DNA from: Candidatus Obscuribacteraceae bacterium
GTDB taxonomy: Bacteria > Cyanobacteriota > Vampirovibrionia > Obscuribacterales > Obscuribacteraceae
Assembly: GCA_044226015.1 (NCBI GenBank)
Contig: JBGAHS010000002.1
Location: 819,435 to 883,434, forward strand
Length of the DNA: 64,000 nt
Direction: 5' to 3'
Position numbers and translations under genes: made by a program. Positions 1 through 64,000 of this stretch are shown here, in pieces. How positions within the stretch are numbered: position 1 is the stretch's first letter; every line of letters starts with the position of its first letter. The notes below the pieces were generated by a model. The model was given only the letters and a program-made list of their open reading frames with translations, ran no database searches and had not been told where the DNA came from.

Positions 1-2
1 AA

Positions 3-857
3 AATTCTAAGCAATCATCAAGCAGCTCATCCACCTCAGCAACAGATTCCGCGAATAGTGCAGATTCAGTCGCGGCAGCTAAGGGGTCATCAGCAAATAG
101 CTCAAAAGCTTCAGCTCCGACAAACGGCACACCGACACCAAAGGTGGTGCCAATAGCTTCAGCCAGCATTCCGTCTCAAATAAAGGGCGAACTTTCGACT
201 GAAAAGTCCATGGCTCATAAGTTGGTGGCACAGTATGGCGCACAAGCAACTGCTGCACTAAAAGCAGGCGACCTCGATGAAGCACTTCCCTGGTTAGAAA
301 AGCAACTGCAGCAAGAGCGCATTATATACGCAAGCGAAATCGACCCTCACATGATTGTCACGTTCGCTCAATTGATTCATGCCACACGTGGAGATCAGTT
401 CGCTGAAGGCACAAAGCAAGCGCAATACCTCGAGCTGGCGCTCAAAGCCTTCGCGAAGGATAAGCAGACCGCCATCGCTTTTGTTGACTCAAAATCACAT
501 TCATGGAAAATTTGGAAATCACTTGCTGATGCATGTTTTACAAAAGCAAATTTGCTGCCCGGACCATTCAAGCTAGCCTACCAAGAATGGGCAACGGTAT
601 TTTACTCACTGGCAGAGTCCAAATATAACGGCGCTAAAGATCGCAATTATTTTGAAATGCTATCGAAGACTTACATTTGCGCGAAGAAAAGTGGCAATCT
701 GGAACTTTGCGGAAAGGTAGGAGCAATTCTAAGCGCAAATGGACAACAGGTGCCCAGCGCACCAGACGAGATGCAGCGACGCTTGTTAAATCGACAGGGA
801 CCGCTCAGAGAATTTGGCCGACGTTTCCGCAGACCAAATCTTGAGCGCCAGCAATAA
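3..857 (+). CDS. 5'-truncated hypothetical protein: Ser/Ala-rich linker followed by a helical, TPR-like region (possibly the C-terminus of a kinase-TPR protein)
   Basis: The frame of ORF 144..857 stays open back to base 3 (NSKQSSSSSSTSATDSANSA...), so the true start lies upstream of the window; helical repeat-like text (AGDLDEALPWLEKQL). Confidence 0.6.
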   Translation, partial: NSKQSSSSSSTSATDSANSADSVAAAKGSSANSSKASAPTNGTPTPKVVPIASASIPSQIKGELSTEKSMAHKLVAQYGAQATAALKAGDLDEALPWLEKQLQQERIIYASEIDPHMIVTFAQLIHATRGDQFAEGTKQAQYLELALKAFAKDKQTAIAFVDSKSHSWKIWKSLADACFTKANLLPGPFKLAYQEWATVFYSLAESKYNGAKDRNYFEMLSKTYICAKKSGNLELCGKVGAILSANGQQVPSAPDEMQRRLLNRQGPLREFGRRFRRPNLERQQ

Positions 858-934
858 TCGCGGCTCGCTCAACGCCAGGGCGGCGCGCCAGCAAGGTTAT
901 GTGGGATGATTTCGTAAAATTTCCTGCCGCCCAA

Positions 935-964
935 TTGCAAAGAGGCGCCTTTTTGGCGTACAAT
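935..964 (+). promoter_or_regulatory. Putative sigma70 promoter for the DUF1778/GNAT TA operon
   Basis: TTGCAA (935-940), 18-nt spacer, TACAAT (959-964), 32 nt upstream of the ATG at 997. Confidence 0.45.
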
Positions 965-996
965 GGGTAAAGCACAGTAAGGCAAGCAGGTGCGCA

Positions 997-1290
997 ATGG
1001 CAGTCAAGAAAAAAGCGAAGAAAGAGGCAATAGAGCGGCTTGCTATGCGAGTCCCCTCCGCTCTCAAGGAAAAATACACGCGTGCAGCCGAGCTGCGCGG
1101 GGAGACTTTTAGCGGCTGGGCCAAGCATGTGCTTGACGAGGCAGCCGAAAAACAGCTCCGCGAGCATGAGTTTACAGATATGGCGCTTGCTGATCGTATT
1201 GCCTTCATGGAGAGTGTACTCTCGCCGCCTAAGCCAGCACAAGCAGCGGTACAGGCGGCAAAGCGGTACAAGAAAGTATTCGGTCTCTAG
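997..1290 (+). CDS. Type II TA antitoxin, DUF1778 / RHH (TacA/AtaR-like)
   Basis: 97 aa; ERLAMRVPSALKEKYTRAAELRGETFSGW RHH motif, then DRIAFMESVLSPPKP; directly abuts a GNAT gene. Confidence 0.85.
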   Translation: MAVKKKAKKEAIERLAMRVPSALKEKYTRAAELRGETFSGWAKHVLDEAAEKQLREHEFTDMALADRIAFMESVLSPPKPAQAAVQAAKRYKKVFGL

Positions 1291-1851
1291 TTGCAAACTG
1301 AGCTTACTTTTAACCCAATTGAGGCGCTTGACCCCAAACGCCACAACCGGAACGCATTTACTTGTGGAGTAAAGCAGCTTGATGTTTTCATCCAGCAGAA
1401 AGCGCGTAAGGAAGCGCCCGATCTTTCGCTGACTTTTGTGCTTACCTGCCGCGAGGAGCCTGGAGAAATCCTGGGCTTCTACAGCTTGAGCGCGACTAAA
1501 CTCAAGGCGGATGATTTGTCTGCGGAGTTGAAAAAAAAGATCGCGCAGTACGGTTGTGTACCAGCAACCCTGCTCGGCCGGCTCGCTACTGCGATCAAAT
1601 ACCAGCGGAACAAGCAGCTGCGTATCGGCGAAATGCTCCTCATTGATGCCATGTTAAGAACCCATCTCGCTGCCCGTCAGGTCGCATCTTTTGGATTGAT
1701 CGTCGACGTGTTGAAGACGGAAGCATCCGACCCGACCGGATTCTACCGCCGTTACGGATTCATTGATTGCCAACAGTCTACCGATCGAATGTACATGCCA
1801 ATGAAAACAATTGAAGATACCCTGCGCGAAGCCGCTATTACTGGCGGTTAG
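1291..1851 (+). CDS. Type II TA toxin, GNAT acetyltransferase (TacT/AtaT-like)
   Basis: HNRNAFTCGVKQLDVFIQQKA, ILGFYSLSA, VPATLLGRLA, IGEMLLIDAM and GFYRRYGF are typical of tRNA-acetylating GNAT toxins; TTG start immediately after the antitoxin stop. Confidence 0.85.
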   Translation: MQTELTFNPIEALDPKRHNRNAFTCGVKQLDVFIQQKARKEAPDLSLTFVLTCREEPGEILGFYSLSATKLKADDLSAELKKKIAQYGCVPATLLGRLATAIKYQRNKQLRIGEMLLIDAMLRTHLAARQVASFGLIVDVLKTEASDPTGFYRRYGFIDCQQSTDRMYMPMKTIEDTLREAAITGG

Positions 1852-1863
1852 TCGTAGCCCGAG

Positions 1864-1908
1864 TCGTTTTCATCCGATTCGTTTTCATCCGATTCGTCTT
1901 CATCTGGT
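1864..1908. repeat. Three tandem 15-bp units (TCGTTTTCATCCGAT x2 plus one degenerate unit)
   Basis: Units at 1864-1878, 1879-1893 and 1894-1908, read directly. Confidence 0.8.
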
Positions 1909-2056
1909 GATTCAAGCGGCGGGAGATTGTTGAGCGGCGGACCGCCAAGCGACTCGCGAACATCTTTTGAAAATCCTACCTCCAACGAACAGGACAATCG
2001 GATTCAGCTATCAAAACCTTTATTGACGAAACAAGAAAAATACTTGAATAGGTGAC

Positions 2057-2086
2057 GGAAAGAGGAAGCATAAGCTCCCTCTTTCC
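2057..2086 (-). terminator. Stem-loop downstream of the L,D-transpeptidase gene
   Basis: Minus strand reads GGAAAGAGGGAGC-TTAT-GCTTCCTCTTTCC (13-bp stem with one G-U pair); weak U-tract. Confidence 0.5.
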
Positions 2087-2136
2087 TTGATCTAGTGACA
2101 ATGATTAGTGCGTCGTGAATTTGAGAAACACTAGAA

Positions 2137-2769
2137 TTAGCGTTTTTTGCGGAAATCATCCATGCTTATTTTCGTTCCTTCGAACTTCGGTACCGTGTAT
2201 ACAGCAGTGCCCTTATCGACGAGTGGATAAATTTTCAAAATGTCTGTGTTGTTGTGTCGCATGCAGCCATGGCTGACACTTCTGCCGATCTGATCTGGAC
2301 GATTGGTTCCATGCAAACCAAAATTGGTGCCATCGAGGCGAATAAATGCAAGACCGATAGGATTGCGCGGGTTCTCTTTGAACGGTGCGACAGGCTTGCC
2401 ACCAATGCTCTTTGGAGGATACCAAATGGGGTCGAGGCGCTTGTCAGAGACTTCCCAGCGTTGGAATGGTGTTGGTGTCGATGATTTGCCAACTGCATTG
2501 GAGACTGTAAGAACATCTTCAATCTGCCCGTTCTTCAGTTGCAGAACATGCGTTTTGTGAGCGCTCTGATCAACTATAACGACCGAGGGGAGCGAACGAT
2601 CAGCTTCGCCTTTTGGAACAGCGTTCGACAAAGTGACTTTCTCTGCCGGTGGCGCAGATTGTGCGGCTCTCGCCACAGTGGTAGTCCAGTCTGATTTATC
2701 CAAAGATTGAATTAACGCGCCGATAGCGTCATTGTTAGACGCCTGCGCTTTTACCGCAGCCTTTTCCAT
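2137..2769 (-). CDS. L,D-transpeptidase, YkuD/ErfK family
   Basis: NAVGK..TPTP, P.WYPP, NPIG..FIRL, FGLHGTN..DQIG..VSHGCMRHNN (catalytic His/Cys); ATG 2769 preceded by GGGAAGG. Confidence 0.9.
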   Translation of the reverse strand: MEKAAVKAQASNNDAIGALIQSLDKSDWTTTVARAAQSAPPAEKVTLSNAVPKGEADRSLPSVVIVDQSAHKTHVLQLKNGQIEDVLTVSNAVGKSSTPTPFQRWEVSDKRLDPIWYPPKSIGGKPVAPFKENPRNPIGLAFIRLDGTNFGLHGTNRPDQIGRSVSHGCMRHNNTDILKIYPLVDKGTAVYTVPKFEGTKISMDDFRKKR

Positions 2770-2783
2770 TTTGCAACCTTCCC

Positions 2784-2996
2784 TTAAACACCGCGCTGCC
2801 ACGCGGGATCCTGCCAGATGAGATTACTATAAGCTTCGTCGCCAACGTTGTCATTGGGGAAATTCCCATGGTCCCCGAGGCGACCCGGGGCGCTGATCCC
2901 TCCGTCCTCTGGGAGCCCGCCATCTGTTATAGGTGAGGCATTACAACTACCTGATCTCAAAATGAACCTTGTGGGATTTTCCCACTTGTTTTTCAT
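2784..2996 (-). CDS. Possible small protein (~70 aa) upstream of the L,D-transpeptidase
   Basis: MKNKWENPTRF...WQRGV; its TAA is followed at once by the RBS and ATG of the transpeptidase; no recognisable domain. Confidence 0.3.
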   Translation of the reverse strand: MKNKWENPTRFILRSGSCNASPITDGGLPEDGGISAPGRLGDHGNFPNDNVGDEAYSNLIWQDPAWQRGV

Positions 2997-3005
2997 TCCC
3001 ACAAG
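2968..3005. promoter_or_regulatory. Inverted repeat, candidate antitoxin operator
   Basis: CTTGTGGGA (2968-2976) ... TCCCACAAG (2997-3005), with an extra inner TCCCAC (2980-2985), 33 nt upstream of the antitoxin start. Confidence 0.45.
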
Positions 3006-3038
3006 AGTTAGAGTGAAAATAGTGCGCGGGAAAGAAAA

Positions 3039-3308
3039 ATGGATTGGATTGACACCGGCAGAGAATCTGAACCAGATAGCAAAAAACGAGTTTGCTTAGG
3101 GTCGGCTGTGTCAGAAAACAAGGTCAGGTACAGGATCATGAAAAACAAGTTGGGACAGATTCTGCTAGACCCCGTTAAATCCGTTCCCGCCTACGAAGCG
3201 TGGGTTTGGGAAAATCCGGAAATAATCGCAGCCTTTAACCGCAGCGTTTTACAAGCTGAAAAAGGAGAGACCACTGAAATTGATCTTTCAGAATTCGAGG
3301 ATGATTAG
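3039..3308 (+). CDS. Putative antitoxin, AbrB/MazE-like N-terminus with acidic tail
   Basis: PDSKKRVCLG...RYRI...GQILLDP swapped-hairpin pattern, then EAWVWENPE...QAEKG and DLSEFEDD; 3 nt upstream of a RelE-like gene. Confidence 0.65.
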   Translation: MDWIDTGRESEPDSKKRVCLGSAVSENKVRYRIMKNKLGQILLDPVKSVPAYEAWVWENPEIIAAFNRSVLQAEKGETTEIDLSEFEDD

Positions 3309-3311
3309 AGA

Positions 3312-3674
3312 GTGCAGTTTCGACTCGCCTACACCCAAGAGGCTATGCGCCAATTCAGAGAGCTTCAGCAAGATAAGAATCAAGAGAAGAGATTCAAAGC
3401 TGTCGTAAAAGCTTTGCGTTTTCTGACAGAAAACCCCAAGCATCCATCACTAAATACTCACAAGTTCGAATCGCTAATAGGTCCAGCTGGAGTAGAGGTG
3501 TTTGAGGCTTACGCCGAAGATAAGACAGCAGGCGCTTATAGAATATTTTGGTGCTATTATCCGCCGCGGAAAGCAAAAACATCTAAGAGCCAATCTCGAA
3601 AAACGGGTTTGGATAAGCAGGCAGAAGATAGACCCACAATAACAATCTTAGCAATCACCGCGCATCCAGATTAG
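3312..3674 (+). CDS. RelE/ParE superfamily toxin
   Basis: FRLAYTQEA..F..L, KAL..L..NPKHPSLNTHK, FEAY, AYRIFW and ITILAITAHP fit the RelE fold. Confidence 0.75.
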   Translation: MQFRLAYTQEAMRQFRELQQDKNQEKRFKAVVKALRFLTENPKHPSLNTHKFESLIGPAGVEVFEAYAEDKTAGAYRIFWCYYPPRKAKTSKSQSRKTGLDKQAEDRPTITILAITAHPD

Positions 3675-3783
3675 ACCTCGAATCACGAATGCTCAATTCG
3701 AACAAGGTAAGATGCCTCCTGATGATCGCCACAAACCGCGACTCACATAATTGGTATGATCATTACTCTTCTGAGGAAACTGT

Positions 3784-4449
3784 ATGCCAGCAGCCAGACC
3801 TGACGGAAAAATACTTTCCATATGCGTGAGCAAGCCCAAGACGGTCTTGTTCGATGGAGAGTATGTAAGCACTGGAATTTTCAAAGAGCCTGTTGAAGGC
3901 AAAATTGAGCTACGAAAGCTCAACCTCGAAGGCGATGAACAGGCGGACCTCACAGTGCATGGCGGACCAGACAAAGCAGTCTACGCCTACCCCTCCGAGC
4001 ACTACCCATGGTGGCAGCAAAAGTTACCAGAGTTCGATTTTCCCTTTGGCAAATTTGGCGAGAATTTCACAACCGAAGGACTTCTCGAAAAAGATGTCTG
4101 CATAGGCGACGAGTTTCAGGTCGGAACCGCGACAATAAAAGTCTCGCAACCACGATTGCCCTGCTACAAACTTGGTGTTAGATTCGGACGCAACGATATA
4201 ATCAAGACATTCTTGCAGAGCGGTTTTAGCGGCATATACTTCTCAGTGATAAAAGAAGGACAGGTTTCCGCCGGAGACAACATCATATTCTTGCGTGATG
4301 ACGGACTTGAAATACGCGTTCAGGATGTAGCAAATTTATTCAACGGAAAGAAAGCTCGCGAACCAGAATACATTCAACGATGCTTAAGTTCGCAGCTTGC
4401 GGAACAAATGAAGATGTTCATCAGATCAAGCGTAGCAAGGCATTCCTAA
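3784..4449 (+). CDS. yiiM: MOSC domain protein (YiiM-like)
   Basis: STGIFKEPV, LEGDEQADLTVHGGPDKAVYAY, FGENFT, VSQPRLPCYKL. Confidence 0.85.
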   Translation: MPAARPDGKILSICVSKPKTVLFDGEYVSTGIFKEPVEGKIELRKLNLEGDEQADLTVHGGPDKAVYAYPSEHYPWWQQKLPEFDFPFGKFGENFTTEGLLEKDVCIGDEFQVGTATIKVSQPRLPCYKLGVRFGRNDIIKTFLQSGFSGIYFSVIKEGQVSAGDNIIFLRDDGLEIRVQDVANLFNGKKAREPEYIQRCLSSQLAEQMKMFIRSSVARHS

Positions 4450-4473
4450 CAACTAAAAACCAGAAGATACAGC

Positions 4474-4950
4474 ATGACGAATAGTCCTCAAAAAATCATC
4501 CCGCCGTTCACCCTGGAAAGCGCCAAACAGAAAGTGCGCGCGGCAGAAAATGCCTGGAACTCGTGCGACCCCGATAGAGTGAGCCACGCTTACACAGAAG
4601 ATTGCAAATGGAGAAACCGTGCAGAATTTTTTCAAGGGCGCACAGCAATCGTAGAATTCCTGAAGCGAAAATGGGCGCGAGAACTCGATTATCGCCTGAT
4701 TAAAGAGCTGTGGGCACATGATGGCAATCGCATCGCAGTTCGCTTTGCCTATGAGTGGCATGATGATTCTGGAAATTGGTTCCGCTCGTATGGAAATGAG
4801 AATTGGGAATTCAACGATGAAGGAATAATGACTCATCGACATGCATCCATCAATGATGTGCCTATCAAAGAATCAGAACGCCAATTCTTGTGGGATCGCT
4901 CAGCACCACGCCCACAAGAGCATCCAGAACTTAGTGAACTTGGCTTGTGA
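4474..4950 (+). CDS. NTF2/SnoaL-like protein (DUF1348 family)
   Basis: [61 protein letters not shown]. Confidence 0.9.
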
Positions 4951-5016
4951 TGCTTGGTTCATAATTTCCGCGCCGCAGGCAACGTATGCGCACGGTACGC
5001 GGTAGAATGTGTCCAG

Positions 5017-5829
5017 ATGAACGAAGCAATAATACTTCTTGCAACGGCAGCTACTCTCGGATTCAGACACGGGTTCGACTGGGACCACATCGCCGCGATA
5101 CTCGACCTTGTGAGCAGCACGACATCAAGCAGAGCCGAGACAAGTGCAGTCAGGTTTCGCGCACTCTGCCTTTCCTTCATGTATGCATTGGGTCACGCAC
5201 TATTGGTTTTGGTCCTTGGTTCATGCGCACTCATTTTTGCCGCAATATTACCAACATGGGTAGACGCATGCATGGAGAGAATCGTTGGCAACACACTTTT
5301 GCTACTGGGAATCTGGGTTTCAGTAGCATTGTTTGAACATCTTAGAGGCAGAAGTGACTTTCAATTGAAAAGTCGTTGGATGCTCATGTTTGAATTAGCA
5401 GAGCGAATGCAAAATAAATTGAGCAGATCGACAGCTGATGATTATCATGCTGATGCTGCGCAAGCAGAGCAAGAGCAAGCTGAGCAAGAGCGAAAGCGAA
5501 CATACGGAGCAGGCTCATCATTTTTCATTGGCATGCTTCATGGTATTGGCGCGGAGACTGGGACACAAGTCTTGCTAATAAGCGCAATCGGAGGCGCAGC
5601 CAGTCGAGGACTCGGAATGGCTATGCTTGTCTCTTTTGTTCTGGGACTTCTCGCATCAAACACACTGGTTGCTATTGCAAGCATCACAGGATTTGCAACA
5701 TCAGCGAAAGCAAAACCAATTTACTTAACCGCAGGATTACTAACCTGCGTGTTCAGCCTGGTAGTTGGAACTTACTTCGTCACCGGACAAGTCGACGCCT
5801 TGCCCGACCTCCAACGCATCATGGGTTGA
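5017..5829 (+). CDS. High-affinity nickel/cobalt transporter family (NiCoT, HoxN/HupN/NixA-like)
   Basis: GFRHGFDWDHIAAI (R-H-x-x-D-x-D-H motif), LGH in TM2, GMLHGIGAETGTQ, multiple TM helices. Confidence 0.8.
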   Translation: MNEAIILLATAATLGFRHGFDWDHIAAILDLVSSTTSSRAETSAVRFRALCLSFMYALGHALLVLVLGSCALIFAAILPTWVDACMERIVGNTLLLLGIWVSVALFEHLRGRSDFQLKSRWMLMFELAERMQNKLSRSTADDYHADAAQAEQEQAEQERKRTYGAGSSFFIGMLHGIGAETGTQVLLISAIGGAASRGLGMAMLVSFVLGLLASNTLVAIASITGFATSAKAKPIYLTAGLLTCVFSLVVGTYFVTGQVDALPDLQRIMG

Positions 5830-6185
5830 TTTGCAGAATGCAGCACGAAACTTAATCAAGCTGCAAAGTGACAGTAGCCTAGAGTTCATGCACATATGCA
5901 AGAGGCGCACTTTCAATCTGGAAAAACAAAAGCAGAAAGCAGCCCTAATCTGTGTGATAATGATGAACGAATATAGTCAGGCTTTCTTACTCAACCTCGA
6001 GTGATTAGCGAAGGTTGATAATTGTAGAGCCCAATCCAAGAAGTTTGCCAATCCACATCAGAACTGTTCCAGCATTTCGTCTGCCGGAATTTTCTCGTCG
6101 TTTTCAATGACTTTCAATGCTCTCATGCCGACTATTACGCTGTTCATACTGAACAGTGTTCTAAATAACACAAAGGCTAAAACAC

Positions 6186-6461
6186 ATGCAAAATAAACTA
6201 TTCGTCCGCAATTTGTCTTTCAACACAGAAGACAGCGATCTCAACAATCTTTTTTCTCGCTTCGGAACTGTGCACTCAGCGAAGGTAGCAACCCATAGAG
6301 ATACAGGCAAAAAACGCGGTTTCGGATTTGTAGAAATGGGCTCAGAGCAATCAGCTAATGATGCAATCAGAGCACTTGAAGGCTCGAGCCTCGATGGCAG
6401 AACCATTTATGTCGCACACTCTGAACAACGCAGCGCCAGAACCACCTCTTCGAACTGGTAG
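6186..6461 (+). CDS. Single-RRM RNA-binding protein (cyanobacterial Rbp-like)
   Basis: RNP2 KLFVRNL and RNP1 RGFGFVEM; DAIRALEG..LDGRTIYV. Confidence 0.9.
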   Translation: MQNKLFVRNLSFNTEDSDLNNLFSRFGTVHSAKVATHRDTGKKRGFGFVEMGSEQSANDAIRALEGSSLDGRTIYVAHSEQRSARTTSSNW

Positions 6462-6617
6462 TGGACTGCGAGCCAGCCAAATCTGCTGTGCTCGCCTGAA
6501 CTAACACGTTTTCAATCGACCTACAAAAGCACTCGACTTTCGGCACCGGCAATGGTGTCTGCAGGGCGAGTGCTTACGTACTTTTACCCGGTTTTCCAAC
6601 TCACAAACAGAGGCAGC

Positions 6618-7101
6618 ATGCAAAACACTAACAACAAAGGACAGCCGGAAAAGAAGGCAGCAGGGGACCTGACGTACCTATATGACTTTATTTGCCAATG
6701 CCCTAACCCAAAAATCACCGAAGCGATAAAAAAGCTTGTTGACGGCTGGCTAGAGCAGACGAATGAAATTCCCAGCTTCTCCGAAGAACTGAAAAAACAA
6801 CTGCACATGACAGATGATGAAATCATCGAGATATGCTGGCTACTCGCGATAAATCCGAAGACGCCTCCTTCCGTACTGAACGACCTGTGCGCAGGCGCCT
6901 CAGACGGACTAATGGAGAGAATTGCCGAGAATAGCAATACCGGCGCAAGTACGCTAGCTCAACTTTCATATCAGGCAGAACACAAATGTACCAACGGAAG
7001 CGCTGGAGATTCTAGCTGCAGATGACAATCCATATGTAAAAATGCGCGCCGCAATGACATTGATGCGCGCCGAAATACAACGTGACGTCTTTGGCAAATA
7101 G
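6618..7101 (+). pseudogene. Leucine-rich-repeat-variant (LRV/HEAT-like) protein with a frameshift near 6978
   Basis: First frame: LAINPKTPPSVLNDL, IAENSNTGASTLAQLS; the repeat pattern continues in the +1 frame from 6979 (NTNVPTEALEILAADDNPYVKMRAAMTL...GK, TAG 7099-7101). Confidence 0.7.
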
Positions 7102-7128
7102 TCAGCTCATTTCCACGCGAAGAGCTCA

Positions 7129-7836
7129 TCAATCCTCGAACTCAACCCCATCTATTTCGGCTTCCAGGCGCTCGTATTCCGCAGAGCCAATCACCCAGAG
7201 AAAGGTTTGAATGTCGTGAAAGTTTTTCGGCTTTAGATCTGCAATTCCCGCTTTGGTTTGTTCAGCGAGATCCATCAGCAACTCATAGGTTCGGAAATTT
7301 GGTTTGGAAGAATACTCCAGATCAAACCCCAATTCTTCCGACGCGACACGCATCGCGGTGGGCTTCATTATCATGAATTTGTTCGGCTGTGCAATATAAG
7401 GAAAGAAGGTCAGAACGGGCCAGGACAACACGCGCGACTTCTTTCGTGGAAGCTCTGAAACGGCGACAATCCATGCGACAAATCTTTCCCTAAACGGGTC
7501 TTTTCCGTGCAGAAGATTATAGAGCCCTTCAGCGAAGGTTCGCGCACCATCGCCCATATTCAGAGCGTCGCGCAGAGCCATCTTTTCAAACGAAAACAGA
7601 AATGTGCATCGAGACTCAACTTGAAGTGCGCGAGATGCAATCGTTGAATAATCACGTTTTTTCAAAAGTGAAAGGAATTCCTCCTGTCCGAGAAGTTTCT
7701 TCCACAGGAGGTGCGCCTCCCACTTATAGGTGCGCTCCCACTCTATGTAACGCTGGTCATTGAATCCTTTAGGGAAAATCTTCAAAAACCGTTTCTTGTG
7801 CTTAAGCAGCGCTCGTTGATTTATTTTCTTTGACAC
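7129..7836 (-). CDS. Conserved-looking hypothetical protein
   Basis: 235-aa ORF of globular composition (FPKGF...ERTYKW, WPVLTFFP, MKPT, DIQTFLWV); function not recognised. Confidence 0.7.
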   Translation of the reverse strand: MSKKINQRALLKHKKRFLKIFPKGFNDQRYIEWERTYKWEAHLLWKKLLGQEEFLSLLKKRDYSTIASRALQVESRCTFLFSFEKMALRDALNMGDGARTFAEGLYNLLHGKDPFRERFVAWIVAVSELPRKKSRVLSWPVLTFFPYIAQPNKFMIMKPTAMRVASEELGFDLEYSSKPNFRTYELLMDLAEQTKAGIADLKPKNFHDIQTFLWVIGSAEYERLEAEIDGVEFED

Positions 7837-7944
7837 GAATACATCCCAAACTCAGCACCCAATTCTAACACTGATTTGCCCATGACCACCAAAGACGAAG
7901 CAGAGGCGCAAAGCCTCTGCTCACTGTCTCGCAGAATGGTCTCC

Positions 7945-8898
7945 TTAGTTCTGCCAAATCTGAGGTGCGTGATCGTCAACCTTTTGGTAGACACCAGATG
8001 CGGTGACACCTATACCGCCGAATCCTTCACCGACCTGATCAACATAAACGTACTTTCCATCAAATCGCATAATCAATCGATAACCAGAATCGCTGCCGTA
8101 CTCGCAATCATAAACAGCTGTGTTGTTTTTGATTGGAACAACACCAGAGGCTTCTCCTGTGTGGCTGCCGTTCAAAGCCTGGCAGCAGAAGTTAATCTTG
8201 TTGCCGGGCAAACTCACCACGCGAAAATCAGCACCTTCAAATTTTGGTTCGGTGTCTACACGTGAGTAGGAACCGGTCAGCTGCGAAAGATTCAAGTTTT
8301 TCTTTGCCGCGTGCACTGCGACCAGCTTACTCGAATCTTCTCTCTTTGGCCTTGCGAAGCAAATTTGTGGAAGCGCTACACTGCTCACCATTGCCTCTTT
8401 CCCATGCAATCTGCTTCTCACGTCATCGATGTATTCTTTGACTGGCTCTGGCAGTTTGCTCATCGAATCAACACCGTAAATGGACAATTTGTTTTCGGCA
8501 AGAACACAAACACAAACTTTCTTGGTATTCATGTTCAAATCAAAAAAGCTCTCTGAGATAGTGAACAGACCACGCACGCCACCTGCCGCATAAAGGTCAG
8601 CACCTTTCACATCAGGCAATTCTGTAATTTGTGTTGCATCAAAATACTTGTCGAGGTCGGCTCCCATTGTGCTTTTCATCAAAGACTTAACGTCTTCGTC
8701 TTCAAGCACGGTCCACAAGCTCTCCGATTTCTTCAATCGAATCAAACTTGTTTCTTGCGCAAGCACTTGATTCAAACTTGCACTGCTTTGTTTTTCGAAA
8801 TTTTTTCCAGCGGCGTTCGGCGAGAACGACAGCGCCTGAACTGTGACTGCTAGTGCCACCAAACCCGCTGCTGAAAATGCTTTTTTCAAGCTCAACAT
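7945..8898 (-). CDS. Secreted hypothetical protein
   Basis: Signal peptide MLSLKKAFSAAGLVALAVTVQA; AGAAGGGA RBS; beta-rich C-terminus. Confidence 0.7.
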   Translation of the reverse strand: MLSLKKAFSAAGLVALAVTVQALSFSPNAAGKNFEKQSSASLNQVLAQETSLIRLKKSESLWTVLEDEDVKSLMKSTMGADLDKYFDATQITELPDVKGADLYAAGGVRGLFTISESFFDLNMNTKKVCVCVLAENKLSIYGVDSMSKLPEPVKEYIDDVRSRLHGKEAMVSSVALPQICFARPKREDSSKLVAVHAAKKNLNLSQLTGSYSRVDTEPKFEGADFRVVSLPGNKINFCCQALNGSHTGEASGVVPIKNNTAVYDCEYGSDSGYRLIMRFDGKYVYVDQVGEGFGGIGVTASGVYQKVDDHAPQIWQN

Positions 8899-9038
8899 TG
8901 TCGTACTCCCTTCTAGTTGCATTTGAGTTTCCTCAATTGCAATCCTCTCATAAGGAGCACTCGCTGAAAAGCCCTATTGACGGGGTTTTACGGAGTTATC
9001 ACTTCTGCTTAGCTTTGCTTTTGCACAGCCTTTACAAA

Positions 9039-9749
9039 CTACTTTGTAGCTGCGCTTTTTCCAGATTTTTTGGAATCTGCAGAACCTTTCGCTGCAGCAC
9101 TCTTCGGATCTGCTGGCGGGTTCGGATCACCCTTCTCTAGCTTATCGAGCAGAGCTAGCACTCTGTCATCGTTAGGGTCTAACTCAAGAGCCTTCGCCAG
9201 AGTCAGTTTCGCTTCACTAACATCACCGTTTTCATTTTGGACGCGACCGAGGTTGTACATCGCGTTCTCGTAATCTGGTTTTAACTGAATTGCAATTTTG
9301 TATTCTTGCGCGGCACCCTTAAGGTCGCCTGACTTAGATTTTGCATTGCCGAGCACTACGCGGAAGATGGCGTTATCTTTGTCGATTTTTACCGCCTTAT
9401 TCGCTTCCTCTAATGCCTCATTGTATTTTTTCAAATCGAAATAGTTAACGCTGAGATTTGCGTGAGCAGCACCCATATCAGGTTTGATTTCAATTGCTTG
9501 CTTTAGATACTTTTCGGCTTCTGCGTTCTTGCCATTCTGGCGCAGAGCGAAGCCCAGATCATTCAATGCTTCAGGGTCTTTCGGGTTCTTATCAACCTTA
9601 GCTTGAGCAGCCTTCAAATCAGGCGCCCCCTGTGTGCCCTTTCTCCAGGACCCAGCGCGCCCATCCTTATCTGCGGCAAAACTCACAGTAGATGTTGCAA
9701 GTGCAACACAAGCGCTCAATACGATACTGGGCAATAGCAAAGATCTCAT
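9039..9749 (-). CDS. Secreted TPR protein
   Basis: Signal peptide ending SFA; 4-5 TPRs (ALNDLGFAL, AHANLS, VVLGNA, AMYNLG); GGAGGG RBS before ATG 9749. Confidence 0.85.
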   Translation of the reverse strand: MRSLLLPSIVLSACVALATSTVSFAADKDGRAGSWRKGTQGAPDLKAAQAKVDKNPKDPEALNDLGFALRQNGKNAEAEKYLKQAIEIKPDMGAAHANLSVNYFDLKKYNEALEEANKAVKIDKDNAIFRVVLGNAKSKSGDLKGAAQEYKIAIQLKPDYENAMYNLGRVQNENGDVSEAKLTLAKALELDPNDDRVLALLDKLEKGDPNPPADPKSAAAKGSADSKKSGKSAATK

Positions 9750-10007
9750 GATGACCCTCCGAAGTCGTGCTGAAATCATAGCAACCGACCATCTAGCAGA
9801 CCTTAAGGGAGAATCAGACGAGACCGCTTACCAACGGCGACAAGCGCCAGAGCATCGCTATGGCAGCGTTTAGGGCGCTTTACTGCAAGTGAAGATTTTC
9901 CCAGAAGTCCCTCCGTATTGGGACTATAACGTACTGACCGACTCTTCGCACACGCCGGGTATAGCGGAAAGCCAGCGCCCCCAGGCGAGCAGATTTAGCC
10001 GTAGACC

Positions 10008-10205
10008 CTACGGCGTACCTGGTCCACTTGGCGCCCCGAAGAACACCACAATAATCAAAAACAATCCGACAGAAACGCCCAACAATCCGAACAAGGCAGA
10101 CTCAATCATATTCTTAGCGTCAAGCGAACTCTTAGCGATGAATCCACCGCCCAGCACAAAAACGATGCCTACGATAAATTGCAAAATTTTCTCGACGAAT
10201 TCCAC
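10008..10205 (-). CDS. Small two-TM membrane protein
   Basis: GTG start 10 nt after the amrS stop; two hydrophobic helices (ILQFIVGIVFVLGGGFIA; ALFGLLGVSVGLFLIIVVFFG). Confidence 0.5.
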   Translation of the reverse strand: MEFVEKILQFIVGIVFVLGGGFIAKSSLDAKNMIESALFGLLGVSVGLFLIIVVFFGAPSGPGTP

Positions 10206-10215
10206 TGAGTCTCGC

Positions 10216-11304
10216 TTAGTCGCCAAAATGCACTGACATTCGTTTCCGCCCCCAGACGCCATCGAGTTTGTCGAAGTGTCCTGGAATGGTCTCCCCACAG
10301 TGCTGGCAACAACTGCCATTCATGTAATACTTCCCTATGTTAAACCAATCGCGCTCGATTACAAGCTTTTTGCACGCGTGACAATACGTACTCTGCGTAT
10401 TTTTGTCATTAATATTGCCGGTATAAACATACCGAATTCCCGCGTCCATTGCTATTTGACGAGCACGCAGCAATGTGGCGGGCGGAGTTGCTGGAGTGTC
10501 CTTCATGCGGAAATCAGGATGGAAGGCAGTGAAATGCACAGGCACATCAGTACCGAGATTTTGCACAATCCAGTCACACATGCGCTTAGTCTCGTCTTCG
10601 GAATCATTTTCGTTGGGAATCATCAAATTTGTGATTTCAAACCAGACAGTGCTTTCGTGTTTAAGCCATTTCAGCGTGTCCAATACTGGCTCAAGCGCAG
10701 CCAGGCTGAGCCGCTGATAGAACTTCTCGGTGAACGCTTTCAAATCAACATTAGCTGCATCAATCACTGAATAGAATTCTGCGCGAGCCTCAGGACTAAT
10801 ATAACCAGCAGTAACCGCGACAGCCTTCACGCCCCTCTCATGGCAGGCTTTGGCAGTGTCGATTGCATATTCGGCCCAAATAACCGGATCATTATATGTA
10901 AAGGCCACGCTCTTGCAATTCAGCCTAACGGCCGCAGCAGCAATTTGTTCAGGGCTAGCAGATTCACTGAGCAACTCGATTTCTCGAGCCTTACTGATAG
11001 ACCAGTTCTGGCAGAACTTGCAACCGAGATTGCAACCAGCAGTTCCAAACGACAAAATGCTGGAACCGGGAAGGAATTGATTCAAAGGCTTCTTCTCAAT
11101 TGGGTCGACACAAAACCCCGTGCTTTTGCCGTACGTGGTCAAAACCATTTTGTCGCCAACATTTGCCCGAACAAAACAAAAGCCCCGATCGCCCTCTTTT
11201 AAAACGCAAGCGCGGGGGCATAATTCACAAAGAATCTTGCCGCCCTCAACAGGCTTCCACCAGCGCCCAGCGTGAGTTTCGCCGTATTGTTCTTTTGTTT
11301 CCAT
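10216..11304 (-). CDS. amrS: AmmeMemoRadiSam system radical SAM enzyme
   Basis: CELCPRAC...GFCFVR, VDPIEKKPL, GCNLGCKFCQNWSIS (CxxxCxxC), AFTYNDP, AANVDLKAF, HFTAFHPD, C-terminal CxxC pairs. Confidence 0.92.
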   Translation of the reverse strand: METKEQYGETHAGRWWKPVEGGKILCELCPRACVLKEGDRGFCFVRANVGDKMVLTTYGKSTGFCVDPIEKKPLNQFLPGSSILSFGTAGCNLGCKFCQNWSISKAREIELLSESASPEQIAAAAVRLNCKSVAFTYNDPVIWAEYAIDTAKACHERGVKAVAVTAGYISPEARAEFYSVIDAANVDLKAFTEKFYQRLSLAALEPVLDTLKWLKHESTVWFEITNLMIPNENDSEDETKRMCDWIVQNLGTDVPVHFTAFHPDFRMKDTPATPPATLLRARQIAMDAGIRYVYTGNINDKNTQSTYCHACKKLVIERDWFNIGKYYMNGSCCQHCGETIPGHFDKLDGVWGRKRMSVHFGD

Positions 11305-11641
11305 ACAAACCTTTTCCCAATACCATACATAAATATCATAGCTGGAAGCAGAGCCAATCACCACTTCAGGCTTGGAACACTATTGCATAGAATTCCAATT
11401 GGACCATTAAGCAATGTGAGTGAAACATTAACTGGGCCGCATCTTGCTTGAAACCTGATAGTTCTTGCCACACAAAAGCTTCGGGACACGCCGCCTCTTC
11501 CTGAGAAAGACTTATATACGTAATTCCCCCAATGCACTTGGGCCACAATGATTTAGGGACTTGATTTTATCTAGAAATCTGTCCACACCCACCAGTTTTT
11601 GCGTAGATACGCATGGGTGAGAGAGATGGGTGTTGGGTATC

Positions 11642-13948
11642 ATGGCACTGGATCAAGTCAAAGATTCTAAAAAGCCTGAAGAGTCAGCAAGTGAAGCTGC
11701 GGCAAAACTCTTCAAAGATGCAATCGGCAATCTGGGTGAAAAATCTCCAGTTGAAAACAAGACCGACGCAGCCAAACCGGCAGCGCAAAACGCAAAGCAA
11801 GATGCTACTGCGAACGAAAGCTCTATGTTCGACAGCCTTTCAAGCGCGTTTCACAAGACGGCTGACTGGATAACTTCCTCAACGGTTCTGCACTATATCA
11901 ACCCGATCGCCGCGAGCATCGGCGCTGGTATCAGTCTTGGTGGCGAGCTTGTTAAGGTTGCAGAAAACCTTTACCAGTCCGAAGACAAAAAGCTTACAGT
12001 GTCGAAGATCAATAGCCAGGAAGCTACAAAGCTAAAAAATGACTGGGACAAGATGTTCGACAGCGACAAGCCAAGCGTCGCCGCAGGCTCTGCAAAAGGC
12101 AGCATCGAATTCAACGACATTTTCGAAAGCTTGAAAAAGCCAGCCGAAATCAAAGTAGATCGCGTAAGTGATGAAGTAGCTTCCGTTCCTACAAATCAGG
12201 ATGCTACACGCTGGCTCTTCGGTGCAAATGAGAGACTCACCAGTGCTGACTACCTGCATAACTTCAGCAACGAAAAGAAAGAAAAGACAGAAATCAGCAC
12301 AGAAGCTGGACACGTTCATGTTGAAAAATCAGACGCAAATGGCAATGTCAGAACAATTGTAGATAAGACAGACAACAAAACAGTTGTTTTGCGTGACAAT
12401 GAATCGGTCGTCATTGAAAACGGCAAAGAAGTCATCAAAGGTGACGGATACAAAGTTACCTGGGATGAGCAAAACAAGCGCCACGTCACCCTCGACAACG
12501 GCAATGAATTGGTCAGAGATGGCAACAACGTCAAAATGAATCTCGCACAAGACAAGCTCGAGATAACCCCACATGTTTTGAAAAATCAAACAGCAGGCTT
12601 TTCATTTGTTGATACCAAAGACAACCTCGCGGCAAAAACCGAAGAGATCCGCAAAACCCTCGGCGAAGGACAAACCTACTTGCTCGCAATCAAAGGCGTT
12701 GGCACCAGAACAATTTTTCAGGACGGCACAACCTTTGATGTTCAACAACAGAAAGCAAGATTGGAAACAGCCAACCATCAAGTTTTCCATTTCGAAATCA
12801 AAGAAGGACAACTCTACGTTCGCAAGGACGGCGAGCTGCTTCCTATAACCAGCGAAAAATCACCAATCAAAGCAGTAGACGGCAAATTCAAAATCGGTGA
12901 CCTCGTTATTGACCAGCGCGAGTTATGCATCAAAACTGATGGTGACAAGCCAGGACAACACAGAACTCCAGATAGCTGCAAAACAGAAACAAGCTGCAAA
13001 CCAGAACCAGAGCTTGCATGCACAATCGCTAAGCCTGGTGATGCAAACAAAGAAACAGCTCCTGCAGCGGACTCTTGTGCTCCAAAAATATCACCATTCA
13101 ATGTAAACCTACAAACCGGCGAATTCAGCTGGGTCGGAAAAGATGGCAGAGTCTGGCACGGTAACATCAACCCAGATGGCAGCACACAAATAAACGACGG
13201 AAACAAAAAATATGAAAACAACGCTACTGATAGCAAAGTCAAAGTCACAGTTGAACAACCTGCAGCCGTTCCGGCTGCAACTGATGCCAAAGTTCAACCT
13301 GCTCAGCCAGCCAAGCCAGAAGTGACCACAATTGACCTGGCTACTACAACAATCGACACACCAAAGTTAGTGGACACCGTCAAAGATACAACAATCAAAG
13401 ATACTAACACTGTAATTCATAATGACCGTGTAGTTGAATTCAAAGATGGTCCAACCGTAAATCCTGATGGCTCAGTTCGTGTTGACCGCGACACATTCAT
13501 TGCAAAAGACATGCATGTTTACTCCCGTGACTGGGAGTCTAGTGCAGCAGTAAGCAGCGAGCGCAATGCCAATAGCATTTTCGGTTCGAGCAAAGCACCG
13601 CTTACTGAAGCCCAAGCACAAACAGCAGCAATCAACATTGCACAGAAAGCATCAAGCATTCAAAATCTTGCAAAATCAGGTGTTGTTAGATGGACAGAAG
13701 TTGCTTCATTAAACGCAGCTCTGGGCGACGTGCTTTCAATGATGTCCTCTGTGCCAGCAGGAAGCGCAGCACACGCAATGTTAATGCAAAGCTACAGCCT
13801 GATCATCAACGCAATTAACGTGGCTACGCCAAAGGCTCAAGCCGCAGAATCAGCCAATCAGATGGGTAGCGAAAACAAACAGGTCATTAAAGCAATCGAA
13901 AACGGCGCAAGCACAAGCGATTTGAAAAACCTGCATCGCGCTGCATAA
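11642..13948 (+). CDS. Large hypothetical protein (beta-rich middle, helical C-terminus)
   Basis: 768-aa uninterrupted ORF; no known motif recognised. Confidence 0.75.
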   Translation: MALDQVKDSKKPEESASEAAAKLFKDAIGNLGEKSPVENKTDAAKPAAQNAKQDATANESSMFDSLSSAFHKTADWITSSTVLHYINPIAASIGAGISLGGELVKVAENLYQSEDKKLTVSKINSQEATKLKNDWDKMFDSDKPSVAAGSAKGSIEFNDIFESLKKPAEIKVDRVSDEVASVPTNQDATRWLFGANERLTSADYLHNFSNEKKEKTEISTEAGHVHVEKSDANGNVRTIVDKTDNKTVVLRDNESVVIENGKEVIKGDGYKVTWDEQNKRHVTLDNGNELVRDGNNVKMNLAQDKLEITPHVLKNQTAGFSFVDTKDNLAAKTEEIRKTLGEGQTYLLAIKGVGTRTIFQDGTTFDVQQQKARLETANHQVFHFEIKEGQLYVRKDGELLPITSEKSPIKAVDGKFKIGDLVIDQRELCIKTDGDKPGQHRTPDSCKTETSCKPEPELACTIAKPGDANKETAPAADSCAPKISPFNVNLQTGEFSWVGKDGRVWHGNINPDGSTQINDGNKKYENNATDSKVKVTVEQPAAVPAATDAKVQPAQPAKPEVTTIDLATTTIDTPKLVDTVKDTTIKDTNTVIHNDRVVEFKDGPTVNPDGSVRVDRDTFIAKDMHVYSRDWESSAAVSSERNANSIFGSSKAPLTEAQAQTAAINIAQKASSIQNLAKSGVVRWTEVASLNAALGDVLSMMSSVPAGSAAHAMLMQSYSLIINAINVATPKAQAAESANQMGSENKQVIKAIENGASTSDLKNLHRAA

Positions 13949-14004
13949 TCAATGCATCACGGTGCCACATAGCAGCACTCAATTCTTGCCACATTAGAGA
14001 GAGA

Positions 14005-17000
14005 TCAACGTTGTGACACGCCCGCCTTTTTCAGGGCTTCTAGTTTCTGCAGTTCAGACTCATCTTTCATTTCTTGTGCACAACTAATTGCAGCGCTGAT
14101 GCTGCCGGTCCACTTATTCAAGCCATTGTTTCCCAGTTTTGCAAACTGTGCGATCGCCTTTTTGTAATAAGCGATTGCTTGCACATTATCTTTTTTAGCG
14201 GCGTAAACATTTCCCATCAGGTGGTCGACGTAACCGATTTTAAGCTCCTTTTGCCATGAATCATGGCTATCAGACTCGACGGCAAATCGTCTGACCTCAT
14301 TCAAACATTGTTTCGCTTCTTCCCACTGCTTGCTGTCAGTGTACGCCACTGCCAACTCAACCTTAACATCATTGTAAAACACCTTCATTCCCAAGCTTTG
14401 TTGCTTGTTCATTGTCAAACATTGCTTCAAAAGAGTAATGCGTTGAGGAAGTTCATTTCCTGCAAGATAAAGCAGTGATTTCCGATATGGACCCAGGCAC
14501 TTTAGGGATTCAGGTGCACTATTTTGAATGATATCAATGCAATAAAGTGCGAGTTCTCGATCTGGCTGTAACAAATAATTAGTCCACACAAAATTGAGGA
14601 TCGCATTTACTGCGCGATCGTCAGCCAGCGGATAATTTCCAATTTCCTTCAAACTTACAAGACACTGCTTGCGCTTATCTGCCTGCTTTGTCTTGCCATA
14701 CACTTCAGCAAGAAGGAGATAAAATCTGAATTGCAGCCATCTCTGTTCAGGTTCTCTAGTTCGCAAGTCTTCAATACTAGCTAAAGAAGCATGCTGGGCT
14801 TCCTCATAGTTCTGAACAGAAATCTGGTACAAGACAAAATTCGAAGACTTTTCTATCCACTCGGATAAATTCGACATTTTGACATTCATCATCAGCGAAG
14901 AGTTGGCATTCAAAAATGTCTTCAACTCCGCATATTGCTTCAACTCAAGCAAAGCAGAACAATACACATATGCTTGTTCGACCAAATATGGCTCAGCTCG
15001 AATGTCGTTTCGATACTCGTCGAAGAACGATTTGGCGACGGCACCTAACATTTTCACATCATTCTGAAGCCTGAAGAGCAGTTCTCTTAATCGAGCGATT
15101 TCGGCTTTACCTTCCAAAATATATGAATTCTGCTTACTTGAAATGGGTTGTTCTTGCATTTCCTTGAGGAGCTCTTCAATTCCCTTCACATGCTCCGAAA
15201 GCAAGTCTGCATTAGTGAACCCCAAAACATTCGTCAAGTCCAATTTTTTCCGGTAAAGAAACAAGCCTATTTCAGGAAATTGCTTTCCATACAATTTAAG
15301 TCCATCTTCCGCGGTATCAAGGGCTTGCATGTATTGCAAGTCTTCAGAGTACATATCAATCACACGCGAAATAGCAGATTGGTAAGCATCCTCGCAATCA
15401 AACTTGCTCTGGCTCTTATCTCCCGAAGAGAATTTGTCGAGAGCCTTCTTTGCCAGGTCGAAAGCCTTCGCAATATATTTTGATTCCGCCGCTTTATCAC
15501 CTCGCTGCAGAGCATTCACTGAAAGCATTGTAAGAGCCATAACCTTGCCTTTCACACTGGGCGCTATCGAGAAAAACTCTTCCTCCAACTTTTGCGCTTC
15601 TGCATATTTCTTTGCGGCAAGGAACTGATTTGCAAGATAACGGTCAGCTTCTTGGAGTTGAGTTTTCATAGCATTTTTCTTGAAGACAGTCCGCGCTCTT
15701 TGAGCATGATTAATCAACCGTTCTGTATAACCATAAACAGCAAACAATCTCGTCAATGCCAGATCAGCCTTTGCTTTCCCAACTTCATTATTCTCGAAAA
15801 ACCTATCGACTGATGCAACACATTCGTTGATACCTCGTTCATCCCGCAAAGCAAAACACGCAGTTAACATTCGGCTGGCTCCCGCTATTTCGTCATCATT
15901 AGCTATGTAAGCGTCCCCCGAAACTTGCGCGACCTTCCAGGACTTGCTGTACTCAAGCTTGGCACTTTTATAATCACCCAGGCCCATGTAACAATCACCT
16001 AGAAGCCTCAGGAATATGACTTGCTGCATCTTCTCTCTGTGAATTTCGGGGAATTTTTTCTCAAATTCTCCGTAGATGACTATCGCCTCACGAAATTGTC
16101 TCAGCTCTACAAGTCGGCTCATGTAGGCATAAAGCGCTGCTGAAGCTCTTGGAAAAAAACTAGTCGCAAACAAAGATTCGACTATCACCTTCGCTTCGTC
16201 CATCCGATCTAATTTACACAACTGTTGTACTCGCAGAGCTTTAACAGCGTCACTTGTAGTAGCATCGAACTGCTTAGCGTAACGCTTTTCCCAGTTATCT
16301 ATATATTCTAAAGCCTGGTCGGCATCCTGATTAGCCTTCGTAGATTTAGTATTTATATCTCCAATCTTTTTAGTCAACTCCTCAATTCGAATTGGCAACC
16401 TGCTATTAACTTTTTGGATTCCACGGTTTGGCAAAACATCCGCCAAATCTGGCGACTTTGATCTAGCTTTCTTAGTGCTCGAAATGTAATAGAAAAAACC
16501 GGCACAGCAAATGAGCAACGCGAGCACAGCTATGCTTCGTTTATGATCTTGGTGAGCGTCGCTAATCGATTTTTTCAGACAATCCTTGCTGACTTTGCAT
16601 TGTTCAAAGTCGTGTTTTAGCTCAGCCAAATTTTGATAACGATCTTGCGCATCACGCTCAAGACATTTCTTGATCAACTTTGCTAAAGACGGCGGAAGTT
16701 TCTTCAAAAAGCCGAGTCTCTTTTGCGTAATCTCAAGGTGTCGAGACATGACTTCCAGGTCAGTGCCACCACTAAATGGTGCAGTGCCTATCAATGCTTC
16801 TGACATAACACAGCCGATAGAATAAATATCGCTGCGCTGGTCGATTGATTTCTCTCCCCGGCATTGCTCTGGGCTCATATACCCAGCGCTACCTAACAGC
16901 AGCCCGGTATTGGTAGATGACTGAGCCTCTGCTTCGATTGATTTGGCAAGTCCAAAATCAATCAAAACAGCATTCAAGACACCGTTCTCGCGCTTTACTA

Positions 17001-17448
17001 TGATGTTTGAAGGTTTTATATCTCGATGAACAATCTTCTTCTCGTGGGCATGTTCGACTCCACTCAGCAAATCGGAGAAGAAAGAAAAAAAGTCGGGTAG
17101 GGAAAGCTTTGATTCGTCAGCAAGAATTTCAGCCAGCGTTCTACCTTCAATATAATCCATAACCAGGTATAGTCGACCATCTGCTGTTACTCCGCTGTTA
17201 TACACGCGTGCTATTGCAGGATGCGACAAAGAAGAACATAGTGCAGCCTCCGTCTTAAACCGCTGAATAGCTAACTCACTCGTCAAAAGATGAGGGTGAA
17301 TAACTTTTACCACTATGTCACGCTCAAGAAGTAAATCTCGCGCTTTGTATGCACTGGAAGAAGCGCCTTTCCCGAGAAGCTCGCCTAAGATGTAGCGCTT
17401 ATCAAAAGACTTTTCTTGAATTTCGTCATTTTCACCTGGAGAAGACAC
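14005..17448 (-). CDS. Hanks-type Ser/Thr protein kinase with TM helix and long TPR-like C-terminal region
   Basis: LGKGASS, VVKVI, HRDIKPSN, DFG, YMSPEQ, DIYSIG; TM IAVLALLICCAGFFYYI; helical repeats. Confidence 0.92.
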   Translation of the reverse strand: MSSPGENDEIQEKSFDKRYILGELLGKGASSSAYKARDLLLERDIVVKVIHPHLLTSELAIQRFKTEAALCSSLSHPAIARVYNSGVTADGRLYLVMDYIEGRTLAEILADESKLSLPDFFSFFSDLLSGVEHAHEKKIVHRDIKPSNIIVKRENGVLNAVLIDFGLAKSIEAEAQSSTNTGLLLGSAGYMSPEQCRGEKSIDQRSDIYSIGCVMSEALIGTAPFSGGTDLEVMSRHLEITQKRLGFLKKLPPSLAKLIKKCLERDAQDRYQNLAELKHDFEQCKVSKDCLKKSISDAHQDHKRSIAVLALLICCAGFFYYISSTKKARSKSPDLADVLPNRGIQKVNSRLPIRIEELTKKIGDINTKSTKANQDADQALEYIDNWEKRYAKQFDATTSDAVKALRVQQLCKLDRMDEAKVIVESLFATSFFPRASAALYAYMSRLVELRQFREAIVIYGEFEKKFPEIHREKMQQVIFLRLLGDCYMGLGDYKSAKLEYSKSWKVAQVSGDAYIANDDEIAGASRMLTACFALRDERGINECVASVDRFFENNEVGKAKADLALTRLFAVYGYTERLINHAQRARTVFKKNAMKTQLQEADRYLANQFLAAKKYAEAQKLEEEFFSIAPSVKGKVMALTMLSVNALQRGDKAAESKYIAKAFDLAKKALDKFSSGDKSQSKFDCEDAYQSAISRVIDMYSEDLQYMQALDTAEDGLKLYGKQFPEIGLFLYRKKLDLTNVLGFTNADLLSEHVKGIEELLKEMQEQPISSKQNSYILEGKAEIARLRELLFRLQNDVKMLGAVAKSFFDEYRNDIRAEPYLVEQAYVYCSALLELKQYAELKTFLNANSSLMMNVKMSNLSEWIEKSSNFVLYQISVQNYEEAQHASLASIEDLRTREPEQRWLQFRFYLLLAEVYGKTKQADKRKQCLVSLKEIGNYPLADDRAVNAILNFVWTNYLLQPDRELALYCIDIIQNSAPESLKCLGPYRKSLLYLAGNELPQRITLLKQCLTMNKQQSLGMKVFYNDVKVELAVAYTDSKQWEEAKQCLNEVRRFAVESDSHDSWQKELKIGYVDHLMGNVYAAKKDNVQAIAYYKKAIAQFAKLGNNGLNKWTGSISAAISCAQEMKDESELQKLEALKKAGVSQR

Positions 17449-20400
17449 TTAAACGATTCTCCTTTTTAATTGAAGAAGTGTTCCGAAGCTTCCCGATGTC
17501 GGCTGGAAGTCGGCGCTCCCAGGTGCGAGGACTGCGCTTGCAGATGCCGGCTGGAAGCTGGCGCTCACAGGTGTGAGGACTGCCCCAGACAGGTTCGTTT
17601 TCTTAGCGTATTTCTTGAGCGATTTTCGCAGATGCTGAAGAAGTTCAAGCGTCCGATCTTTTCCGCGAAATTCTCCAGATTTCTTAGCTAGTTCATCAGC
17701 AAGATCTAACTGTTCTTTTGCCTTTTCCACATCACCAACTTCCATAAGACTTTGAGCGAGCACCGAATAGGCACTTATCTTTATTTCACCAGGGGCAGCA
17801 GCCAGAGCCAATTTTGATTCCTCAACTGCTTGCTCAAAATTTCTTTGAGCACGAGCAATTCTTACCAACGTAGTGTGAATTCGGTATTTCCAAACATCAG
17901 CCAGAACTGGGTCTTTTTGCTTGAGTCTGTTGTTCAAAACATTTTCGGCATCGGCATAGCGCCCCATCTGAAGCAAAACTAGAGCCTGGTCAATTTCAAG
18001 ATTAGTAGGAACAGGCGTGCCATCTCTTTTGGCTTGCGTTAAAGATTTGTCCAGGCTGTTCAACGCGTCAGGCAATTTTTTCTCATATACTTTTAATTGC
18101 GAATATCGCCGCTTGCCTTCTAGAAGCAACTTTTGCCAGATGTCGGGACGTTCCGCAATTGTCTTTTCAATTTCGGCGATCAAGTCTTTAGCTTTCTCAC
18201 CGTGATTGCTTTCAAAATACGAAGTTGCGAGAACTAACTCGTCAAACAACAGTGCAGCTTCATCGATCTTTGATTGCTTCCTGAAATATAACGCTTGCTC
18301 TTCAGCTTTTATCGCCTGTTCTGGCAAACCAGCACTCGTATATACTTGAAATTCGATTTCTCGATTAATTCCAAGGAGAGTTGGTCGATCAATACCATAC
18401 CTAGCCAATTCAATGTCATCGATACTCTTCAGCATCTGTTCTGCTTCTTTTAGTAAGGCTAACCCTCGATTTGTATCAGCGTATTCTAACGCCATCTTGG
18501 ACCTTAGCGAAACGTAAATCAACTTCCTGAATGTTGTCTTAGTTCCAACAAAAGAAGACCAATCATCGAGAAATTTTATTGCCGCATTGGCACCATGTTC
18601 TACTCTTATATTTGCGGCACAAGAACCAAGGCTTTGATCTAAGAGAACAATGTCTGCGCCGGTCAATTGAACAGGACCTCTCAAAAGTGCCCGCCACTCG
18701 TTTACTATGGCCCTGTCAAAGTCCGCAACATCCTTATTCAATTTTAGAATAGTAGCATCGGCTTTCATTGCAATTAGTATCTGAATTTTCAAGTTCCTGT
18801 CAGTCACGTGGTTAAACAAGCCTCTTTCCAATTCAAGTGCTCGCCTGTTCTCATTAATTGAACGAAGCAGACTGCAATAGGGCATTACTATGGTCGCGCG
18901 TTCACCTGGAGGACATCGAGACAAAGCCATTTCGTACAAGCTCAACGAAGTCTTGGGGTCATCCTTTTGAATCTCCTGCGCCATTTCAGCAAAGGCTATG
19001 TGCTTTCCTCTCTCTTGAAATTGGTCAATCTGACTCAAATAATTTTCGAGCAGAATGTTCGCCTTTTTCTTGTCACCAGCACGTAGCAATGCAACAACAT
19101 ACCTTTTTCTCGAATCAGTACCGGTATGACCAAATTCGGTAAATTTCGAACTCATGATCTTTTCATTTTCTTCGCCCAGCCGAACAGCCTTTTGCGCATC
19201 ACCTAACTCCAGGTAACACGCGATCTCATCAGCCTTAGCTTGAACCGCGAGCTTGGGGAGTTGCGCAAATCTTTCGTCATGAACAAACTGCTCTAATTTC
19301 TTGATTCCACCGGAAAAATCACGCTTCGCTTTAAAGTAAATAAAATAGGAATCCACTACCGTCGGTGCAATTTCATTAGCGAACGAACTGGAAAGTACTC
19401 TCTTCGAATATGTTTCCATCGAGTCATAATCAAGAACCATAGCAAATTGGACAATCGCACTGGTCCACAAACTCACAGATTCTCGGTCAGCGTGCCTGCG
19501 AGAATGCTTTTCGTCCCAGCGCCGATATAGAATTCGCAACTGCTTTCCAGTTGGGTCAAGGTTCATATATTTATTGCCGAGCGCTGAAACTTTATCGGGG
19601 TCGGCCGGCAGCTCGACAAGATTTGAATCTGCAACCTCAGAGTTCTTACCCTTTTTGTCCTCTATAGCATTATCGAGAACAGCAGCCTCTTTAGCGCGGC
19701 TATTTGTTATTGCAAGGTAAGCAACAAATCCAGACAATAGCAATAAGCACAAAGCACCAACCACAATAAGTGGCGGTTTCCAGTTACGTATTTCGGTTTT
19801 GCGAGTGCAAGCAAGAAAGCTCTGCCGCAACTGAGAAATATTTTGGAATCTATCACTTCGATTTTTCTGCAGCCCCTTACGAAACAAAGGCACCATATTC
19901 GATGGCACATTTTTCAAAATATCAGAACCATCTACGGAAGCATTAACATGCTTGTACATAACGTCCAGCGATGAATCTCCTGTAAAAGGAGGTTTCCCGG
20001 TTAGCGCCTCGAACATTACGCAGGTCAACGAATAAACATCGCTCCTTTCGTCAATCTCTCTTTCGCCACGGCATTGTTCTGGACTCATATAGGCGCTTGT
20101 GCCCATAATCGCCCCTGTTGCGGTGAGGTGCTGATTCTGATTCTCAACCCATTTCACCAGCCCAAAATCAACTAACACAGCTTGCTCTTGCCCGTCTCTA
20201 GACGAAATCATGATATTACTTGGTTTGAGATCACGATGAACAACTCCAAGTTCATGAGCGTAGATCAAAGCATCGGTGAGTTGGTCGAAAATATTCAAAA
20301 ATTGTGTTGCAGATAACGTTCCTTGTTCCGCCAAAACAGAAGCCAGAGAACGCCCCGAGATGAAGTCCATTACCATGAACAAGCGACCTGCAGGAGTTGC

Positions 20401-20700
20401 TTTCAGTGCATACGATCTGCAAATACCAGCATGTTCAAGTTTTGTGGTAACGAGAGCCTCCGTTTTGAACCGCTCTATTGTTTCTTCATTTTGGCTTGCA
20501 GTTTCACCCAGAAATTTGATTGCAACTGTCCTACTCAGCAATATATCGTGTGCTTTATAAGTTTCGCCAACAGCACCTGCACCCAGAAATTCTAGAAGCT
20601 CAAATCGGCTTTCCAAAACTGTGCCAATGCCAAACTCACCCGAAGCAATTTGCGGGGAGATCGCTGCGTTTTCTTGTGCGGATGAATTGGCCTCACTCAT
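17449..20700 (-). CDS. Hanks-type Ser/Thr protein kinase with TM helix and TPR-like region
   Basis: LGAGAVG, VAIKFL, HRDLKPSN, DFG, YMSPEQ; TM PLIVVGALCLLLLSGFVAYLAI; likely start ATG 20700; stop abuts the start of the next kinase. Confidence 0.92.
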   Translation of the reverse strand: MSEANSSAQENAAISPQIASGEFGIGTVLESRFELLEFLGAGAVGETYKAHDILLSRTVAIKFLGETASQNEETIERFKTEALVTTKLEHAGICRSYALKATPAGRLFMVMDFISGRSLASVLAEQGTLSATQFLNIFDQLTDALIYAHELGVVHRDLKPSNIMISSRDGQEQAVLVDFGLVKWVENQNQHLTATGAIMGTSAYMSPEQCRGEREIDERSDVYSLTCVMFEALTGKPPFTGDSSLDVMYKHVNASVDGSDILKNVPSNMVPLFRKGLQKNRSDRFQNISQLRQSFLACTRKTEIRNWKPPLIVVGALCLLLLSGFVAYLAITNSRAKEAAVLDNAIEDKKGKNSEVADSNLVELPADPDKVSALGNKYMNLDPTGKQLRILYRRWDEKHSRRHADRESVSLWTSAIVQFAMVLDYDSMETYSKRVLSSSFANEIAPTVVDSYFIYFKAKRDFSGGIKKLEQFVHDERFAQLPKLAVQAKADEIACYLELGDAQKAVRLGEENEKIMSSKFTEFGHTGTDSRKRYVVALLRAGDKKKANILLENYLSQIDQFQERGKHIAFAEMAQEIQKDDPKTSLSLYEMALSRCPPGERATIVMPYCSLLRSINENRRALELERGLFNHVTDRNLKIQILIAMKADATILKLNKDVADFDRAIVNEWRALLRGPVQLTGADIVLLDQSLGSCAANIRVEHGANAAIKFLDDWSSFVGTKTTFRKLIYVSLRSKMALEYADTNRGLALLKEAEQMLKSIDDIELARYGIDRPTLLGINREIEFQVYTSAGLPEQAIKAEEQALYFRKQSKIDEAALLFDELVLATSYFESNHGEKAKDLIAEIEKTIAERPDIWQKLLLEGKRRYSQLKVYEKKLPDALNSLDKSLTQAKRDGTPVPTNLEIDQALVLLQMGRYADAENVLNNRLKQKDPVLADVWKYRIHTTLVRIARAQRNFEQAVEESKLALAAAPGEIKISAYSVLAQSLMEVGDVEKAKEQLDLADELAKKSGEFRGKDRTLELLQHLRKSLKKYAKKTNLSGAVLTPVSASFQPASASAVLAPGSADFQPTSGSFGTLLQLKRRIV
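17495..17583. repeat. Two 41-bp REP-like palindromic units (48-bp period) inside the 3' end of the kinase gene
   Basis: GATGTCGGCTGGAAGTCGGCGCTCCCAGGTGCGAGGACTGC (17495-17535) and GATGCCGGCTGGAAGCTGGCGCTCACAGGTGTGAGGACTGC (17543-17583). Confidence 0.75.
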
Positions 20701-20902
20701 ATTGCCAGGTCCTTGGGGCTCCACCCTATGTACCCAGGACTGCAGCAGGATCACCACAGAGACGACCACCCGCACCGATGAGCGCCGTAGGCGGCAGCAG
20801 CGCTGCAGCTGATAAAGAAGTCCGATAAATCTCGCGATTTCCACAAAACTCATACAGGGGAACAACCGAGTTGTCTAAATTGCGATTGTGGCTGCTAGTT
20901 GC

Positions 20903-21148
20903 ATGATGAAGAAAGAGCTAGCATTAATCGCAATTTTGCTCCCTTTGAGCCTGCCACCCAATTTGGCTCAGGGCTTCGGCGAAATGCCAAAAGAAATTTT
21001 CGGAAGAACAGAACGCACACACGAAGAGATCAAAGCTTTCAACAGAGAATTTGAGTTGAGACAGGCACTCATGGCGAGCATGTCGATACTGATCCCGCTA
21101 AAAGGCTTTGTTATCTGGCAACGGCGCAAACAAAGGATATCGAGCTAA
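20903..21148 (+). pseudogene. Probably truncated or frameshifted secreted protein, paralogous to the downstream gene
   Basis: Signal peptide then AQGFGEMPKEIFGR, resembling AQGLQDTKLSPDEIAGR of the next ORF; the resemblance is lost after ~21060. Confidence 0.35.
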
Positions 21149-21517
21149 ATGAACAAAATTGTGTCACTCTTCGTTTTCGTTTGGCTGGGGCTACAAATTG
21201 CCTCTGCTCAAGGCTTGCAGGACACGAAACTGAGTCCAGATGAGATCGCAGGACGTAATCCTGTTCCCAAGCTCTTGCCTGGAAAAACAGACCAAGAGCG
21301 GTGGGACCTGGTATCGAAGAATGCGTCTAAGCTAATTGGAATGAAGCAATCGCAGTTAACAGCGTTGTTTGGGAATGGAGTCTTGACTAGAACAAACGAA
21401 ATTGCCTATCAAATCACCAAGCCTCAAAAGAGTGGAAAGTTAGCATTCATCGAGCTTAGAATTAAGCTTATCAGTGGTTCCGTATCGGAATACTCTGTAA
21501 TTGGAATTTGGCATTGA
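21149..21517 (+). CDS. Small secreted protein (SmpA/BLIP-like LIGM..QL..LFG motif)
   Basis: Signal peptide ending ASA; LIGMKQSQLTALFG followed by beta strands. Confidence 0.6.
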   Translation: MNKIVSLFVFVWLGLQIASAQGLQDTKLSPDEIAGRNPVPKLLPGKTDQERWDLVSKNASKLIGMKQSQLTALFGNGVLTRTNEIAYQITKPQKSGKLAFIELRIKLISGSVSEYSVIGIWH

Positions 21518-21636
21518 ATCAAAATCCGCCTGCCTCTATCGCCTTCTTTAATGTCGGATCGAGGTTCATGCGTTTGTTCAATTCGTCATGGGCCGGTCTC
21601 CAAAGAGCTGCATACTTCGGCTGAGCAAACCAAACA

Positions 21637-23682
21637 CTAGCACCTGCCGATAAATTTCGCACTCGTGGCAAGAGGGTAAAGAAGTGCTGCAAACTCGCGC
21701 CGACTGACGGCAGCAGCATCGGAAAGCGCTTGCGCAGGTTGAAACCCTAACTCCGAAAGCGTCATATGCAGCTCAGGCGCAGTAACGGGCAGATTGCCCT
21801 CCAACTCATTTTTAGCGCAGTTAAGCAACGCCTCAACAGCAGCGGTTCGTTCTGATTCTTTTCGATCCAGTTTCATCAGCCGAGAGATAGCCGTCGCAAG
21901 CTCTAACCTGCTTAGAGAATCGTCAGGGCGAAAGGATAGTGACTCAAGGTCAACAGGCATAATCTTGCAAATCGCAAGGAATTGAATTGCTGCAAAATTC
22001 TCGTCTTCAGGAGAAACATCATTAAACCAGACAATGGGCGAACCATACTCCAGCACTCGTTTCTGCAGACGGCGCATTGCAACTTTTGATTGATGCAAAC
22101 GGCGCGAATCAGTTTTTGCTGCCAACACCTCCACAGCGAACATGGCCGCAGCTTCGCCAATCGCCCACTCGATGGGATGCAGACGGTAGGCTCCGTTAGT
22201 GACATGCGTACAAGAAATATTTTTGCAAGCAGGCAAGAGATTGCGCAAATCACTTGAGACAAACGCGAATGCAGGCACCTGAAATGGCGCAGTAGACTGT
22301 GCTGCACCGGGCACATCTTGCTTTCCGTGAATATCAACCGGATAGAGACCTATACCAAGAGAGTCACTGAACCAACGCGCTCGTGCGCCAGGATTTGAAG
22401 CCTTTGTGATATCACTTTCTAGTACGAACCGCCCGGTTGAAAGTCGGCGTGATTCTCGAATGTATGGATATTTAGAGATACCATCGGCGGTGCCCATAAC
22501 ATCGCAACGAAGTTTGAACTCGGGGTAACCCCTACCACCATCATCGCGCTCCATTTCGGTCTGCATCCAATAAAGGAAGCCCAGGCTCAGGCATTTAGCG
22601 CGTGCCAGACGCTCGCACATAAGGGCTGGCTCAACATCGATTATGCTTTCCAGGCGTAAATCATTACTCTCCCAATTTATCATTGCGATATCTCGGGGGA
22701 ATTGCTTCGATGAAAACGTAGCAGCGTCGATTAAGCGACGGTACTCCCAGAAAGGCAGGTACTCAACTTCCTTGCCTTTCTCATTGATACATTTTCTGTT
22801 TTTGAACACCGCATAGCCGAGCAGGGAGAACTTGCCCTTATCTCTGAACTCCTCATAATGTGGGGGCTTGGCAATGGTGTGATTTTCGCCAGGACAAAGC
22901 TCTATCGCAAATGGGTAGGTAAAGTCCTGAACATTATCAGGGTCTGCAAATGCTGGCGCATGCTCTTCGCGGGTGGCAAAGCGCGACTCTACGCCACTAA
23001 AATAAGGAACTTCCAGCAGTGGAAAAAGGTCACCAAGTTCGGTGGCATCGAGACAAAACTTGCATCGCAACTCGGTGATTTTTCCAGTTTCAAAATTACC
23101 AAATTGAACTGCACGAATTTTGTCACCCTGAATTCGCCCAGAAAGAGCCACAGTGCGCTTAAACACTCTAAGTCTCCCAGTTCGCAAATGCGGTGCAAGC
23201 AACTCATCCAATATCTGCACAGCCACCTTAGGCTCAAACGCAAGCCGGCTTACCCAGCAATTACCCGGGTCAAGAAATTTCTCAAAGCGTGCTAATCCAT
23301 CTTTAGCACCAAGTGCCCTGTAGTGCTCGCGAATCTTGTTGCGAACTAATTTATAGGTGCGCGATGCTCCAGAAGTTTCCACAAGATAATTCTCATCCAG
23401 CGCTGAGACACCCTGGGCTGTCATCTGCCCGCCCAACCAAGATGTTTCCTCTGTCAGACACACAGTTAAACCAGCTGAGCAAGCAGCCAGAGCCGCCGCG
23501 ACACCACCCGTGCCACCACCCACAATTAGCAAATCGCATGAAACTACGCGAGGCTTGCGGCTTATTACAAACCTTTTTATGGCGTTCGCAGGTTGGTCGA
23601 TTGATACAGATTCAACGTCAACCTTCAGGAAAACTTTCCCTTGTTGGACTGCCTCAGTGGAAGAACTTTCAAGTTTTTGCAT
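21637..23682 (-). CDS. FAD-dependent oxidoreductase with C-terminal SLH-like repeats
   Basis: DLLIVGGGTGGVAAA, EET.WLGGQMT.QGVSALDE, DATELGDL, PYIRESRR, GAYRLHPIEW.IGEAA; WFNDV...FRPDDSLSRLELA and VSRREFA SLH-like motifs. Confidence 0.85.
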   Translation of the reverse strand: MQKLESSSTEAVQQGKVFLKVDVESVSIDQPANAIKRFVISRKPRVVSCDLLIVGGGTGGVAAALAACSAGLTVCLTEETSWLGGQMTAQGVSALDENYLVETSGASRTYKLVRNKIREHYRALGAKDGLARFEKFLDPGNCWVSRLAFEPKVAVQILDELLAPHLRTGRLRVFKRTVALSGRIQGDKIRAVQFGNFETGKITELRCKFCLDATELGDLFPLLEVPYFSGVESRFATREEHAPAFADPDNVQDFTYPFAIELCPGENHTIAKPPHYEEFRDKGKFSLLGYAVFKNRKCINEKGKEVEYLPFWEYRRLIDAATFSSKQFPRDIAMINWESNDLRLESIIDVEPALMCERLARAKCLSLGFLYWMQTEMERDDGGRGYPEFKLRCDVMGTADGISKYPYIRESRRLSTGRFVLESDITKASNPGARARWFSDSLGIGLYPVDIHGKQDVPGAAQSTAPFQVPAFAFVSSDLRNLLPACKNISCTHVTNGAYRLHPIEWAIGEAAAMFAVEVLAAKTDSRRLHQSKVAMRRLQKRVLEYGSPIVWFNDVSPEDENFAAIQFLAICKIMPVDLESLSFRPDDSLSRLELATAISRLMKLDRKESERTAAVEALLNCAKNELEGNLPVTAPELHMTLSELGFQPAQALSDAAAVSRREFAALLYPLATSAKFIGRC

Positions 23683-23862
23683 TGCTTCGACCCGCAAATT
23701 GATGCCTGCAAAAGCATATCAGGGCTTCAAACAGAGGTCCACGGGGAAAGCGACTTTACACTAGAGAATTCAAATGTGTATAGATTCCAAGCTCGTGCTT
23801 TACTGTATGCATCATCGGTAAGCGTTAATGACAACCGCAGGAGCAAACCGCAGGAGTAAGCC

Positions 23863-24441
23863 ATGTCTAGCAACTATTCAGAAGAACAAATCAAAAGAGC
23901 CGCCAAAATAAAGCTCATTCTTATGGATGTTGATGGGGTGCTCACTGACGGAAAACTTTATTACTTCCCGAACTCTCAGGGCGAAATGACTGAGTTCAAG
24001 GGGTTCAACTCACATGATGGACTGGGACTGCATCTTTGCAGTTTCGCAGGCATCGGCACCGGTGTTATCAGCGGACGTAACTCTCCATCAGTGGTCGAAC
24101 GCGCGAAGATGCTAAAGATGAAATATGTCTATCAAGGGCATCTTCACAAGGTCGAGTCTTGGAACGAAATACTCGCCGATGCAAAAGTTGAAGCTGATGA
24201 AGTGGCTTACATAGGTGACGACTTCCCGGATATTCCACTCCTCCGCAAAGCAGGTCTGGCAGTGGCAGTAGCAAACGCCCGCCCCGAAGTGAAAGCTGTC
24301 TCCCATTTTGTGACAGAGCATGATGGCGGCGAGGGAGCCGTCAGAGACGCGGTGGAACTTGTGCTCAAGTCCACTGGAAACTGGGAAAATGCGATTAAAC
24401 AGTACGAAGTTCAGAAGCCTGAAGCTGTCACAGCTGTCTAA
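23863..24441 (+). CDS. kdsC: 3-deoxy-D-manno-octulosonate 8-phosphate phosphatase (HAD family)
   Basis: MDVDGVLTDG, K.FNSHDGLG, ISGRNS, YIGDDFPD, GGEGAVRD. Confidence 0.9.
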   Translation: MSSNYSEEQIKRAAKIKLILMDVDGVLTDGKLYYFPNSQGEMTEFKGFNSHDGLGLHLCSFAGIGTGVISGRNSPSVVERAKMLKMKYVYQGHLHKVESWNEILADAKVEADEVAYIGDDFPDIPLLRKAGLAVAVANARPEVKAVSHFVTEHDGGEGAVRDAVELVLKSTGNWENAIKQYEVQKPEAVTAV

Positions 24442-24533
24442 TCCTGACCCAAATGCTCCAAAAAAAGTGATGAATCAGCCCGAATTGGGAATATTGGTTG
24501 TGCAATAAACCGTTCTCATTGGGAGCCTGAACT

Positions 24534-25190
24534 ATGGGCAGACAAGAAAGGCGCGAGCGAACAGCTCTGGATGAAGCTTTTAAGTACTTCCGGGAGCTGG
24601 ACAGCGGCGCACAAGAACCTGACATTTTTCGTCTAAACAAGGCAGTCAAAACTCTATCATTCGCTCTTGCAATATCAGATGTGAGCGAGTTCAAGCTGAC
24701 AAAGCAATTGTGGAAACGTCTACATCAGGCACTTTTTGACAAATTAATCAGTAATTTCAATGGGCGCGTCGAGATTTACAACGATGACCGCTTGCCTCTC
24801 GAAATTAGAAATAAAGTCCCAGAGTCGGGTTTTCTGGTGTTCTTTCCAGAAAAATGCAAAAGAACTGACGACTTTAATGAAATCGAACTGCAGAAGCTAT
24901 ATCCAAAGACTTTTGCTGTGGTTAAGCATGTTTGGGAAGAGCGAGGCGCATTCATCAAGCCTGCAGACTTCGAAGGAGGCGATTGTAGCGGTGGTGTCTG
25001 CTATATGAAGCCGATGGTTCCGGGTCAGGAAGTTCTGACTGAGGAATCAGCAAAAGGAAGGGCGGAAGCACACAACAAATGGTGGGAGCTGTATTGGCAG
25101 GCCTATTGCTCGGGAAGCAAGAGAGACCAGGACCATCTCGCAAAACAAATGAACGAACTGGAGTCAATCTGGGGAAATCTATACTACTAA
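24534..25190 (+). CDS. Hypothetical protein
   Basis: 218-aa ORF with GGAG RBS; contains DCSGGVC; function unknown. Confidence 0.7.
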   Translation: MGRQERRERTALDEAFKYFRELDSGAQEPDIFRLNKAVKTLSFALAISDVSEFKLTKQLWKRLHQALFDKLISNFNGRVEIYNDDRLPLEIRNKVPESGFLVFFPEKCKRTDDFNEIELQKLYPKTFAVVKHVWEERGAFIKPADFEGGDCSGGVCYMKPMVPGQEVLTEESAKGRAEAHNKWWELYWQAYCSGSKRDQDHLAKQMNELESIWGNLYY

Positions 25191-25192
25191 AC

Positions 25193-25229
25193 CAAGAACC
25201 TGCAAGCTAACTTGCAGGTTCTTGTTTCT
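25193..25229 (+). terminator. Perfect 14-bp hairpin, terminator-like
   Basis: CAAGAACCTGCAAG-CTAA-CTTGCAGGTTCTTG followed by TTTCT, right after the stop at 25190. Confidence 0.6.
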
Positions 25230-25248
25230 GCGCGAACCCAACGTGAAC

Positions 25249-26733
25249 ATGAAAGACTGGCTTAAAACAATCTGGTCCACGATGACGGGCAAAGATGCCT
25301 GGCGAGACAAATTCGAAGAAGCTTGCCGAGTCTTTCAAGAAGGTGACCCAAATACTGCAGAATCACAATTCAAAGATGCTCTAACAATTCTTGCAAACGC
25401 AAAAAAAGGCGACCCGAGGGTTTTCTCCACACTCGTCTGCCTCGGGGCTTGTTATCGGGCACTTGAGCGATATGAAGAAGCTGAAAAAGTTTTGCGCGAA
25501 GCAATTGATGCAAAAGCAAGCAACAAGAACATGAACACCAATGATAGCGCTTTTGCATACAAAGAGCTGGCATCTTGCCTTTATGAGGCTGGCAAATGCA
25601 CAGAAGTAGAAATTGAAATAAGAAAGGCGCTCGATCTTTACAAACAAGACGGCGATAAGTCTCTAGAGGAAAAAGCAGAATGCTCCCTCATTTTAGCTAG
25701 AACGCTAATAATGCAATGCAGTTACTCCGAGGCAGAACCATTTCTAGAAGAAGCGCTTGCCGTCTTCGAGAAAAGTTCTGTGGACAGAACTTTTGAAATT
25801 GCAGATTCTCTAACGTGCCAGGCAATTGCATGGAATAGACGAGCCGCGTTTCAAAATGCTGAGGAAAACTTGAGAAAAGTAATTCCAATGCATGCAAAAT
25901 TGACAGGAGAAGAGAGTCTTGAGGTTGCGCGCTGCAACACCGAGTTAGCAGCATCACTTTTGGCGCAAACAAGATTTGATGATGCAGAAAAGTGCTTTCA
26001 TGCGGCATTGAAGACAATGAAGAAGTTGGGCGCGCATACAAGCATCGATTACGCAGATGCGCTTGCGGGGCTCGCTACAGGGCTGCGCTCTCAAAGAAAA
26101 TTTGATGCCGCGATTTCATTTTATTTGCAAGCGCTCGGCATTTATGAGGAAACTTATAAACACGAGCATGATGATATTGCGACTGTCTTGACGCAGTTGG
26201 CAGTCTGCCAAAGCGAACAAGAGCAATACAAAGATGCAGAGAAATCTTTCACAAGAGCTCTGGCGATAAGTGAGCAAACTTTGGGAAAAGAGCACTCTGC
26301 AGTCGCAGACAATTTGTTCAATCTAGCAAATTGCTATAGCTTTCAAAAGCGCTATGAAGAAGCCATTCCACTCTACAAGAAAGCTCTGGACATCACAGAA
26401 AAATGCACCGGTATAGAACACCCCGACTTTGCGTCTAAGCTCACAGGGCTTGCTTACTGTTTTCAGCTTCAAGACAAATTTAGCGATGCAAAACCACTCT
26501 ACACACGCGCCCTGGAAATATGCGAGCGACTACCCGACTGCACTGAAGATGAATTGTCAGACAACCTCATTGGGTTAGCAAACTGCCACCTTGAGACTGG
26601 TGATTTCGCTGCCGCAAAACCTCTCTACCAGCGGGCACTCGAGTTCAAGCAGAACAAATTCGACCCTCGTGATCAAGAACTGGCAACTCGAATTGAATCA
26701 CTTCTGAAGAGAATGGAGCACAGCGTTGCCTAG
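25249..26733 (+). CDS. Kinesin-light-chain-like TPR protein
   Basis: About ten 42-aa repeats (LGKEHSAVADNLFNLANCY..Q.RYEEAIPLYKKALDI). Confidence 0.9.
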   Translation: MKDWLKTIWSTMTGKDAWRDKFEEACRVFQEGDPNTAESQFKDALTILANAKKGDPRVFSTLVCLGACYRALERYEEAEKVLREAIDAKASNKNMNTNDSAFAYKELASCLYEAGKCTEVEIEIRKALDLYKQDGDKSLEEKAECSLILARTLIMQCSYSEAEPFLEEALAVFEKSSVDRTFEIADSLTCQAIAWNRRAAFQNAEENLRKVIPMHAKLTGEESLEVARCNTELAASLLAQTRFDDAEKCFHAALKTMKKLGAHTSIDYADALAGLATGLRSQRKFDAAISFYLQALGIYEETYKHEHDDIATVLTQLAVCQSEQEQYKDAEKSFTRALAISEQTLGKEHSAVADNLFNLANCYSFQKRYEEAIPLYKKALDITEKCTGIEHPDFASKLTGLAYCFQLQDKFSDAKPLYTRALEICERLPDCTEDELSDNLIGLANCHLETGDFAAAKPLYQRALEFKQNKFDPRDQELATRIESLLKRMEHSVA

Positions 26734-26794
26734 CGCCTCAACCACGGATTTTCATGGCGGCGGTGCCAGGATCCGAACCCGTCCTCTGTATTCT

Positions 26795-29632
26795 TTAGTG
26801 AATCGGGTTGGCCTCTGCATTCAATTCTTGAATTGGTCCAAGATTGAGTTTCTCCAACTCCGGCATAATCTTCGCCTTATCACCAACTGTGACCACAACC
26901 ATCTTGTTAGGATCAAGATATTTTTTCACCATCGACTCGGCTTCCGCAGGCGTAACTGCATACACTTTATCTGGCAAATTTTTGTAGTAGTCCACAGGCA
27001 AGTTGTACACAAACAAGTTGCTGAATTGATTCACCACATTCAATGATGTTTCAAAATCGCCTGGCAATGACAGCGCGTAGGAGTCTTTCGCCATTTTCAC
27101 CTCTTCTGCACTCGGCGGATTGCTGCGCATTCCATCAAATTCCTTGAAGTACTCTGAAATTGCAGGACCAGTAACATTGGTTCTAATTCCTGCACTAGCA
27201 GAGAATGGTCCGGCAGCTCGTCGTGCAGAGAAGCGAGAGTAGGTACCATAGGTGTAACCATGCTTCTCTCTCAAATTCATATTCAATCGACTCGAAAACA
27301 TTCCGCCGAGCACATTGTTCATCACCAGAACTGGCACATAGTCAGGGTTTGAACGTGCCAACCCGATTGACGCAATAATGACTGCTGTTTGCGGTGCCGC
27401 ATCCTTATTTACTACAAATATTTGTCGCTTGGTATTGTTTTCTACAACTGGTGGCACATGACTAGTACCTGCACCAGTCCAAGAACCCAGATATTTTTCC
27501 GCAATTGTTTTCGCCTGCTCTTTGGTCAAATCACCTGCAATAACTAGCGCAGCATTTGATGGGGTGTATTCAGTTTTCCAGAACTTCACTAAATCATCTC
27601 TACTGATGTTCTTCAGCGAAAAGACAGTTCCGTCGTCCTCGTATCCATACGGGCTATTAGCGCCGTACAATTTGCGATAAACGACTCGACGAGCAAGAGC
27701 ATTTGCATCATCTTTCTCTTGCTCAAGAGATGTAATTCTCATGCTACGAACACGGTCAATCTCCTTCTGCTCAAAAGCAGAATTCAATAGCAAATCAGAA
27801 AAAATTTCAAACGCTGGCTCAGCAGTCTTGCTGAGTGTGCGCATCGCCATTCTGGAGGAATCTACCCCAGACATTGTTACCAGAAATGTCCCCAACTGCT
27901 CAAGATCGTCAGCTATTTGAAGCGTAGAGCGCTTCTTCGTGCCCTCATCAAGCATACTCGCAGTAAAAGCTGCAAGACCCGGCTTATCGACAGGGTTACG
28001 TTCTGTTCCACTCAATGTGCTGAGCTGCGCAGAGATAATGGGAAGGTTGTGCCTTTCAAGTAGGTAAACCGTTAGACCATTTGAGAGTTTGAAGCTTTCT
28101 GGAACCGGCAGATTTAGTTTCACTTCTCCTGAAGGTTTTGGGGCTTCTTTTCTCCAGGCTTCATCAGGCGACTCTGCTACTGCATCGACCTTCTCTGCGT
28201 CTTTGCTTTCCTCTTTTGCTTGAGGAACATCTTCTAAAACTTTCTTGCCAGGCACGCCAAAAACCACGACGCGTGAGTTATTCTGCAAATAGGAATCGGT
28301 GACCTTTTTCAAGTCTGCAAGAGTCGCAGTGTCATAGCGCTGAAGATCTTTAGACAAATAATCAGGGTCACCAATGAAGTGATTGTAATTGTTGAGCCTA
28401 TCTGCGACCCCGCCAAATCCACCAAGGTTTTCCAGGTCGCCGACTATTTTTGCTTCAATAGTATTGCGAGCACCATCAAGTTCACGTTGCGTCGCACCAT
28501 CTTGCCTGAACTTCTGCAATTCGGCATCGATTTCCTTCTGCAAGTCTTCCGGTTTCACTCCAGGCTTAGCAGTCGCTTTAATGGTGAAAACAGAGCCTAG
28601 CAGCAGAGGGTAATTTTCAACCGTCACATCTTGTGCAATTTGCTTCTCATACACAAGCTTCTTGAACAAGCGACCAGATTTGCCACCACCAAGAATTCGT
28701 GCGATAAGGTCAGCCTCAGCACTTCCTGACTTATAAATCGGTGCAGTAATCCAGGACATATATACACGAGGAAGCTCAACCTGATCTGCTACAGTCACCT
28801 TTTTTTCCGCGGTGATTGGCGGAGTCTGTATAGTGATTTTCGGCACCGGCGGACCAGCCTGCAGTGTGCCAAAATACTTCTCTACGAGAGCCTTTGCTTT
28901 TGCCTTATCGAAGTCGCCTACGATTGCAAGACTTGCATTGCTGGGTGAGTAATACTGTTTGAAGAAGTCACGCAAATGGTCGAGGCGTGCGGCTTCAATG
29001 TCGGCATGCGATCCGATAACACTTGCATAGTATGGATGCCCTTTTGGAAACAATTGATGGAACATCTCCTCTTCAACTATTCCATAGGGATGATTCTCTA
29101 CGCTCTGACGGCGCTCATTGCGCACGACGTCTCGTTGGTTGGCAAGCTTCTCCTTATCGAGAGTGTCACGCAAGAAGCCCATGCGATCGCTCTCTAACCA
29201 GAGTGCAAGCTCCAGTTGATTTGATGGCAAAGTTTCAAAATAGTTTGTTCTGTCAAAATCAGTGGTGCCGTTAATATCACTTGCACCAGCAGACTCAAGA
29301 TATTTGAAGTGAGCTTTGGCACCAACGTGTCGAGAGCCTTCAAACATCATGTGCTCAAACAAATGAGCGAACCCAGTCAGTCCCTCGCGCTCATTGGCGG
29401 GACCCACGTGATACCACAAATTCACCGACACCAGCGGAAGCTTATGGTCTTCAGAAAGAATGACCTCGAGCCCATTTTTCAATTTGTATTTTTCAAATGG
29501 AATTGAAGGCAAGGTATGCTCAGATTTTGCTGGCACGCTGACTGACGGTTGCGCAGCAGCTTGAACTGCAGCCATGCTAGTTAGATATGAAAACGCGAGA
29601 AAAGGGGACAAAACTTTCTGCCAATTGAGCAT
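26795..29632 (-). CDS. Secreted M16 family zinc metallopeptidase (pitrilysin/PqqL-like, fused)
   Basis: Signal peptide; GFAHLFEHMMF (HxxEH), NGTT.FDRTNYFE, LWLESDRM, VRNERRQ; C-half SSRLNMNLREKHGYTYG. Confidence 0.92.
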   Translation of the reverse strand: MLNWQKVLSPFLAFSYLTSMAAVQAAAQPSVSVPAKSEHTLPSIPFEKYKLKNGLEVILSEDHKLPLVSVNLWYHVGPANEREGLTGFAHLFEHMMFEGSRHVGAKAHFKYLESAGASDINGTTDFDRTNYFETLPSNQLELALWLESDRMGFLRDTLDKEKLANQRDVVRNERRQSVENHPYGIVEEEMFHQLFPKGHPYYASVIGSHADIEAARLDHLRDFFKQYYSPSNASLAIVGDFDKAKAKALVEKYFGTLQAGPPVPKITIQTPPITAEKKVTVADQVELPRVYMSWITAPIYKSGSAEADLIARILGGGKSGRLFKKLVYEKQIAQDVTVENYPLLLGSVFTIKATAKPGVKPEDLQKEIDAELQKFRQDGATQRELDGARNTIEAKIVGDLENLGGFGGVADRLNNYNHFIGDPDYLSKDLQRYDTATLADLKKVTDSYLQNNSRVVVFGVPGKKVLEDVPQAKEESKDAEKVDAVAESPDEAWRKEAPKPSGEVKLNLPVPESFKLSNGLTVYLLERHNLPIISAQLSTLSGTERNPVDKPGLAAFTASMLDEGTKKRSTLQIADDLEQLGTFLVTMSGVDSSRMAMRTLSKTAEPAFEIFSDLLLNSAFEQKEIDRVRSMRITSLEQEKDDANALARRVVYRKLYGANSPYGYEDDGTVFSLKNISRDDLVKFWKTEYTPSNAALVIAGDLTKEQAKTIAEKYLGSWTGAGTSHVPPVVENNTKRQIFVVNKDAAPQTAVIIASIGLARSNPDYVPVLVMNNVLGGMFSSRLNMNLREKHGYTYGTYSRFSARRAAGPFSASAGIRTNVTGPAISEYFKEFDGMRSNPPSAEEVKMAKDSYALSLPGDFETSLNVVNQFSNLFVYNLPVDYYKNLPDKVYAVTPAEAESMVKKYLDPNKMVVVTVGDKAKIMPELEKLNLGPIQELNAEANPIH

Positions 29633-29704
29633 TACGGGGCTCCTTGCAACTCCACTGTCTATGCGGTTGCGATAATAGCATATATAGGGTTAGCGTTTGG
29701 GTAA

Positions 29705-30307
29705 CTAAGGGCGCTCAATTATGAACGGATCGTCGGCAATAGAATAAAATTCCCCGCCCAATCTGGCTACTGGCTGCAGCTTTCCGACATCAATCTGCCC
29801 ATCGGTCAAAACTGAGTTATCAATGTGAATACAAACAATCTGCCCGAGAACGAGATTGCTTGTACCAATTTCCACAATCTTGAAAAGCTTGCATTCAAGA
29901 TTGATCGGTGACTCCTGAACGCGCGGAGCAGAAACATAGAGAGAGTCAGCACAAGTCAGACCAACAGCATCAAACTCGCTAATATCAGAACTGAAGTTAG
30001 CGCTAGTCTTGACCATCTGCTCGGCTAGTGGAGCACTGACAATATTAACAACAAACTCCTCAGTATCACGCACATTTTGTAACGTGTCTTTCGGCACCAC
30101 GTGCCCATCGGAGGCTCTTTTCAGTCCTGGTGAAAATCCTAAAACAGGAGGGTTCGCGCTGAACACATTGAAGAAGGAAAACGGTGCAAGGTTATTGACT
30201 CCGTTTTTGCCTCTGGTAGAAACCCAGGCAATCGGGCGAGGAACAACAGCGTTAACGAGCAATTCGTAAACCTGCTTCGGCGCAGTCTTTTCACAGTCGA
30301 TAAACAT
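29705..30307 (-). CDS. Flavin reductase-like protein (DIM6/NTAB family)
   Basis: VVPRPIAWVST, NLAPFSFFN, KDTLQNVRDTEEFVVNIV, PRVQESPINLEC, VARLGG..Y. Confidence 0.9.
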   Translation of the reverse strand: MFIDCEKTAPKQVYELLVNAVVPRPIAWVSTRGKNGVNNLAPFSFFNVFSANPPVLGFSPGLKRASDGHVVPKDTLQNVRDTEEFVVNIVSAPLAEQMVKTSANFSSDISEFDAVGLTCADSLYVSAPRVQESPINLECKLFKIVEIGTSNLVLGQIVCIHIDNSVLTDGQIDVGKLQPVARLGGEFYSIADDPFIIERP

Positions 30308-30400
30308 AAATTCTGATCCAACAACGAACTAAAGTTAGCATAAATCGAGCCAAAATTCAGCGGCATACGTTATCTTAATAGCCCTAATGCGAGGTGAGTG

Positions 30401-31042
30401 ATGGCTTCAATCGAGGAAATAAAATTCGATTGCTCAAAAATGGAGCAATCCCGTGATGAACAGTACGAAAAATACTGGCTAGATTACAACACAAAAACGG
30501 AGATTACCCTCCATTTCTTCGACAAAGAGCCAGACATCCCCTGCAAACTATCTGATATTGAGTCACTTAGAAACTCCTTTAGAGACGGCATAACGCAGTG
30601 CGGTGGCGGTCTAATTAGTTTGGACCCGATTCAACTTGATAGCGTCGATGGAATTGAATGCATCTTCAAAGTGCCTCAACAGCCCCATGGAATGACATAT
30701 ATTTGCGCGCTGACACTGCCTTTCTCTCGTTTCAGTTATGTTATAAAAGTGCTTGCCGCAGAGCTGGGCACCACAGGACTACGCGACAACATCGTGATCG
30801 GGGCGCTGCTTCAGGAAGGCAAGATTCAAATAGAAACAGACGGTCAAATACGTGGATGGGCGAGAGATCCCTACATGGAGCAGTGGCAGGCAGCCTGCCT
30901 GAGAAATGAATCTGACGACGAGAAATACGATGAGCAATTCCCAGACCACCCACTTTCAAGATTGCGCAAAATCATTGCGCACATAAAAAATACAATCAGC
31001 TTTCAAGCCAATGTGAAATCTGAACCCCGCTTTGCAAAATAG
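30401..31042 (+). CDS. Hypothetical protein
   Basis: GAGGTG RBS; 213 aa; GGGLIS, GTTGLRD and YDEQFPDHPLSRLR motifs; function unknown. Confidence 0.7.
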   Translation: MASIEEIKFDCSKMEQSRDEQYEKYWLDYNTKTEITLHFFDKEPDIPCKLSDIESLRNSFRDGITQCGGGLISLDPIQLDSVDGIECIFKVPQQPHGMTYICALTLPFSRFSYVIKVLAAELGTTGLRDNIVIGALLQEGKIQIETDGQIRGWARDPYMEQWQAACLRNESDDEKYDEQFPDHPLSRLRKIIAHIKNTISFQANVKSEPRFAK

Positions 31043-31050
31043 TCAGAACC

Positions 31051-31089
31051 TAACTGAGCACTTCAATCTACTAGCGAAGTGCTCAGTTA
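31051..31089. terminator. Perfect 14-bp inverted repeat between convergent genes (bidirectional terminator candidate)
   Basis: TAACTGAGCACTTC (31051-31064) / GAAGTGCTCAGTTA (31076-31089). Confidence 0.6.
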
Positions 31090-31105
31090 CGTACATCGGT
31101 TCGCA

Positions 31106-34100
31106 TTAACCAGAGCTGCGCGAAGAATCGGGCAATTCATCTTCCAGCAAAAGGGGGAGTTGAATCAAGAAAGCACGACTGTTTTCCCTAAGCTCAAATT
31201 CGATGCTTCCCCTCAACAATCCAAAGATTGTTTTGCAAAGTGCGAGAGTCAGTGAAGAACCTCGAAGATCACCTTCTGAAGAACCAGTAGCAAGAAATTG
31301 AAACTTGTCGAATAGGTGGGAAGCACTCGTCTGATCAAGCTGCGAACCAGCAAAGGGAACACGAATCGTGAGCAGCGAAGCGTTTTCTGAAATCACAATA
31401 GGTTCAGCCGTTTTGCCAGCAACCTGTTGACAAAAAAGCACTAAGCGGCCAAAGGCTTTTGTGCATAGGGCCGGGTCTGCGCTGACCGCCGGAGCAGCCT
31501 TTGTTTTGTTGAGTACTACAAATTCCACTTCGGGATTTGTTTCTTTCGCCGATGCTAAAGCAGTCTCCAATGCATGAGCAGGGTCTATATCTTGCAGTTC
31601 TAGCGGAAACTTTCCGGCTTCCAATCTTTCAAGATCAAGAAGGTCGTTCACAAGCAAAATTACCTGTAAGACATTATCGTAAGCACGTTCAACAGTACTG
31701 GCATTTTCGACACTAAGCCTGCCGTAAACACCTTGTTGCAGCATTGTTAGAAATCCAAAAACACTGGTTAGTGGTGTGCGCAGCTCGTGCGACACCACAG
31801 CTAACATGTGCTGTTTGAACTCTTGATTTTCCTCCAGTCGTTGCACCATACTTTTGAAATTCGCGTGGAACGACTGCAACTCATCGTGCCCGTGCAAGAG
31901 AGGCAAAAGCGGCTTACCATCCGTAAACCGAACCGTATCATCAATTAAAATCTTGACTCTCTTACTTATGCTGGTACTAAAAAACGCTCCTAACAAAACA
32001 CTCAGGGCAACACTTAGAACGACTGCCTCTGCAATTAACATCTGAATATCGTCACGAGATCTCTTTCTCAAAGCAGGGCTCTTATCTTCAATTTCCTTCT
32101 GCTTTTCCAGTACCTTTCCTATCGATTGCGCTACAGCATCTAAACTTGATTCGATAGATGCTACTCGCCTCTTAAAACTGGCAAGCTCTGCAACCGACAT
32201 GTTTCCGCCATTATTGAGCATCAATTTACCCGTATGTAATGCAACAAGCTCGGTTTTATGAAACATGCTGCTAACTCTAGATAAAGCACGACGATCATTA
32301 CGATTAAGGTCAAACATTTCAGAGCACTGATACAACATGGCAGCAACAGTTACAGAGTAAGAATAGAAGTCCTTTTCATCTCCTTCACGCAAAAAGACGC
32401 CCCCAGATGTGGTGCCGAGAGTCACACACTCCCTGAACAAACTATTCGCCGTTTCAGTAACTCGCATGGCGTGCAAAACACGATTAGTCTGTGTTTCAGC
32501 TCGCAAGAGCATAGTGCTCAACACGAAAACAAATAGAATCTGAAACAACAGAGGCACCGCAACAACAATAAGCCCTTTATGCCAAATCTTCAAATGCAAG
32601 ATACTCTCCAACTCAGGCTCTGCCGAACCGAGTACTGGTCCGATAGAACCCTCTTGCGGCAGCCTTGACGAGCCGCTGTCATCCAAAACAGAAATCTCAT
32701 TTCTCGAGACTGGCAGCGCAAACCAGAACTCACTTCCCTGACCGACTTCGCTGTCAACGCCAATATGCCCTCCGTGAGACTTGATGATAATCGCACAAAT
32801 ATTCAGCCCCAGACCAGCGCCACCATGAGCAGTGGCATCCTTCCGCTCAGTTTGTTCGTATCGTTCGAAGATCTTCGTTCTCAATTCAGAGGGGATGCCT
32901 GGACCCTCATCTTTCACGCGAAACTCGACCCTGTCGTCGAGTTTCTTGCAATTTATAAACAATCTGCTATTTGCCGGCGAGAATTTGATCGCGTTGGAGA
33001 GGAAATTGACGAGAACCTGCGTCAAGCGCCCCTTATCGCCAGCAAACTCAAAGGCTGTTTCGGTGTAGTCGATGGCTATTTTTTTCTTCTCGAGTAAAGA
33101 CTTTACTGCATCAATCGAGTTCTTTACGAGTTCGTCCGTATTCAGCTGCTGTACATTTAATTCAATAAAGCCCTTATCGACATTTTCGAGCTGCAACAAA
33201 TCATCGAGAAGAACAATCAATCGCTCAATATTTTTTGCGGCAGTTTTCAGCCATTCATTTCCATTCTTATTAAGCTCAGCTGTAGCCGCGGTCTGCAATT
33301 CTTTAACTGATTCAACTGTTTGAACCAATGGCTGCTGCAAGCGATCCTTCAACATCGAGGCTAACTGTTGCCGCTGCCGATCAGCAGCCTTCAGCTGTTC
33401 TGACAAGCGATGAATTACCAGATCTAACTGCTCAAGTTCATCACCCCCGCCCAAGAGCGGCAATGGCTCTAAACCTCGAGACACAAGCCTGGTGTTTTCT
33501 GCAAGCTTACTTAACTTGGATGAGATACTCCTGGTAAAGTTCAAAGCTAATACGACGGTGATAGCCAGGTTCGACAAAACACCTGCAAGCAATATCCATT
33601 TTAGATTTTCAGCCAGAAAAGAAGGGCGCCCTTCTGGATGAATAAACTCATCACTGCCAGCCACAGCCGAGAAAGTCCTTACGCTGTTGTTGATCTCTCT
33701 CAAATTCGCATCAACATCAATAAACAGACTCGTATTCGACATGTTGGACATCAAAACGCCGACGTCCTGCCCAGAGAACTGCTTGAACATCTGATACATT
33801 TTTCGAGACGAACGCTTCATCTCCTTATAGGTCAGACGCAAAACTGGGTCGTTCCCCACAAGCTGATCCAACTGCTCAAAGGTGCCCGTGATTGATTGCT
33901 CGCCATTGCTCAAACGCGTCTGGCGATCTGACTGAAAAACTATTGTGTAAAGCCCCATCGAGACTATTTGGCGCAACAGAATGGTGCTTTTTTCTACAAT
34001 TTCCTGACTGCGAAGCTGCCTGTCTGTCTGCGCCTCAGCCTGATTCAGCGCATTTACCAGAGTGTACACGAATGCAATCTCAAAAATGAGAGGCACCGTA

Positions 34101-34138
34101 ACCAGTATAATCCCTTTCCCAGCGATGCTTAGCTTCAC
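31106..34138 (-). CDS. Tandem (double-module) membrane sensor histidine kinase
   Basis: Two TM-periplasmic-TM-HAMP-HisKA-HATPase modules. Module 1 has NFLSNAIKF, DEGPGIP and GAGLGL but its H-box reads MLKDRLQQPL. Module 2 has VVSHELRTPL but no N/G1/G2 boxes. Confidence 0.9.
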   Translation of the reverse strand: MKLSIAGKGIILVTVPLIFEIAFVYTLVNALNQAEAQTDRQLRSQEIVEKSTILLRQIVSMGLYTIVFQSDRQTRLSNGEQSITGTFEQLDQLVGNDPVLRLTYKEMKRSSRKMYQMFKQFSGQDVGVLMSNMSNTSLFIDVDANLREINNSVRTFSAVAGSDEFIHPEGRPSFLAENLKWILLAGVLSNLAITVVLALNFTRSISSKLSKLAENTRLVSRGLEPLPLLGGGDELEQLDLVIHRLSEQLKAADRQRQQLASMLKDRLQQPLVQTVESVKELQTAATAELNKNGNEWLKTAAKNIERLIVLLDDLLQLENVDKGFIELNVQQLNTDELVKNSIDAVKSLLEKKKIAIDYTETAFEFAGDKGRLTQVLVNFLSNAIKFSPANSRLFINCKKLDDRVEFRVKDEGPGIPSELRTKIFERYEQTERKDATAHGGAGLGLNICAIIIKSHGGHIGVDSEVGQGSEFWFALPVSRNEISVLDDSGSSRLPQEGSIGPVLGSAEPELESILHLKIWHKGLIVVAVPLLFQILFVFVLSTMLLRAETQTNRVLHAMRVTETANSLFRECVTLGTTSGGVFLREGDEKDFYSYSVTVAAMLYQCSEMFDLNRNDRRALSRVSSMFHKTELVALHTGKLMLNNGGNMSVAELASFKRRVASIESSLDAVAQSIGKVLEKQKEIEDKSPALRKRSRDDIQMLIAEAVVLSVALSVLLGAFFSTSISKRVKILIDDTVRFTDGKPLLPLLHGHDELQSFHANFKSMVQRLEENQEFKQHMLAVVSHELRTPLTSVFGFLTMLQQGVYGRLSVENASTVERAYDNVLQVILLVNDLLDLERLEAGKFPLELQDIDPAHALETALASAKETNPEVEFVVLNKTKAAPAVSADPALCTKAFGRLVLFCQQVAGKTAEPIVISENASLLTIRVPFAGSQLDQTSASHLFDKFQFLATGSSEGDLRGSSLTLALCKTIFGLLRGSIEFELRENSRAFLIQLPLLLEDELPDSSRSSG

Positions 34139-34347
34139 AAAGCTACCCTCGCAATTGTTATCAGAAACCAGGCAAAATGGCTTGCTCAGTTGTTTTTACT
34201 ATATTCCCATAGATTTGACTTGACCTTACCTGAGGTCCCGAACTTGCTACCGACATTAATCATGAGGATCAGGGCATAAAACAATTAAGCAAATAGCCCG
34301 CATTTTGCTATGCTAGTTGCCCTCTGATCGGACAGGGGCGTTCACAA

Positions 34348-36483
34348 ATGAGTCAAGAGCCAAACATCAAAATTGACGAGAACCCTGGTACTGACTCGTT
34401 GGGCAGACAAGCGGTCATTAGCGCCAAGAGCCATGAAAGCACTCAAAAGACTGTCCTGGACGAGCTAGACGCCACACCCAGTAGCGCGCACTCAGGACAA
34501 AAAAATGCGCGTAATCCTGAACTTGAACTTGTGGGTAAGGTTCTCGCGAATAAATACGAAATCTTAGAACTGGTAGGCAAGGGCGGAATGAGCGTTGTCT
34601 ATAAGGCAAAGCATACCGGCATGGGCAAAATCTTCGCGGTCAAACTTCTTCATTTACACCTGGCTGATGATGAGATATCGCAAAAACGATTTAAGCAAGA
34701 AGCGCAGGCATCTTCCAACCTGAATCACCCGGGTATCGTTTCGGTACACGATTATGGCGAAGACTTTCACAACATGCCTTACTTGGTAATGGACTACATC
34801 GAAGGCCCATCACTGTCCGAAATATTGAAAGAATCTGGGAACCTGTCGCTCGAACGATTTTTGTCCATAATGCAACAAGTCACCTCAGCCCTCGCTCATG
34901 CCCACGCCAGCGGCATTGTGCATCGAGACCTGAAACCAAGCAATATCATGATTACCCGAGCCGAGGGAAAAGAGCAAGCAAAAATAGTCGATTTCGGAAT
35001 TGCAAAAGTACTGAGCCAATCAAATGAAGGTGCCCAGCAGCTAACACAAACAGGGGAAATTTTTGGCAGCCCACTCTACATGAGTCCAGAGCAATGTAGC
35101 GGCTCCATCATTGATCAACGCACGGATATTTACGCTCTCGGCTGCGTCATGTATGAGGCATTAAGCGGTAAGCTTCCGCATAAAGGCAACACCGTGATTG
35201 AGACAATGCATAAGCACGTCAACGAGCAGCCACCGCCGCTGGTTGCACCACAAATTCCAGATGCAGACAGACAGAAAATTGAATTAATGCTGCTAAAGTG
35301 TCTGGCAAAACTTCCGGAAGATCGTTTTCAAAACACAGTCGAAATTGAGTCGGAATTGCACCAGCTAAAGATGCGTTCAGGCACTGGCGTTCTCTCCAAG
35401 CTTGCTGGAGCATGGGACCTCGCTTCTGCAAAAAGACGGGCAGGAAAGAAAACAAAATTACCAATCGTATTGGGTGCCTTAGCAGCTTGTATGCTTTCTG
35501 TATTTATTTTGCTCTTTGGACTATATCAAGCGGATCAGAAATTACATGAGCTTGCCCGAATTCGCAAAATAGTTGACAGCATCGGAGCGACCGAGTCGGC
35601 GTTCTTAAACCTTGGCGAGGCAGTTAGAGAATACTTTGCTGCGATGATGTTTCATCCCGAGAGAGTTAACGCTGCACGAAAGTTCTACATTCGGCATTCG
35701 AAGCATGTGATAGAGAAAATCACGATTGTAGACAAACTCTTGAAGAAAGAAAAACTAATCACAAAAAACGATCGCTTACTCTGGAGAAAACAGTTAGAGC
35801 GCGTTCCAAGAGCAGTTGAACCGCTTAACACATTTAGCGATAGCGTCGCATCAGGTGACGAGTCTCAGTTCAGCCCTAATGCAGTCAACCTATTCAATGA
35901 GCTCTCACTGGTGAGCAGACAAAGTGCTGCAGTTATGCAAGAAATGACGCTTCGCGCTCACCAGCTTGAGAACAGAGCGCTGGAAGAATTTGCAAGAACC
36001 GAGCAAACCGTTGTTCTTTACTCATTTATCTGCATCGTCATCAATGGCACAGTTATGCTCGCCTTGAGCCTCAACTTCGTTAGAGGCAACCCTGACTTGA
36101 AGAAACTTGCAGACCAGGCAAGCAAACTCTCACGACGAAAATCGGCGGGTGCTGAAGGCGATATTGATGACGTAGAAGAATTGAATAATGTTCTGCAAGA
36201 ACTGGCGAATGCTTTGTCCGAGGCAGAGGAACGCGAGAAAGCGCTTCTTTCAAAAATAAAAGAACAAGACAAGCCTCTAGACCAGACTGGCTCTCTAAGC
36301 TCAAAACATACTGCGCAAAAGCTACAAGCTTTCGCCGAGAAAAGCAAAGCTGCGATGGAAGCAGGCAAATCAAATGCTACCGATGAATCACAGGCGACAA
36401 CTGAGACGGTAGCGGTTCTTCAGCTCGACAACGATGACGGAACCTTACCAGTACTCATGCCTCCTATCGACAAGAACAACTAA
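34348..36483 (+). CDS. Hanks-type Ser/Thr kinase fused to TM-helical sensor-TM-HAMP-like/coiled coil
   Basis: VGKGGMSVVY, FAVKLL, HRDLKPSN, DFG, YMSPEQ; TM1 LPIVLGALAACMLSVFILLFGL, TM2 VVLYSFICIVINGTVMLALSL. Confidence 0.9.
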   Translation: MSQEPNIKIDENPGTDSLGRQAVISAKSHESTQKTVLDELDATPSSAHSGQKNARNPELELVGKVLANKYEILELVGKGGMSVVYKAKHTGMGKIFAVKLLHLHLADDEISQKRFKQEAQASSNLNHPGIVSVHDYGEDFHNMPYLVMDYIEGPSLSEILKESGNLSLERFLSIMQQVTSALAHAHASGIVHRDLKPSNIMITRAEGKEQAKIVDFGIAKVLSQSNEGAQQLTQTGEIFGSPLYMSPEQCSGSIIDQRTDIYALGCVMYEALSGKLPHKGNTVIETMHKHVNEQPPPLVAPQIPDADRQKIELMLLKCLAKLPEDRFQNTVEIESELHQLKMRSGTGVLSKLAGAWDLASAKRRAGKKTKLPIVLGALAACMLSVFILLFGLYQADQKLHELARIRKIVDSIGATESAFLNLGEAVREYFAAMMFHPERVNAARKFYIRHSKHVIEKITIVDKLLKKEKLITKNDRLLWRKQLERVPRAVEPLNTFSDSVASGDESQFSPNAVNLFNELSLVSRQSAAVMQEMTLRAHQLENRALEEFARTEQTVVLYSFICIVINGTVMLALSLNFVRGNPDLKKLADQASKLSRRKSAGAEGDIDDVEELNNVLQELANALSEAEEREKALLSKIKEQDKPLDQTGSLSSKHTAQKLQAFAEKSKAAMEAGKSNATDESQATTETVAVLQLDNDDGTLPVLMPPIDKNN

Positions 36484-36710
36484 ATTTATTTGTCGACCAC
36501 TGTTAAACTCGAAATCTCGCATTGCGAATAATTGACAGGGAACAGTCACCTATACTGAATGATAAATGAGTCTTTTTGCATTACTTTGTCAGCACAATGC
36601 ACACATAATAAGGTCTGCGAAGAGCAATTGATCGGAAAAGTTGAAGGTCCGCTCGATATTCAAAATAGCTTGCTACAGTAGGCGAAGGCGAAATTCAACA
36701 GGAGTATGTA

Positions 36711-37148
36711 ATGAAGCGCACAGCATCTGCCGAATGGCAAAAAGGACTCAAAGACGGTAAAGGCACCATCACGACCCAGAGCGGCGTCCTGGACAAAACA
36801 CAATACAGTTTTGGAACCAGATTCGAAGAAGGCAAAGGCACCAACCCAGAAGAATTGATTGCAGCAGCACACTCTGGTTGTTTCTCGATGGCTCTTTCCA
36901 ATCAATTGGGAGAACTAGGTCTTACAGCTGATCGCATCAACACAACAGCAACAGTTAAGTTGGAAAAGCTGGAAACAGGTTTCACCATCACTGAAGTACA
37001 TCTCGATGTAACAGCTGCTATCCCAGGCGCTAGCGATGAGCAATTCAAGAAAGCAACCGAAGCAGCAAAAACAGGTTGCCCAATCTCGAAATTGTTCAAT
37101 GCAAAAATCACAATGGATGCTAAATTGGAAGCCGCTGTAAAAGCGTAG
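36711..37148 (+). CDS. osmC: OsmC family peroxiredoxin
   Basis: YSFGTRFEEGKGTNPEELIAAAHSGCFSMALS ... KTGCPISK; AGGAG RBS. Confidence 0.95.
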   Translation: MKRTASAEWQKGLKDGKGTITTQSGVLDKTQYSFGTRFEEGKGTNPEELIAAAHSGCFSMALSNQLGELGLTADRINTTATVKLEKLETGFTITEVHLDVTAAIPGASDEQFKKATEAAKTGCPISKLFNAKITMDAKLEAAVKA

Positions 37149-37178
37149 TTTCAATAACACACCAAAGTAATTGCAAAT

Positions 37179-37210
37179 AAAACGAGTCCCATCGCGGACT
37201 CGTTTTTTTT
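37179..37210 (+). terminator. Rho-independent terminator after osmC
   Basis: AAAACGAGTCC-CATCGC-GGACTCGTTTTTTTT. Confidence 0.85.
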
Positions 37211-37510
37211 CTCTCTTGCTCTTGCTGCTTCCTCTATGCAATCTGTTGAGAATCGATCTTGCACTTGGTCTCGAAGGATAATTCAAGTTTGAATGATTGC
37301 GAGCGCATATTATGTATGCGATGAACAATCGGAATCGTAATTGCGACGTAAAACAAAATACAATGTGAACATCGAAAAACCCGAAGAAGAGCGCCACGCG
37401 GAGATGCCAAGAAGAAAGTGGAATTCACTCTAAAAGGCAGCTAATTTGCAAGAGCAAGCGTCTAGAATTGACGTCATTGAGTTACCCGAGTTCATCTGGA
37501 GAACGCCAAA

Positions 37511-37987
37511 ATGACAGTTATCGCAAAAGAACAAATCAAACCAACCTGGAATACAGAAAAGTTGCACGAAATGTACTCACACATGACAGCAAACAACATG
37601 ATGGTTGCTATGAGTGTTCTAGGCAAATTCGGTCCTGAAGCAATGAATGAGTTCAAGACTGCTAGCCGCAAACCAATGGTCGAATACTACAAGCGCCTTG
37701 GCGTTAAGACCCCAATCGAAGTAATCAAAGCTAAAGCTGAACTCGAAGCTAACATCTTCGGCAGCATCATCGAAGTAGAAGGCGATGACAAAGAAGCTCA
37801 CCTCACCTACATCTCCTGCGGAATGTGGGAAGCAATGAAGAAGTGCGGCGGCAACGCTTGCGGCGAAACAGAAGCCAAAATGAAAGAAGGCTTCCAAAAT
37901 TGCGTAAGCGAATTCGCAAAAGAATTCGACCTGATCGGATCAGTCAAATTCGAAGGCGAAAAAGCAATCATCACAATGAAGAAGTAA
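37511..37987 (+). CDS. Hypothetical protein (possible V4R/NO-sensor-like alpha/beta fold with Cys)
   Basis: 158 aa, GGAGA RBS, own terminator; ISCGMW...CGGNACG...C. Confidence 0.7.
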   Translation: MTVIAKEQIKPTWNTEKLHEMYSHMTANNMMVAMSVLGKFGPEAMNEFKTASRKPMVEYYKRLGVKTPIEVIKAKAELEANIFGSIIEVEGDDKEAHLTYISCGMWEAMKKCGGNACGETEAKMKEGFQNCVSEFAKEFDLIGSVKFEGEKAIITMKK

Positions 37988-38004
37988 GATCATCAACTGA
38001 TCTT

Positions 38005-38034
38005 AAAAGCCCGGGCGCACGCTCGGGCTTTTTT
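38005..38034 (+). terminator. Rho-independent terminator
   Basis: AAAAGCCCGGGC-GCAC-GCTCGGGCTTTTTT. Confidence 0.85.
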
Positions 38035-38148
38035 CTTTAGGTACAAAAGCTAAGGATTACGGTAGGATCTTCCTCAGCAAACCGCAAAAAACTCATATCT
38101 CTGCAGATTTTGTCAGGCAGAACCCCGTTTTTGAAACTGGAAATGGAA

Positions 38149-38313
38149 ATGAAAAAACGAGTTGTTACAAAGGAAGACGGGCGAAAACTTATCTACTACA
38201 GCTTTCCCTGTTCCGAACAAAAAGAGAATTGCGACGGGCAAGACAGTCGTGTAGACGAAGAACGATCCCAAGCATCAGCAGCGAAATCAGAGAAGGGTAA
38301 AAAGAATGTCTGA
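38149..38313 (+). CDS. Small protein overlapping the galT start
   Basis: MKKRVVTKEDGRKLIYYSF...; its last codons overlap the galT ATG at 38306. Confidence 0.55.
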   Translation: MKKRVVTKEDGRKLIYYSFPCSEQKENCDGQDSRVDEERSQASAAKSEKGKKNV

Positions 38314-39283
38314 AATGCGCTGGAATCCCGTATTGGGGGAATGGGTGGTGACAGCGACTCACCGCCAGGACCGCACATTTCTGCCGCCAGCCGGCTATTG
38401 TCCGCTTTGCCCCACGGCCGAGGGAGGCTTTCCTACAGAAGTGCCAGAAACTGATTACGAGTTTGTTGTTTTCGAAAACAAATTTCCGAGCTTCAGCCCA
38501 CAAGCCGCCGCACCAGGTATAGTGGCGACTGATCTTTACCCGGTCAAGCCATCCGAGGGTGTGTGCGAAGTCGTTTTGTACAGCTCGCAACATCAGAGTT
38601 CTCTGGCAGAAATGCCGCTTTCAAAAATCGAGCAACTTGTTCGGGTTTGGAAAGATCGATATGAAGAGCTATCAAAACTGAACAACATCGAATACGTCTT
38701 GATTTTTGAAAACAAGGGAGAGGCAGTTGGCGTGACCATTCACCATCCCCATGGACAAATCTACGCCTTTCCATTCATTCCGCCCAAGCTTGAGCGCGAA
38801 ATTGAAAACGAAGAGAAGCATGCAAACGAACACGGACGTTGCCTTCATTGTGACGTGCTCAAAGAAGAGAAACAGAACGGTGAACGAATTGTCGCCGAAA
38901 ACTCAAAATTCATTGCTTTCATTCCATTTTACGCGCGATATCCCTATGAGGTTCACATCTATAGCCAGGCTCATGTCGAATCGATGGAGCAGTTTTCAGA
39001 GCAAGATTGCAATGAACTTGCGCAACTGCTGCAGATTGTCCTTAAGAAGTACGACAACCTGTGGGGTATTTCGTTTCCATACATGATGGTGATTCACCAG
39101 AAACCAACTGACGGAAAATCATATCGAGGCGCGCACTTTCACATCGAATTTTATCCTCCAATGCGCACGGAAAAGAAATTGAAGTACCTTGCTGGTTGTG
39201 AGTCGGGTGCAGGCACCTTTATCAACGATACGTTGCCGGAAGTTAAAGCAGCAGAGCTAAGAAAAATCGAACCTGTTAGCTAA
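38306..39283 (+). CDS. galT: Galactose-1-phosphate uridylyltransferase
   Basis: RWNPVLGEWV..ATHRQDRT, CPLCP, FENKFP, FENKGEAVGVTIHHPHGQ (HPH catalytic motif), KYLAG.ESG. Confidence 0.95.
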   Translation: MSEMRWNPVLGEWVVTATHRQDRTFLPPAGYCPLCPTAEGGFPTEVPETDYEFVVFENKFPSFSPQAAAPGIVATDLYPVKPSEGVCEVVLYSSQHQSSLAEMPLSKIEQLVRVWKDRYEELSKLNNIEYVLIFENKGEAVGVTIHHPHGQIYAFPFIPPKLEREIENEEKHANEHGRCLHCDVLKEEKQNGERIVAENSKFIAFIPFYARYPYEVHIYSQAHVESMEQFSEQDCNELAQLLQIVLKKYDNLWGISFPYMMVIHQKPTDGKSYRGAHFHIEFYPPMRTEKKLKYLAGCESGAGTFINDTLPEVKAAELRKIEPVS

Positions 39284-39372
39284 CTCGACTTGCTGGCGCT
39301 AGGAAGGCAAAATACATCACCAGGTAGATGCCATCCCTCTGATATCGTTGAAATTTGAAACCGAATTACGCG

Positions 39373-40569
39373 CTAGTGCTTGCTCACACTTGCACCATCT
39401 ACAGCTGAGCAAATGTGAACTTCCTCTGGCTTACTGAACGCATCAAAGTAGTCGCGCTTCAAGCGCTCTCTTAAAGGTTCAATAGCATCGGTCTTAACTA
39501 ATGCCACAACACATCCACCAAAGCCGGCACCAGTCATTCGAGCACCAAAAACCCCTTCCTGATTTCTCGCGATATCAACAATGCTATCAAGCTCAGGACA
39601 GCTCACTTGAAAATCATTCCGCAAAGACTCATGCGACTCATACATCAAAGATCCGAACACTGCAAGATCCTTACTATTTAGAGCTGCAACAGCATCTAGC
39701 ACCCTCTGGTTTTCATAAACAACATGCTTACATCGTTTTGCTACGATAGGCGAAAGCTCAGTAGAATAGCGGTCGAAATCAGCAACACAAACATCGCGCA
39801 AGCTGTTCAATACTCCTCTATTCATTAACCGCGTAAATCGCTCGACACCCTGACGACATTCTTCTCTGCGCTTATTGTATTCGCTGTCGACGAGACCGCG
39901 GCGCACTCCGGAGTTAATGACTAAAATTGACGCACCCAGTGATTCAAGACTTAATGGAACAATCTTGAATTCAAGCGAACGACAATCCAAAAAAATAGCG
40001 CTATCAACTGCTCCGGCAGCCGAGGCGAATTGATCCATGATGCCACACTTAACACCAATGTATTCGTTCTCTGCTTTCTGCGCCAACCTTGCAATATCGG
40101 CAAGACCCATGTTCACAGAGCCAAAATGATTCATAAGTTTCACTACAGCAACTTCGTATGCAGCCGATGAACTCAGCCCTGCGCCCTGCGGAACATTGCC
40201 GCTTAAGACAGCGCGGAATCCGCAGATTGGATATCCGGCATCACGCAAAATTTTTAATACACCACGAAGATAATTGACCCACTGATGCTGAGAACGAGTA
40301 TTCAGATCATCCAAATTAAACTGCACTAGCTGAGCATAGTCGATCGAATACACTTCAACTTCAGGCTTTTCGGTCTTACTTGCTGCAATAAGCATTTCGC
40401 GATCAATTGCAGCGGGAAAAACAAACCCCTCGTTGTAATCAGTATGCTCGCCAATCAAGTTGACGCGCCCTGGAGCTCGCGCCACCATATCTGGAGCCAC
40501 ACCATAGCGCGATTCGAACTCAGAAATGACTGCAAGCTGTCGGCTTTCTACTTTGCTATTGGATACCAT
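39373..40569 (-). CDS. galK: Galactokinase
   Basis: APGRVNLIGEHTDYNEGFV, VPQGAGLSSSAA, CGIMDQ, GARMTGAGFGGC. Confidence 0.95.
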   Translation of the reverse strand: MVSNSKVESRQLAVISEFESRYGVAPDMVARAPGRVNLIGEHTDYNEGFVFPAAIDREMLIAASKTEKPEVEVYSIDYAQLVQFNLDDLNTRSQHQWVNYLRGVLKILRDAGYPICGFRAVLSGNVPQGAGLSSSAAYEVAVVKLMNHFGSVNMGLADIARLAQKAENEYIGVKCGIMDQFASAAGAVDSAIFLDCRSLEFKIVPLSLESLGASILVINSGVRRGLVDSEYNKRREECRQGVERFTRLMNRGVLNSLRDVCVADFDRYSTELSPIVAKRCKHVVYENQRVLDAVAALNSKDLAVFGSLMYESHESLRNDFQVSCPELDSIVDIARNQEGVFGARMTGAGFGGCVVALVKTDAIEPLRERLKRDYFDAFSKPEEVHICSAVDGASVSKH

Positions 40570-40696
40570 GTCAAAGCTCCCGACTAACTATTATGCATTC
40601 TCTGGAAAAAAAATTGCTCAGTCGATTTAATGAACTCAAAAAATCTGAGCGAATCTTTATTGAAATGTAGTCGACAAGCTAAACTCAGAACAAGCG

Positions 40697-43600
40697 TTAG
40701 AAGGAGAACAGGAATTCCAAATCTTCCCGCGTCAATTCTTTGGCAATTGACTCATCATCGCCGATAACCATATCGGCGAGTTCTTTCTTCTTCTGCTGCA
40801 ACGCAATAATTTTCTCTTCTACAGTTCCACGAGTAATCAACTTGTAATTGAATACATGTCTCGTTTGACCAATTCTGTGCGCTCGGTCTGTTGCCTGGCT
40901 CTCTACAGCAGGGTTCCACCATGGGTCATAATGGATGACATAGTCCGCACCGGTCAGGTTCAACCCTGTACCACCAGCTTTTAGACTGATCAAGAATATC
41001 GGAATAGACTGGTCCTCATTGAAGCGATTGACGCGATCTAACCTTTCCTTCGCTGGTACCTGACCGTCAATGTACTCATAAGTGAGCTTGCTCTTCTCAA
41101 GCTCAACCCGAATCAATGAAAGCATCTCGACGAACTGACTGAAAATGAGTATTTTATGACCGGCATCTGCAATTTCAGTAATCATCGCAAGCAACGAAGC
41201 CAGCTTAGCAGACGGTGGCACAGCAGTTTTCTCGTCTCTGTTCTTCAGCAAGCGAGGGTCGCAGCAAACCTGGCGAAGTCGCAACAATGCAGCGAGCACT
41301 GAAATCGATGAACGACCAAATCCGCGAGAAGCAATTTCACCAAATACTTTCTGACGGCAATCATCCAGCACATCCAGGTACAGTGCACGTTGCTCGTCGT
41401 CCATTTCACACTGGCTAATGATGTCAGTACGCGGAGGAAGTTCCTTTTCGACCTGACTCTTCAAGCGTCGCATTATAAATGGATGAACAATCTTACGCAG
41501 CTTCTGTCCTGACTCACCGAGCCCAGCTTCGATTGGGCGCTCGAAATTGTCATTGAAATCTCGATACGTTCCCAAAAATTCAGGCATCAAGAAATCAAAC
41601 AAAGACCAGAGTTCTTTCAGCCTGTTCTCAACTGGAGTACCTGAGAGACAAACGCGATGCAATGCCTTTAAGCTCTTGGACGCGACAGCCCCTACCGACT
41701 CTGGGTTTTTGATGTTCTGTGCTTCATCGAGCACCAGATAATCGAATTGAATCTCTTTCAACTGTTCGTAGTCACGTCGGATGATTCCATACGTAGTAAA
41801 AATTACGTCGGGGAGATTTGCAGCGCCCTTCTTAAGCCTCTGCAAGAGCTCACCACGTTCTCTTCCGAGGAAAAGCGCAGTCGAAAGCTTGGGGCTGAAC
41901 TTTTCAGCTTCAGCCAACCAGTTATAAACCACTGATGTAGGTGCCACCACGAGCGATGGCGCACGCTTCTTGCCATTAGTATGATGCGACAAGAGTAAAA
42001 CGAGAGCTTGAATTGTTTTTCCGAGACCCATGTCATCGGCAAGAATTCCTGCAAGCCCGTATTCGCGAAGGAAAGACAACCAGTTGTAGCCTTCTCGCTG
42101 GTACTCACGCAGGCTTCCCTGAAATGATTTGGGAATTGGCATTGGCGCAAGCTCTTTGAAGTTGCGCAGCTTATGAATGAATTCTTTGAACCCTTCGCTT
42201 GCTTCGATTTCGATGCCTTGTGTTTCAAGCAAATGGGCAATCGGCAAAGCTTGGTAAAGAGGACGCACTGGCTCTTTGCTCGCACCGACCCCTTTCAAAA
42301 CTGCAAGAAGAGTTGCGACTGGCAAACGAACGAAAGAACCAGCCTCCAACTTCAAATAGTTCCTGTTCTTAAAGACTGATTCAAGAACCTGTGGAAGAGT
42401 CAGCTTCACACCTGTAGCAGTGATGGCTTGCAAATCAAACTCGAAATTATAAGAGTCTTTCTGAAGCGATAACACCGCCTTCAGCTTGACTGCGTCGCGC
42501 TCTACCTTGTAATACTTCAGTGTTTCAAGACCAGTGATTTCCCAGTCAGAACTGTCTTCAGAACATGTGTAGTAAAGCGCATCAAGAGCCGGTTCTTCAT
42601 TGAAGAAAAATCTATCAGCCAGAGTACGGGTAGGCTGCAGGTTGGTCAAGAAGCGCCTCAGTTGCCCTTCTTGTTCCCAGGTTCGCTTCACCCAAACACT
42701 CTGACCGGTATCAGTGACGGTGCGGGTATAAGGTTCAGACTCTACCGCACTTGTCTCATCTCTCGATGGCATAACAAGGTCGCCATATCTAAAACCAAGA
42801 ATCACTTCCAGGTCAGGAGGCTGATTTGTGATGTTCGGGTTGTTTCTGTTTGCAGACCTTTCAGCAACTTTGATAGAGGCTTTTGGTGGCTCAGTGATAG
42901 CCATAGGAAATGGCGCAGCACTTTCATCAAGTTCCACATCCATTCTCTTTTTCAGAATTGGTAAGTCCACTGAAAGAAACTTCGGTACAGTCTCAAGCTT
43001 GACTGTCATGTGCCCGTGCGAGTCAAAGAACTGGAAGAGTCGGTGAATTGCACCAAGATCTATTGGGTAGAAAACCTGTTTGGACATTACCCACGATGGT
43101 TGCCCGAGAAAGAAGACAGCCTCAGTAAGCGGCTCTTCATCAGGTCCAATCGCAGAAAGCAGAATGGAAAGTTCACCACTTTCTGTTTCTGTTATTTTGA
43201 TTTTCGGCTTTGCCTGCTGCGCCGAAAAACTCATCGGCGTTCCATCAGAGGCATTAACCAGATTGCAGCAAAGTCCTAGCTGTGCCAGCACAACACCCTC
43301 ATCACCGCGAGGTATGCGATGTCCGCCCGCGGGTCCTTTTGTTGATTGCGGAAGCTGCAAAAGATATTTCACTAGAGTATGAATGCGACTTCCATCTTCG
43401 AGGAAGTTCAACATAGGCTCTGGGACTTTTAGTATGTTCACTTTGCCATGAACTTCATCGGGCAAAGTTCCAACAATAAAAGCCAGCGGTTTTTCGAGAA
43501 CCAGCACGCCCATTGTAAAGTCACGCTGTATGTTGTTTGCCGCAAGCTCTGTCAAAGCGACCTTCGGGTCTTCCAGAAGATCCTTCGCGCGCGGACCGTG

Positions 43601-43954
43601 CTCTTGCGTTGGCTCTTTCAAAGAATCGCCCGTGTCAAACCTGATGCCAGGAAAACTTCGAGCGATGTGAGTCAAAACGACAGAAACTGAATGCTTGCAA
43701 ATCTCTTCAAAGTAAGGACATGAACAAACAGCTTTGAAGTTATCATTCGGTTCAACCGTCACCGTAATCTTGTATGGCTGCGGCTCAGAGCCTATGACCA
43801 GAGCCTCTACTTGCGCACCGTCATTCTGCTCTTCGTATTTCAAAACTTTTTTGCGGCGCCAGTACTGAACACCCCGACGATAGACGGGAGGACTTGCAGC
43901 GTCCTGCAGAGCCTGGAGCGATATGGTTGCTCTTTTGCTGGATACGGGCTTCAT
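40697..43954 (-). CDS. SWIM zinc-finger SNF2-family helicase
   Basis: SWIM CSCP...CKH; LREYQ, ILADDMGLGKTIQ, LDEAQNIKN, LSGTPVEN, LKAGGTGLNL, WWNPAVESQATDRAHRIGQ. Confidence 0.93.
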   Translation of the reverse strand: MKPVSSKRATISLQALQDAASPPVYRRGVQYWRRKKVLKYEEQNDGAQVEALVIGSEPQPYKITVTVEPNDNFKAVCSCPYFEEICKHSVSVVLTHIARSFPGIRFDTGDSLKEPTQEHGPRAKDLLEDPKVALTELAANNIQRDFTMGVLVLEKPLAFIVGTLPDEVHGKVNILKVPEPMLNFLEDGSRIHTLVKYLLQLPQSTKGPAGGHRIPRGDEGVVLAQLGLCCNLVNASDGTPMSFSAQQAKPKIKITETESGELSILLSAIGPDEEPLTEAVFFLGQPSWVMSKQVFYPIDLGAIHRLFQFFDSHGHMTVKLETVPKFLSVDLPILKKRMDVELDESAAPFPMAITEPPKASIKVAERSANRNNPNITNQPPDLEVILGFRYGDLVMPSRDETSAVESEPYTRTVTDTGQSVWVKRTWEQEGQLRRFLTNLQPTRTLADRFFFNEEPALDALYYTCSEDSSDWEITGLETLKYYKVERDAVKLKAVLSLQKDSYNFEFDLQAITATGVKLTLPQVLESVFKNRNYLKLEAGSFVRLPVATLLAVLKGVGASKEPVRPLYQALPIAHLLETQGIEIEASEGFKEFIHKLRNFKELAPMPIPKSFQGSLREYQREGYNWLSFLREYGLAGILADDMGLGKTIQALVLLLSHHTNGKKRAPSLVVAPTSVVYNWLAEAEKFSPKLSTALFLGRERGELLQRLKKGAANLPDVIFTTYGIIRRDYEQLKEIQFDYLVLDEAQNIKNPESVGAVASKSLKALHRVCLSGTPVENRLKELWSLFDFLMPEFLGTYRDFNDNFERPIEAGLGESGQKLRKIVHPFIMRRLKSQVEKELPPRTDIISQCEMDDEQRALYLDVLDDCRQKVFGEIASRGFGRSSISVLAALLRLRQVCCDPRLLKNRDEKTAVPPSAKLASLLAMITEIADAGHKILIFSQFVEMLSLIRVELEKSKLTYEYIDGQVPAKERLDRVNRFNEDQSIPIFLISLKAGGTGLNLTGADYVIHYDPWWNPAVESQATDRAHRIGQTRHVFNYKLITRGTVEEKIIALQQKKKELADMVIGDDESIAKELTREDLEFLFSF

Positions 43955-44070
43955 CAGCTTCGAAGAACTGCCTTAAATTACAGGATAAACACAGACTTCT
44001 CCCCGCTTCAATTCACAAAGAATTGAGCGTGGTTGGTCCCAGCGATTTAAAGCTTAGCATGTAATGCGCT

Positions 44071-45234
44071 TCAAGAGAATGTGGATTGTGAGGTTTGGTT
44101 CTCAGGAGGAGCGTAGGCTTCTGCCATTCCAGCTGCTCGCCCCGTCGGGGCCACTGGAGAACGCTGCTGAAGAAGGCGTTGCAACTCGGTCTGCCGCGCT
44201 TCCAGTTGAGCACAATACGTCTGCCAGACCTCTGCCTGCGAGCGCAGAACCCTTGCGTTGTGCGTTAGCTCAGGAAGAAGGCTTTCAACTTCACCTATTA
44301 AGGATGAGGCTTTGTGCAACGGTGGGCGGACAGAAATCTCGTCTTCGGCTCCTGGCGGAGGCGTCGGGTCATTCGGGTCAGCGATGAAAATGTCTTCTTT
44401 GATTTTGACAAGTGTTTCGCGTATGCGTAGCGCGCGCTGGTAGGCAAGCTCAGCTTCTTGTTCAAGCCATTCTTTGCGTTTTCGCTGAGAAGCAATGTCG
44501 GCATTGAGATGGTCGAGGGCTCTGCGCCTTAGTACCAGTTCAGACTCTTTGGAGTTGAGTTCTTTCTCACGCAACTCAAGAACTCGCTGACGCCAGAGAA
44601 TCATAACAATGAATGAACTTGCAAACCCTACCATCACAAGGGTCAGAAGAATGTAGCCTCTCTTCGACCCTCGCATTTCGGTCCAATTGCTGGCAACAGC
44701 TGAAAGCAAGTCTTCATGAAAAGCAGGGGGCACACCTCGAACGTAATATAGTCGCCCAATGGCGCGACCAGGAGGCTTGCTCAACTTAATAACATCGTCG
44801 ATGCGCGGTCCATTGTGCGAAAACTGTGACGCCAGCGGCGGAGGGTCGGTCAACAGGTCGTAAGGCTCTTTCAGCGATTGAAGATATTCAATGTTCAAAA
44901 GCGGCTGCCAGGACTCTTTCTGGTAAAAATTGCTCGTGCGAAAAAAGATTTCCTGCCCAGACGGGTCAGTCACGACCAGCCCAAATATGCCAAAGTTCGA
45001 ATTCAATACTTTTTGAACTTCATCTACCTTTCCAGCGAGAATCAGCTGCGAAAGGCAGGAAGGCAGAGTGTGATGAAGAATGTTGAAATCGACCGTCTGC
45101 ACTCGATGAATCGTGCCGTTCCAATAGCTTTCATAATGTGAACGACAGAAACCAAGCCACAGCAACAGCGAAACAATAATCACTGATGGGATCAGGAAGC
45201 GCTTTTGAATTGAAAGTACAAGCCGGTTCAACAT
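44071..45234 (-). CDS. Membrane protein: TM-extracytoplasmic domain-TM-coiled coil
   Basis: Two hydrophobic helices flanking YWNGTIHRVQTVDFNILHHTLP...GRLYYVRG; long heptad region after TM2. Confidence 0.75.
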   Translation of the reverse strand: MLNRLVLSIQKRFLIPSVIIVSLLLWLGFCRSHYESYWNGTIHRVQTVDFNILHHTLPSCLSQLILAGKVDEVQKVLNSNFGIFGLVVTDPSGQEIFFRTSNFYQKESWQPLLNIEYLQSLKEPYDLLTDPPPLASQFSHNGPRIDDVIKLSKPPGRAIGRLYYVRGVPPAFHEDLLSAVASNWTEMRGSKRGYILLTLVMVGFASSFIVMILWRQRVLELREKELNSKESELVLRRRALDHLNADIASQRKRKEWLEQEAELAYQRALRIRETLVKIKEDIFIADPNDPTPPPGAEDEISVRPPLHKASSLIGEVESLLPELTHNARVLRSQAEVWQTYCAQLEARQTELQRLLQQRSPVAPTGRAAGMAEAYAPPENQTSQSTFS

Positions 45235-45342
45235 GGTTTCCTGAGAATGCGGGTCATGAGGGATCTTACATTAGGGACAGAGAAAGTACATACGTATTTC
45301 CGCCCACCCTCCGGCAAAATCGGGATTTTCTTTGCAAAAAAT

Positions 45343-45368
45343 GCCCTTGAAAAACGCCCTTGAAAAAC
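45343..45368. repeat. Exact 13-bp tandem duplication GCCCTTGAAAAAC x2
   Basis: 45343-45355 and 45356-45368. Confidence 0.8.
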
Positions 45369-45406
45369 GCGTCTCCAGATTAATAATGCAGTTCCAGTTG
45401 GCTAAA

Positions 45407-45724
45407 TCAACCAGATATCAATCGATTGCCGTTGGAGTCTAGACCTAGTGCCTGTTGATTAGAATAGGATTCAGCCAGGCTTTGCTTGTTTTTTTCAAAG
45501 TCCAGAATCCACTGGCTAATCAAGCCACAGCCGGCGCAGCCCAGAGACTTCACACAGGAGTGTTTTGGGCTTCCGGCTTTGAATCGCTTGGCTGGATTCA
45601 TAGGTATACCGAAAAACGATTGTGACACCCATTCCATCAGCCCCCAACGGACAGAAACAAGCGGAAAAAAACCAATCTCTAGCAGCTGAACTGAGCCACA
45701 TCCAGGACATTTGTTTGTATGCAT
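45407..45724 (-). CDS. Small zinc-ribbon-like protein
   Basis: KCPGCGS ... CAGCGLI (two CxxC); AGAGGG RBS before ATG 45724. Confidence 0.55.
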   Translation of the reverse strand: MHTNKCPGCGSVQLLEIGFFPLVSVRWGLMEWVSQSFFGIPMNPAKRFKAGSPKHSCVKSLGCAGCGLISQWILDFEKNKQSLAESYSNQQALGLDSNGNRLISG

Positions 45725-45948
45725 ATTGCCCTCTGACCTTGCGGAACCTAGAAACAAAGCGGGTAGGGAGTCGCGCAAAGGCAATATTAAACGAACCCTG
45801 CAGTAACAACAATTATGAAGAATCCTTAAGGTTGAAAAGCGTTATGTCTTTTGATCCTACGGGTATTAATACTGTGTGCAGGAAACAGCTTGTGGAGAAC
45901 TCGTTATAGAGTCAAACAAATCCTAAAGCATAATACGTCTGACGCACT

Positions 45949-46158
45949 TAATACGCCATAGAGGCGCGACCCTACGCGGGTCACAAATATTGGCCGCCCC
46001 TTCGGGGGCGGCCTACCAATTTTAAAACGCTAAAACTGTGAGACAGCACCGGAAAGAACTGAAACGGTACCGGTTGAGTTCTGGGAAAAATCTGCGCCCT
46101 ACCGCCGTAGAAAAACCGGAGAACTGCATCGGTACCGGTTGAGTTCTGGGGAAAATCT
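45949..46158. repeat. Cluster of GTAG-type REP-like hairpins plus two ~45-bp palindromic direct repeats
   Basis: Minus strand: GTAGGCCGCCCC-CGAA-GGGGCGGCC, GTAGGGTCGCGCC, GTAGGGCGCAG; direct repeats ACCGG..GAACTG...CGGTACCGGTTGAGTTCTGGG.AAAATCT at 46048-46093 and 46115-46158. Confidence 0.65.
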
Positions 46159-46166
46159 CACCTAGA

Positions 46167-48158
46167 TCAAATCCACCCCAGAAGGTACTCGGTTTCGACC
46201 GATTTCCCTTTCCACATCAACACGTCACCAGAGCCGTTAAGCTCACTAATTACCTGATCAGTTATCGAAACAATGTTATCCCCTTCATGATGTTCATGCA
46301 AAAGCTTTTTCAATCTAAGCATCGTATCCAGACAGTCTTTCTTGTTACCCTCTAGGTAGCACCACTTCGCCAAACGCAACATTGCTTGTTCTTGCAAGAT
46401 TCTCCGCCCCCGCGATTTGCCAAGATCACACATTACACTATCGACAGCTTCATGGATGAATTTCTCAGCTTCTTTGGCACGTCCAGCTTCTTTGAGCACC
46501 TGGGCTTTCATCACATACATAGGCGAAACACCGCTTGGGTAAGCACCTTCATTCGACCCGAGCGGAATAAGGAGATCGAGATATTTCAAACTCCTTTCAA
46601 AGTCTTTCATTCGATATGCATTAACAGCGCAATAGGTGTAAAGATCGACCCGCCTGTTCAGCGTGTCGAGAACTCTATCAAGAGGAGCAGGAATTTGCAG
46701 GTACAGAAAACTGGAAGCCTCATCCTCAGACAATTGTCGATTTCTCAATATCCTATCAAGCAAGACCTTTTGCCCTTCAAGATCATTTCGCTTTAGCGCC
46801 AAAATCATTTCAGCTGTGTCACAGTAAACAGACTCAAAATAAGGTTTCACAGATTGAGTCGGAATGAGTTGCCTAGCCCGAATGATGGAAGCTTTCATGT
46901 CGTCTAAATCAGGACCCAAGATATCGATGACTCTCGCTCTCAAAATCCAGGCTGCAAATTTTAACCCTCTGTTCTTTTCGGTCAGCGGTCCAGATTCAAT
47001 TTCTTGAAATACGAGCTGTTCTCTGGTCTTAAATTTCTGCAGCAGCTTCGCTTCGGGCTGAGCAGGCAAGTCCTTAAAATCCTTCATTAGCTGAAGTAAC
47101 TGCGCCTCCAGAGATACAAATTTCACCCCTGAACCTTGCTGTATTCCCAACTTTACTTCAGCAGACTTTCTCGTATGCGCAAAATAGAAACAGATTGCAA
47201 GCGAGCTGACAAAACAGAAAGCAAGCACAGGAAAAATCGGAAAGCGTCGCGCGACTACAGCTGGCTGGTGAGCAGCAAAAGCCTCGCGTAGAAGCTTGAG
47301 AAATTCTTCTCCACTTCGCAAGCGCCGTTCGGGATTGCGAGCAAGAGCCCTATCAAACAAACGACGCACCGCCGGCGATACCTTGTTCAACAAAGGAGAA
47401 AGGTGTGCTACAGAATGATGAACCTTGTTATACTGCGTTGACAACTCCGAATCGCCCAGAAATGGCGGCTCACCGAAAACACATTCAAAAATAACACAGG
47501 CACATGAATAAAAATCTGAAGCCGGACCTGGCACCTCACCACGACATTGCTCTGGACTCATATAGGCAGGGCTGCCAGACAGCAACGTAGTTCTGGTCAG
47601 CCCAGCTGCCGAGCTTTCATCTTTTTCTTCAATTTCTCTTGCTATGCCGAAATCCAGAAGTTTAGCCACATAGACACCTGCATCTTCCGAAATCATGATG
47701 TTGCTTGGCTTAATGTCACGATGAATTATTCTGTTTTCGTGAGCATACTGAAGGGCATTAATGATTTGCTGAAAAATCAGATAAATAAGCTCAGGAGCCA
47801 GACGCCCATCTCGCTTTAGAATTGTCTGCAGAGATTCTCCTTCCAGATATTCACAAACCAGAAACGGAGCTGAATTTGCATTTACCCCAACTTGAAACAA
47901 GCGCACTATGTTTGGATGCTCTAGTTTTTTTGCCAGAGTTTGAGCCTCGCGTTTCATACGCTCAGCCTGCTTTTTCATCTCCTCGGAATCTTCGTTTTTG
48001 AGAATCTTCAATGCAACTATGCGGTCAAGATTTGCAGAGCGAGCCTTATACACCACCCCATGAGCGCCCTCACCCAGTGGCGCTATTACGGAAAACCCAA
48101 GCGGCATATTGGGCACTTCCACGAAGCTTTGCGGTTTAATTTTCCCAGGCTCTTCCAT
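46167..48158 (-). CDS. Hanks-type Ser/Thr kinase with TM helix and helical/TPR-like C-terminus
   Basis: LGEGAHGVVY, VALKIL, HRDIKPSN, DFG, YMSPEQ; TM FPIFPVLAFCFVSSLAICFYF. Confidence 0.92.
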   Translation of the reverse strand: MEEPGKIKPQSFVEVPNMPLGFSVIAPLGEGAHGVVYKARSANLDRIVALKILKNEDSEEMKKQAERMKREAQTLAKKLEHPNIVRLFQVGVNANSAPFLVCEYLEGESLQTILKRDGRLAPELIYLIFQQIINALQYAHENRIIHRDIKPSNIMISEDAGVYVAKLLDFGIAREIEEKDESSAAGLTRTTLLSGSPAYMSPEQCRGEVPGPASDFYSCACVIFECVFGEPPFLGDSELSTQYNKVHHSVAHLSPLLNKVSPAVRRLFDRALARNPERRLRSGEEFLKLLREAFAAHQPAVVARRFPIFPVLAFCFVSSLAICFYFAHTRKSAEVKLGIQQGSGVKFVSLEAQLLQLMKDFKDLPAQPEAKLLQKFKTREQLVFQEIESGPLTEKNRGLKFAAWILRARVIDILGPDLDDMKASIIRARQLIPTQSVKPYFESVYCDTAEMILALKRNDLEGQKVLLDRILRNRQLSEDEASSFLYLQIPAPLDRVLDTLNRRVDLYTYCAVNAYRMKDFERSLKYLDLLIPLGSNEGAYPSGVSPMYVMKAQVLKEAGRAKEAEKFIHEAVDSVMCDLGKSRGRRILQEQAMLRLAKWCYLEGNKKDCLDTMLRLKKLLHEHHEGDNIVSITDQVISELNGSGDVLMWKGKSVETEYLLGWI

Positions 48159-48166
48159 TCTTCATC

Positions 48167-49597
48167 TCAACGAAACATCTGCATCAAAACGAATGTCAGA
48201 GTCAAAACCAAAACCAACACTGTGAAAACTTGGGAAGCTTGTTTATAAGCTCCTACAGCCTCGCTTTTGGTTCTTGCGCGGTAATACGTTCCTTTAATTG
48301 ACTCTACAGAACCATCCAGCGATGCAATTCCGGTCGGCACTTCTTCTTCGAGACTGACAAGCTCATGACCGCTTGCAGCAGAAGCAGCTTGCGATGGTGC
48401 CATAAATAGCTGCGCTAAAGCGGAGTTCGACGCTGACTTCTTAGTAGGCGCCTTCTCACTTGCTACTGGTTCTGTGCCTTTTCGCTGCGCGACATTCACC
48501 CCACCTTTGACCTTACTTCTAGGCCGCTTGGGGTTATGATGGAACGGACCCTGATCAACTAATTCACCGGAAGCCGCAATCAACTCACTTGAACCTGGGT
48601 CTGGCGAAGCATCAAAAACAACTATCTGCCTGGACGATTCTTCCTGATCAACAGGAAGCAACTCTGCAAAATCATCGGGCACTAATAAGTCTGTTCCGAA
48701 GCCGGGCAAATCAGATAGACTGCAGCCCGCAAGATAGCGCAGCTTTCTTGCGGCATCTTTTACAGCAGCTAACTCATGCGCCTCTAGCAAGAAGAACATA
48801 CGTGATGACGCAGGATTTGTGAGGTCAGACTTGCGAAATAACAAAGCATCGTTACCGCAAGAAAAATCGTCCCACAATTCAGGAGCATGTTTCAAAATCT
48901 CAACGCTCAAGTATATGAGCCATGCTGAAAAATTATCCAAGCGCTCATCAAAATCACTTTGCGAGCGCCCCGGATGCTGATAGGCTCCATGCCCTAGCTC
49001 GTTACTTTGCAATCCACGCAATTCAGGAACAAACATCGCATCATAATCAACAATCTTAATTGCGTCGCCATCTATCAAAATATTTCCATGCTGCAAGTCA
49101 CCATGAGCGATACCACACGCCTGCATCGAAGTCACAATTCTTGCGAACTCATTCTGAAATTTCTGCAGCCTCGCTGGATTGCTCTTTGCCTCAGCCAGCC
49201 AGCGCTCGAGAGTTTCCCCTGCACACCATTGCATTTTTAGCAATGGCATCCATTTGCCATGAACGAGTATTCCTTTTGCCTGCAATTCGAAATCAACAGC
49301 AAACGGAAACTTTGCCTTTTCCAAAGCGCCGCAAATTGCCGTATAGCGGTCAATCAAATCTGGAGTTTGACGCAGGAAGCACCGAGCAGCCCATGACTTA
49401 CCACTCTTACGAATCTGGTAGACACTTGCAAACATTCCGCTATAAGGACGCGGCAAACCCAGCGCATCGAGCTCAGGATTAGCCGTCGCCAGCTCAGCAT
49501 CACGAAAGCTGTGCAAGGGATTTTGCACAGCCTCATTGTAATCTTGAGGACTGGGCCACGAAGACGGAATTTTTCCCGACGGAATCTGTTCGTCCAA
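48167..49597 (-). CDS. Atypical protein kinase of the TerY-P triad (YegI-like) with C-terminal membrane anchor
   Basis: WPSPQDYNEAVQNP, SGMFASVY, WAARCF, HGDLQHGNIL, VDYDAMFVP, ELGH..YQHP; C-terminal VFTVLVLVLTLTFVLM. Confidence 0.75.
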   Translation of the reverse strand: MDEQIPSGKIPSSWPSPQDYNEAVQNPLHSFRDAELATANPELDALGLPRPYSGMFASVYQIRKSGKSWAARCFLRQTPDLIDRYTAICGALEKAKFPFAVDFELQAKGILVHGKWMPLLKMQWCAGETLERWLAEAKSNPARLQKFQNEFARIVTSMQACGIAHGDLQHGNILIDGDAIKIVDYDAMFVPELRGLQSNELGHGAYQHPGRSQSDFDERLDNFSAWLIYLSVEILKHAPELWDDFSCGNDALLFRKSDLTNPASSRMFFLLEAHELAAVKDAARKLRYLAGCSLSDLPGFGTDLLVPDDFAELLPVDQEESSRQIVVFDASPDPGSSELIAASGELVDQGPFHHNPKRPRSKVKGGVNVAQRKGTEPVASEKAPTKKSASNSALAQLFMAPSQAASAASGHELVSLEEEVPTGIASLDGSVESIKGTYYRARTKSEAVGAYKQASQVFTVLVLVLTLTFVLMQMFR

Positions 49598-49734
49598 GCT
49601 TCGGCGTGCCCCTGCGTAATATCTGGTGTTACATATTACAACTTACCCAAAGTTTTCTTCGTTCATCCAGATCCACTTGACTCGAATAATCGGGGATAAT
49701 CAATGAATTAAGAACTTATCTGGGGAAGACAAGT

Positions 49735-50574
49735 ATGCCCTATACCGCTGAAATAAGCAGAGCCAACCCGTCTTGCATCGTAATTCTTATAGACCAGTCT
49801 GGCTCGATGGAAGATCCATTCGGCCAGGGCGCCGGCAAGCGCAAGGCAGACGGTGTCGCCGACGCGGTCAACCGGCTGCTGCAAAACCTGGTAATTAAGT
49901 GTGCAAAGTCTGAAGGCATTAGAGACTACTACCATGTAGGAGTTCTGGGCTACGGTGACAGAGGCGTTGGTACGGTGTTTACCGGTATTCTTTCAGGAAA
50001 AGAACTGGTTCCTATCAGCGATATTGCAAACAACCCAGCCCGAGTCGAACAACGTACCAAAAAGGTAGATGACGGCGCCGGCGGTATTCTTGAACAGAAA
50101 ATCAAATTTCCGGTCTGGATCGACCCCTTATACAAGGGCGGAACCCCAATGTGCGAAGCCTTGCGCCAGGCGAAGCGCATTGTGAGTAATTGGCTTCACC
50201 AGCACAACGGCTGTTTTCCACCTATTGTTGTGAACATTACAGACGGCGAAGCGACCGACGGCGACGCTGAAGACCCGGCTGAACAGATAAGAAGAATGTC
50301 CAGCGAAGACGGAAATGTCCTCCTGTTCAATCTGCACATTTCCTCATCCAATCACGCTCCAATCGAATTCCCAGACTCGGAATCGTTGCTGCCAGACGAT
50401 TATGCAAAACTGCTTTTCAGAATGTCGAGCCAGCTGCCCGATTACATGTGGTCGCTGGTGCAGGAAGAAGGAATAATTATTTCCGACAACCCACGCGGCT
50501 TTGTGTTTAACGCTGACCTGGTATCAGTAATTCGCTTCCTCACAATCGGTACACGCCCCAGCAATCTCAGATGA
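49735..50574 (+). CDS. vWA domain protein (TerY/YegL-like)
   Basis: MPYTAEISRANP, MIDAS IDQSGSM, GGTPMCEAL, NITDGE. Confidence 0.85.
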   Translation: MPYTAEISRANPSCIVILIDQSGSMEDPFGQGAGKRKADGVADAVNRLLQNLVIKCAKSEGIRDYYHVGVLGYGDRGVGTVFTGILSGKELVPISDIANNPARVEQRTKKVDDGAGGILEQKIKFPVWIDPLYKGGTPMCEALRQAKRIVSNWLHQHNGCFPPIVVNITDGEATDGDAEDPAEQIRRMSSEDGNVLLFNLHISSSNHAPIEFPDSESLLPDDYAKLLFRMSSQLPDYMWSLVQEEGIIISDNPRGFVFNADLVSVIRFLTIGTRPSNLR

Positions 50575-50581
50575 GGAAACA

Positions 50582-51322
50582 ATGAGAGTAAGCTATCGGG
50601 TGTTCTGGCTTCAGAAAGCGGGCATCAGCGCTGATGAATACGAAGATGCATACGCTCCGGAATCAGCCCCAGACCAGGAATTAAATGAGTTTCGCTGTGC
50701 CGTCGCAGATGGTGCTACGGAAACATCATTTTCTGGACTCTGGGCAAAAATGCTTTGCGATGCTTATACAGAAAAAAAATTCGACCTTATTGAGCTGCAA
50801 GCGGAGTGGCTCAAATCAGTCTCCAGCAAAGAACTTCCCTGGTACGCCGAACAGAAACTGGAATCAGGTGCGTTCGCCACAATACTTGGTCTAGACATTC
50901 GTGAAGAAAACAAAGAATTACACTGGTCAGCACGCGCACTCGGCGACAGTTGTTTGTTTCACATAAGAGGAACAGAAATTCTGAAAGCACTGCCACTAGA
51001 GAAATGGCAAGATTTTGATTACACCCCTATGCTGATTTCTTCACAGCAGAAAGCCAACAAAGGCGTACTGGAAAAACAAGAGCATGAAGTCGGACAATGC
51101 AAGCAAGGTGACGTTTTTTATCTAATGACCGACGCAATTTCAAAATGGTTTTTACGAAGACAGACAGAGCAGCAAGATGCCGTGAGAACCCTCGAAGCCA
51201 TTCGGGACAACGAGCAGTTTCAGAAAATTGTTGATACTGAACGACAGGCTAAAGATGCGGAAGGGCGAGCTCTGATGCCAAATGACGATGTAACGTGGAC
51301 TCGCATTGCATTGCTTGCTTGA
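50582..51322 (+). CDS. PP2C-like protein phosphatase (YegK-like, TerY-P triad)
   Basis: EYEDA, AVADGATETSFS, ALGDSCLF, LMTDAI, NDDVT; 7 nt after the vWA gene. Confidence 0.85.
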   Translation: MRVSYRVFWLQKAGISADEYEDAYAPESAPDQELNEFRCAVADGATETSFSGLWAKMLCDAYTEKKFDLIELQAEWLKSVSSKELPWYAEQKLESGAFATILGLDIREENKELHWSARALGDSCLFHIRGTEILKALPLEKWQDFDYTPMLISSQQKANKGVLEKQEHEVGQCKQGDVFYLMTDAISKWFLRRQTEQQDAVRTLEAIRDNEQFQKIVDTERQAKDAEGRALMPNDDVTWTRIALLA

Positions 51323-51637
51323 ACTTTACCGATCATAGGTGCTCATTATTGTATTTGCATGACTTGTTCGAGACGAACTTGCAATGCCGAAATATTCAAA
51401 CTGCCGCACTTGCACAATCAATTTTCCCGGCTGAAAATTCGGGTTATTCCTATTGCTTTAGCATCCATCGCGATCTACCTTTTCACAAGACATTAAACCT
51501 TCTAATTTCGGCATTAGCGGGAATTTCAAGAGGTGCTGCGAGCGCTAAAATTACAGCTATTCATCTCACAGAAATTATCAAGCGATGCAGGTTTTTATTG
51601 CCGCATTGCGAGTGTTTTCCCTAAAATTGGTGCATCC

Positions 51638-54600
51638 ATGCAAAAGAAACAAGTTTACTCACTCATTGCAGTCTTAATGTGCTTATCAATGGTTATTGAG
51701 CCTGCATCTGTGGCTGCATCTCTTGAAAGAAATAATTCAAAGAAGAGCCTTGCCATGCGCAGATTTCTTCCACCACCAATAACTAACTCGAATGATAATA
51801 CAGTCGAGTTTGATCTATCAGAAGGTGCCGAAAAGATTGAGCACGAAGCCGGCAACAAAGTTGTAGTAGCTACATCCATTCCAGCTGCAAGATTGCAAAA
51901 TCTTTTGAAACGATTGCCACCACAAGAGGCTAATCAGAAGTCAGATGAATTCAATATTCCGCCGAACCCGACTGTTCCACCTAAGCCTGGAAAAATTGTA
52001 AACGTAGAGTTTCCGCCGAAAGAATCTCTAGCGCCACCACAGAAGGTGCGCAAAATCACTTCTCCATTGACGGTATTGCGAAAGAGTCCTGAGGGAAATA
52101 CAGCAAACATTGACCAGGTGAGTGTAACATTCTCTCAGCCAATGGTGCCAATCGCAGATGCCGAGTCTGAGGTTCTTGCCCAGCGACTACCTTTGAAAAT
52201 GAGCCCTCAGCCGAAAGGAAAATGGCGCTGGCAAGGCACGCAAACTTTAGTTTTTACGCCCGAAAATAAATTGCTTCCGAAGGCTACAACTTATAAACTC
52301 GTCATTGAAAAAGGGACGAAATCAGAACTTGGAAATGCTCTGGAAAACGGCGTAAGCTGGACCATCAACACACCAGCACCAACAATAAGATCATTTTTCC
52401 CTAACGACCGGAATTCAAATTATGTAGGACGAAAACTAAACCAAATAATGCTGATTAGCTTCGATCAAAAAATTGATCCGAAAGCAGTTCTTGCTTGCAT
52501 CAATGTCAGTGAAAATAAGGTTAGCAAACAAATAAGACTGGCTAGCGAAGAAGAAATAAATGCTGACGAAGAAATAAAGCTTCAATCAACTTCCCTGCCC
52601 GCAGGCACGTGGCTTGCAGTTCGCGCGACTGAAAAATTCCAGCCAGCACAAGCAATTCATATAACTGTAGGTCCAAATATTCCATCAACAGAGGGTCCTC
52701 TCACCCAAAAAGCAGCATGGAACTACGACTTTTCGACATATCACCCCCTGGGCATTAAGAATGCTTATGATGCTTACTCAAGCTCGGGAAGCTTGACGGT
52801 AACATTCAATAACAGACTCGATACCAAACTCTTTAAACCAGAGATGGTAAAAACAAGTCCTGATATCAAAGAAAAGCGCATTATGGTGAATGATACCAGC
52901 ATCTATATTTATGGCGCCCTGCAAGTCGAGCAAACCTATACAATTACAATAGACAAAGCAATCACTGATATTTACGGACAGACTCTGGGCAGCGACAAAT
53001 CTGTAAAGGCAAAGGTTCGACCGTCATCTCCACAGTTGGTTAACCCAGAGAAGAACATGGTTATCTTGCAACCAAGCAAGAAACCATCATTTTCATTTTT
53101 GAGTTCCAACCATGCACAAGTGAAAGTGAGCGCCTACGCTGCTAGCGGAGCCGCTGATTTCCGCAAATACTTGAGCTCGACGCAAAACTACGCAGAGTGG
53201 CACGAGAAACCGGAAGACTACCGCGAGTTTCAAGGATTCAAAACACTGAGCAGCAAAATCATCAAGATTGACAAATCGGCAGATCAATTCAATGAAACAG
53301 TTGTTGATTTAAGCCCCTACCTGAAAAATGGAATAGGTCATGTAATTCTCACAGCAGAGTCATGGCCCCGCAAAAAAGATCAAGTGCAGAGATTTGCTAT
53401 ATGGATTCAATGCAGTAAAATCGGATTAGATTATTTCACCGACAGTCGCAAGTTGGTCGCTATAGCAAGCAGTCTTGAGGATGGAAGCCCACTGAGCGAT
53501 GTTCAAATTAAAACAGAGGGGAAAACTCCCAACGAAGGAAAAACAGATAAGGATGGGATTTTCCAAACACCTTTTAACCGTACAGTTCCATCAATACTAA
53601 TTGCTCGCAAAAACGACGACGAAACGTTCTTGCCAAGCAACCCGGGCTACATAAGCGATGACTCAGAACCCTACAACACGGTAAATCATCAGGACTTATT
53701 GCGCTGGTACACAGTAACTGATCGCAACCTATATAAGCCGGGCGAGACACTAAAAGCAAAGGGTTGGATTCGCAGATTTGGCAATGGACCCAAAGGTGAT
53801 TTAAGTATTCAAGACGGACTGAACGGCAAAACAATCAGCTACCGAGTTACAGACGGGTTTGGCGTTGAGCTGGGCAAGGGCGAAACCAAAGCGGACGAGG
53901 CTGGCGGATTCACATTCAATTTCGACATTCCCAAAACTGCCAACCTTGGAAATGCATTTATAGAGATAAACAGTTCGGCCCCTTCGAGTGTCGAAAACAC
54001 ATCTACAAGTCTTTCCTTCCAGATTCAGGAATTCCGAAGACCAGAATTTGAGCTCAAAGTCAAAACATCACAAGGCAGTATGGTTCTTGGCGATAAGGCT
54101 GCTGTCACGGCGTCTGCAAACTATTTTGCTGGTGGCGCTCTGGCTGATGCTCCCTTGCACTGGGATGTACAGGCGAACGAAACGAATTATTCGCCCGCAG
54201 GTTGGGACGACTATGTGTTCGGCAAGCAGATGCGCATTTTCAGATTTTTTGACTACGGCATAGCCCCTGCAATCGGTGGAAGCTCACATGCTTACTTCGA
54301 TGGAAAAACTGACGGGACAGGCAAGCATACTCTCGATTTAAAAATCAAAACACTGAAACAGCCTTTTCCAGAATCCATCATTGTTGAGGGAACAGTGACC
54401 GATGTAAATCGGCAGACCTGGACCGACAAAGCAACAATGATTTTGCACCCCGCCGACAATTACATCGGCATTCATAACAATAAACAATTCTACAAAGCAG
54501 ATGAGCCCATCAAGCTAGACGCAATCGTCACCGACCTTGATGGCAAAGCCATCGGCGGGCGAAAGGTTCATATTGATGTTAGCCGCGAAGCTATGGTTAT

Positions 54601-57600
54601 GAAAGACAACCAGTGGAAAAGCGAAGACGAAGTGCTAGTCAGCAACGAGATAAACTCTTCCAGCAAACCAGAAACATGGGAATTCAACCTGAGCAAAGGC
54701 GGAAACATCAAAGTTTCAGCAGTGGTCATTGACGAGAAAGGCAGAAAAAACAAGACAGAACTCTCGTTCTGGCGTGAGGATAAGCAGCCCAAAACGCAAG
54801 ACAAAGTTGAGCAGGGCAAAATTCTTTTGCTTGCAGACCGCAAAACATACGCGCCGGGCGATACTGCCGAAATTATGATACAGGCGCCTTTTGCAAAAGC
54901 CAAAGGAGTTGTGAGTGTTAGACACAACGGCATTTTGGACTCATTCCCAATTGCACTCCAGGAAGCGAGTGGCTCCGTCAAAATTCCTATCACCGAAAAC
55001 TTCATGCCAAACGCACAAATTCAGGTTGACCTCGATGGTGCATCCTGTGCTTACGCATCAGGCAGCTTGGAGCTAAGCGTGCCGGCAGAAATCAGACAGA
55101 TCAAAATGGAAGTATCTCCTGCCGAGAAAGCGCTTGCACCCGGGGCAAGCACAAAACTCTCATTTAAGTTACACGATAACAAAGGCCAAGCCCTCAACAA
55201 CGCGCAAATCGCAGTAGCGGTTGTAGATGAGTCAGTTCTGGCACTTTCGAATTATGACTGGGCTGATCCCCTTTCCATTTTCTATGTCAATACGTCATCG
55301 GAAACAAGCGATTACCACAGTCGTGAATACGTCTTATTGAACAAGAAACCTGAGGCACCAAAAGAGGGTCCTGCTGCATCTCTCGCGCCGCCATCAGCGC
55401 CAGTTGCTGGCGGAGTCGACCGAGGCTTCGGCTCTGCTGGAGGAGGAGAAGTCATGCAACTTGCAGCACCAGCCTCCGCAGAAGAGAAAGGAAACTTCGC
55501 CGCGCCAAGAATGCAAATGGCTAGAGCAAAATCAGCCATGCTGGCTGACGCCCGTGATTTCAAGGACGGCGCCGACCCGCAACCCAAAATTGCTCTAAGA
55601 ACCAATTTCGATAGTCTTGCTTACTTCAACCCGAACCTACTTACAGATTCATCTGGAGAAGCCAGCGTCGAAGTAAAACTGCCAGACAATCTGACGCGTT
55701 ATCGAGTCATGGCAGTCGCAGTTTCAGGAGAAAAGCTTTGCGGTAAAGGTGCCACCACAATTACAGCCCGGCTGCCGTTGATGGTTCGCCCATCAGCTCC
55801 TCGCTTCTTAAATTTTGGCGACAAGTGCGAAATGCCAGTAGTCCTTCAAAATCAAACTGACCATGAGATGAGCGTAGACCTGGGGCTGAGGTCAAGCAAT
55901 CTCAAATTCGTTCCTGAAGCAGGTCCTGCAGGTGCAGCAAGTGGGCTTGACACGGCACACTTATCTGGAGGAACAGTAATCGTTCCGCCAAATGATAGAG
56001 TCGAAGTGAGATTCCCAATGGTCACCGAAGATGATGGCACTGCGAAAATTGACGTAGCTGCCAGCAGCGAGGCATACTCCGACGCTGCAAACGTAAACCT
56101 GCCAGTATATACCCCCGCCACTACTCACGCATTTGCAGCATATGGACAAATAGATGAGGGCGGCGCAGAACAAACATATGAATTGCCAAAAGATGTTTAT
56201 GATCAGATTGGCGGGCTCGAACTAAGCACGAGCAGCACCGCACTGCAATCGCTCACAGATGCATACATCTATTTGCACAATTATTCATTTGCTTGTTCAG
56301 AGCAATTGTCTTCTAGAATTCTTGCTACGGTGGCTTTGCAAAATGTTCTTGCGGCATTTAATAAAATGACGGCAACAGAAATCGCAGCTGTTAAATCCAG
56401 AACGCAAGAAGAGCTGAACGAGCTGGGCAAACGTCAAAACTATGATGGCAGCTTTGGTTTGTGGAAACAAAATGAATCGCATACATGGCCATTCTTAACA
56501 GTACAAGTCACGCGTGCTCTTTATGAGGCAAAACAAAAGAAATATGATGTCTCTGACGCGGTTTTAAGCCGAGCTCAATATTATTTAAAGGCAATCGATT
56601 CACACCTGCCGAGCAAGGAATATAACGTATTCACCAAGCGCTCGATTCAAGCTTACGCCTTGTTCGTAAGACATTTGATGAAAGATGAGCAACCGGAACT
56701 TGCACGAAATCTGGTCAAAACAGCACTTGCCTCATATGACAGCAAAGACTACACATTCCGCCGCAGCGGTGGTGAGCCGGTGAAAGGTATGAGCGACCAG
56801 GACAAATTACTTCAGGTTTTTTCGATGGAAACACTGGGCTGGCTCCTTCCAGTTTTGTCTGCCAAAAACAGTGACTCAAGCGAACTAAAACTAGTTCGTA
56901 CCGCCATCGCATCACACATCAGAGAAACTGCGTCATTAGCAGAAATCAAAGACGACGGTTATGGAGACTGCGATTACTTTGTCTTCTATTCATCACCGAG
57001 AATGAATGCCACCATTTTGGAAGCTCTCATTATGGATCAACCCAAGAATGATGTGATACCAAAATTAGCGGGCGCTCTACTGGCACACCGCAAAGCAGGA
57101 AAGTGGGAAAGCACCCAGGAAAACTGCACGGCGTTGTTGGCACTGAACAGATACTTCGAAACCTATGAGAAGCAGGTTCCAGATTTTGTGGTAAATGCCT
57201 GGCTTGGAGATAGATTCATCAGTTCCTCAAAATTCCAGGGCCGCAGCGTGGATACAAATGTAACCAGAATTCCGATGCGATATTTGCAGGAGCACAAACA
57301 AGATAAGGACATTCTCGTTTCGAAAACAGGTAAAGGAAGACTCTATTATCGACTCGCTCTGAACTATGCTCCACGAAATTTACGATTACCGACTTTCGAT
57401 AATGGCTTCGAAGTAAAACGAACTTATGAGGCGGTAGACAATACATCAGATGTAAGAAAAGATGCAGATGGCACATGGCATTTCAAAGCTGGTGCTACAG
57501 TCAAAGCCAAAATAACCTTGCAGGTTCCAGGGCAAAGATTCCACGTTGCACTTACAGACCCTTTCCCCGCAGGTATGGAACCTATCAATGCTGAACTGGC

Positions 57601-57895
57601 TGGCAATAAAACCATTCACCCAGAACTAAAAGGCGGCTCAGGTTCTGAAGACAGCGGCTCTGGCATCGCGCCGTATTGGCGCTGGTGGAACTGGCGCTGG
57701 TACGAGCACCAGAATCTTCGCGATTTCAGAGCAGAAGCCTTCACTTCAGCTCTCTGGGGAGGCAAATATGAATACAGCTACCTTATGCGTGCCACTACAC
57801 CTGGTGATTACCTTGCGCCTCCCTGCAAAGCCGAGGAGATGTACACACCTGAAACTTTTGGCAGAGCACAATCCGAGCACGTAATAATCGAATAG
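51638..57895 (+). CDS. Bacterial alpha-2-macroglobulin family protein
   Basis: Signal peptide, Ig-like FSQPMV domain, TDRNLYKPGE, QEFRRPEFE, VAVVDESVL, bait-like region, LRTNF, LPDNLTRYRV, PRFLNFGD, thioester-type CSEQ, EEMYTPETFGR. Confidence 0.92.
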   Translation: MQKKQVYSLIAVLMCLSMVIEPASVAASLERNNSKKSLAMRRFLPPPITNSNDNTVEFDLSEGAEKIEHEAGNKVVVATSIPAARLQNLLKRLPPQEANQKSDEFNIPPNPTVPPKPGKIVNVEFPPKESLAPPQKVRKITSPLTVLRKSPEGNTANIDQVSVTFSQPMVPIADAESEVLAQRLPLKMSPQPKGKWRWQGTQTLVFTPENKLLPKATTYKLVIEKGTKSELGNALENGVSWTINTPAPTIRSFFPNDRNSNYVGRKLNQIMLISFDQKIDPKAVLACINVSENKVSKQIRLASEEEINADEEIKLQSTSLPAGTWLAVRATEKFQPAQAIHITVGPNIPSTEGPLTQKAAWNYDFSTYHPLGIKNAYDAYSSSGSLTVTFNNRLDTKLFKPEMVKTSPDIKEKRIMVNDTSIYIYGALQVEQTYTITIDKAITDIYGQTLGSDKSVKAKVRPSSPQLVNPEKNMVILQPSKKPSFSFLSSNHAQVKVSAYAASGAADFRKYLSSTQNYAEWHEKPEDYREFQGFKTLSSKIIKIDKSADQFNETVVDLSPYLKNGIGHVILTAESWPRKKDQVQRFAIWIQCSKIGLDYFTDSRKLVAIASSLEDGSPLSDVQIKTEGKTPNEGKTDKDGIFQTPFNRTVPSILIARKNDDETFLPSNPGYISDDSEPYNTVNHQDLLRWYTVTDRNLYKPGETLKAKGWIRRFGNGPKGDLSIQDGLNGKTISYRVTDGFGVELGKGETKADEAGGFTFNFDIPKTANLGNAFIEINSSAPSSVENTSTSLSFQIQEFRRPEFELKVKTSQGSMVLGDKAAVTASANYFAGGALADAPLHWDVQANETNYSPAGWDDYVFGKQMRIFRFFDYGIAPAIGGSSHAYFDGKTDGTGKHTLDLKIKTLKQPFPESIIVEGTVTDVNRQTWTDKATMILHPADNYIGIHNNKQFYKADEPIKLDAIVTDLDGKAIGGRKVHIDVSREAMVMKDNQWKSEDEVLVSNEINSSSKPETWEFNLSKGGNIKVSAVVIDEKGRKNKTELSFWREDKQPKTQDKVEQGKILLLADRKTYAPGDTAEIMIQAPFAKAKGVVSVRHNGILDSFPIALQEASGSVKIPITENFMPNAQIQVDLDGASCAYASGSLELSVPAEIRQIKMEVSPAEKALAPGASTKLSFKLHDNKGQALNNAQIAVAVVDESVLALSNYDWADPLSIFYVNTSSETSDYHSREYVLLNKKPEAPKEGPAASLAPPSAPVAGGVDRGFGSAGGGEVMQLAAPASAEEKGNFAAPRMQMARAKSAMLADARDFKDGADPQPKIALRTNFDSLAYFNPNLLTDSSGEASVEVKLPDNLTRYRVMAVAVSGEKLCGKGATTITARLPLMVRPSAPRFLNFGDKCEMPVVLQNQTDHEMSVDLGLRSSNLKFVPEAGPAGAASGLDTAHLSGGTVIVPPNDRVEVRFPMVTEDDGTAKIDVAASSEAYSDAANVNLPVYTPATTHAFAAYGQIDEGGAEQTYELPKDVYDQIGGLELSTSSTALQSLTDAYIYLHNYSFACSEQLSSRILATVALQNVLAAFNKMTATEIAAVKSRTQEELNELGKRQNYDGSFGLWKQNESHTWPFLTVQVTRALYEAKQKKYDVSDAVLSRAQYYLKAIDSHLPSKEYNVFTKRSIQAYALFVRHLMKDEQPELARNLVKTALASYDSKDYTFRRSGGEPVKGMSDQDKLLQVFSMETLGWLLPVLSAKNSDSSELKLVRTAIASHIRETASLAEIKDDGYGDCDYFVFYSSPRMNATILEALIMDQPKNDVIPKLAGALLAHRKAGKWESTQENCTALLALNRYFETYEKQVPDFVVNAWLGDRFISSSKFQGRSVDTNVTRIPMRYLQEHKQDKDILVSKTGKGRLYYRLALNYAPRNLRLPTFDNGFEVKRTYEAVDNTSDVRKDADGTWHFKAGATVKAKITLQVPGQRFHVALTDPFPAGMEPINAELAGNKTIHPELKGGSGSEDSGSGIAPYWRWWNWRWYEHQNLRDFRAEAFTSALWGGKYEYSYLMRATTPGDYLAPPCKAEEMYTPETFGRAQSEHVIIE

Positions 57896-57911
57896 GCTCC
57901 AGGAGAAGAAA

Positions 57912-58889
57912 ATGCATCCGCCCTACTTAGGCAAATACATGAGCCTGCTTGGTGTCCCTATTCAGGGCATGGGTACCACCCACGAATTGAATCACCTGAA
58001 TAGTGTTACTAGCGATAAAAATCCTGCTCATAACACAATATCAGGGCTCGTTCTAGCTTCTGCTATAGCTTTGAGTTCCAGCCTGATTGTGAATTCTGTC
58101 TTCAGTGCCAGCCCAGCCGCTGAAATCTCTCACACAGAACAAAAGTCAAAACAAAACGGCGCCTCAAACACACTCAACGACAAGAATAGATCTGCAGCAA
58201 CGACGGATTCAACAACCGGCAACGAAACACATTCTGGAGAAAATCTCAAAGCGTTACCGATGAAACACTTCGGCACGGTTTCTGCCGCGCTCAGTGAATA
58301 TGGCAACACAGTGCGCTCTAAACTAAAACCAGCTTTCAATAAATTGAATGTTTCCTATCCGCCTCTTGAGCAAAAATGGGTCTGCTTGAAAGAAGAGAAA
58401 ATGCTCTTTATTTTTGCCTTAGACAGAAAAGGAAAAATGAAAAGAGTACTTTCCTATCCAATTATTGGTGCAAGCGGCGTAGCTGGTCCCAAATTAAAAG
58501 AGGGTGATAAGCAAGTCCCCGAGGGATTCTACAAATTTGATGGCTTTCGTCCGAATGTGATAGCTCACCTCGGACTTTCTGTAAATTATCCAAACGCCGA
58601 AGACAAAGCACACGCAAAAGCAGAAAAGCGCAGCAATTTAGGAAAAGACATTCTCATTCATGGAAGCAGATGGTCAACCGGTTGCCTCGCTATGGGCAAC
58701 GAGCCCATAGAAGAAATGTTCGTGCTCACTCATGATAGTGGACTAGACGCAGTGAAGCTTGTTTTCGCGCCCTGCGATTTAACAAGAAAGGAAGCGCAGG
58801 TCGACTATAAACTCCAGCCAGAATGGCTAAGCCCGCTGTACAAACGTCTAAAAGATGAACTCATGCCACTGAGCAATCAGTTGAATTGA
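57912..58889 (+). CDS. YkuD-family L,D-transpeptidase-fold protein (YafK/DpaA-like)
   Basis: GPKLKEGDKQVPEGFY, LSVNYPNAED, LGKDILIHGSRWSTGCLAM (His/Cys catalytic motif); start uncertain. Confidence 0.85.
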   Translation: MHPPYLGKYMSLLGVPIQGMGTTHELNHLNSVTSDKNPAHNTISGLVLASAIALSSSLIVNSVFSASPAAEISHTEQKSKQNGASNTLNDKNRSAATTDSTTGNETHSGENLKALPMKHFGTVSAALSEYGNTVRSKLKPAFNKLNVSYPPLEQKWVCLKEEKMLFIFALDRKGKMKRVLSYPIIGASGVAGPKLKEGDKQVPEGFYKFDGFRPNVIAHLGLSVNYPNAEDKAHAKAEKRSNLGKDILIHGSRWSTGCLAMGNEPIEEMFVLTHDSGLDAVKLVFAPCDLTRKEAQVDYKLQPEWLSPLYKRLKDELMPLSNQLN

Positions 58890-59054
58890 TGCTGATAGTT
58901 CCAACCTTTCTGAACTGCTCAATTCCACAGGCGCCTTCCAAAAGCATTTCGGTGCAAGATTTTCAAGCAACTCAGCCGGAATACGAAGATTGAAAGTAAC
59001 GTAATTCCACGATTTTCATTCCGATTCGCGTCAATAAAATCTATCGATGTTAGG

Positions 59055-59594
59055 TTGGTTGGAATTGGAAAAAGAGTGAACAATGAATTTCTCAAGGAAT
59101 GCAAAGCAGCATTTCCAGACTTACAAAACGGCGAACAAACTATCTCACTCACCTCATTGCTAGATGGAAGCAGCAAGAACGGCGAGAAAACAAATCTAGT
59201 CGAACTAGATACAAATCGAGAAGCGATGCTCCAAAAATATGGATTCGCTTCCTCAGGCTCAATGTTGATTGACAAAGCTCAACTTGGAGCAAAATGCACA
59301 CAGGAATACAAAGCAGAACTAGAAGACCAGTTCGTAAAAAGAACACTAGATGATGCTGAAGCGAAGATGGCTGAGGCAATCCTAAACGGCAAGAAGAGTT
59401 TCACTCTGCTCGACCTCGGTCAAGGCAAACAAAGCTTTGACACGGTTTATTCTGCTCCCAAACTCTCCGATAGCCAACAAAAAATCCTCGACGGCATCAA
59501 CGCAAAACAAGCGCTGAAAGCTGAAGTTAAAGCTGTAGAGCCACAGAGAAAAAACTACGTAATCGAGGTTTCCTTGCGAGATAAATCCAAATAG
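59055..59594 (+). CDS. Hypothetical protein
   Basis: ~179-aa ORF with typical composition; start uncertain. Confidence 0.5.
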   Translation: MVGIGKRVNNEFLKECKAAFPDLQNGEQTISLTSLLDGSSKNGEKTNLVELDTNREAMLQKYGFASSGSMLIDKAQLGAKCTQEYKAELEDQFVKRTLDDAEAKMAEAILNGKKSFTLLDLGQGKQSFDTVYSAPKLSDSQQKILDGINAKQALKAEVKAVEPQRKNYVIEVSLRDKSK

Positions 59595-59660
59595 CACGAA
59601 TGCATATTTTGAATTAATTCATTCAAGCAAAATCAATTGGTGCAACCGATCCTGAATCGA

Positions 59661-59699
59661 CAAAATGAACAGGGGGCTGTGATTAATCACAACCCCCTG
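59661..59699 (-). terminator. Rho-independent terminator of dnaK
   Basis: Minus strand: CAGGGGGTTGTGA-TTAA-TCACAGCCCCCTG followed by TTCATTTTG. Confidence 0.7.
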
Positions 59700-59753
59700 C
59701 GCTCCCTTTTAATAACCGGAAGCCACAAATCAGCGTGGCTACCGTTTCTCAAA

Positions 59754-61727
59754 CTAGTTGCTAGATGTCACTTCGGCATCAATGATGTCGTCTGACCCAT
59801 GACTTGAGCTAGCTTTCGGAGCACCATATCCACCACCACCAAAAGGACCGCTATTTGCTCCGAACGGACCGTTAGCAAATGGATTGTTTGCACCTGCTGC
59901 GGCTCCGGCATGCTGCTGTTGAGCGTTCTGAGCGGCTTGCTGCTGGACTTGATTGACTACGTTCTTCATCTCGTCGAGAAGATTCTTGATTTTGCTTACT
60001 TCTGCATTAGCTTTCAAACTAGCCTTGAGTTCGTCAAGGACTATATGCGCTTTAGATGCATCAACAGGCACATTGTTGTCTTTCAAATCTTTCAGTTGAC
60101 GCTCAACCGAGTAACAAACTGAGTCAGCCTCATTTCGAACATCTGCACGTTCTTTGAGTTCGCGATCGCTGACTGCATTGGTTTCAGCCTCTTTCACCAT
60201 TCGCTCAATATCTTCCTTAGTGAGGTTTGTACTTGCGGTTATGGTGATTTTTTGCTCTTTCTGAGTGGAAAGGTCTTTAGCCGTAACATTCAAAATTCCG
60301 TTAGCGTCGATATCAAAAGCCACTTCAATCTGAGGAGTACCTCTTTGAGCAGGCGCGATACCTTCAAGGCGGAAATCTCCAAGCAGTTTGTTATCACGTG
60401 CCATCGGACGTTCACCCTGGAAGACATAGATGTCTACGGCAGGTTGCATATCTTCAGCAGTTGAGAACACCTGAGACTTGTGGGTCGGTATAGTTGTATT
60501 TTTCTCAACTAACTTGGTGAAGACTCCTCCCATGGTTTCGAGTCCCAGAGACAATGGAGTTACGTCGAGAAGTACAACGTCTTTGACTTCACCAGCAAGA
60601 ACTCCGGCTTGAACAGCGGCTCCTACTGCCACCACCTCGTCCGGGTTCACGCTCTGATTAGGCTCTTTGCCACCACTCAAAGTGCGCACCAGTTCTTGCA
60701 CCGCAGGAATACGTGTTGAACCGCCGACCAATACAACCTCATCGATTTCTGATGTAGAAATCTTTGCGTCTTTGATTGCTTGCTCAACCGGCTTGCGGCA
60801 ACGCTCGACTAATTGACGAGTCAGTTCGTTGAATTTAGAACGATTGATTTTGCAATCCAGATGCTTAGGTCCGTCAGCATTGGCTGTAATGAATGGCAGA
60901 GATACAGATGCTTCTGTGATAGAAGACAACTCAATCTTTGCCTTTTCGGCAGCCTCAGTCAAACGTTGCAATGCCTGAACATCTGCACGAAGGTCGATGC
61001 CCTCTTGCTTCTTAAATTCATCAGCAAGATAGTCAACGATACAACGGTCGAAGTCATCACCACCTAAATGAGTGTCACCGTGAGTTGCTTTAACTTCATA
61101 CAATCCATCGCCCACTTCCAGGATGGACACATCAAACGTGCCACCACCCAAGTCGAACACCATGATTGTGTGTTGCTTTGCCCCTTTATCCATACCGTAG
61201 GCAAGAGCAGCAGCTGTCGGCTCATTTATGATGCGCAGAACATCTAAGCCTGCAATAGTGCCAGCATTTTTTGTTGCCTGCCTTTGAGAGTCATTGAAGT
61301 ACGCGGGCACAGTTATAACAGCACTCGTCACCTTCTCGCCCAGATATTTTTCCGCATCTTCCTTCAGCTTGCGAAGGATCATTGCCGAGATTTCCTCTGG
61401 ACTATAATCACGTCCTTGAAGGGTAACTTTACAGCCACCATCTGGACCCTTAACGACTTTATATGAAACTAGATGACGCTCGGAATCGACTTCATCGAAA
61501 TGCCGACCCATAAACCTCTTTATTGAATAAACAGTGTTGGTCGGGTTTAAGACTGCCTGCCGTCGAGCTAGCTGTCCAACCAGGCGCTCACCAGATTTGC
61601 TAAATGCCACTACTGACGGAGTCGTTCTACCTCCCTCAGCGTTTGCAATAACGACAGGCTTACCACCTTCCATTACTGCCACAACCGAGTTCGTGGTGCC
61701 AAGGTCTATACCAACTGATTTTCCCAT
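59754..61727 (-). CDS. dnaK: Molecular chaperone DnaK (Hsp70)
   Basis: [72 protein letters not shown]. Confidence 0.98.
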
Positions 61728-62056
61728 GTTTCAATCCCTCTTAGAGATGCCTAAACCTGCCCCAATCCACGGTTTGACCGTTAGCAACTGAGGTTTGCGC
61801 TGTTCGTTTTACCGAACCAATTTTTTCAAACTAAGCCAGAACGATAGGGAGCTATTACACTTTATTTCGAACTGGTCTCAGACGAAAGTTCGTCTATATT
61901 TTTCATACTACGTGAATGGAGTCATTCCGTAGTCATCAACAATTTCTTAACAGATTTCTCTTGAACACCGGACCCATATTTCCCGATTTCACTACATCTT
62001 GGGGACTTTCCCAGTTAAATTTCGGCTACCCCGAAAAAAGTGGTCCATATTGGAAA

Positions 62057-62704
62057 TTACTCTTTCAACTTATAGTCAAAAGGGAAGCTGTTCGTCTTTC
62101 CATCGGTGGTATCTTCAACATCAACATGCAGTGATTTTGCTCCAGTTTTCTTGTAGACCACTTTGACGTGATGATTTTTATTGCCATTATCAAAAGTCGC
62201 CTCCGAGTCTGATGAGCTGATCAACTTCAAATCTCCAGCCTCGTCTTTGTCCGCCCACGGCACAAAATCAGCATTCAAATGCTTCATCCGCAATACCGTG
62301 GTGTCAGCGAGCTTGACCACAGCAAGCAACTCATAGAATGTGGTGCGAGACTCTTTTATAAATCGACAATACCCCACGAGACTGTCACCCTGCGGTGCTG
62401 ACCATGCTTCCTCTACGTACGCTCCGGACGTGGTTCTACCCTCCCAAACACCTTGCATGAAAGCAAGCGATTTGAGACCAGCTGCGTGCTCTCTGCCAGC
62501 GTCGGTGGAAGGGTCTCGGTTTGCTTCCTCGCTTACCACTGGCTTCGGAGCTGCTGCAGGCGCCTCATCTTTTTTGGCGTCCTTAGTTGGGATAGGACTT
62601 TTTGACACTTCAGCTGCGTTGCCGGCTTGCACAAAGGCATTTGCCAGAAAACTGATGAACATTAGCGTCTTCACCAGGTGGCTCGTTGAAAATGTTATTT
62701 GCAT
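62057..62704 (-). CDS. Secreted protein, DUF6265-like
   Basis: GGAGG RBS, signal peptide, LAFMQGVWEG...VEEAWSAP.GDSLVG...FYE...LRMKH. Confidence 0.7.
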   Translation of the reverse strand: MQITFSTSHLVKTLMFISFLANAFVQAGNAAEVSKSPIPTKDAKKDEAPAAAPKPVVSEEANRDPSTDAGREHAAGLKSLAFMQGVWEGRTTSGAYVEEAWSAPQGDSLVGYCRFIKESRTTFYELLAVVKLADTTVLRMKHLNADFVPWADKDEAGDLKLISSSDSEATFDNGNKNHHVKVVYKKTGAKSLHVDVEDTTDGKTNSFPFDYKLKE

Positions 62705-63198
62705 ATATGCCTCCAGATCTAGGCGAGTACAAAACAAGTCAGGCGAAAACAAGCTTCCTCAGTTCCTCAGAACCGCTCATCGCTCGGATATTTGACGGAT
62801 GCTCTGACAAAAGAACTCTACAGCAACTCAAATTTTACGAGCAAGAAATTGATTAATGTGCCAATAGTAACAAGACTGGTAGCTTGCTTCGTTAGCGCAA
62901 ACTCTATCGCTAACACAGCGTCCAATTTTGCCTCTGCTTCTCGGAAGCCTTTACTGCTATGTCGTTTCGAGCGAAAAGGCAACTGAGCTAGAAGCTCGAT
63001 GGCAGCTGACTCAAGGCTACCCTAACCATTTCCTCAGTTTATTTAATTCAACTTGTCAAAATATCCGTAAATTGGGGGTTTGCCGATTCTTCCCGATAAA
63101 TTACAGTACTCGGGGAATTCCACCACTGACAAAAGGCTAGTTGTCATGTAGTGTTTAACCATCAAAATACTGGCGTATCTAGAATTGGCGTAATATCA

Positions 63199-63801
63199 AT
63201 GGTTTCAACCTCCAGAACAGTACTTTCTTTGGCCTTATTGGCTTCAGTTGTTACTTGCACGGGCTCTGCTTTAGCAGTTGAGCTAAGCAGCAAGCCAGCA
63301 GTTCCAGCTCATCACAAAATGGTGCAAAAGGCTTACAAAAGCATCAAACAAGGCGACTACGACAATGCAATTCCACTGCTTAAGAAGGCAGTTGAGATTG
63401 ACCCAAGCAACACTGATGCACATAGATATCTTGCATATTCATATCTAAAGAAGGGACTCGTAACACTTTCACTGAGCGAATCAAAAGCTCTAGTGGAAGG
63501 CGGCAGTCGAATTCCTCACGACCATTTCGCGCTCGGAGAAGCAAATTTCTACAACAGCAAATTCAAAGAAGCACTCCGAAATTACAAGGACGCTCTAGTT
63601 CTTGATCCAAAATTCACAGATGCTCGTATGGGCGTGATTCGCTCGCTTCTAGCAATGAACAAGACTCAAGAAGCGAAAGCCATCTGCGAAGACGCAGCGT
63701 ACAACTCTCCAACTATTCAGTCCAAGGGTCAATTTAAGAAACTGTTGAATGAAATGAATTCGCGAACACAAATCGCGACCACAATTAAATACGGGAGCTA
63801 A
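63199..63801 (+). CDS. Secreted TPR protein
   Basis: Signal peptide ending ALA; TPRs (GDYDNAIPLLKKAVEIDPSN.DAHRYLA; HFALGEA...ALVLDPKF). Confidence 0.8.
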   Translation: MVSTSRTVLSLALLASVVTCTGSALAVELSSKPAVPAHHKMVQKAYKSIKQGDYDNAIPLLKKAVEIDPSNTDAHRYLAYSYLKKGLVTLSLSESKALVEGGSRIPHDHFALGEANFYNSKFKEALRNYKDALVLDPKFTDARMGVIRSLLAMNKTQEAKAICEDAAYNSPTIQSKGQFKKLLNEMNSRTQIATTIKYGS

Positions 63802-64000
63802 TAATGACTCGAATGTGTAGATATCGAAGAAAGGGATATACATTAGCAGAAGCACCAGCCGCTCTCTGGGTCACATTTGTCTTGCTGTTTATGCCGCTGT
63901 TTTGCCTGGTCACTTGCTTGATCAGATATTCATTCCTTCTAACAGCGGCACATGAAGCCGCATATGAAGCAGCGATATCCAAAACATTCTCAACAGATGT

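Follow-up and report, generated by a model that had tools for sequence, protein, structure and literature searches.

Two fused membrane sensor kinases with reciprocal lesions in Obscuribacterales, likely forming a single-chain pseudo-heterodimer

Introduction

Textbooks present sensor kinases as homodimers, and it is debated whether their asymmetry has a function. In HK1/HK2-TcrA, kinase function is divided over two units. This Mycobacterium tuberculosis system is named in the covered part of PMC9321153, and heterodimeric sensor kinases are termed rare in the 2025 FasBC paper (PMC12675982). According to the passages of the latter covered here, FasB and FasC of group A Streptococcus heterodimerise, the FasC kinase domain and the FasB membrane part are dispensable and a ComE-like regulator is encoded in the operon; the authors propose that FasB phosphorylates FasC His246 in trans, with FasB retaining its DHp histidines and cis phosphorylation not excluded. 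For EnvZ, the covered part of PMC4734776 reports that G2* and H243A mutants complement and that the mixed dimer autophosphorylates in trans. The two-gene FasB/FasC pair and this laboratory EnvZ complementation are the closest known systems to the gene described below. Literature searches, largely of open-access papers, turned up neither a natural single-chain HisKA kinase with reciprocal lesions nor any work on kinases of Obscuribacterales.

Here, we analyze a gene within a 64,000-nt stretch of DNA (the window) that encodes two membrane sensor kinases fused into one protein, each defective where the other is intact. The product is probably a single-chain pseudo-heterodimer whose one working site would use the ATP-binding domain of module 1 (CA1) to phosphorylate His784 of module 2.

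Results

Two sensor-kinase modules in one open frame

The gene and its parts are as follows, with residue ranges in brackets.

31106..34138, minus strand: whole gene, a tandem of two full membrane sensor-kinase modules (frame, half-versus-half alignment and full-length fused orthologues)
33536..34117, minus strand: module 1 sensor, with a TM helix (~8-30), an all-helical periplasmic domain (31-178) and a TM helix (179-201), from hydropathy and AlphaFold secondary structure
33380..33535, minus strand: module 1 HAMP-like linker (202-253), from motif and model (helix-loop-helix); mean identity 65%
33185..33379, minus strand: DHp1 (254-318), His-less, with Asp265 (codon GAT, 33344-33346) replacing the phospho-His
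32705..33184, minus strand: CA1 (319-478), intact ATP-binding domain, from Pfam and orthologue conservation
32594..32704, minus strand: inter-module tether (479-515), unconserved (mean identity 14%) and predicted disordered (pLDDT <50 at 483-507)
31979..32593, minus strand: module 2 sensor, with a TM helix, a periplasmic four-helix-bundle domain (542-696) and a TM helix, from fold match
31823..31978, minus strand: module 2 HAMP-like linker (721-772), from orthologue conservation and model
31625..31822, minus strand: DHp2 (773-838), canonical H-box, with His784 (codon CAC, 31787-31789)
31154..31624, minus strand: CA2 (839-995), degenerate ATP pocket, from motif loss; fold predicted to persist

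The frame is open throughout its 1010 codons (1010 aa), and the two modules align at 22% identity over 393 columns (E 7e-25), confirming an initial sequence-only reading that had described an intact frame holding a duplicated full sensor kinase. Every motif quoted in that reading (MLKDRLQQPL, NFLSNAIKF, DEGPGIP, IFERY and GAGLGL in module 1; SHELRTPL, RLVLFC, PFAGSQL and GSSLTL in module 2) lies where it had been placed. Pfam detected HisKA in two stretches (best 775-842) and HATPase_c in only one (367-478). No Pfam HAMP match was found in the protein, and the linker at 202-253 was thus assigned by motif and model. A 44-kb contig from an independent study (run X2) covers the whole stretch with 15 substitutions and zero gaps; 13 codons are changed, nine of them synonymously and none at the motifs. 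The fusion is therefore not an assembly artefact. RNA evidence amounted to a single exact contig of 243 bases from one metatranscriptome, not enough to demonstrate expression, and a promoter scan gave no site on the gene's strand, with counts at chance level.

Reciprocal lesions in the two modules

In module 1, the acid at H+1 and the Thr at H+4 are gone together with the phospho-His, while the bundle-core Leu, Pro and Asp residues of DHp1 are invariant. Inspection of DHp1 for His or Tyr found neither. A relocated phospho-His was considered and rejected; His243 belongs to the HAMP-like segment and is frequent in the consensus of the family. CA1 carries an HATPase_c domain with N, G1, F and G2 boxes (Pfam 107.6 bits; cut-off 26.4), and N378, N382, D410, G412, G414, G440, G442 and G444 are invariant in all 15 orthologues. 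In fold searches, CA1 matched CusS and HK853 cores (Z 22-24). The sequence-only description of this module, Asp for phospho-His next to intact ATP boxes, was therefore accurate.

In module 2, His784, Glu785 and Thr788 are invariant across the 15 orthologues. The N-box Asn positions of CA2 are now Arg/Lys898 and Phe/Tyr/His902, and G1 and G2 are lost. An F-box-like motif persists, with K945 and F946 nearly invariant, and AlphaFold predicts that the ATPase fold is kept. The earlier call of a canonical H-box beside a degenerate pocket stands for His784 and for the loss of N, G1 and G2, with the refinement that the F-box-like motif is retained. The chain as a whole thus has one phospho-His and one intact ATP domain, on different modules rather than on the same module as in class I (HisKA) kinases. 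The module 2 sensor resembles the HK9 sensor (3va9; Z 16.8, rmsd 2.4 over 126 residues) and PcaY (6s18; Z 16.7), and Atlas leads were CHASE3/4HB_MCP_1.

Conservation and recurrence across Obscuribacterales

The reciprocal pattern, a His-less, ATP-competent module followed by a His-bearing, ATP-dead one, was kept in 15 of 15 orthologues and recurs in the family. Invariant columns among the orthologues number 39 in CA1, 20 in DHp2 and 0 in the tether. The position of the missing module 1 His holds eight different residues among these proteins, while the active-site residues of CA1 and DHp2 are invariant.

For a wider census, we used the 150 listed 50%-cluster representatives of Candidatus Obscuribacterales tandem kinases. 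These comprised 73 forward proteins (His-less/ATP-competent, then His-bearing with an ATP-dead or deleted domain), 16 reverse, 28 intact, 24 single-module and nine other, counts that are biased by the query and come from kin that are not independent. The CA domain of the His-bearing module was deleted outright in 11 representatives (nine forward, two reverse). The degeneration of some ‘dead’ CA domains is incomplete (C11:129735, C8:205401 and L030); exceptions were P0165 and P0172, which keep both His without a fully canonical ATP domain, and P0148 and P0180, with one lesion only. At H+4, 84 of the 89 His-bearing modules found in reciprocal proteins have Thr or Ser; in the His-less ones, the residue is scattered. 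No true module among the 150 had lost both its His and its ATP site. Such a double loss is a pattern that cis phosphorylation would allow, and its absence fits phosphorylation in trans.

A tandem search of the gene's own genome, unbiased towards the reciprocal pattern, recovered 16 two-module membrane tandems and one split pair. Eleven of the tandems were forward, three reverse with CA1 deleted, one CA1-deleted with both His and one intact. The genome's one His-less membrane single of the family adjoins a gene for a His-bearing partner. Among relatives, split reciprocal gene pairs occurred at five loci in both orders (L010-L013, L030) and intact split pairs at two. A related-locus search of genome contigs gave one weak, unrelated match, and a metagenome scan returned generic kinases, with no tandem of the reciprocal type among 106 kinase ORFs at 80 loci. 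The sequence data establish the two modules, their two lesions and the conservation of these lesions, as well as the repeated appearance of the lesions in either order and as split genes.

The window contains no receiver domain, and the nearest match in the genome lies ~54 kb away, in agreement with the initial remark that a response regulator is absent. Several paralogous tandems have a receiver gene within 1-2 kb; distances were computed with 67 of 133 receiver matches, and those for paralogues may be overestimates.

Probable repeated loss of one of two sites

The single-chain reciprocal design appears to have evolved repeatedly in the Obscuribacterales lineage. A single clade of His-less modules was rejected by a tree test (AU p=0.0011; CA columns only, 39 versus 44 rows), and forward and reverse decays both fall inside well-supported intact-tandem clades. 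The intact tandem ancestor would already have been a trans-phosphorylating pseudo-heterodimer with two composite sites, one running from CA1 to His2 and the other from CA2 to His1; one of the two would then have been lost many times and in both directions. In this evolutionary model, either site would be dispensable because only one site of a kinase dimer works at any given time. Free drift at the module 1 His position and loss in both directions from intact tandems are what the loss of a redundant second site would lead one to expect. The complementary losses may therefore be neutral, and the initial argument that they reflect selection rather than decay was overstated; selection acts on the remaining site and the folds.

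Proposed mechanism

We propose that the two halves pair over their full length, through sensor bundles, TM helices, HAMPs and a DHp four-helix bundle, and that a loop of the tether, 30-40 residues long, returns the chain to the membrane. Together, the two unlike periplasmic domains would create a single asymmetric surface for sensing. CA1 would phosphorylate His784 in trans, the phosphoryl group would pass to a response regulator whose gene lies elsewhere, and the same single site would owe a phosphatase activity to Thr788. The trans step, already put forward in the sequence-only reading, fits the conserved and recurrent reciprocal pattern, and this loss pattern is the one line of evidence that suggests it. 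A precedent is the asymmetry of the active kinase core, described in the covered part of PMC11371814. Conversely, HK853 and WalK/VicK, both among the solved proteins nearest in sequence and fold, phosphorylate in cis according to the covered parts of PMC4734776 and PMC11371814, and this counts against the trans mode.

As an addition to this chemistry rather than an alternative to it, the protein could be a selected two-input AND gate, each periplasmic domain binding its own ligand and both being needed to switch on the single site. Both sensor domains are full length, similarly conserved (mean identity 30% for module 1 across the 15 orthologues and 35% for module 2) and strongly different from each other, and the design has expanded to 16 tandems in the genome. 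We nevertheless regard this as rather doubtful, since no ligand or binding residue was identified and two inputs do not require the lesions, different sensors being present even in intact tandems. Four-helix-bundle sensors often bind ligand at the dimer interface, which would make one composite site. Coincidence detection, raised in the initial reading, is not supported; in FasBC, the closest studied system, the membrane part of one subunit is dispensable (covered passages of PMC12675982).

Pairing within or between chains

Pairing of the halves within one chain is predicted from models. AlphaFold2 returned a confident whole chain (pLDDT 87), with a pTM of 0.69; a mutual error of 30-15 Å between the halves would cap this value at 0.56-0.67. 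A complex prediction with two copies of each half weakly passed, scoring 0.42 against 0.00 for the best of three controls, with contacts agreeing at least 79% and partner pLDDT at least 70; this 2+2 job is unlike the calibration, in which the pass mark was reached by 116 of 157 solved and two of 215 mismatched pairs (18 solved pairs and both mismatches passing at ≤0.60), and the score may reflect memory of solved kinase dimers. Fold searches, with no chain spanning both halves among the matches listed, are silent on intrachain pairing.

The same chemistry could also run between chains, with module 1 of one chain joining module 2 of another in a two-chain assembly or longer array that has a single site for each pair of modules. 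In split two-gene versions, pairing necessarily runs between chains, the weakly passing complex job used separated halves and tethers reach up to 100 residues in close orthologues. The whole-chain model, confident as one unit, speaks against it, and the minimum tether length grows with module height, from 20 aa without PAS to 30 aa with PAS (medians in family tandems 33 and 49 aa, respectively), which allows within-chain pairing. We consider the between-chain arrangement unlikely. The intramolecular pairing of the initial reading is thus predicted by the models, and, as the split versions show, modules of this type can work between chains as well.

HAMP-to-His register was evaluated as a further indicator of pairing and rejected. 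The distance matches exactly between halves in 110 of 146 cases but is fixed family-wide, and exact register was no better than in shuffled pairs (without PAS, 58 of 58 matched, also after shuffling; with PAS, 21 exact versus 19.2 shuffled, with 449 of 5,000 shuffles as high). Similarly, module geometry is equal (102 of 102 representatives unmixed), as explained by duplication.

Unlikely alternatives: separate homodimers and decay

ChpT and Spo0B are His-bearing, ATP-dead proteins that act as stand-alone soluble homodimers fed by a receiver domain. By extension, each half could homodimerise. Receiver domains would then feed module 2, acting as a ChpT/Spo0B-like histidine phosphotransferase or phosphatase, and module 1 would regulate it in the manner of DivL, as a pseudokinase that binds ATP. 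Proteins with either lesion are each known alone, DivL ranks among the top sequence and fold matches and CA2 retains its fold and F-box. Against this, the family shows the two lesions together again and again, whichever comes first and also in split genes, the His-less membrane single of the genome adjoins its His-bearing partner gene and DHp1 lacks the H+1 and H+4 residues as well as a Tyr, making separate homodimers quite improbable. A decaying duplicate without kinase function, compatible with the lack of an adjacent regulator and with an orthologue group found at high identity in only three of 30 relatives searched, is hardly credible given frames open in all orthologues, invariant columns concentrated in CA1 and DHp2 and absent from the tether, mostly synonymous strain differences and several paralogous tandems close to a receiver gene.

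Discussion

A natural single-chain pseudo-heterodimer would hard-wire asymmetry. Each sensor, membrane segment, HAMP and DHp half could be mutated alone, which is impossible in homodimers, and the separately mutable halves would make questions of asymmetric signalling directly testable. The family includes intact and half-decayed members as well as fully reciprocal, domain-deleted and split ones, with decay in both directions, and offers a rare series from homodimer to obligate heterodimer as well as a two-input biosensor scaffold. Its members also carry a warning, as automatic annotation masks such proteins as ordinary kinases. More tentatively, Obscuribacterales might have built a repertoire of one-site, single-chain receptor kinases by repeated duplication or fusion and discarding of one composite site, with unlike sensor halves as two-input logic gates; this would be a natural experiment indicating that one catalytic face suffices and that the cis or trans mode can be read from genomes.

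Canonical HisKA cores (CusS, HK853, WalK/VicK and DivL) share the DHp-CA fold (Z 20-24) but are homodimers with a single module per chain and both His and ATP site on each, except for DivL, which lacks the His. Unlike ChpT and Spo0B, module 2 of the present protein is membrane-anchored and fused to an ATP-competent partner. HK1/HK2-TcrA consists of two separate, non-duplicated proteins rather than tandem full sensor modules. Tco2-type dual histidine kinases of fungi and amoebae also have two kinase cores per polypeptide but are hybrids with receiver domains, of which the 1010-aa protein has none; the covered passages (PMC6324907, PMC4965123) describe no complementary lesions and call the function obscure. 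In CheA3/CheA4 of Rhodobacter sphaeroides, ATP binding and phosphoacceptor likewise reside on different cooperating units, but these are, in the covered part of PMC3591291, soluble class II (CheA, HPt-type) proteins, two in number, with domains deleted and not paired via DHp helices; here, in place of CheA domains (HPt P1, CheW-like P5) on separate proteins, Pfam found HisKA and HATPase_c only, on one protein. EnvZ G2* and H243A have exactly the same two lesions as our protein, as engineered mutants of one homodimer with identical sensors and no covalent link (covered part of PMC4734776). FasB/FasC (covered passages of PMC12675982) similarly comprises two kinase-like units, the His-bearing one with a dispensable kinase domain where CA2 is degenerate here. 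It is encoded by two genes with a regulator in the operon, whereas the Obscuribacterales kinase combines full reciprocal loss and two periplasmic four-helix sensors in a single ORF with no adjacent regulator and, in its family, appears to have many parallel origins.

Reciprocal lesions in a tandem kinase and its relatives

31106-34138, minus strand: tandem histidine kinase, 1010 codons

The frame proved open throughout, Asp265 and His784 lie where the sequence-only reading had placed them, and all the motifs that it quoted are present. Duplication was also borne out, with module 1 and module 2 aligning at 22% identity (E 7e-25). Hydropathy and AlphaFold2 give each half a helical periplasmic sensor domain between two membrane helices, a HAMP-like linker, a DHp hairpin and an ATP-binding (CA) domain; Pfam recognizes HisKA twice and HATPase_c in module 1 only. 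A contig from an independent study spans the whole stretch without a gap and differs in 13 codons, nine of them synonymously. As had been stated, the window holds no response regulator, the nearest receiver domain lying ~54 kb away.

The window protein was aligned with 14 full-length relatives (36-79% identity; one labeled Ca. Obscuribacterales at source), and the reciprocal pattern for which the earlier reading had proposed a homologue survey recurs in all 15 rows. CA1 retains N378, N382, D410 and the G1/G2 glycines throughout, as DHp2 does H784, E785 and T788. The histidine position of module 1 holds D, E, V, G, K, N, S or L, and the catalytic Asn position of CA2 is Phe (12/15), Tyr (2/15) or His (1/15). 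Mean identity is 57% for CA1 and 62% for DHp2, 43% for DHp1, 34% for CA2, 30% and 35% for the two sensors and 14% for the inter-module tether (479-515). By these per-domain values, the dead parts are relaxed yet retained as structure.

From 1.84 billion representatives, a profile search listed 150 proteins, and a script rated every kinase core for its His and for its N, G1 and G2 residues. Counts, which are skewed by the query and drawn from kin, were 73 forward (a His-less module with an ATP site, then a His-bearing module with its ATP site dead or deleted), 16 reverse, 28 intact tandems, 24 single modules and nine others. Among the nine, P0135 was reciprocal when inspected, P0148 and P0180 carry a single lesion, P0154 and P0174 are broken or truncated, P0201 is an unrelated four-core protein and P0206 is one His-less module miscalled as two. 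P0165 and P0172 have both His residues and no fully canonical CA. In these two and P0148, Asn replaces the adenine-binding Asp of the G1 box in module 1, whose N and G2 boxes are intact, and in two of the three the other ATP domain is dead; either the variant still works or such proteins would be kinase-dead. Strong matches occurred in 12/30 genomes of the window's family versus 0/120 in the other families of its class, with five candidates scored per genome. The reciprocal tandem pattern is real, conserved and lineage-wide.

A survey of the window's own genome, unbiased as to lesion pattern, found 16 two-module membrane tandems, one split pair (C8:205401-208467) and 61 ordinary single kinases. 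Eleven tandems, including the window's, are forward (three judged by eye; one with a partly degenerate CA2), three are reverse with CA1 deleted, one is intact and one lacks CA1 but retains both His residues. In three of the four CA1-deleted tandems the second module is His-less; the fourth has its His in an altered H-box.

CA1-deleted tandems in the window's genome
C10:374995-377559
C8:228042-230612
C8:604429-606969
C12:264098-266764

The tandem count omits C7:335657 and C8:284157, each a single core that the profile had divided, and C6:370708, which lacks membrane helices. The latter (C6:370708-375222) encodes 1504 aa with a repetitive N-terminal part, after which a His-bearing DHp adjoins a His-less DHp with an intact ATP domain; it is a candidate for a kinase that is both soluble and monomeric. 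Across 30 loci of relatives, reciprocal two-gene pairs occur in five, in both orders, and intact pairs in two. Loci L007 and L008 have neighboring, near-identical intact kinase genes beside a response-regulator-like ORF, an arrangement from which split or fused pairs may have started.

History of the losses

In a quick CA-column tree (LG+G4; long row L012 omitted), His-less modules do not form one clade (39 versus 44 rows, p-AU 0.0011). With DHp helix 2 added to these columns, the starred branches require at least four changes. In a larger tree of 132 rows, which kept a quarter of the PAS forward rows and omitted six odd rows, forward and reverse decays are nested within the same intact-tandem lineages; one lineage lost the module 1 His in P0135/P0137 and the module 2 His in P0133/P0136/P0170/P0190, and the PAS clade contains both directions. 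Because the trees are unrooted with SH-aLRT support only, they fix the number and order of events approximately.

Predicted structure

AlphaFold2 modeled the whole chain (77 rows) at pLDDT 87 and pTM 0.69, with disorder confined to tether and tail and CA2 folded. Because halves without a defined mutual position would be limited to a pTM of ~0.56-0.67, the model likely places them together. The module 2 sensor is a predicted four-helix bundle resembling those of HK9 and PcaY (Z 16.8, rmsd 2.4, 126 residues). Matching module geometry was tried as evidence of pairing and set aside. Support from complex prediction, run with two copies each of module 1 (203-480) and module 2 (722-845), was weak (0.42 versus 0.00 for the best control, contact agreement of at least 79%, partner pLDDT at least 70). 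The score mark was attained by 116/157 solved and 2/215 mismatched pairs, but at or below 0.60 by just 18/157 solved pairs and both mismatches, in a calibration unlike this job; the pass may reflect likeness to solved kinase dimers.

Mode of phosphorylation

In a trans kinase, every working site would combine the CA of one protomer with the His of the other. A self-paired tandem would have two such composite sites, and loss of either one would cost one module its CA and its partner the His. Reciprocal loss in both directions matches this single-site loss, and from the pattern we infer a trans mode. A cis kinase would place both losses in the same module, and no real module lacking both His and ATP site occurs among the 150 listed proteins. 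Counting against trans, the nearest solved relatives include HK853 and WalK, described as cis kinases in excerpts of PMC4734776 and PMC11371814. P0165 and P0172 would also contradict the model if their domain with the G1 Asp-to-Asn change were inactive.

The sequence-only reading took the complementary losses to argue for selection. That is overstated. Active kinase cores are asymmetric, with subunits active one at a time (available text of PMC11371814), so the second composite site may be one that the kinase can do without, and losing it would not have to be adaptive. Thr/Ser at H+4, the phosphatase position (motif from part of PMC3591291), occurs in 84/89 His-bearing modules and is scattered in His-less ones; its retention with His suggests that kinase, transfer and phosphatase functions would share one face.

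Genomic neighborhood

34348-36483, plus strand: divergent neighbor, Ser/Thr kinase followed by two membrane helices (~371, ~555)
46167-51322: cluster of Ser/Thr kinase, kinase-like ORF, vWA protein and PP2C-like phosphatase
11630-13948, plus strand: ORF, 772 aa, without Pfam or NCBIfam match
30398-31042, plus strand: ORF, 214 aa, without Pfam or NCBIfam match
44071-45234, minus strand: ORF, 387 aa, without Pfam or NCBIfam match
7945-8922, minus strand: ORF, 325 aa, without Pfam or NCBIfam match

Between its membrane helices, the divergent neighbor weakly matches the sensor modules of the tandem family (E 3.5e-5 to 3e-4, within the genome). Locus L002 shares with the window the gene order Ser/Thr kinase, tandem kinase, 214-aa ORF and 200-aa ORF; L003, L004 and L014 do not. 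The 46167-51322 cluster presumably resembles a TerY-phosphorylation triad. The window holds four clear Ser/Thr kinases and one kinase-like ORF, within a signaling-rich genome with 133 receiver-domain matches and the Ser/Thr kinase catalytic-loop motif in 106 ORFs.

Comparison with known systems

The window kinase probably behaves as a single-chain counterpart of a trans-complementing heterodimeric kinase, a reading that becomes distinctly likely if interchain pairing is allowed too; the coincidence detector proposed earlier is improbable. Our literature search, which covered main texts and few subscription papers, turned up no natural HisKA kinase with reciprocal lesions in a single chain. In the text available, FasB/FasC of group A Streptococcus form a heterodimer in which the FasC kinase domain is dispensable; they are two genes and FasB retains histidines (PMC12675982), whereas the window kinase is a single chain. 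CheA3/CheA4 differ as a split, class II kinase (PMC3591291, in part), as do fungal dual kinases, described in portions of PMC6324907 and PMC4965123 as having two cores with receivers. EnvZ G2* and H243A mutants complement each other in vitro (PMC4734776, in part). The principle is already known; the single chain, full reciprocity and many parallel origins appear to be new.
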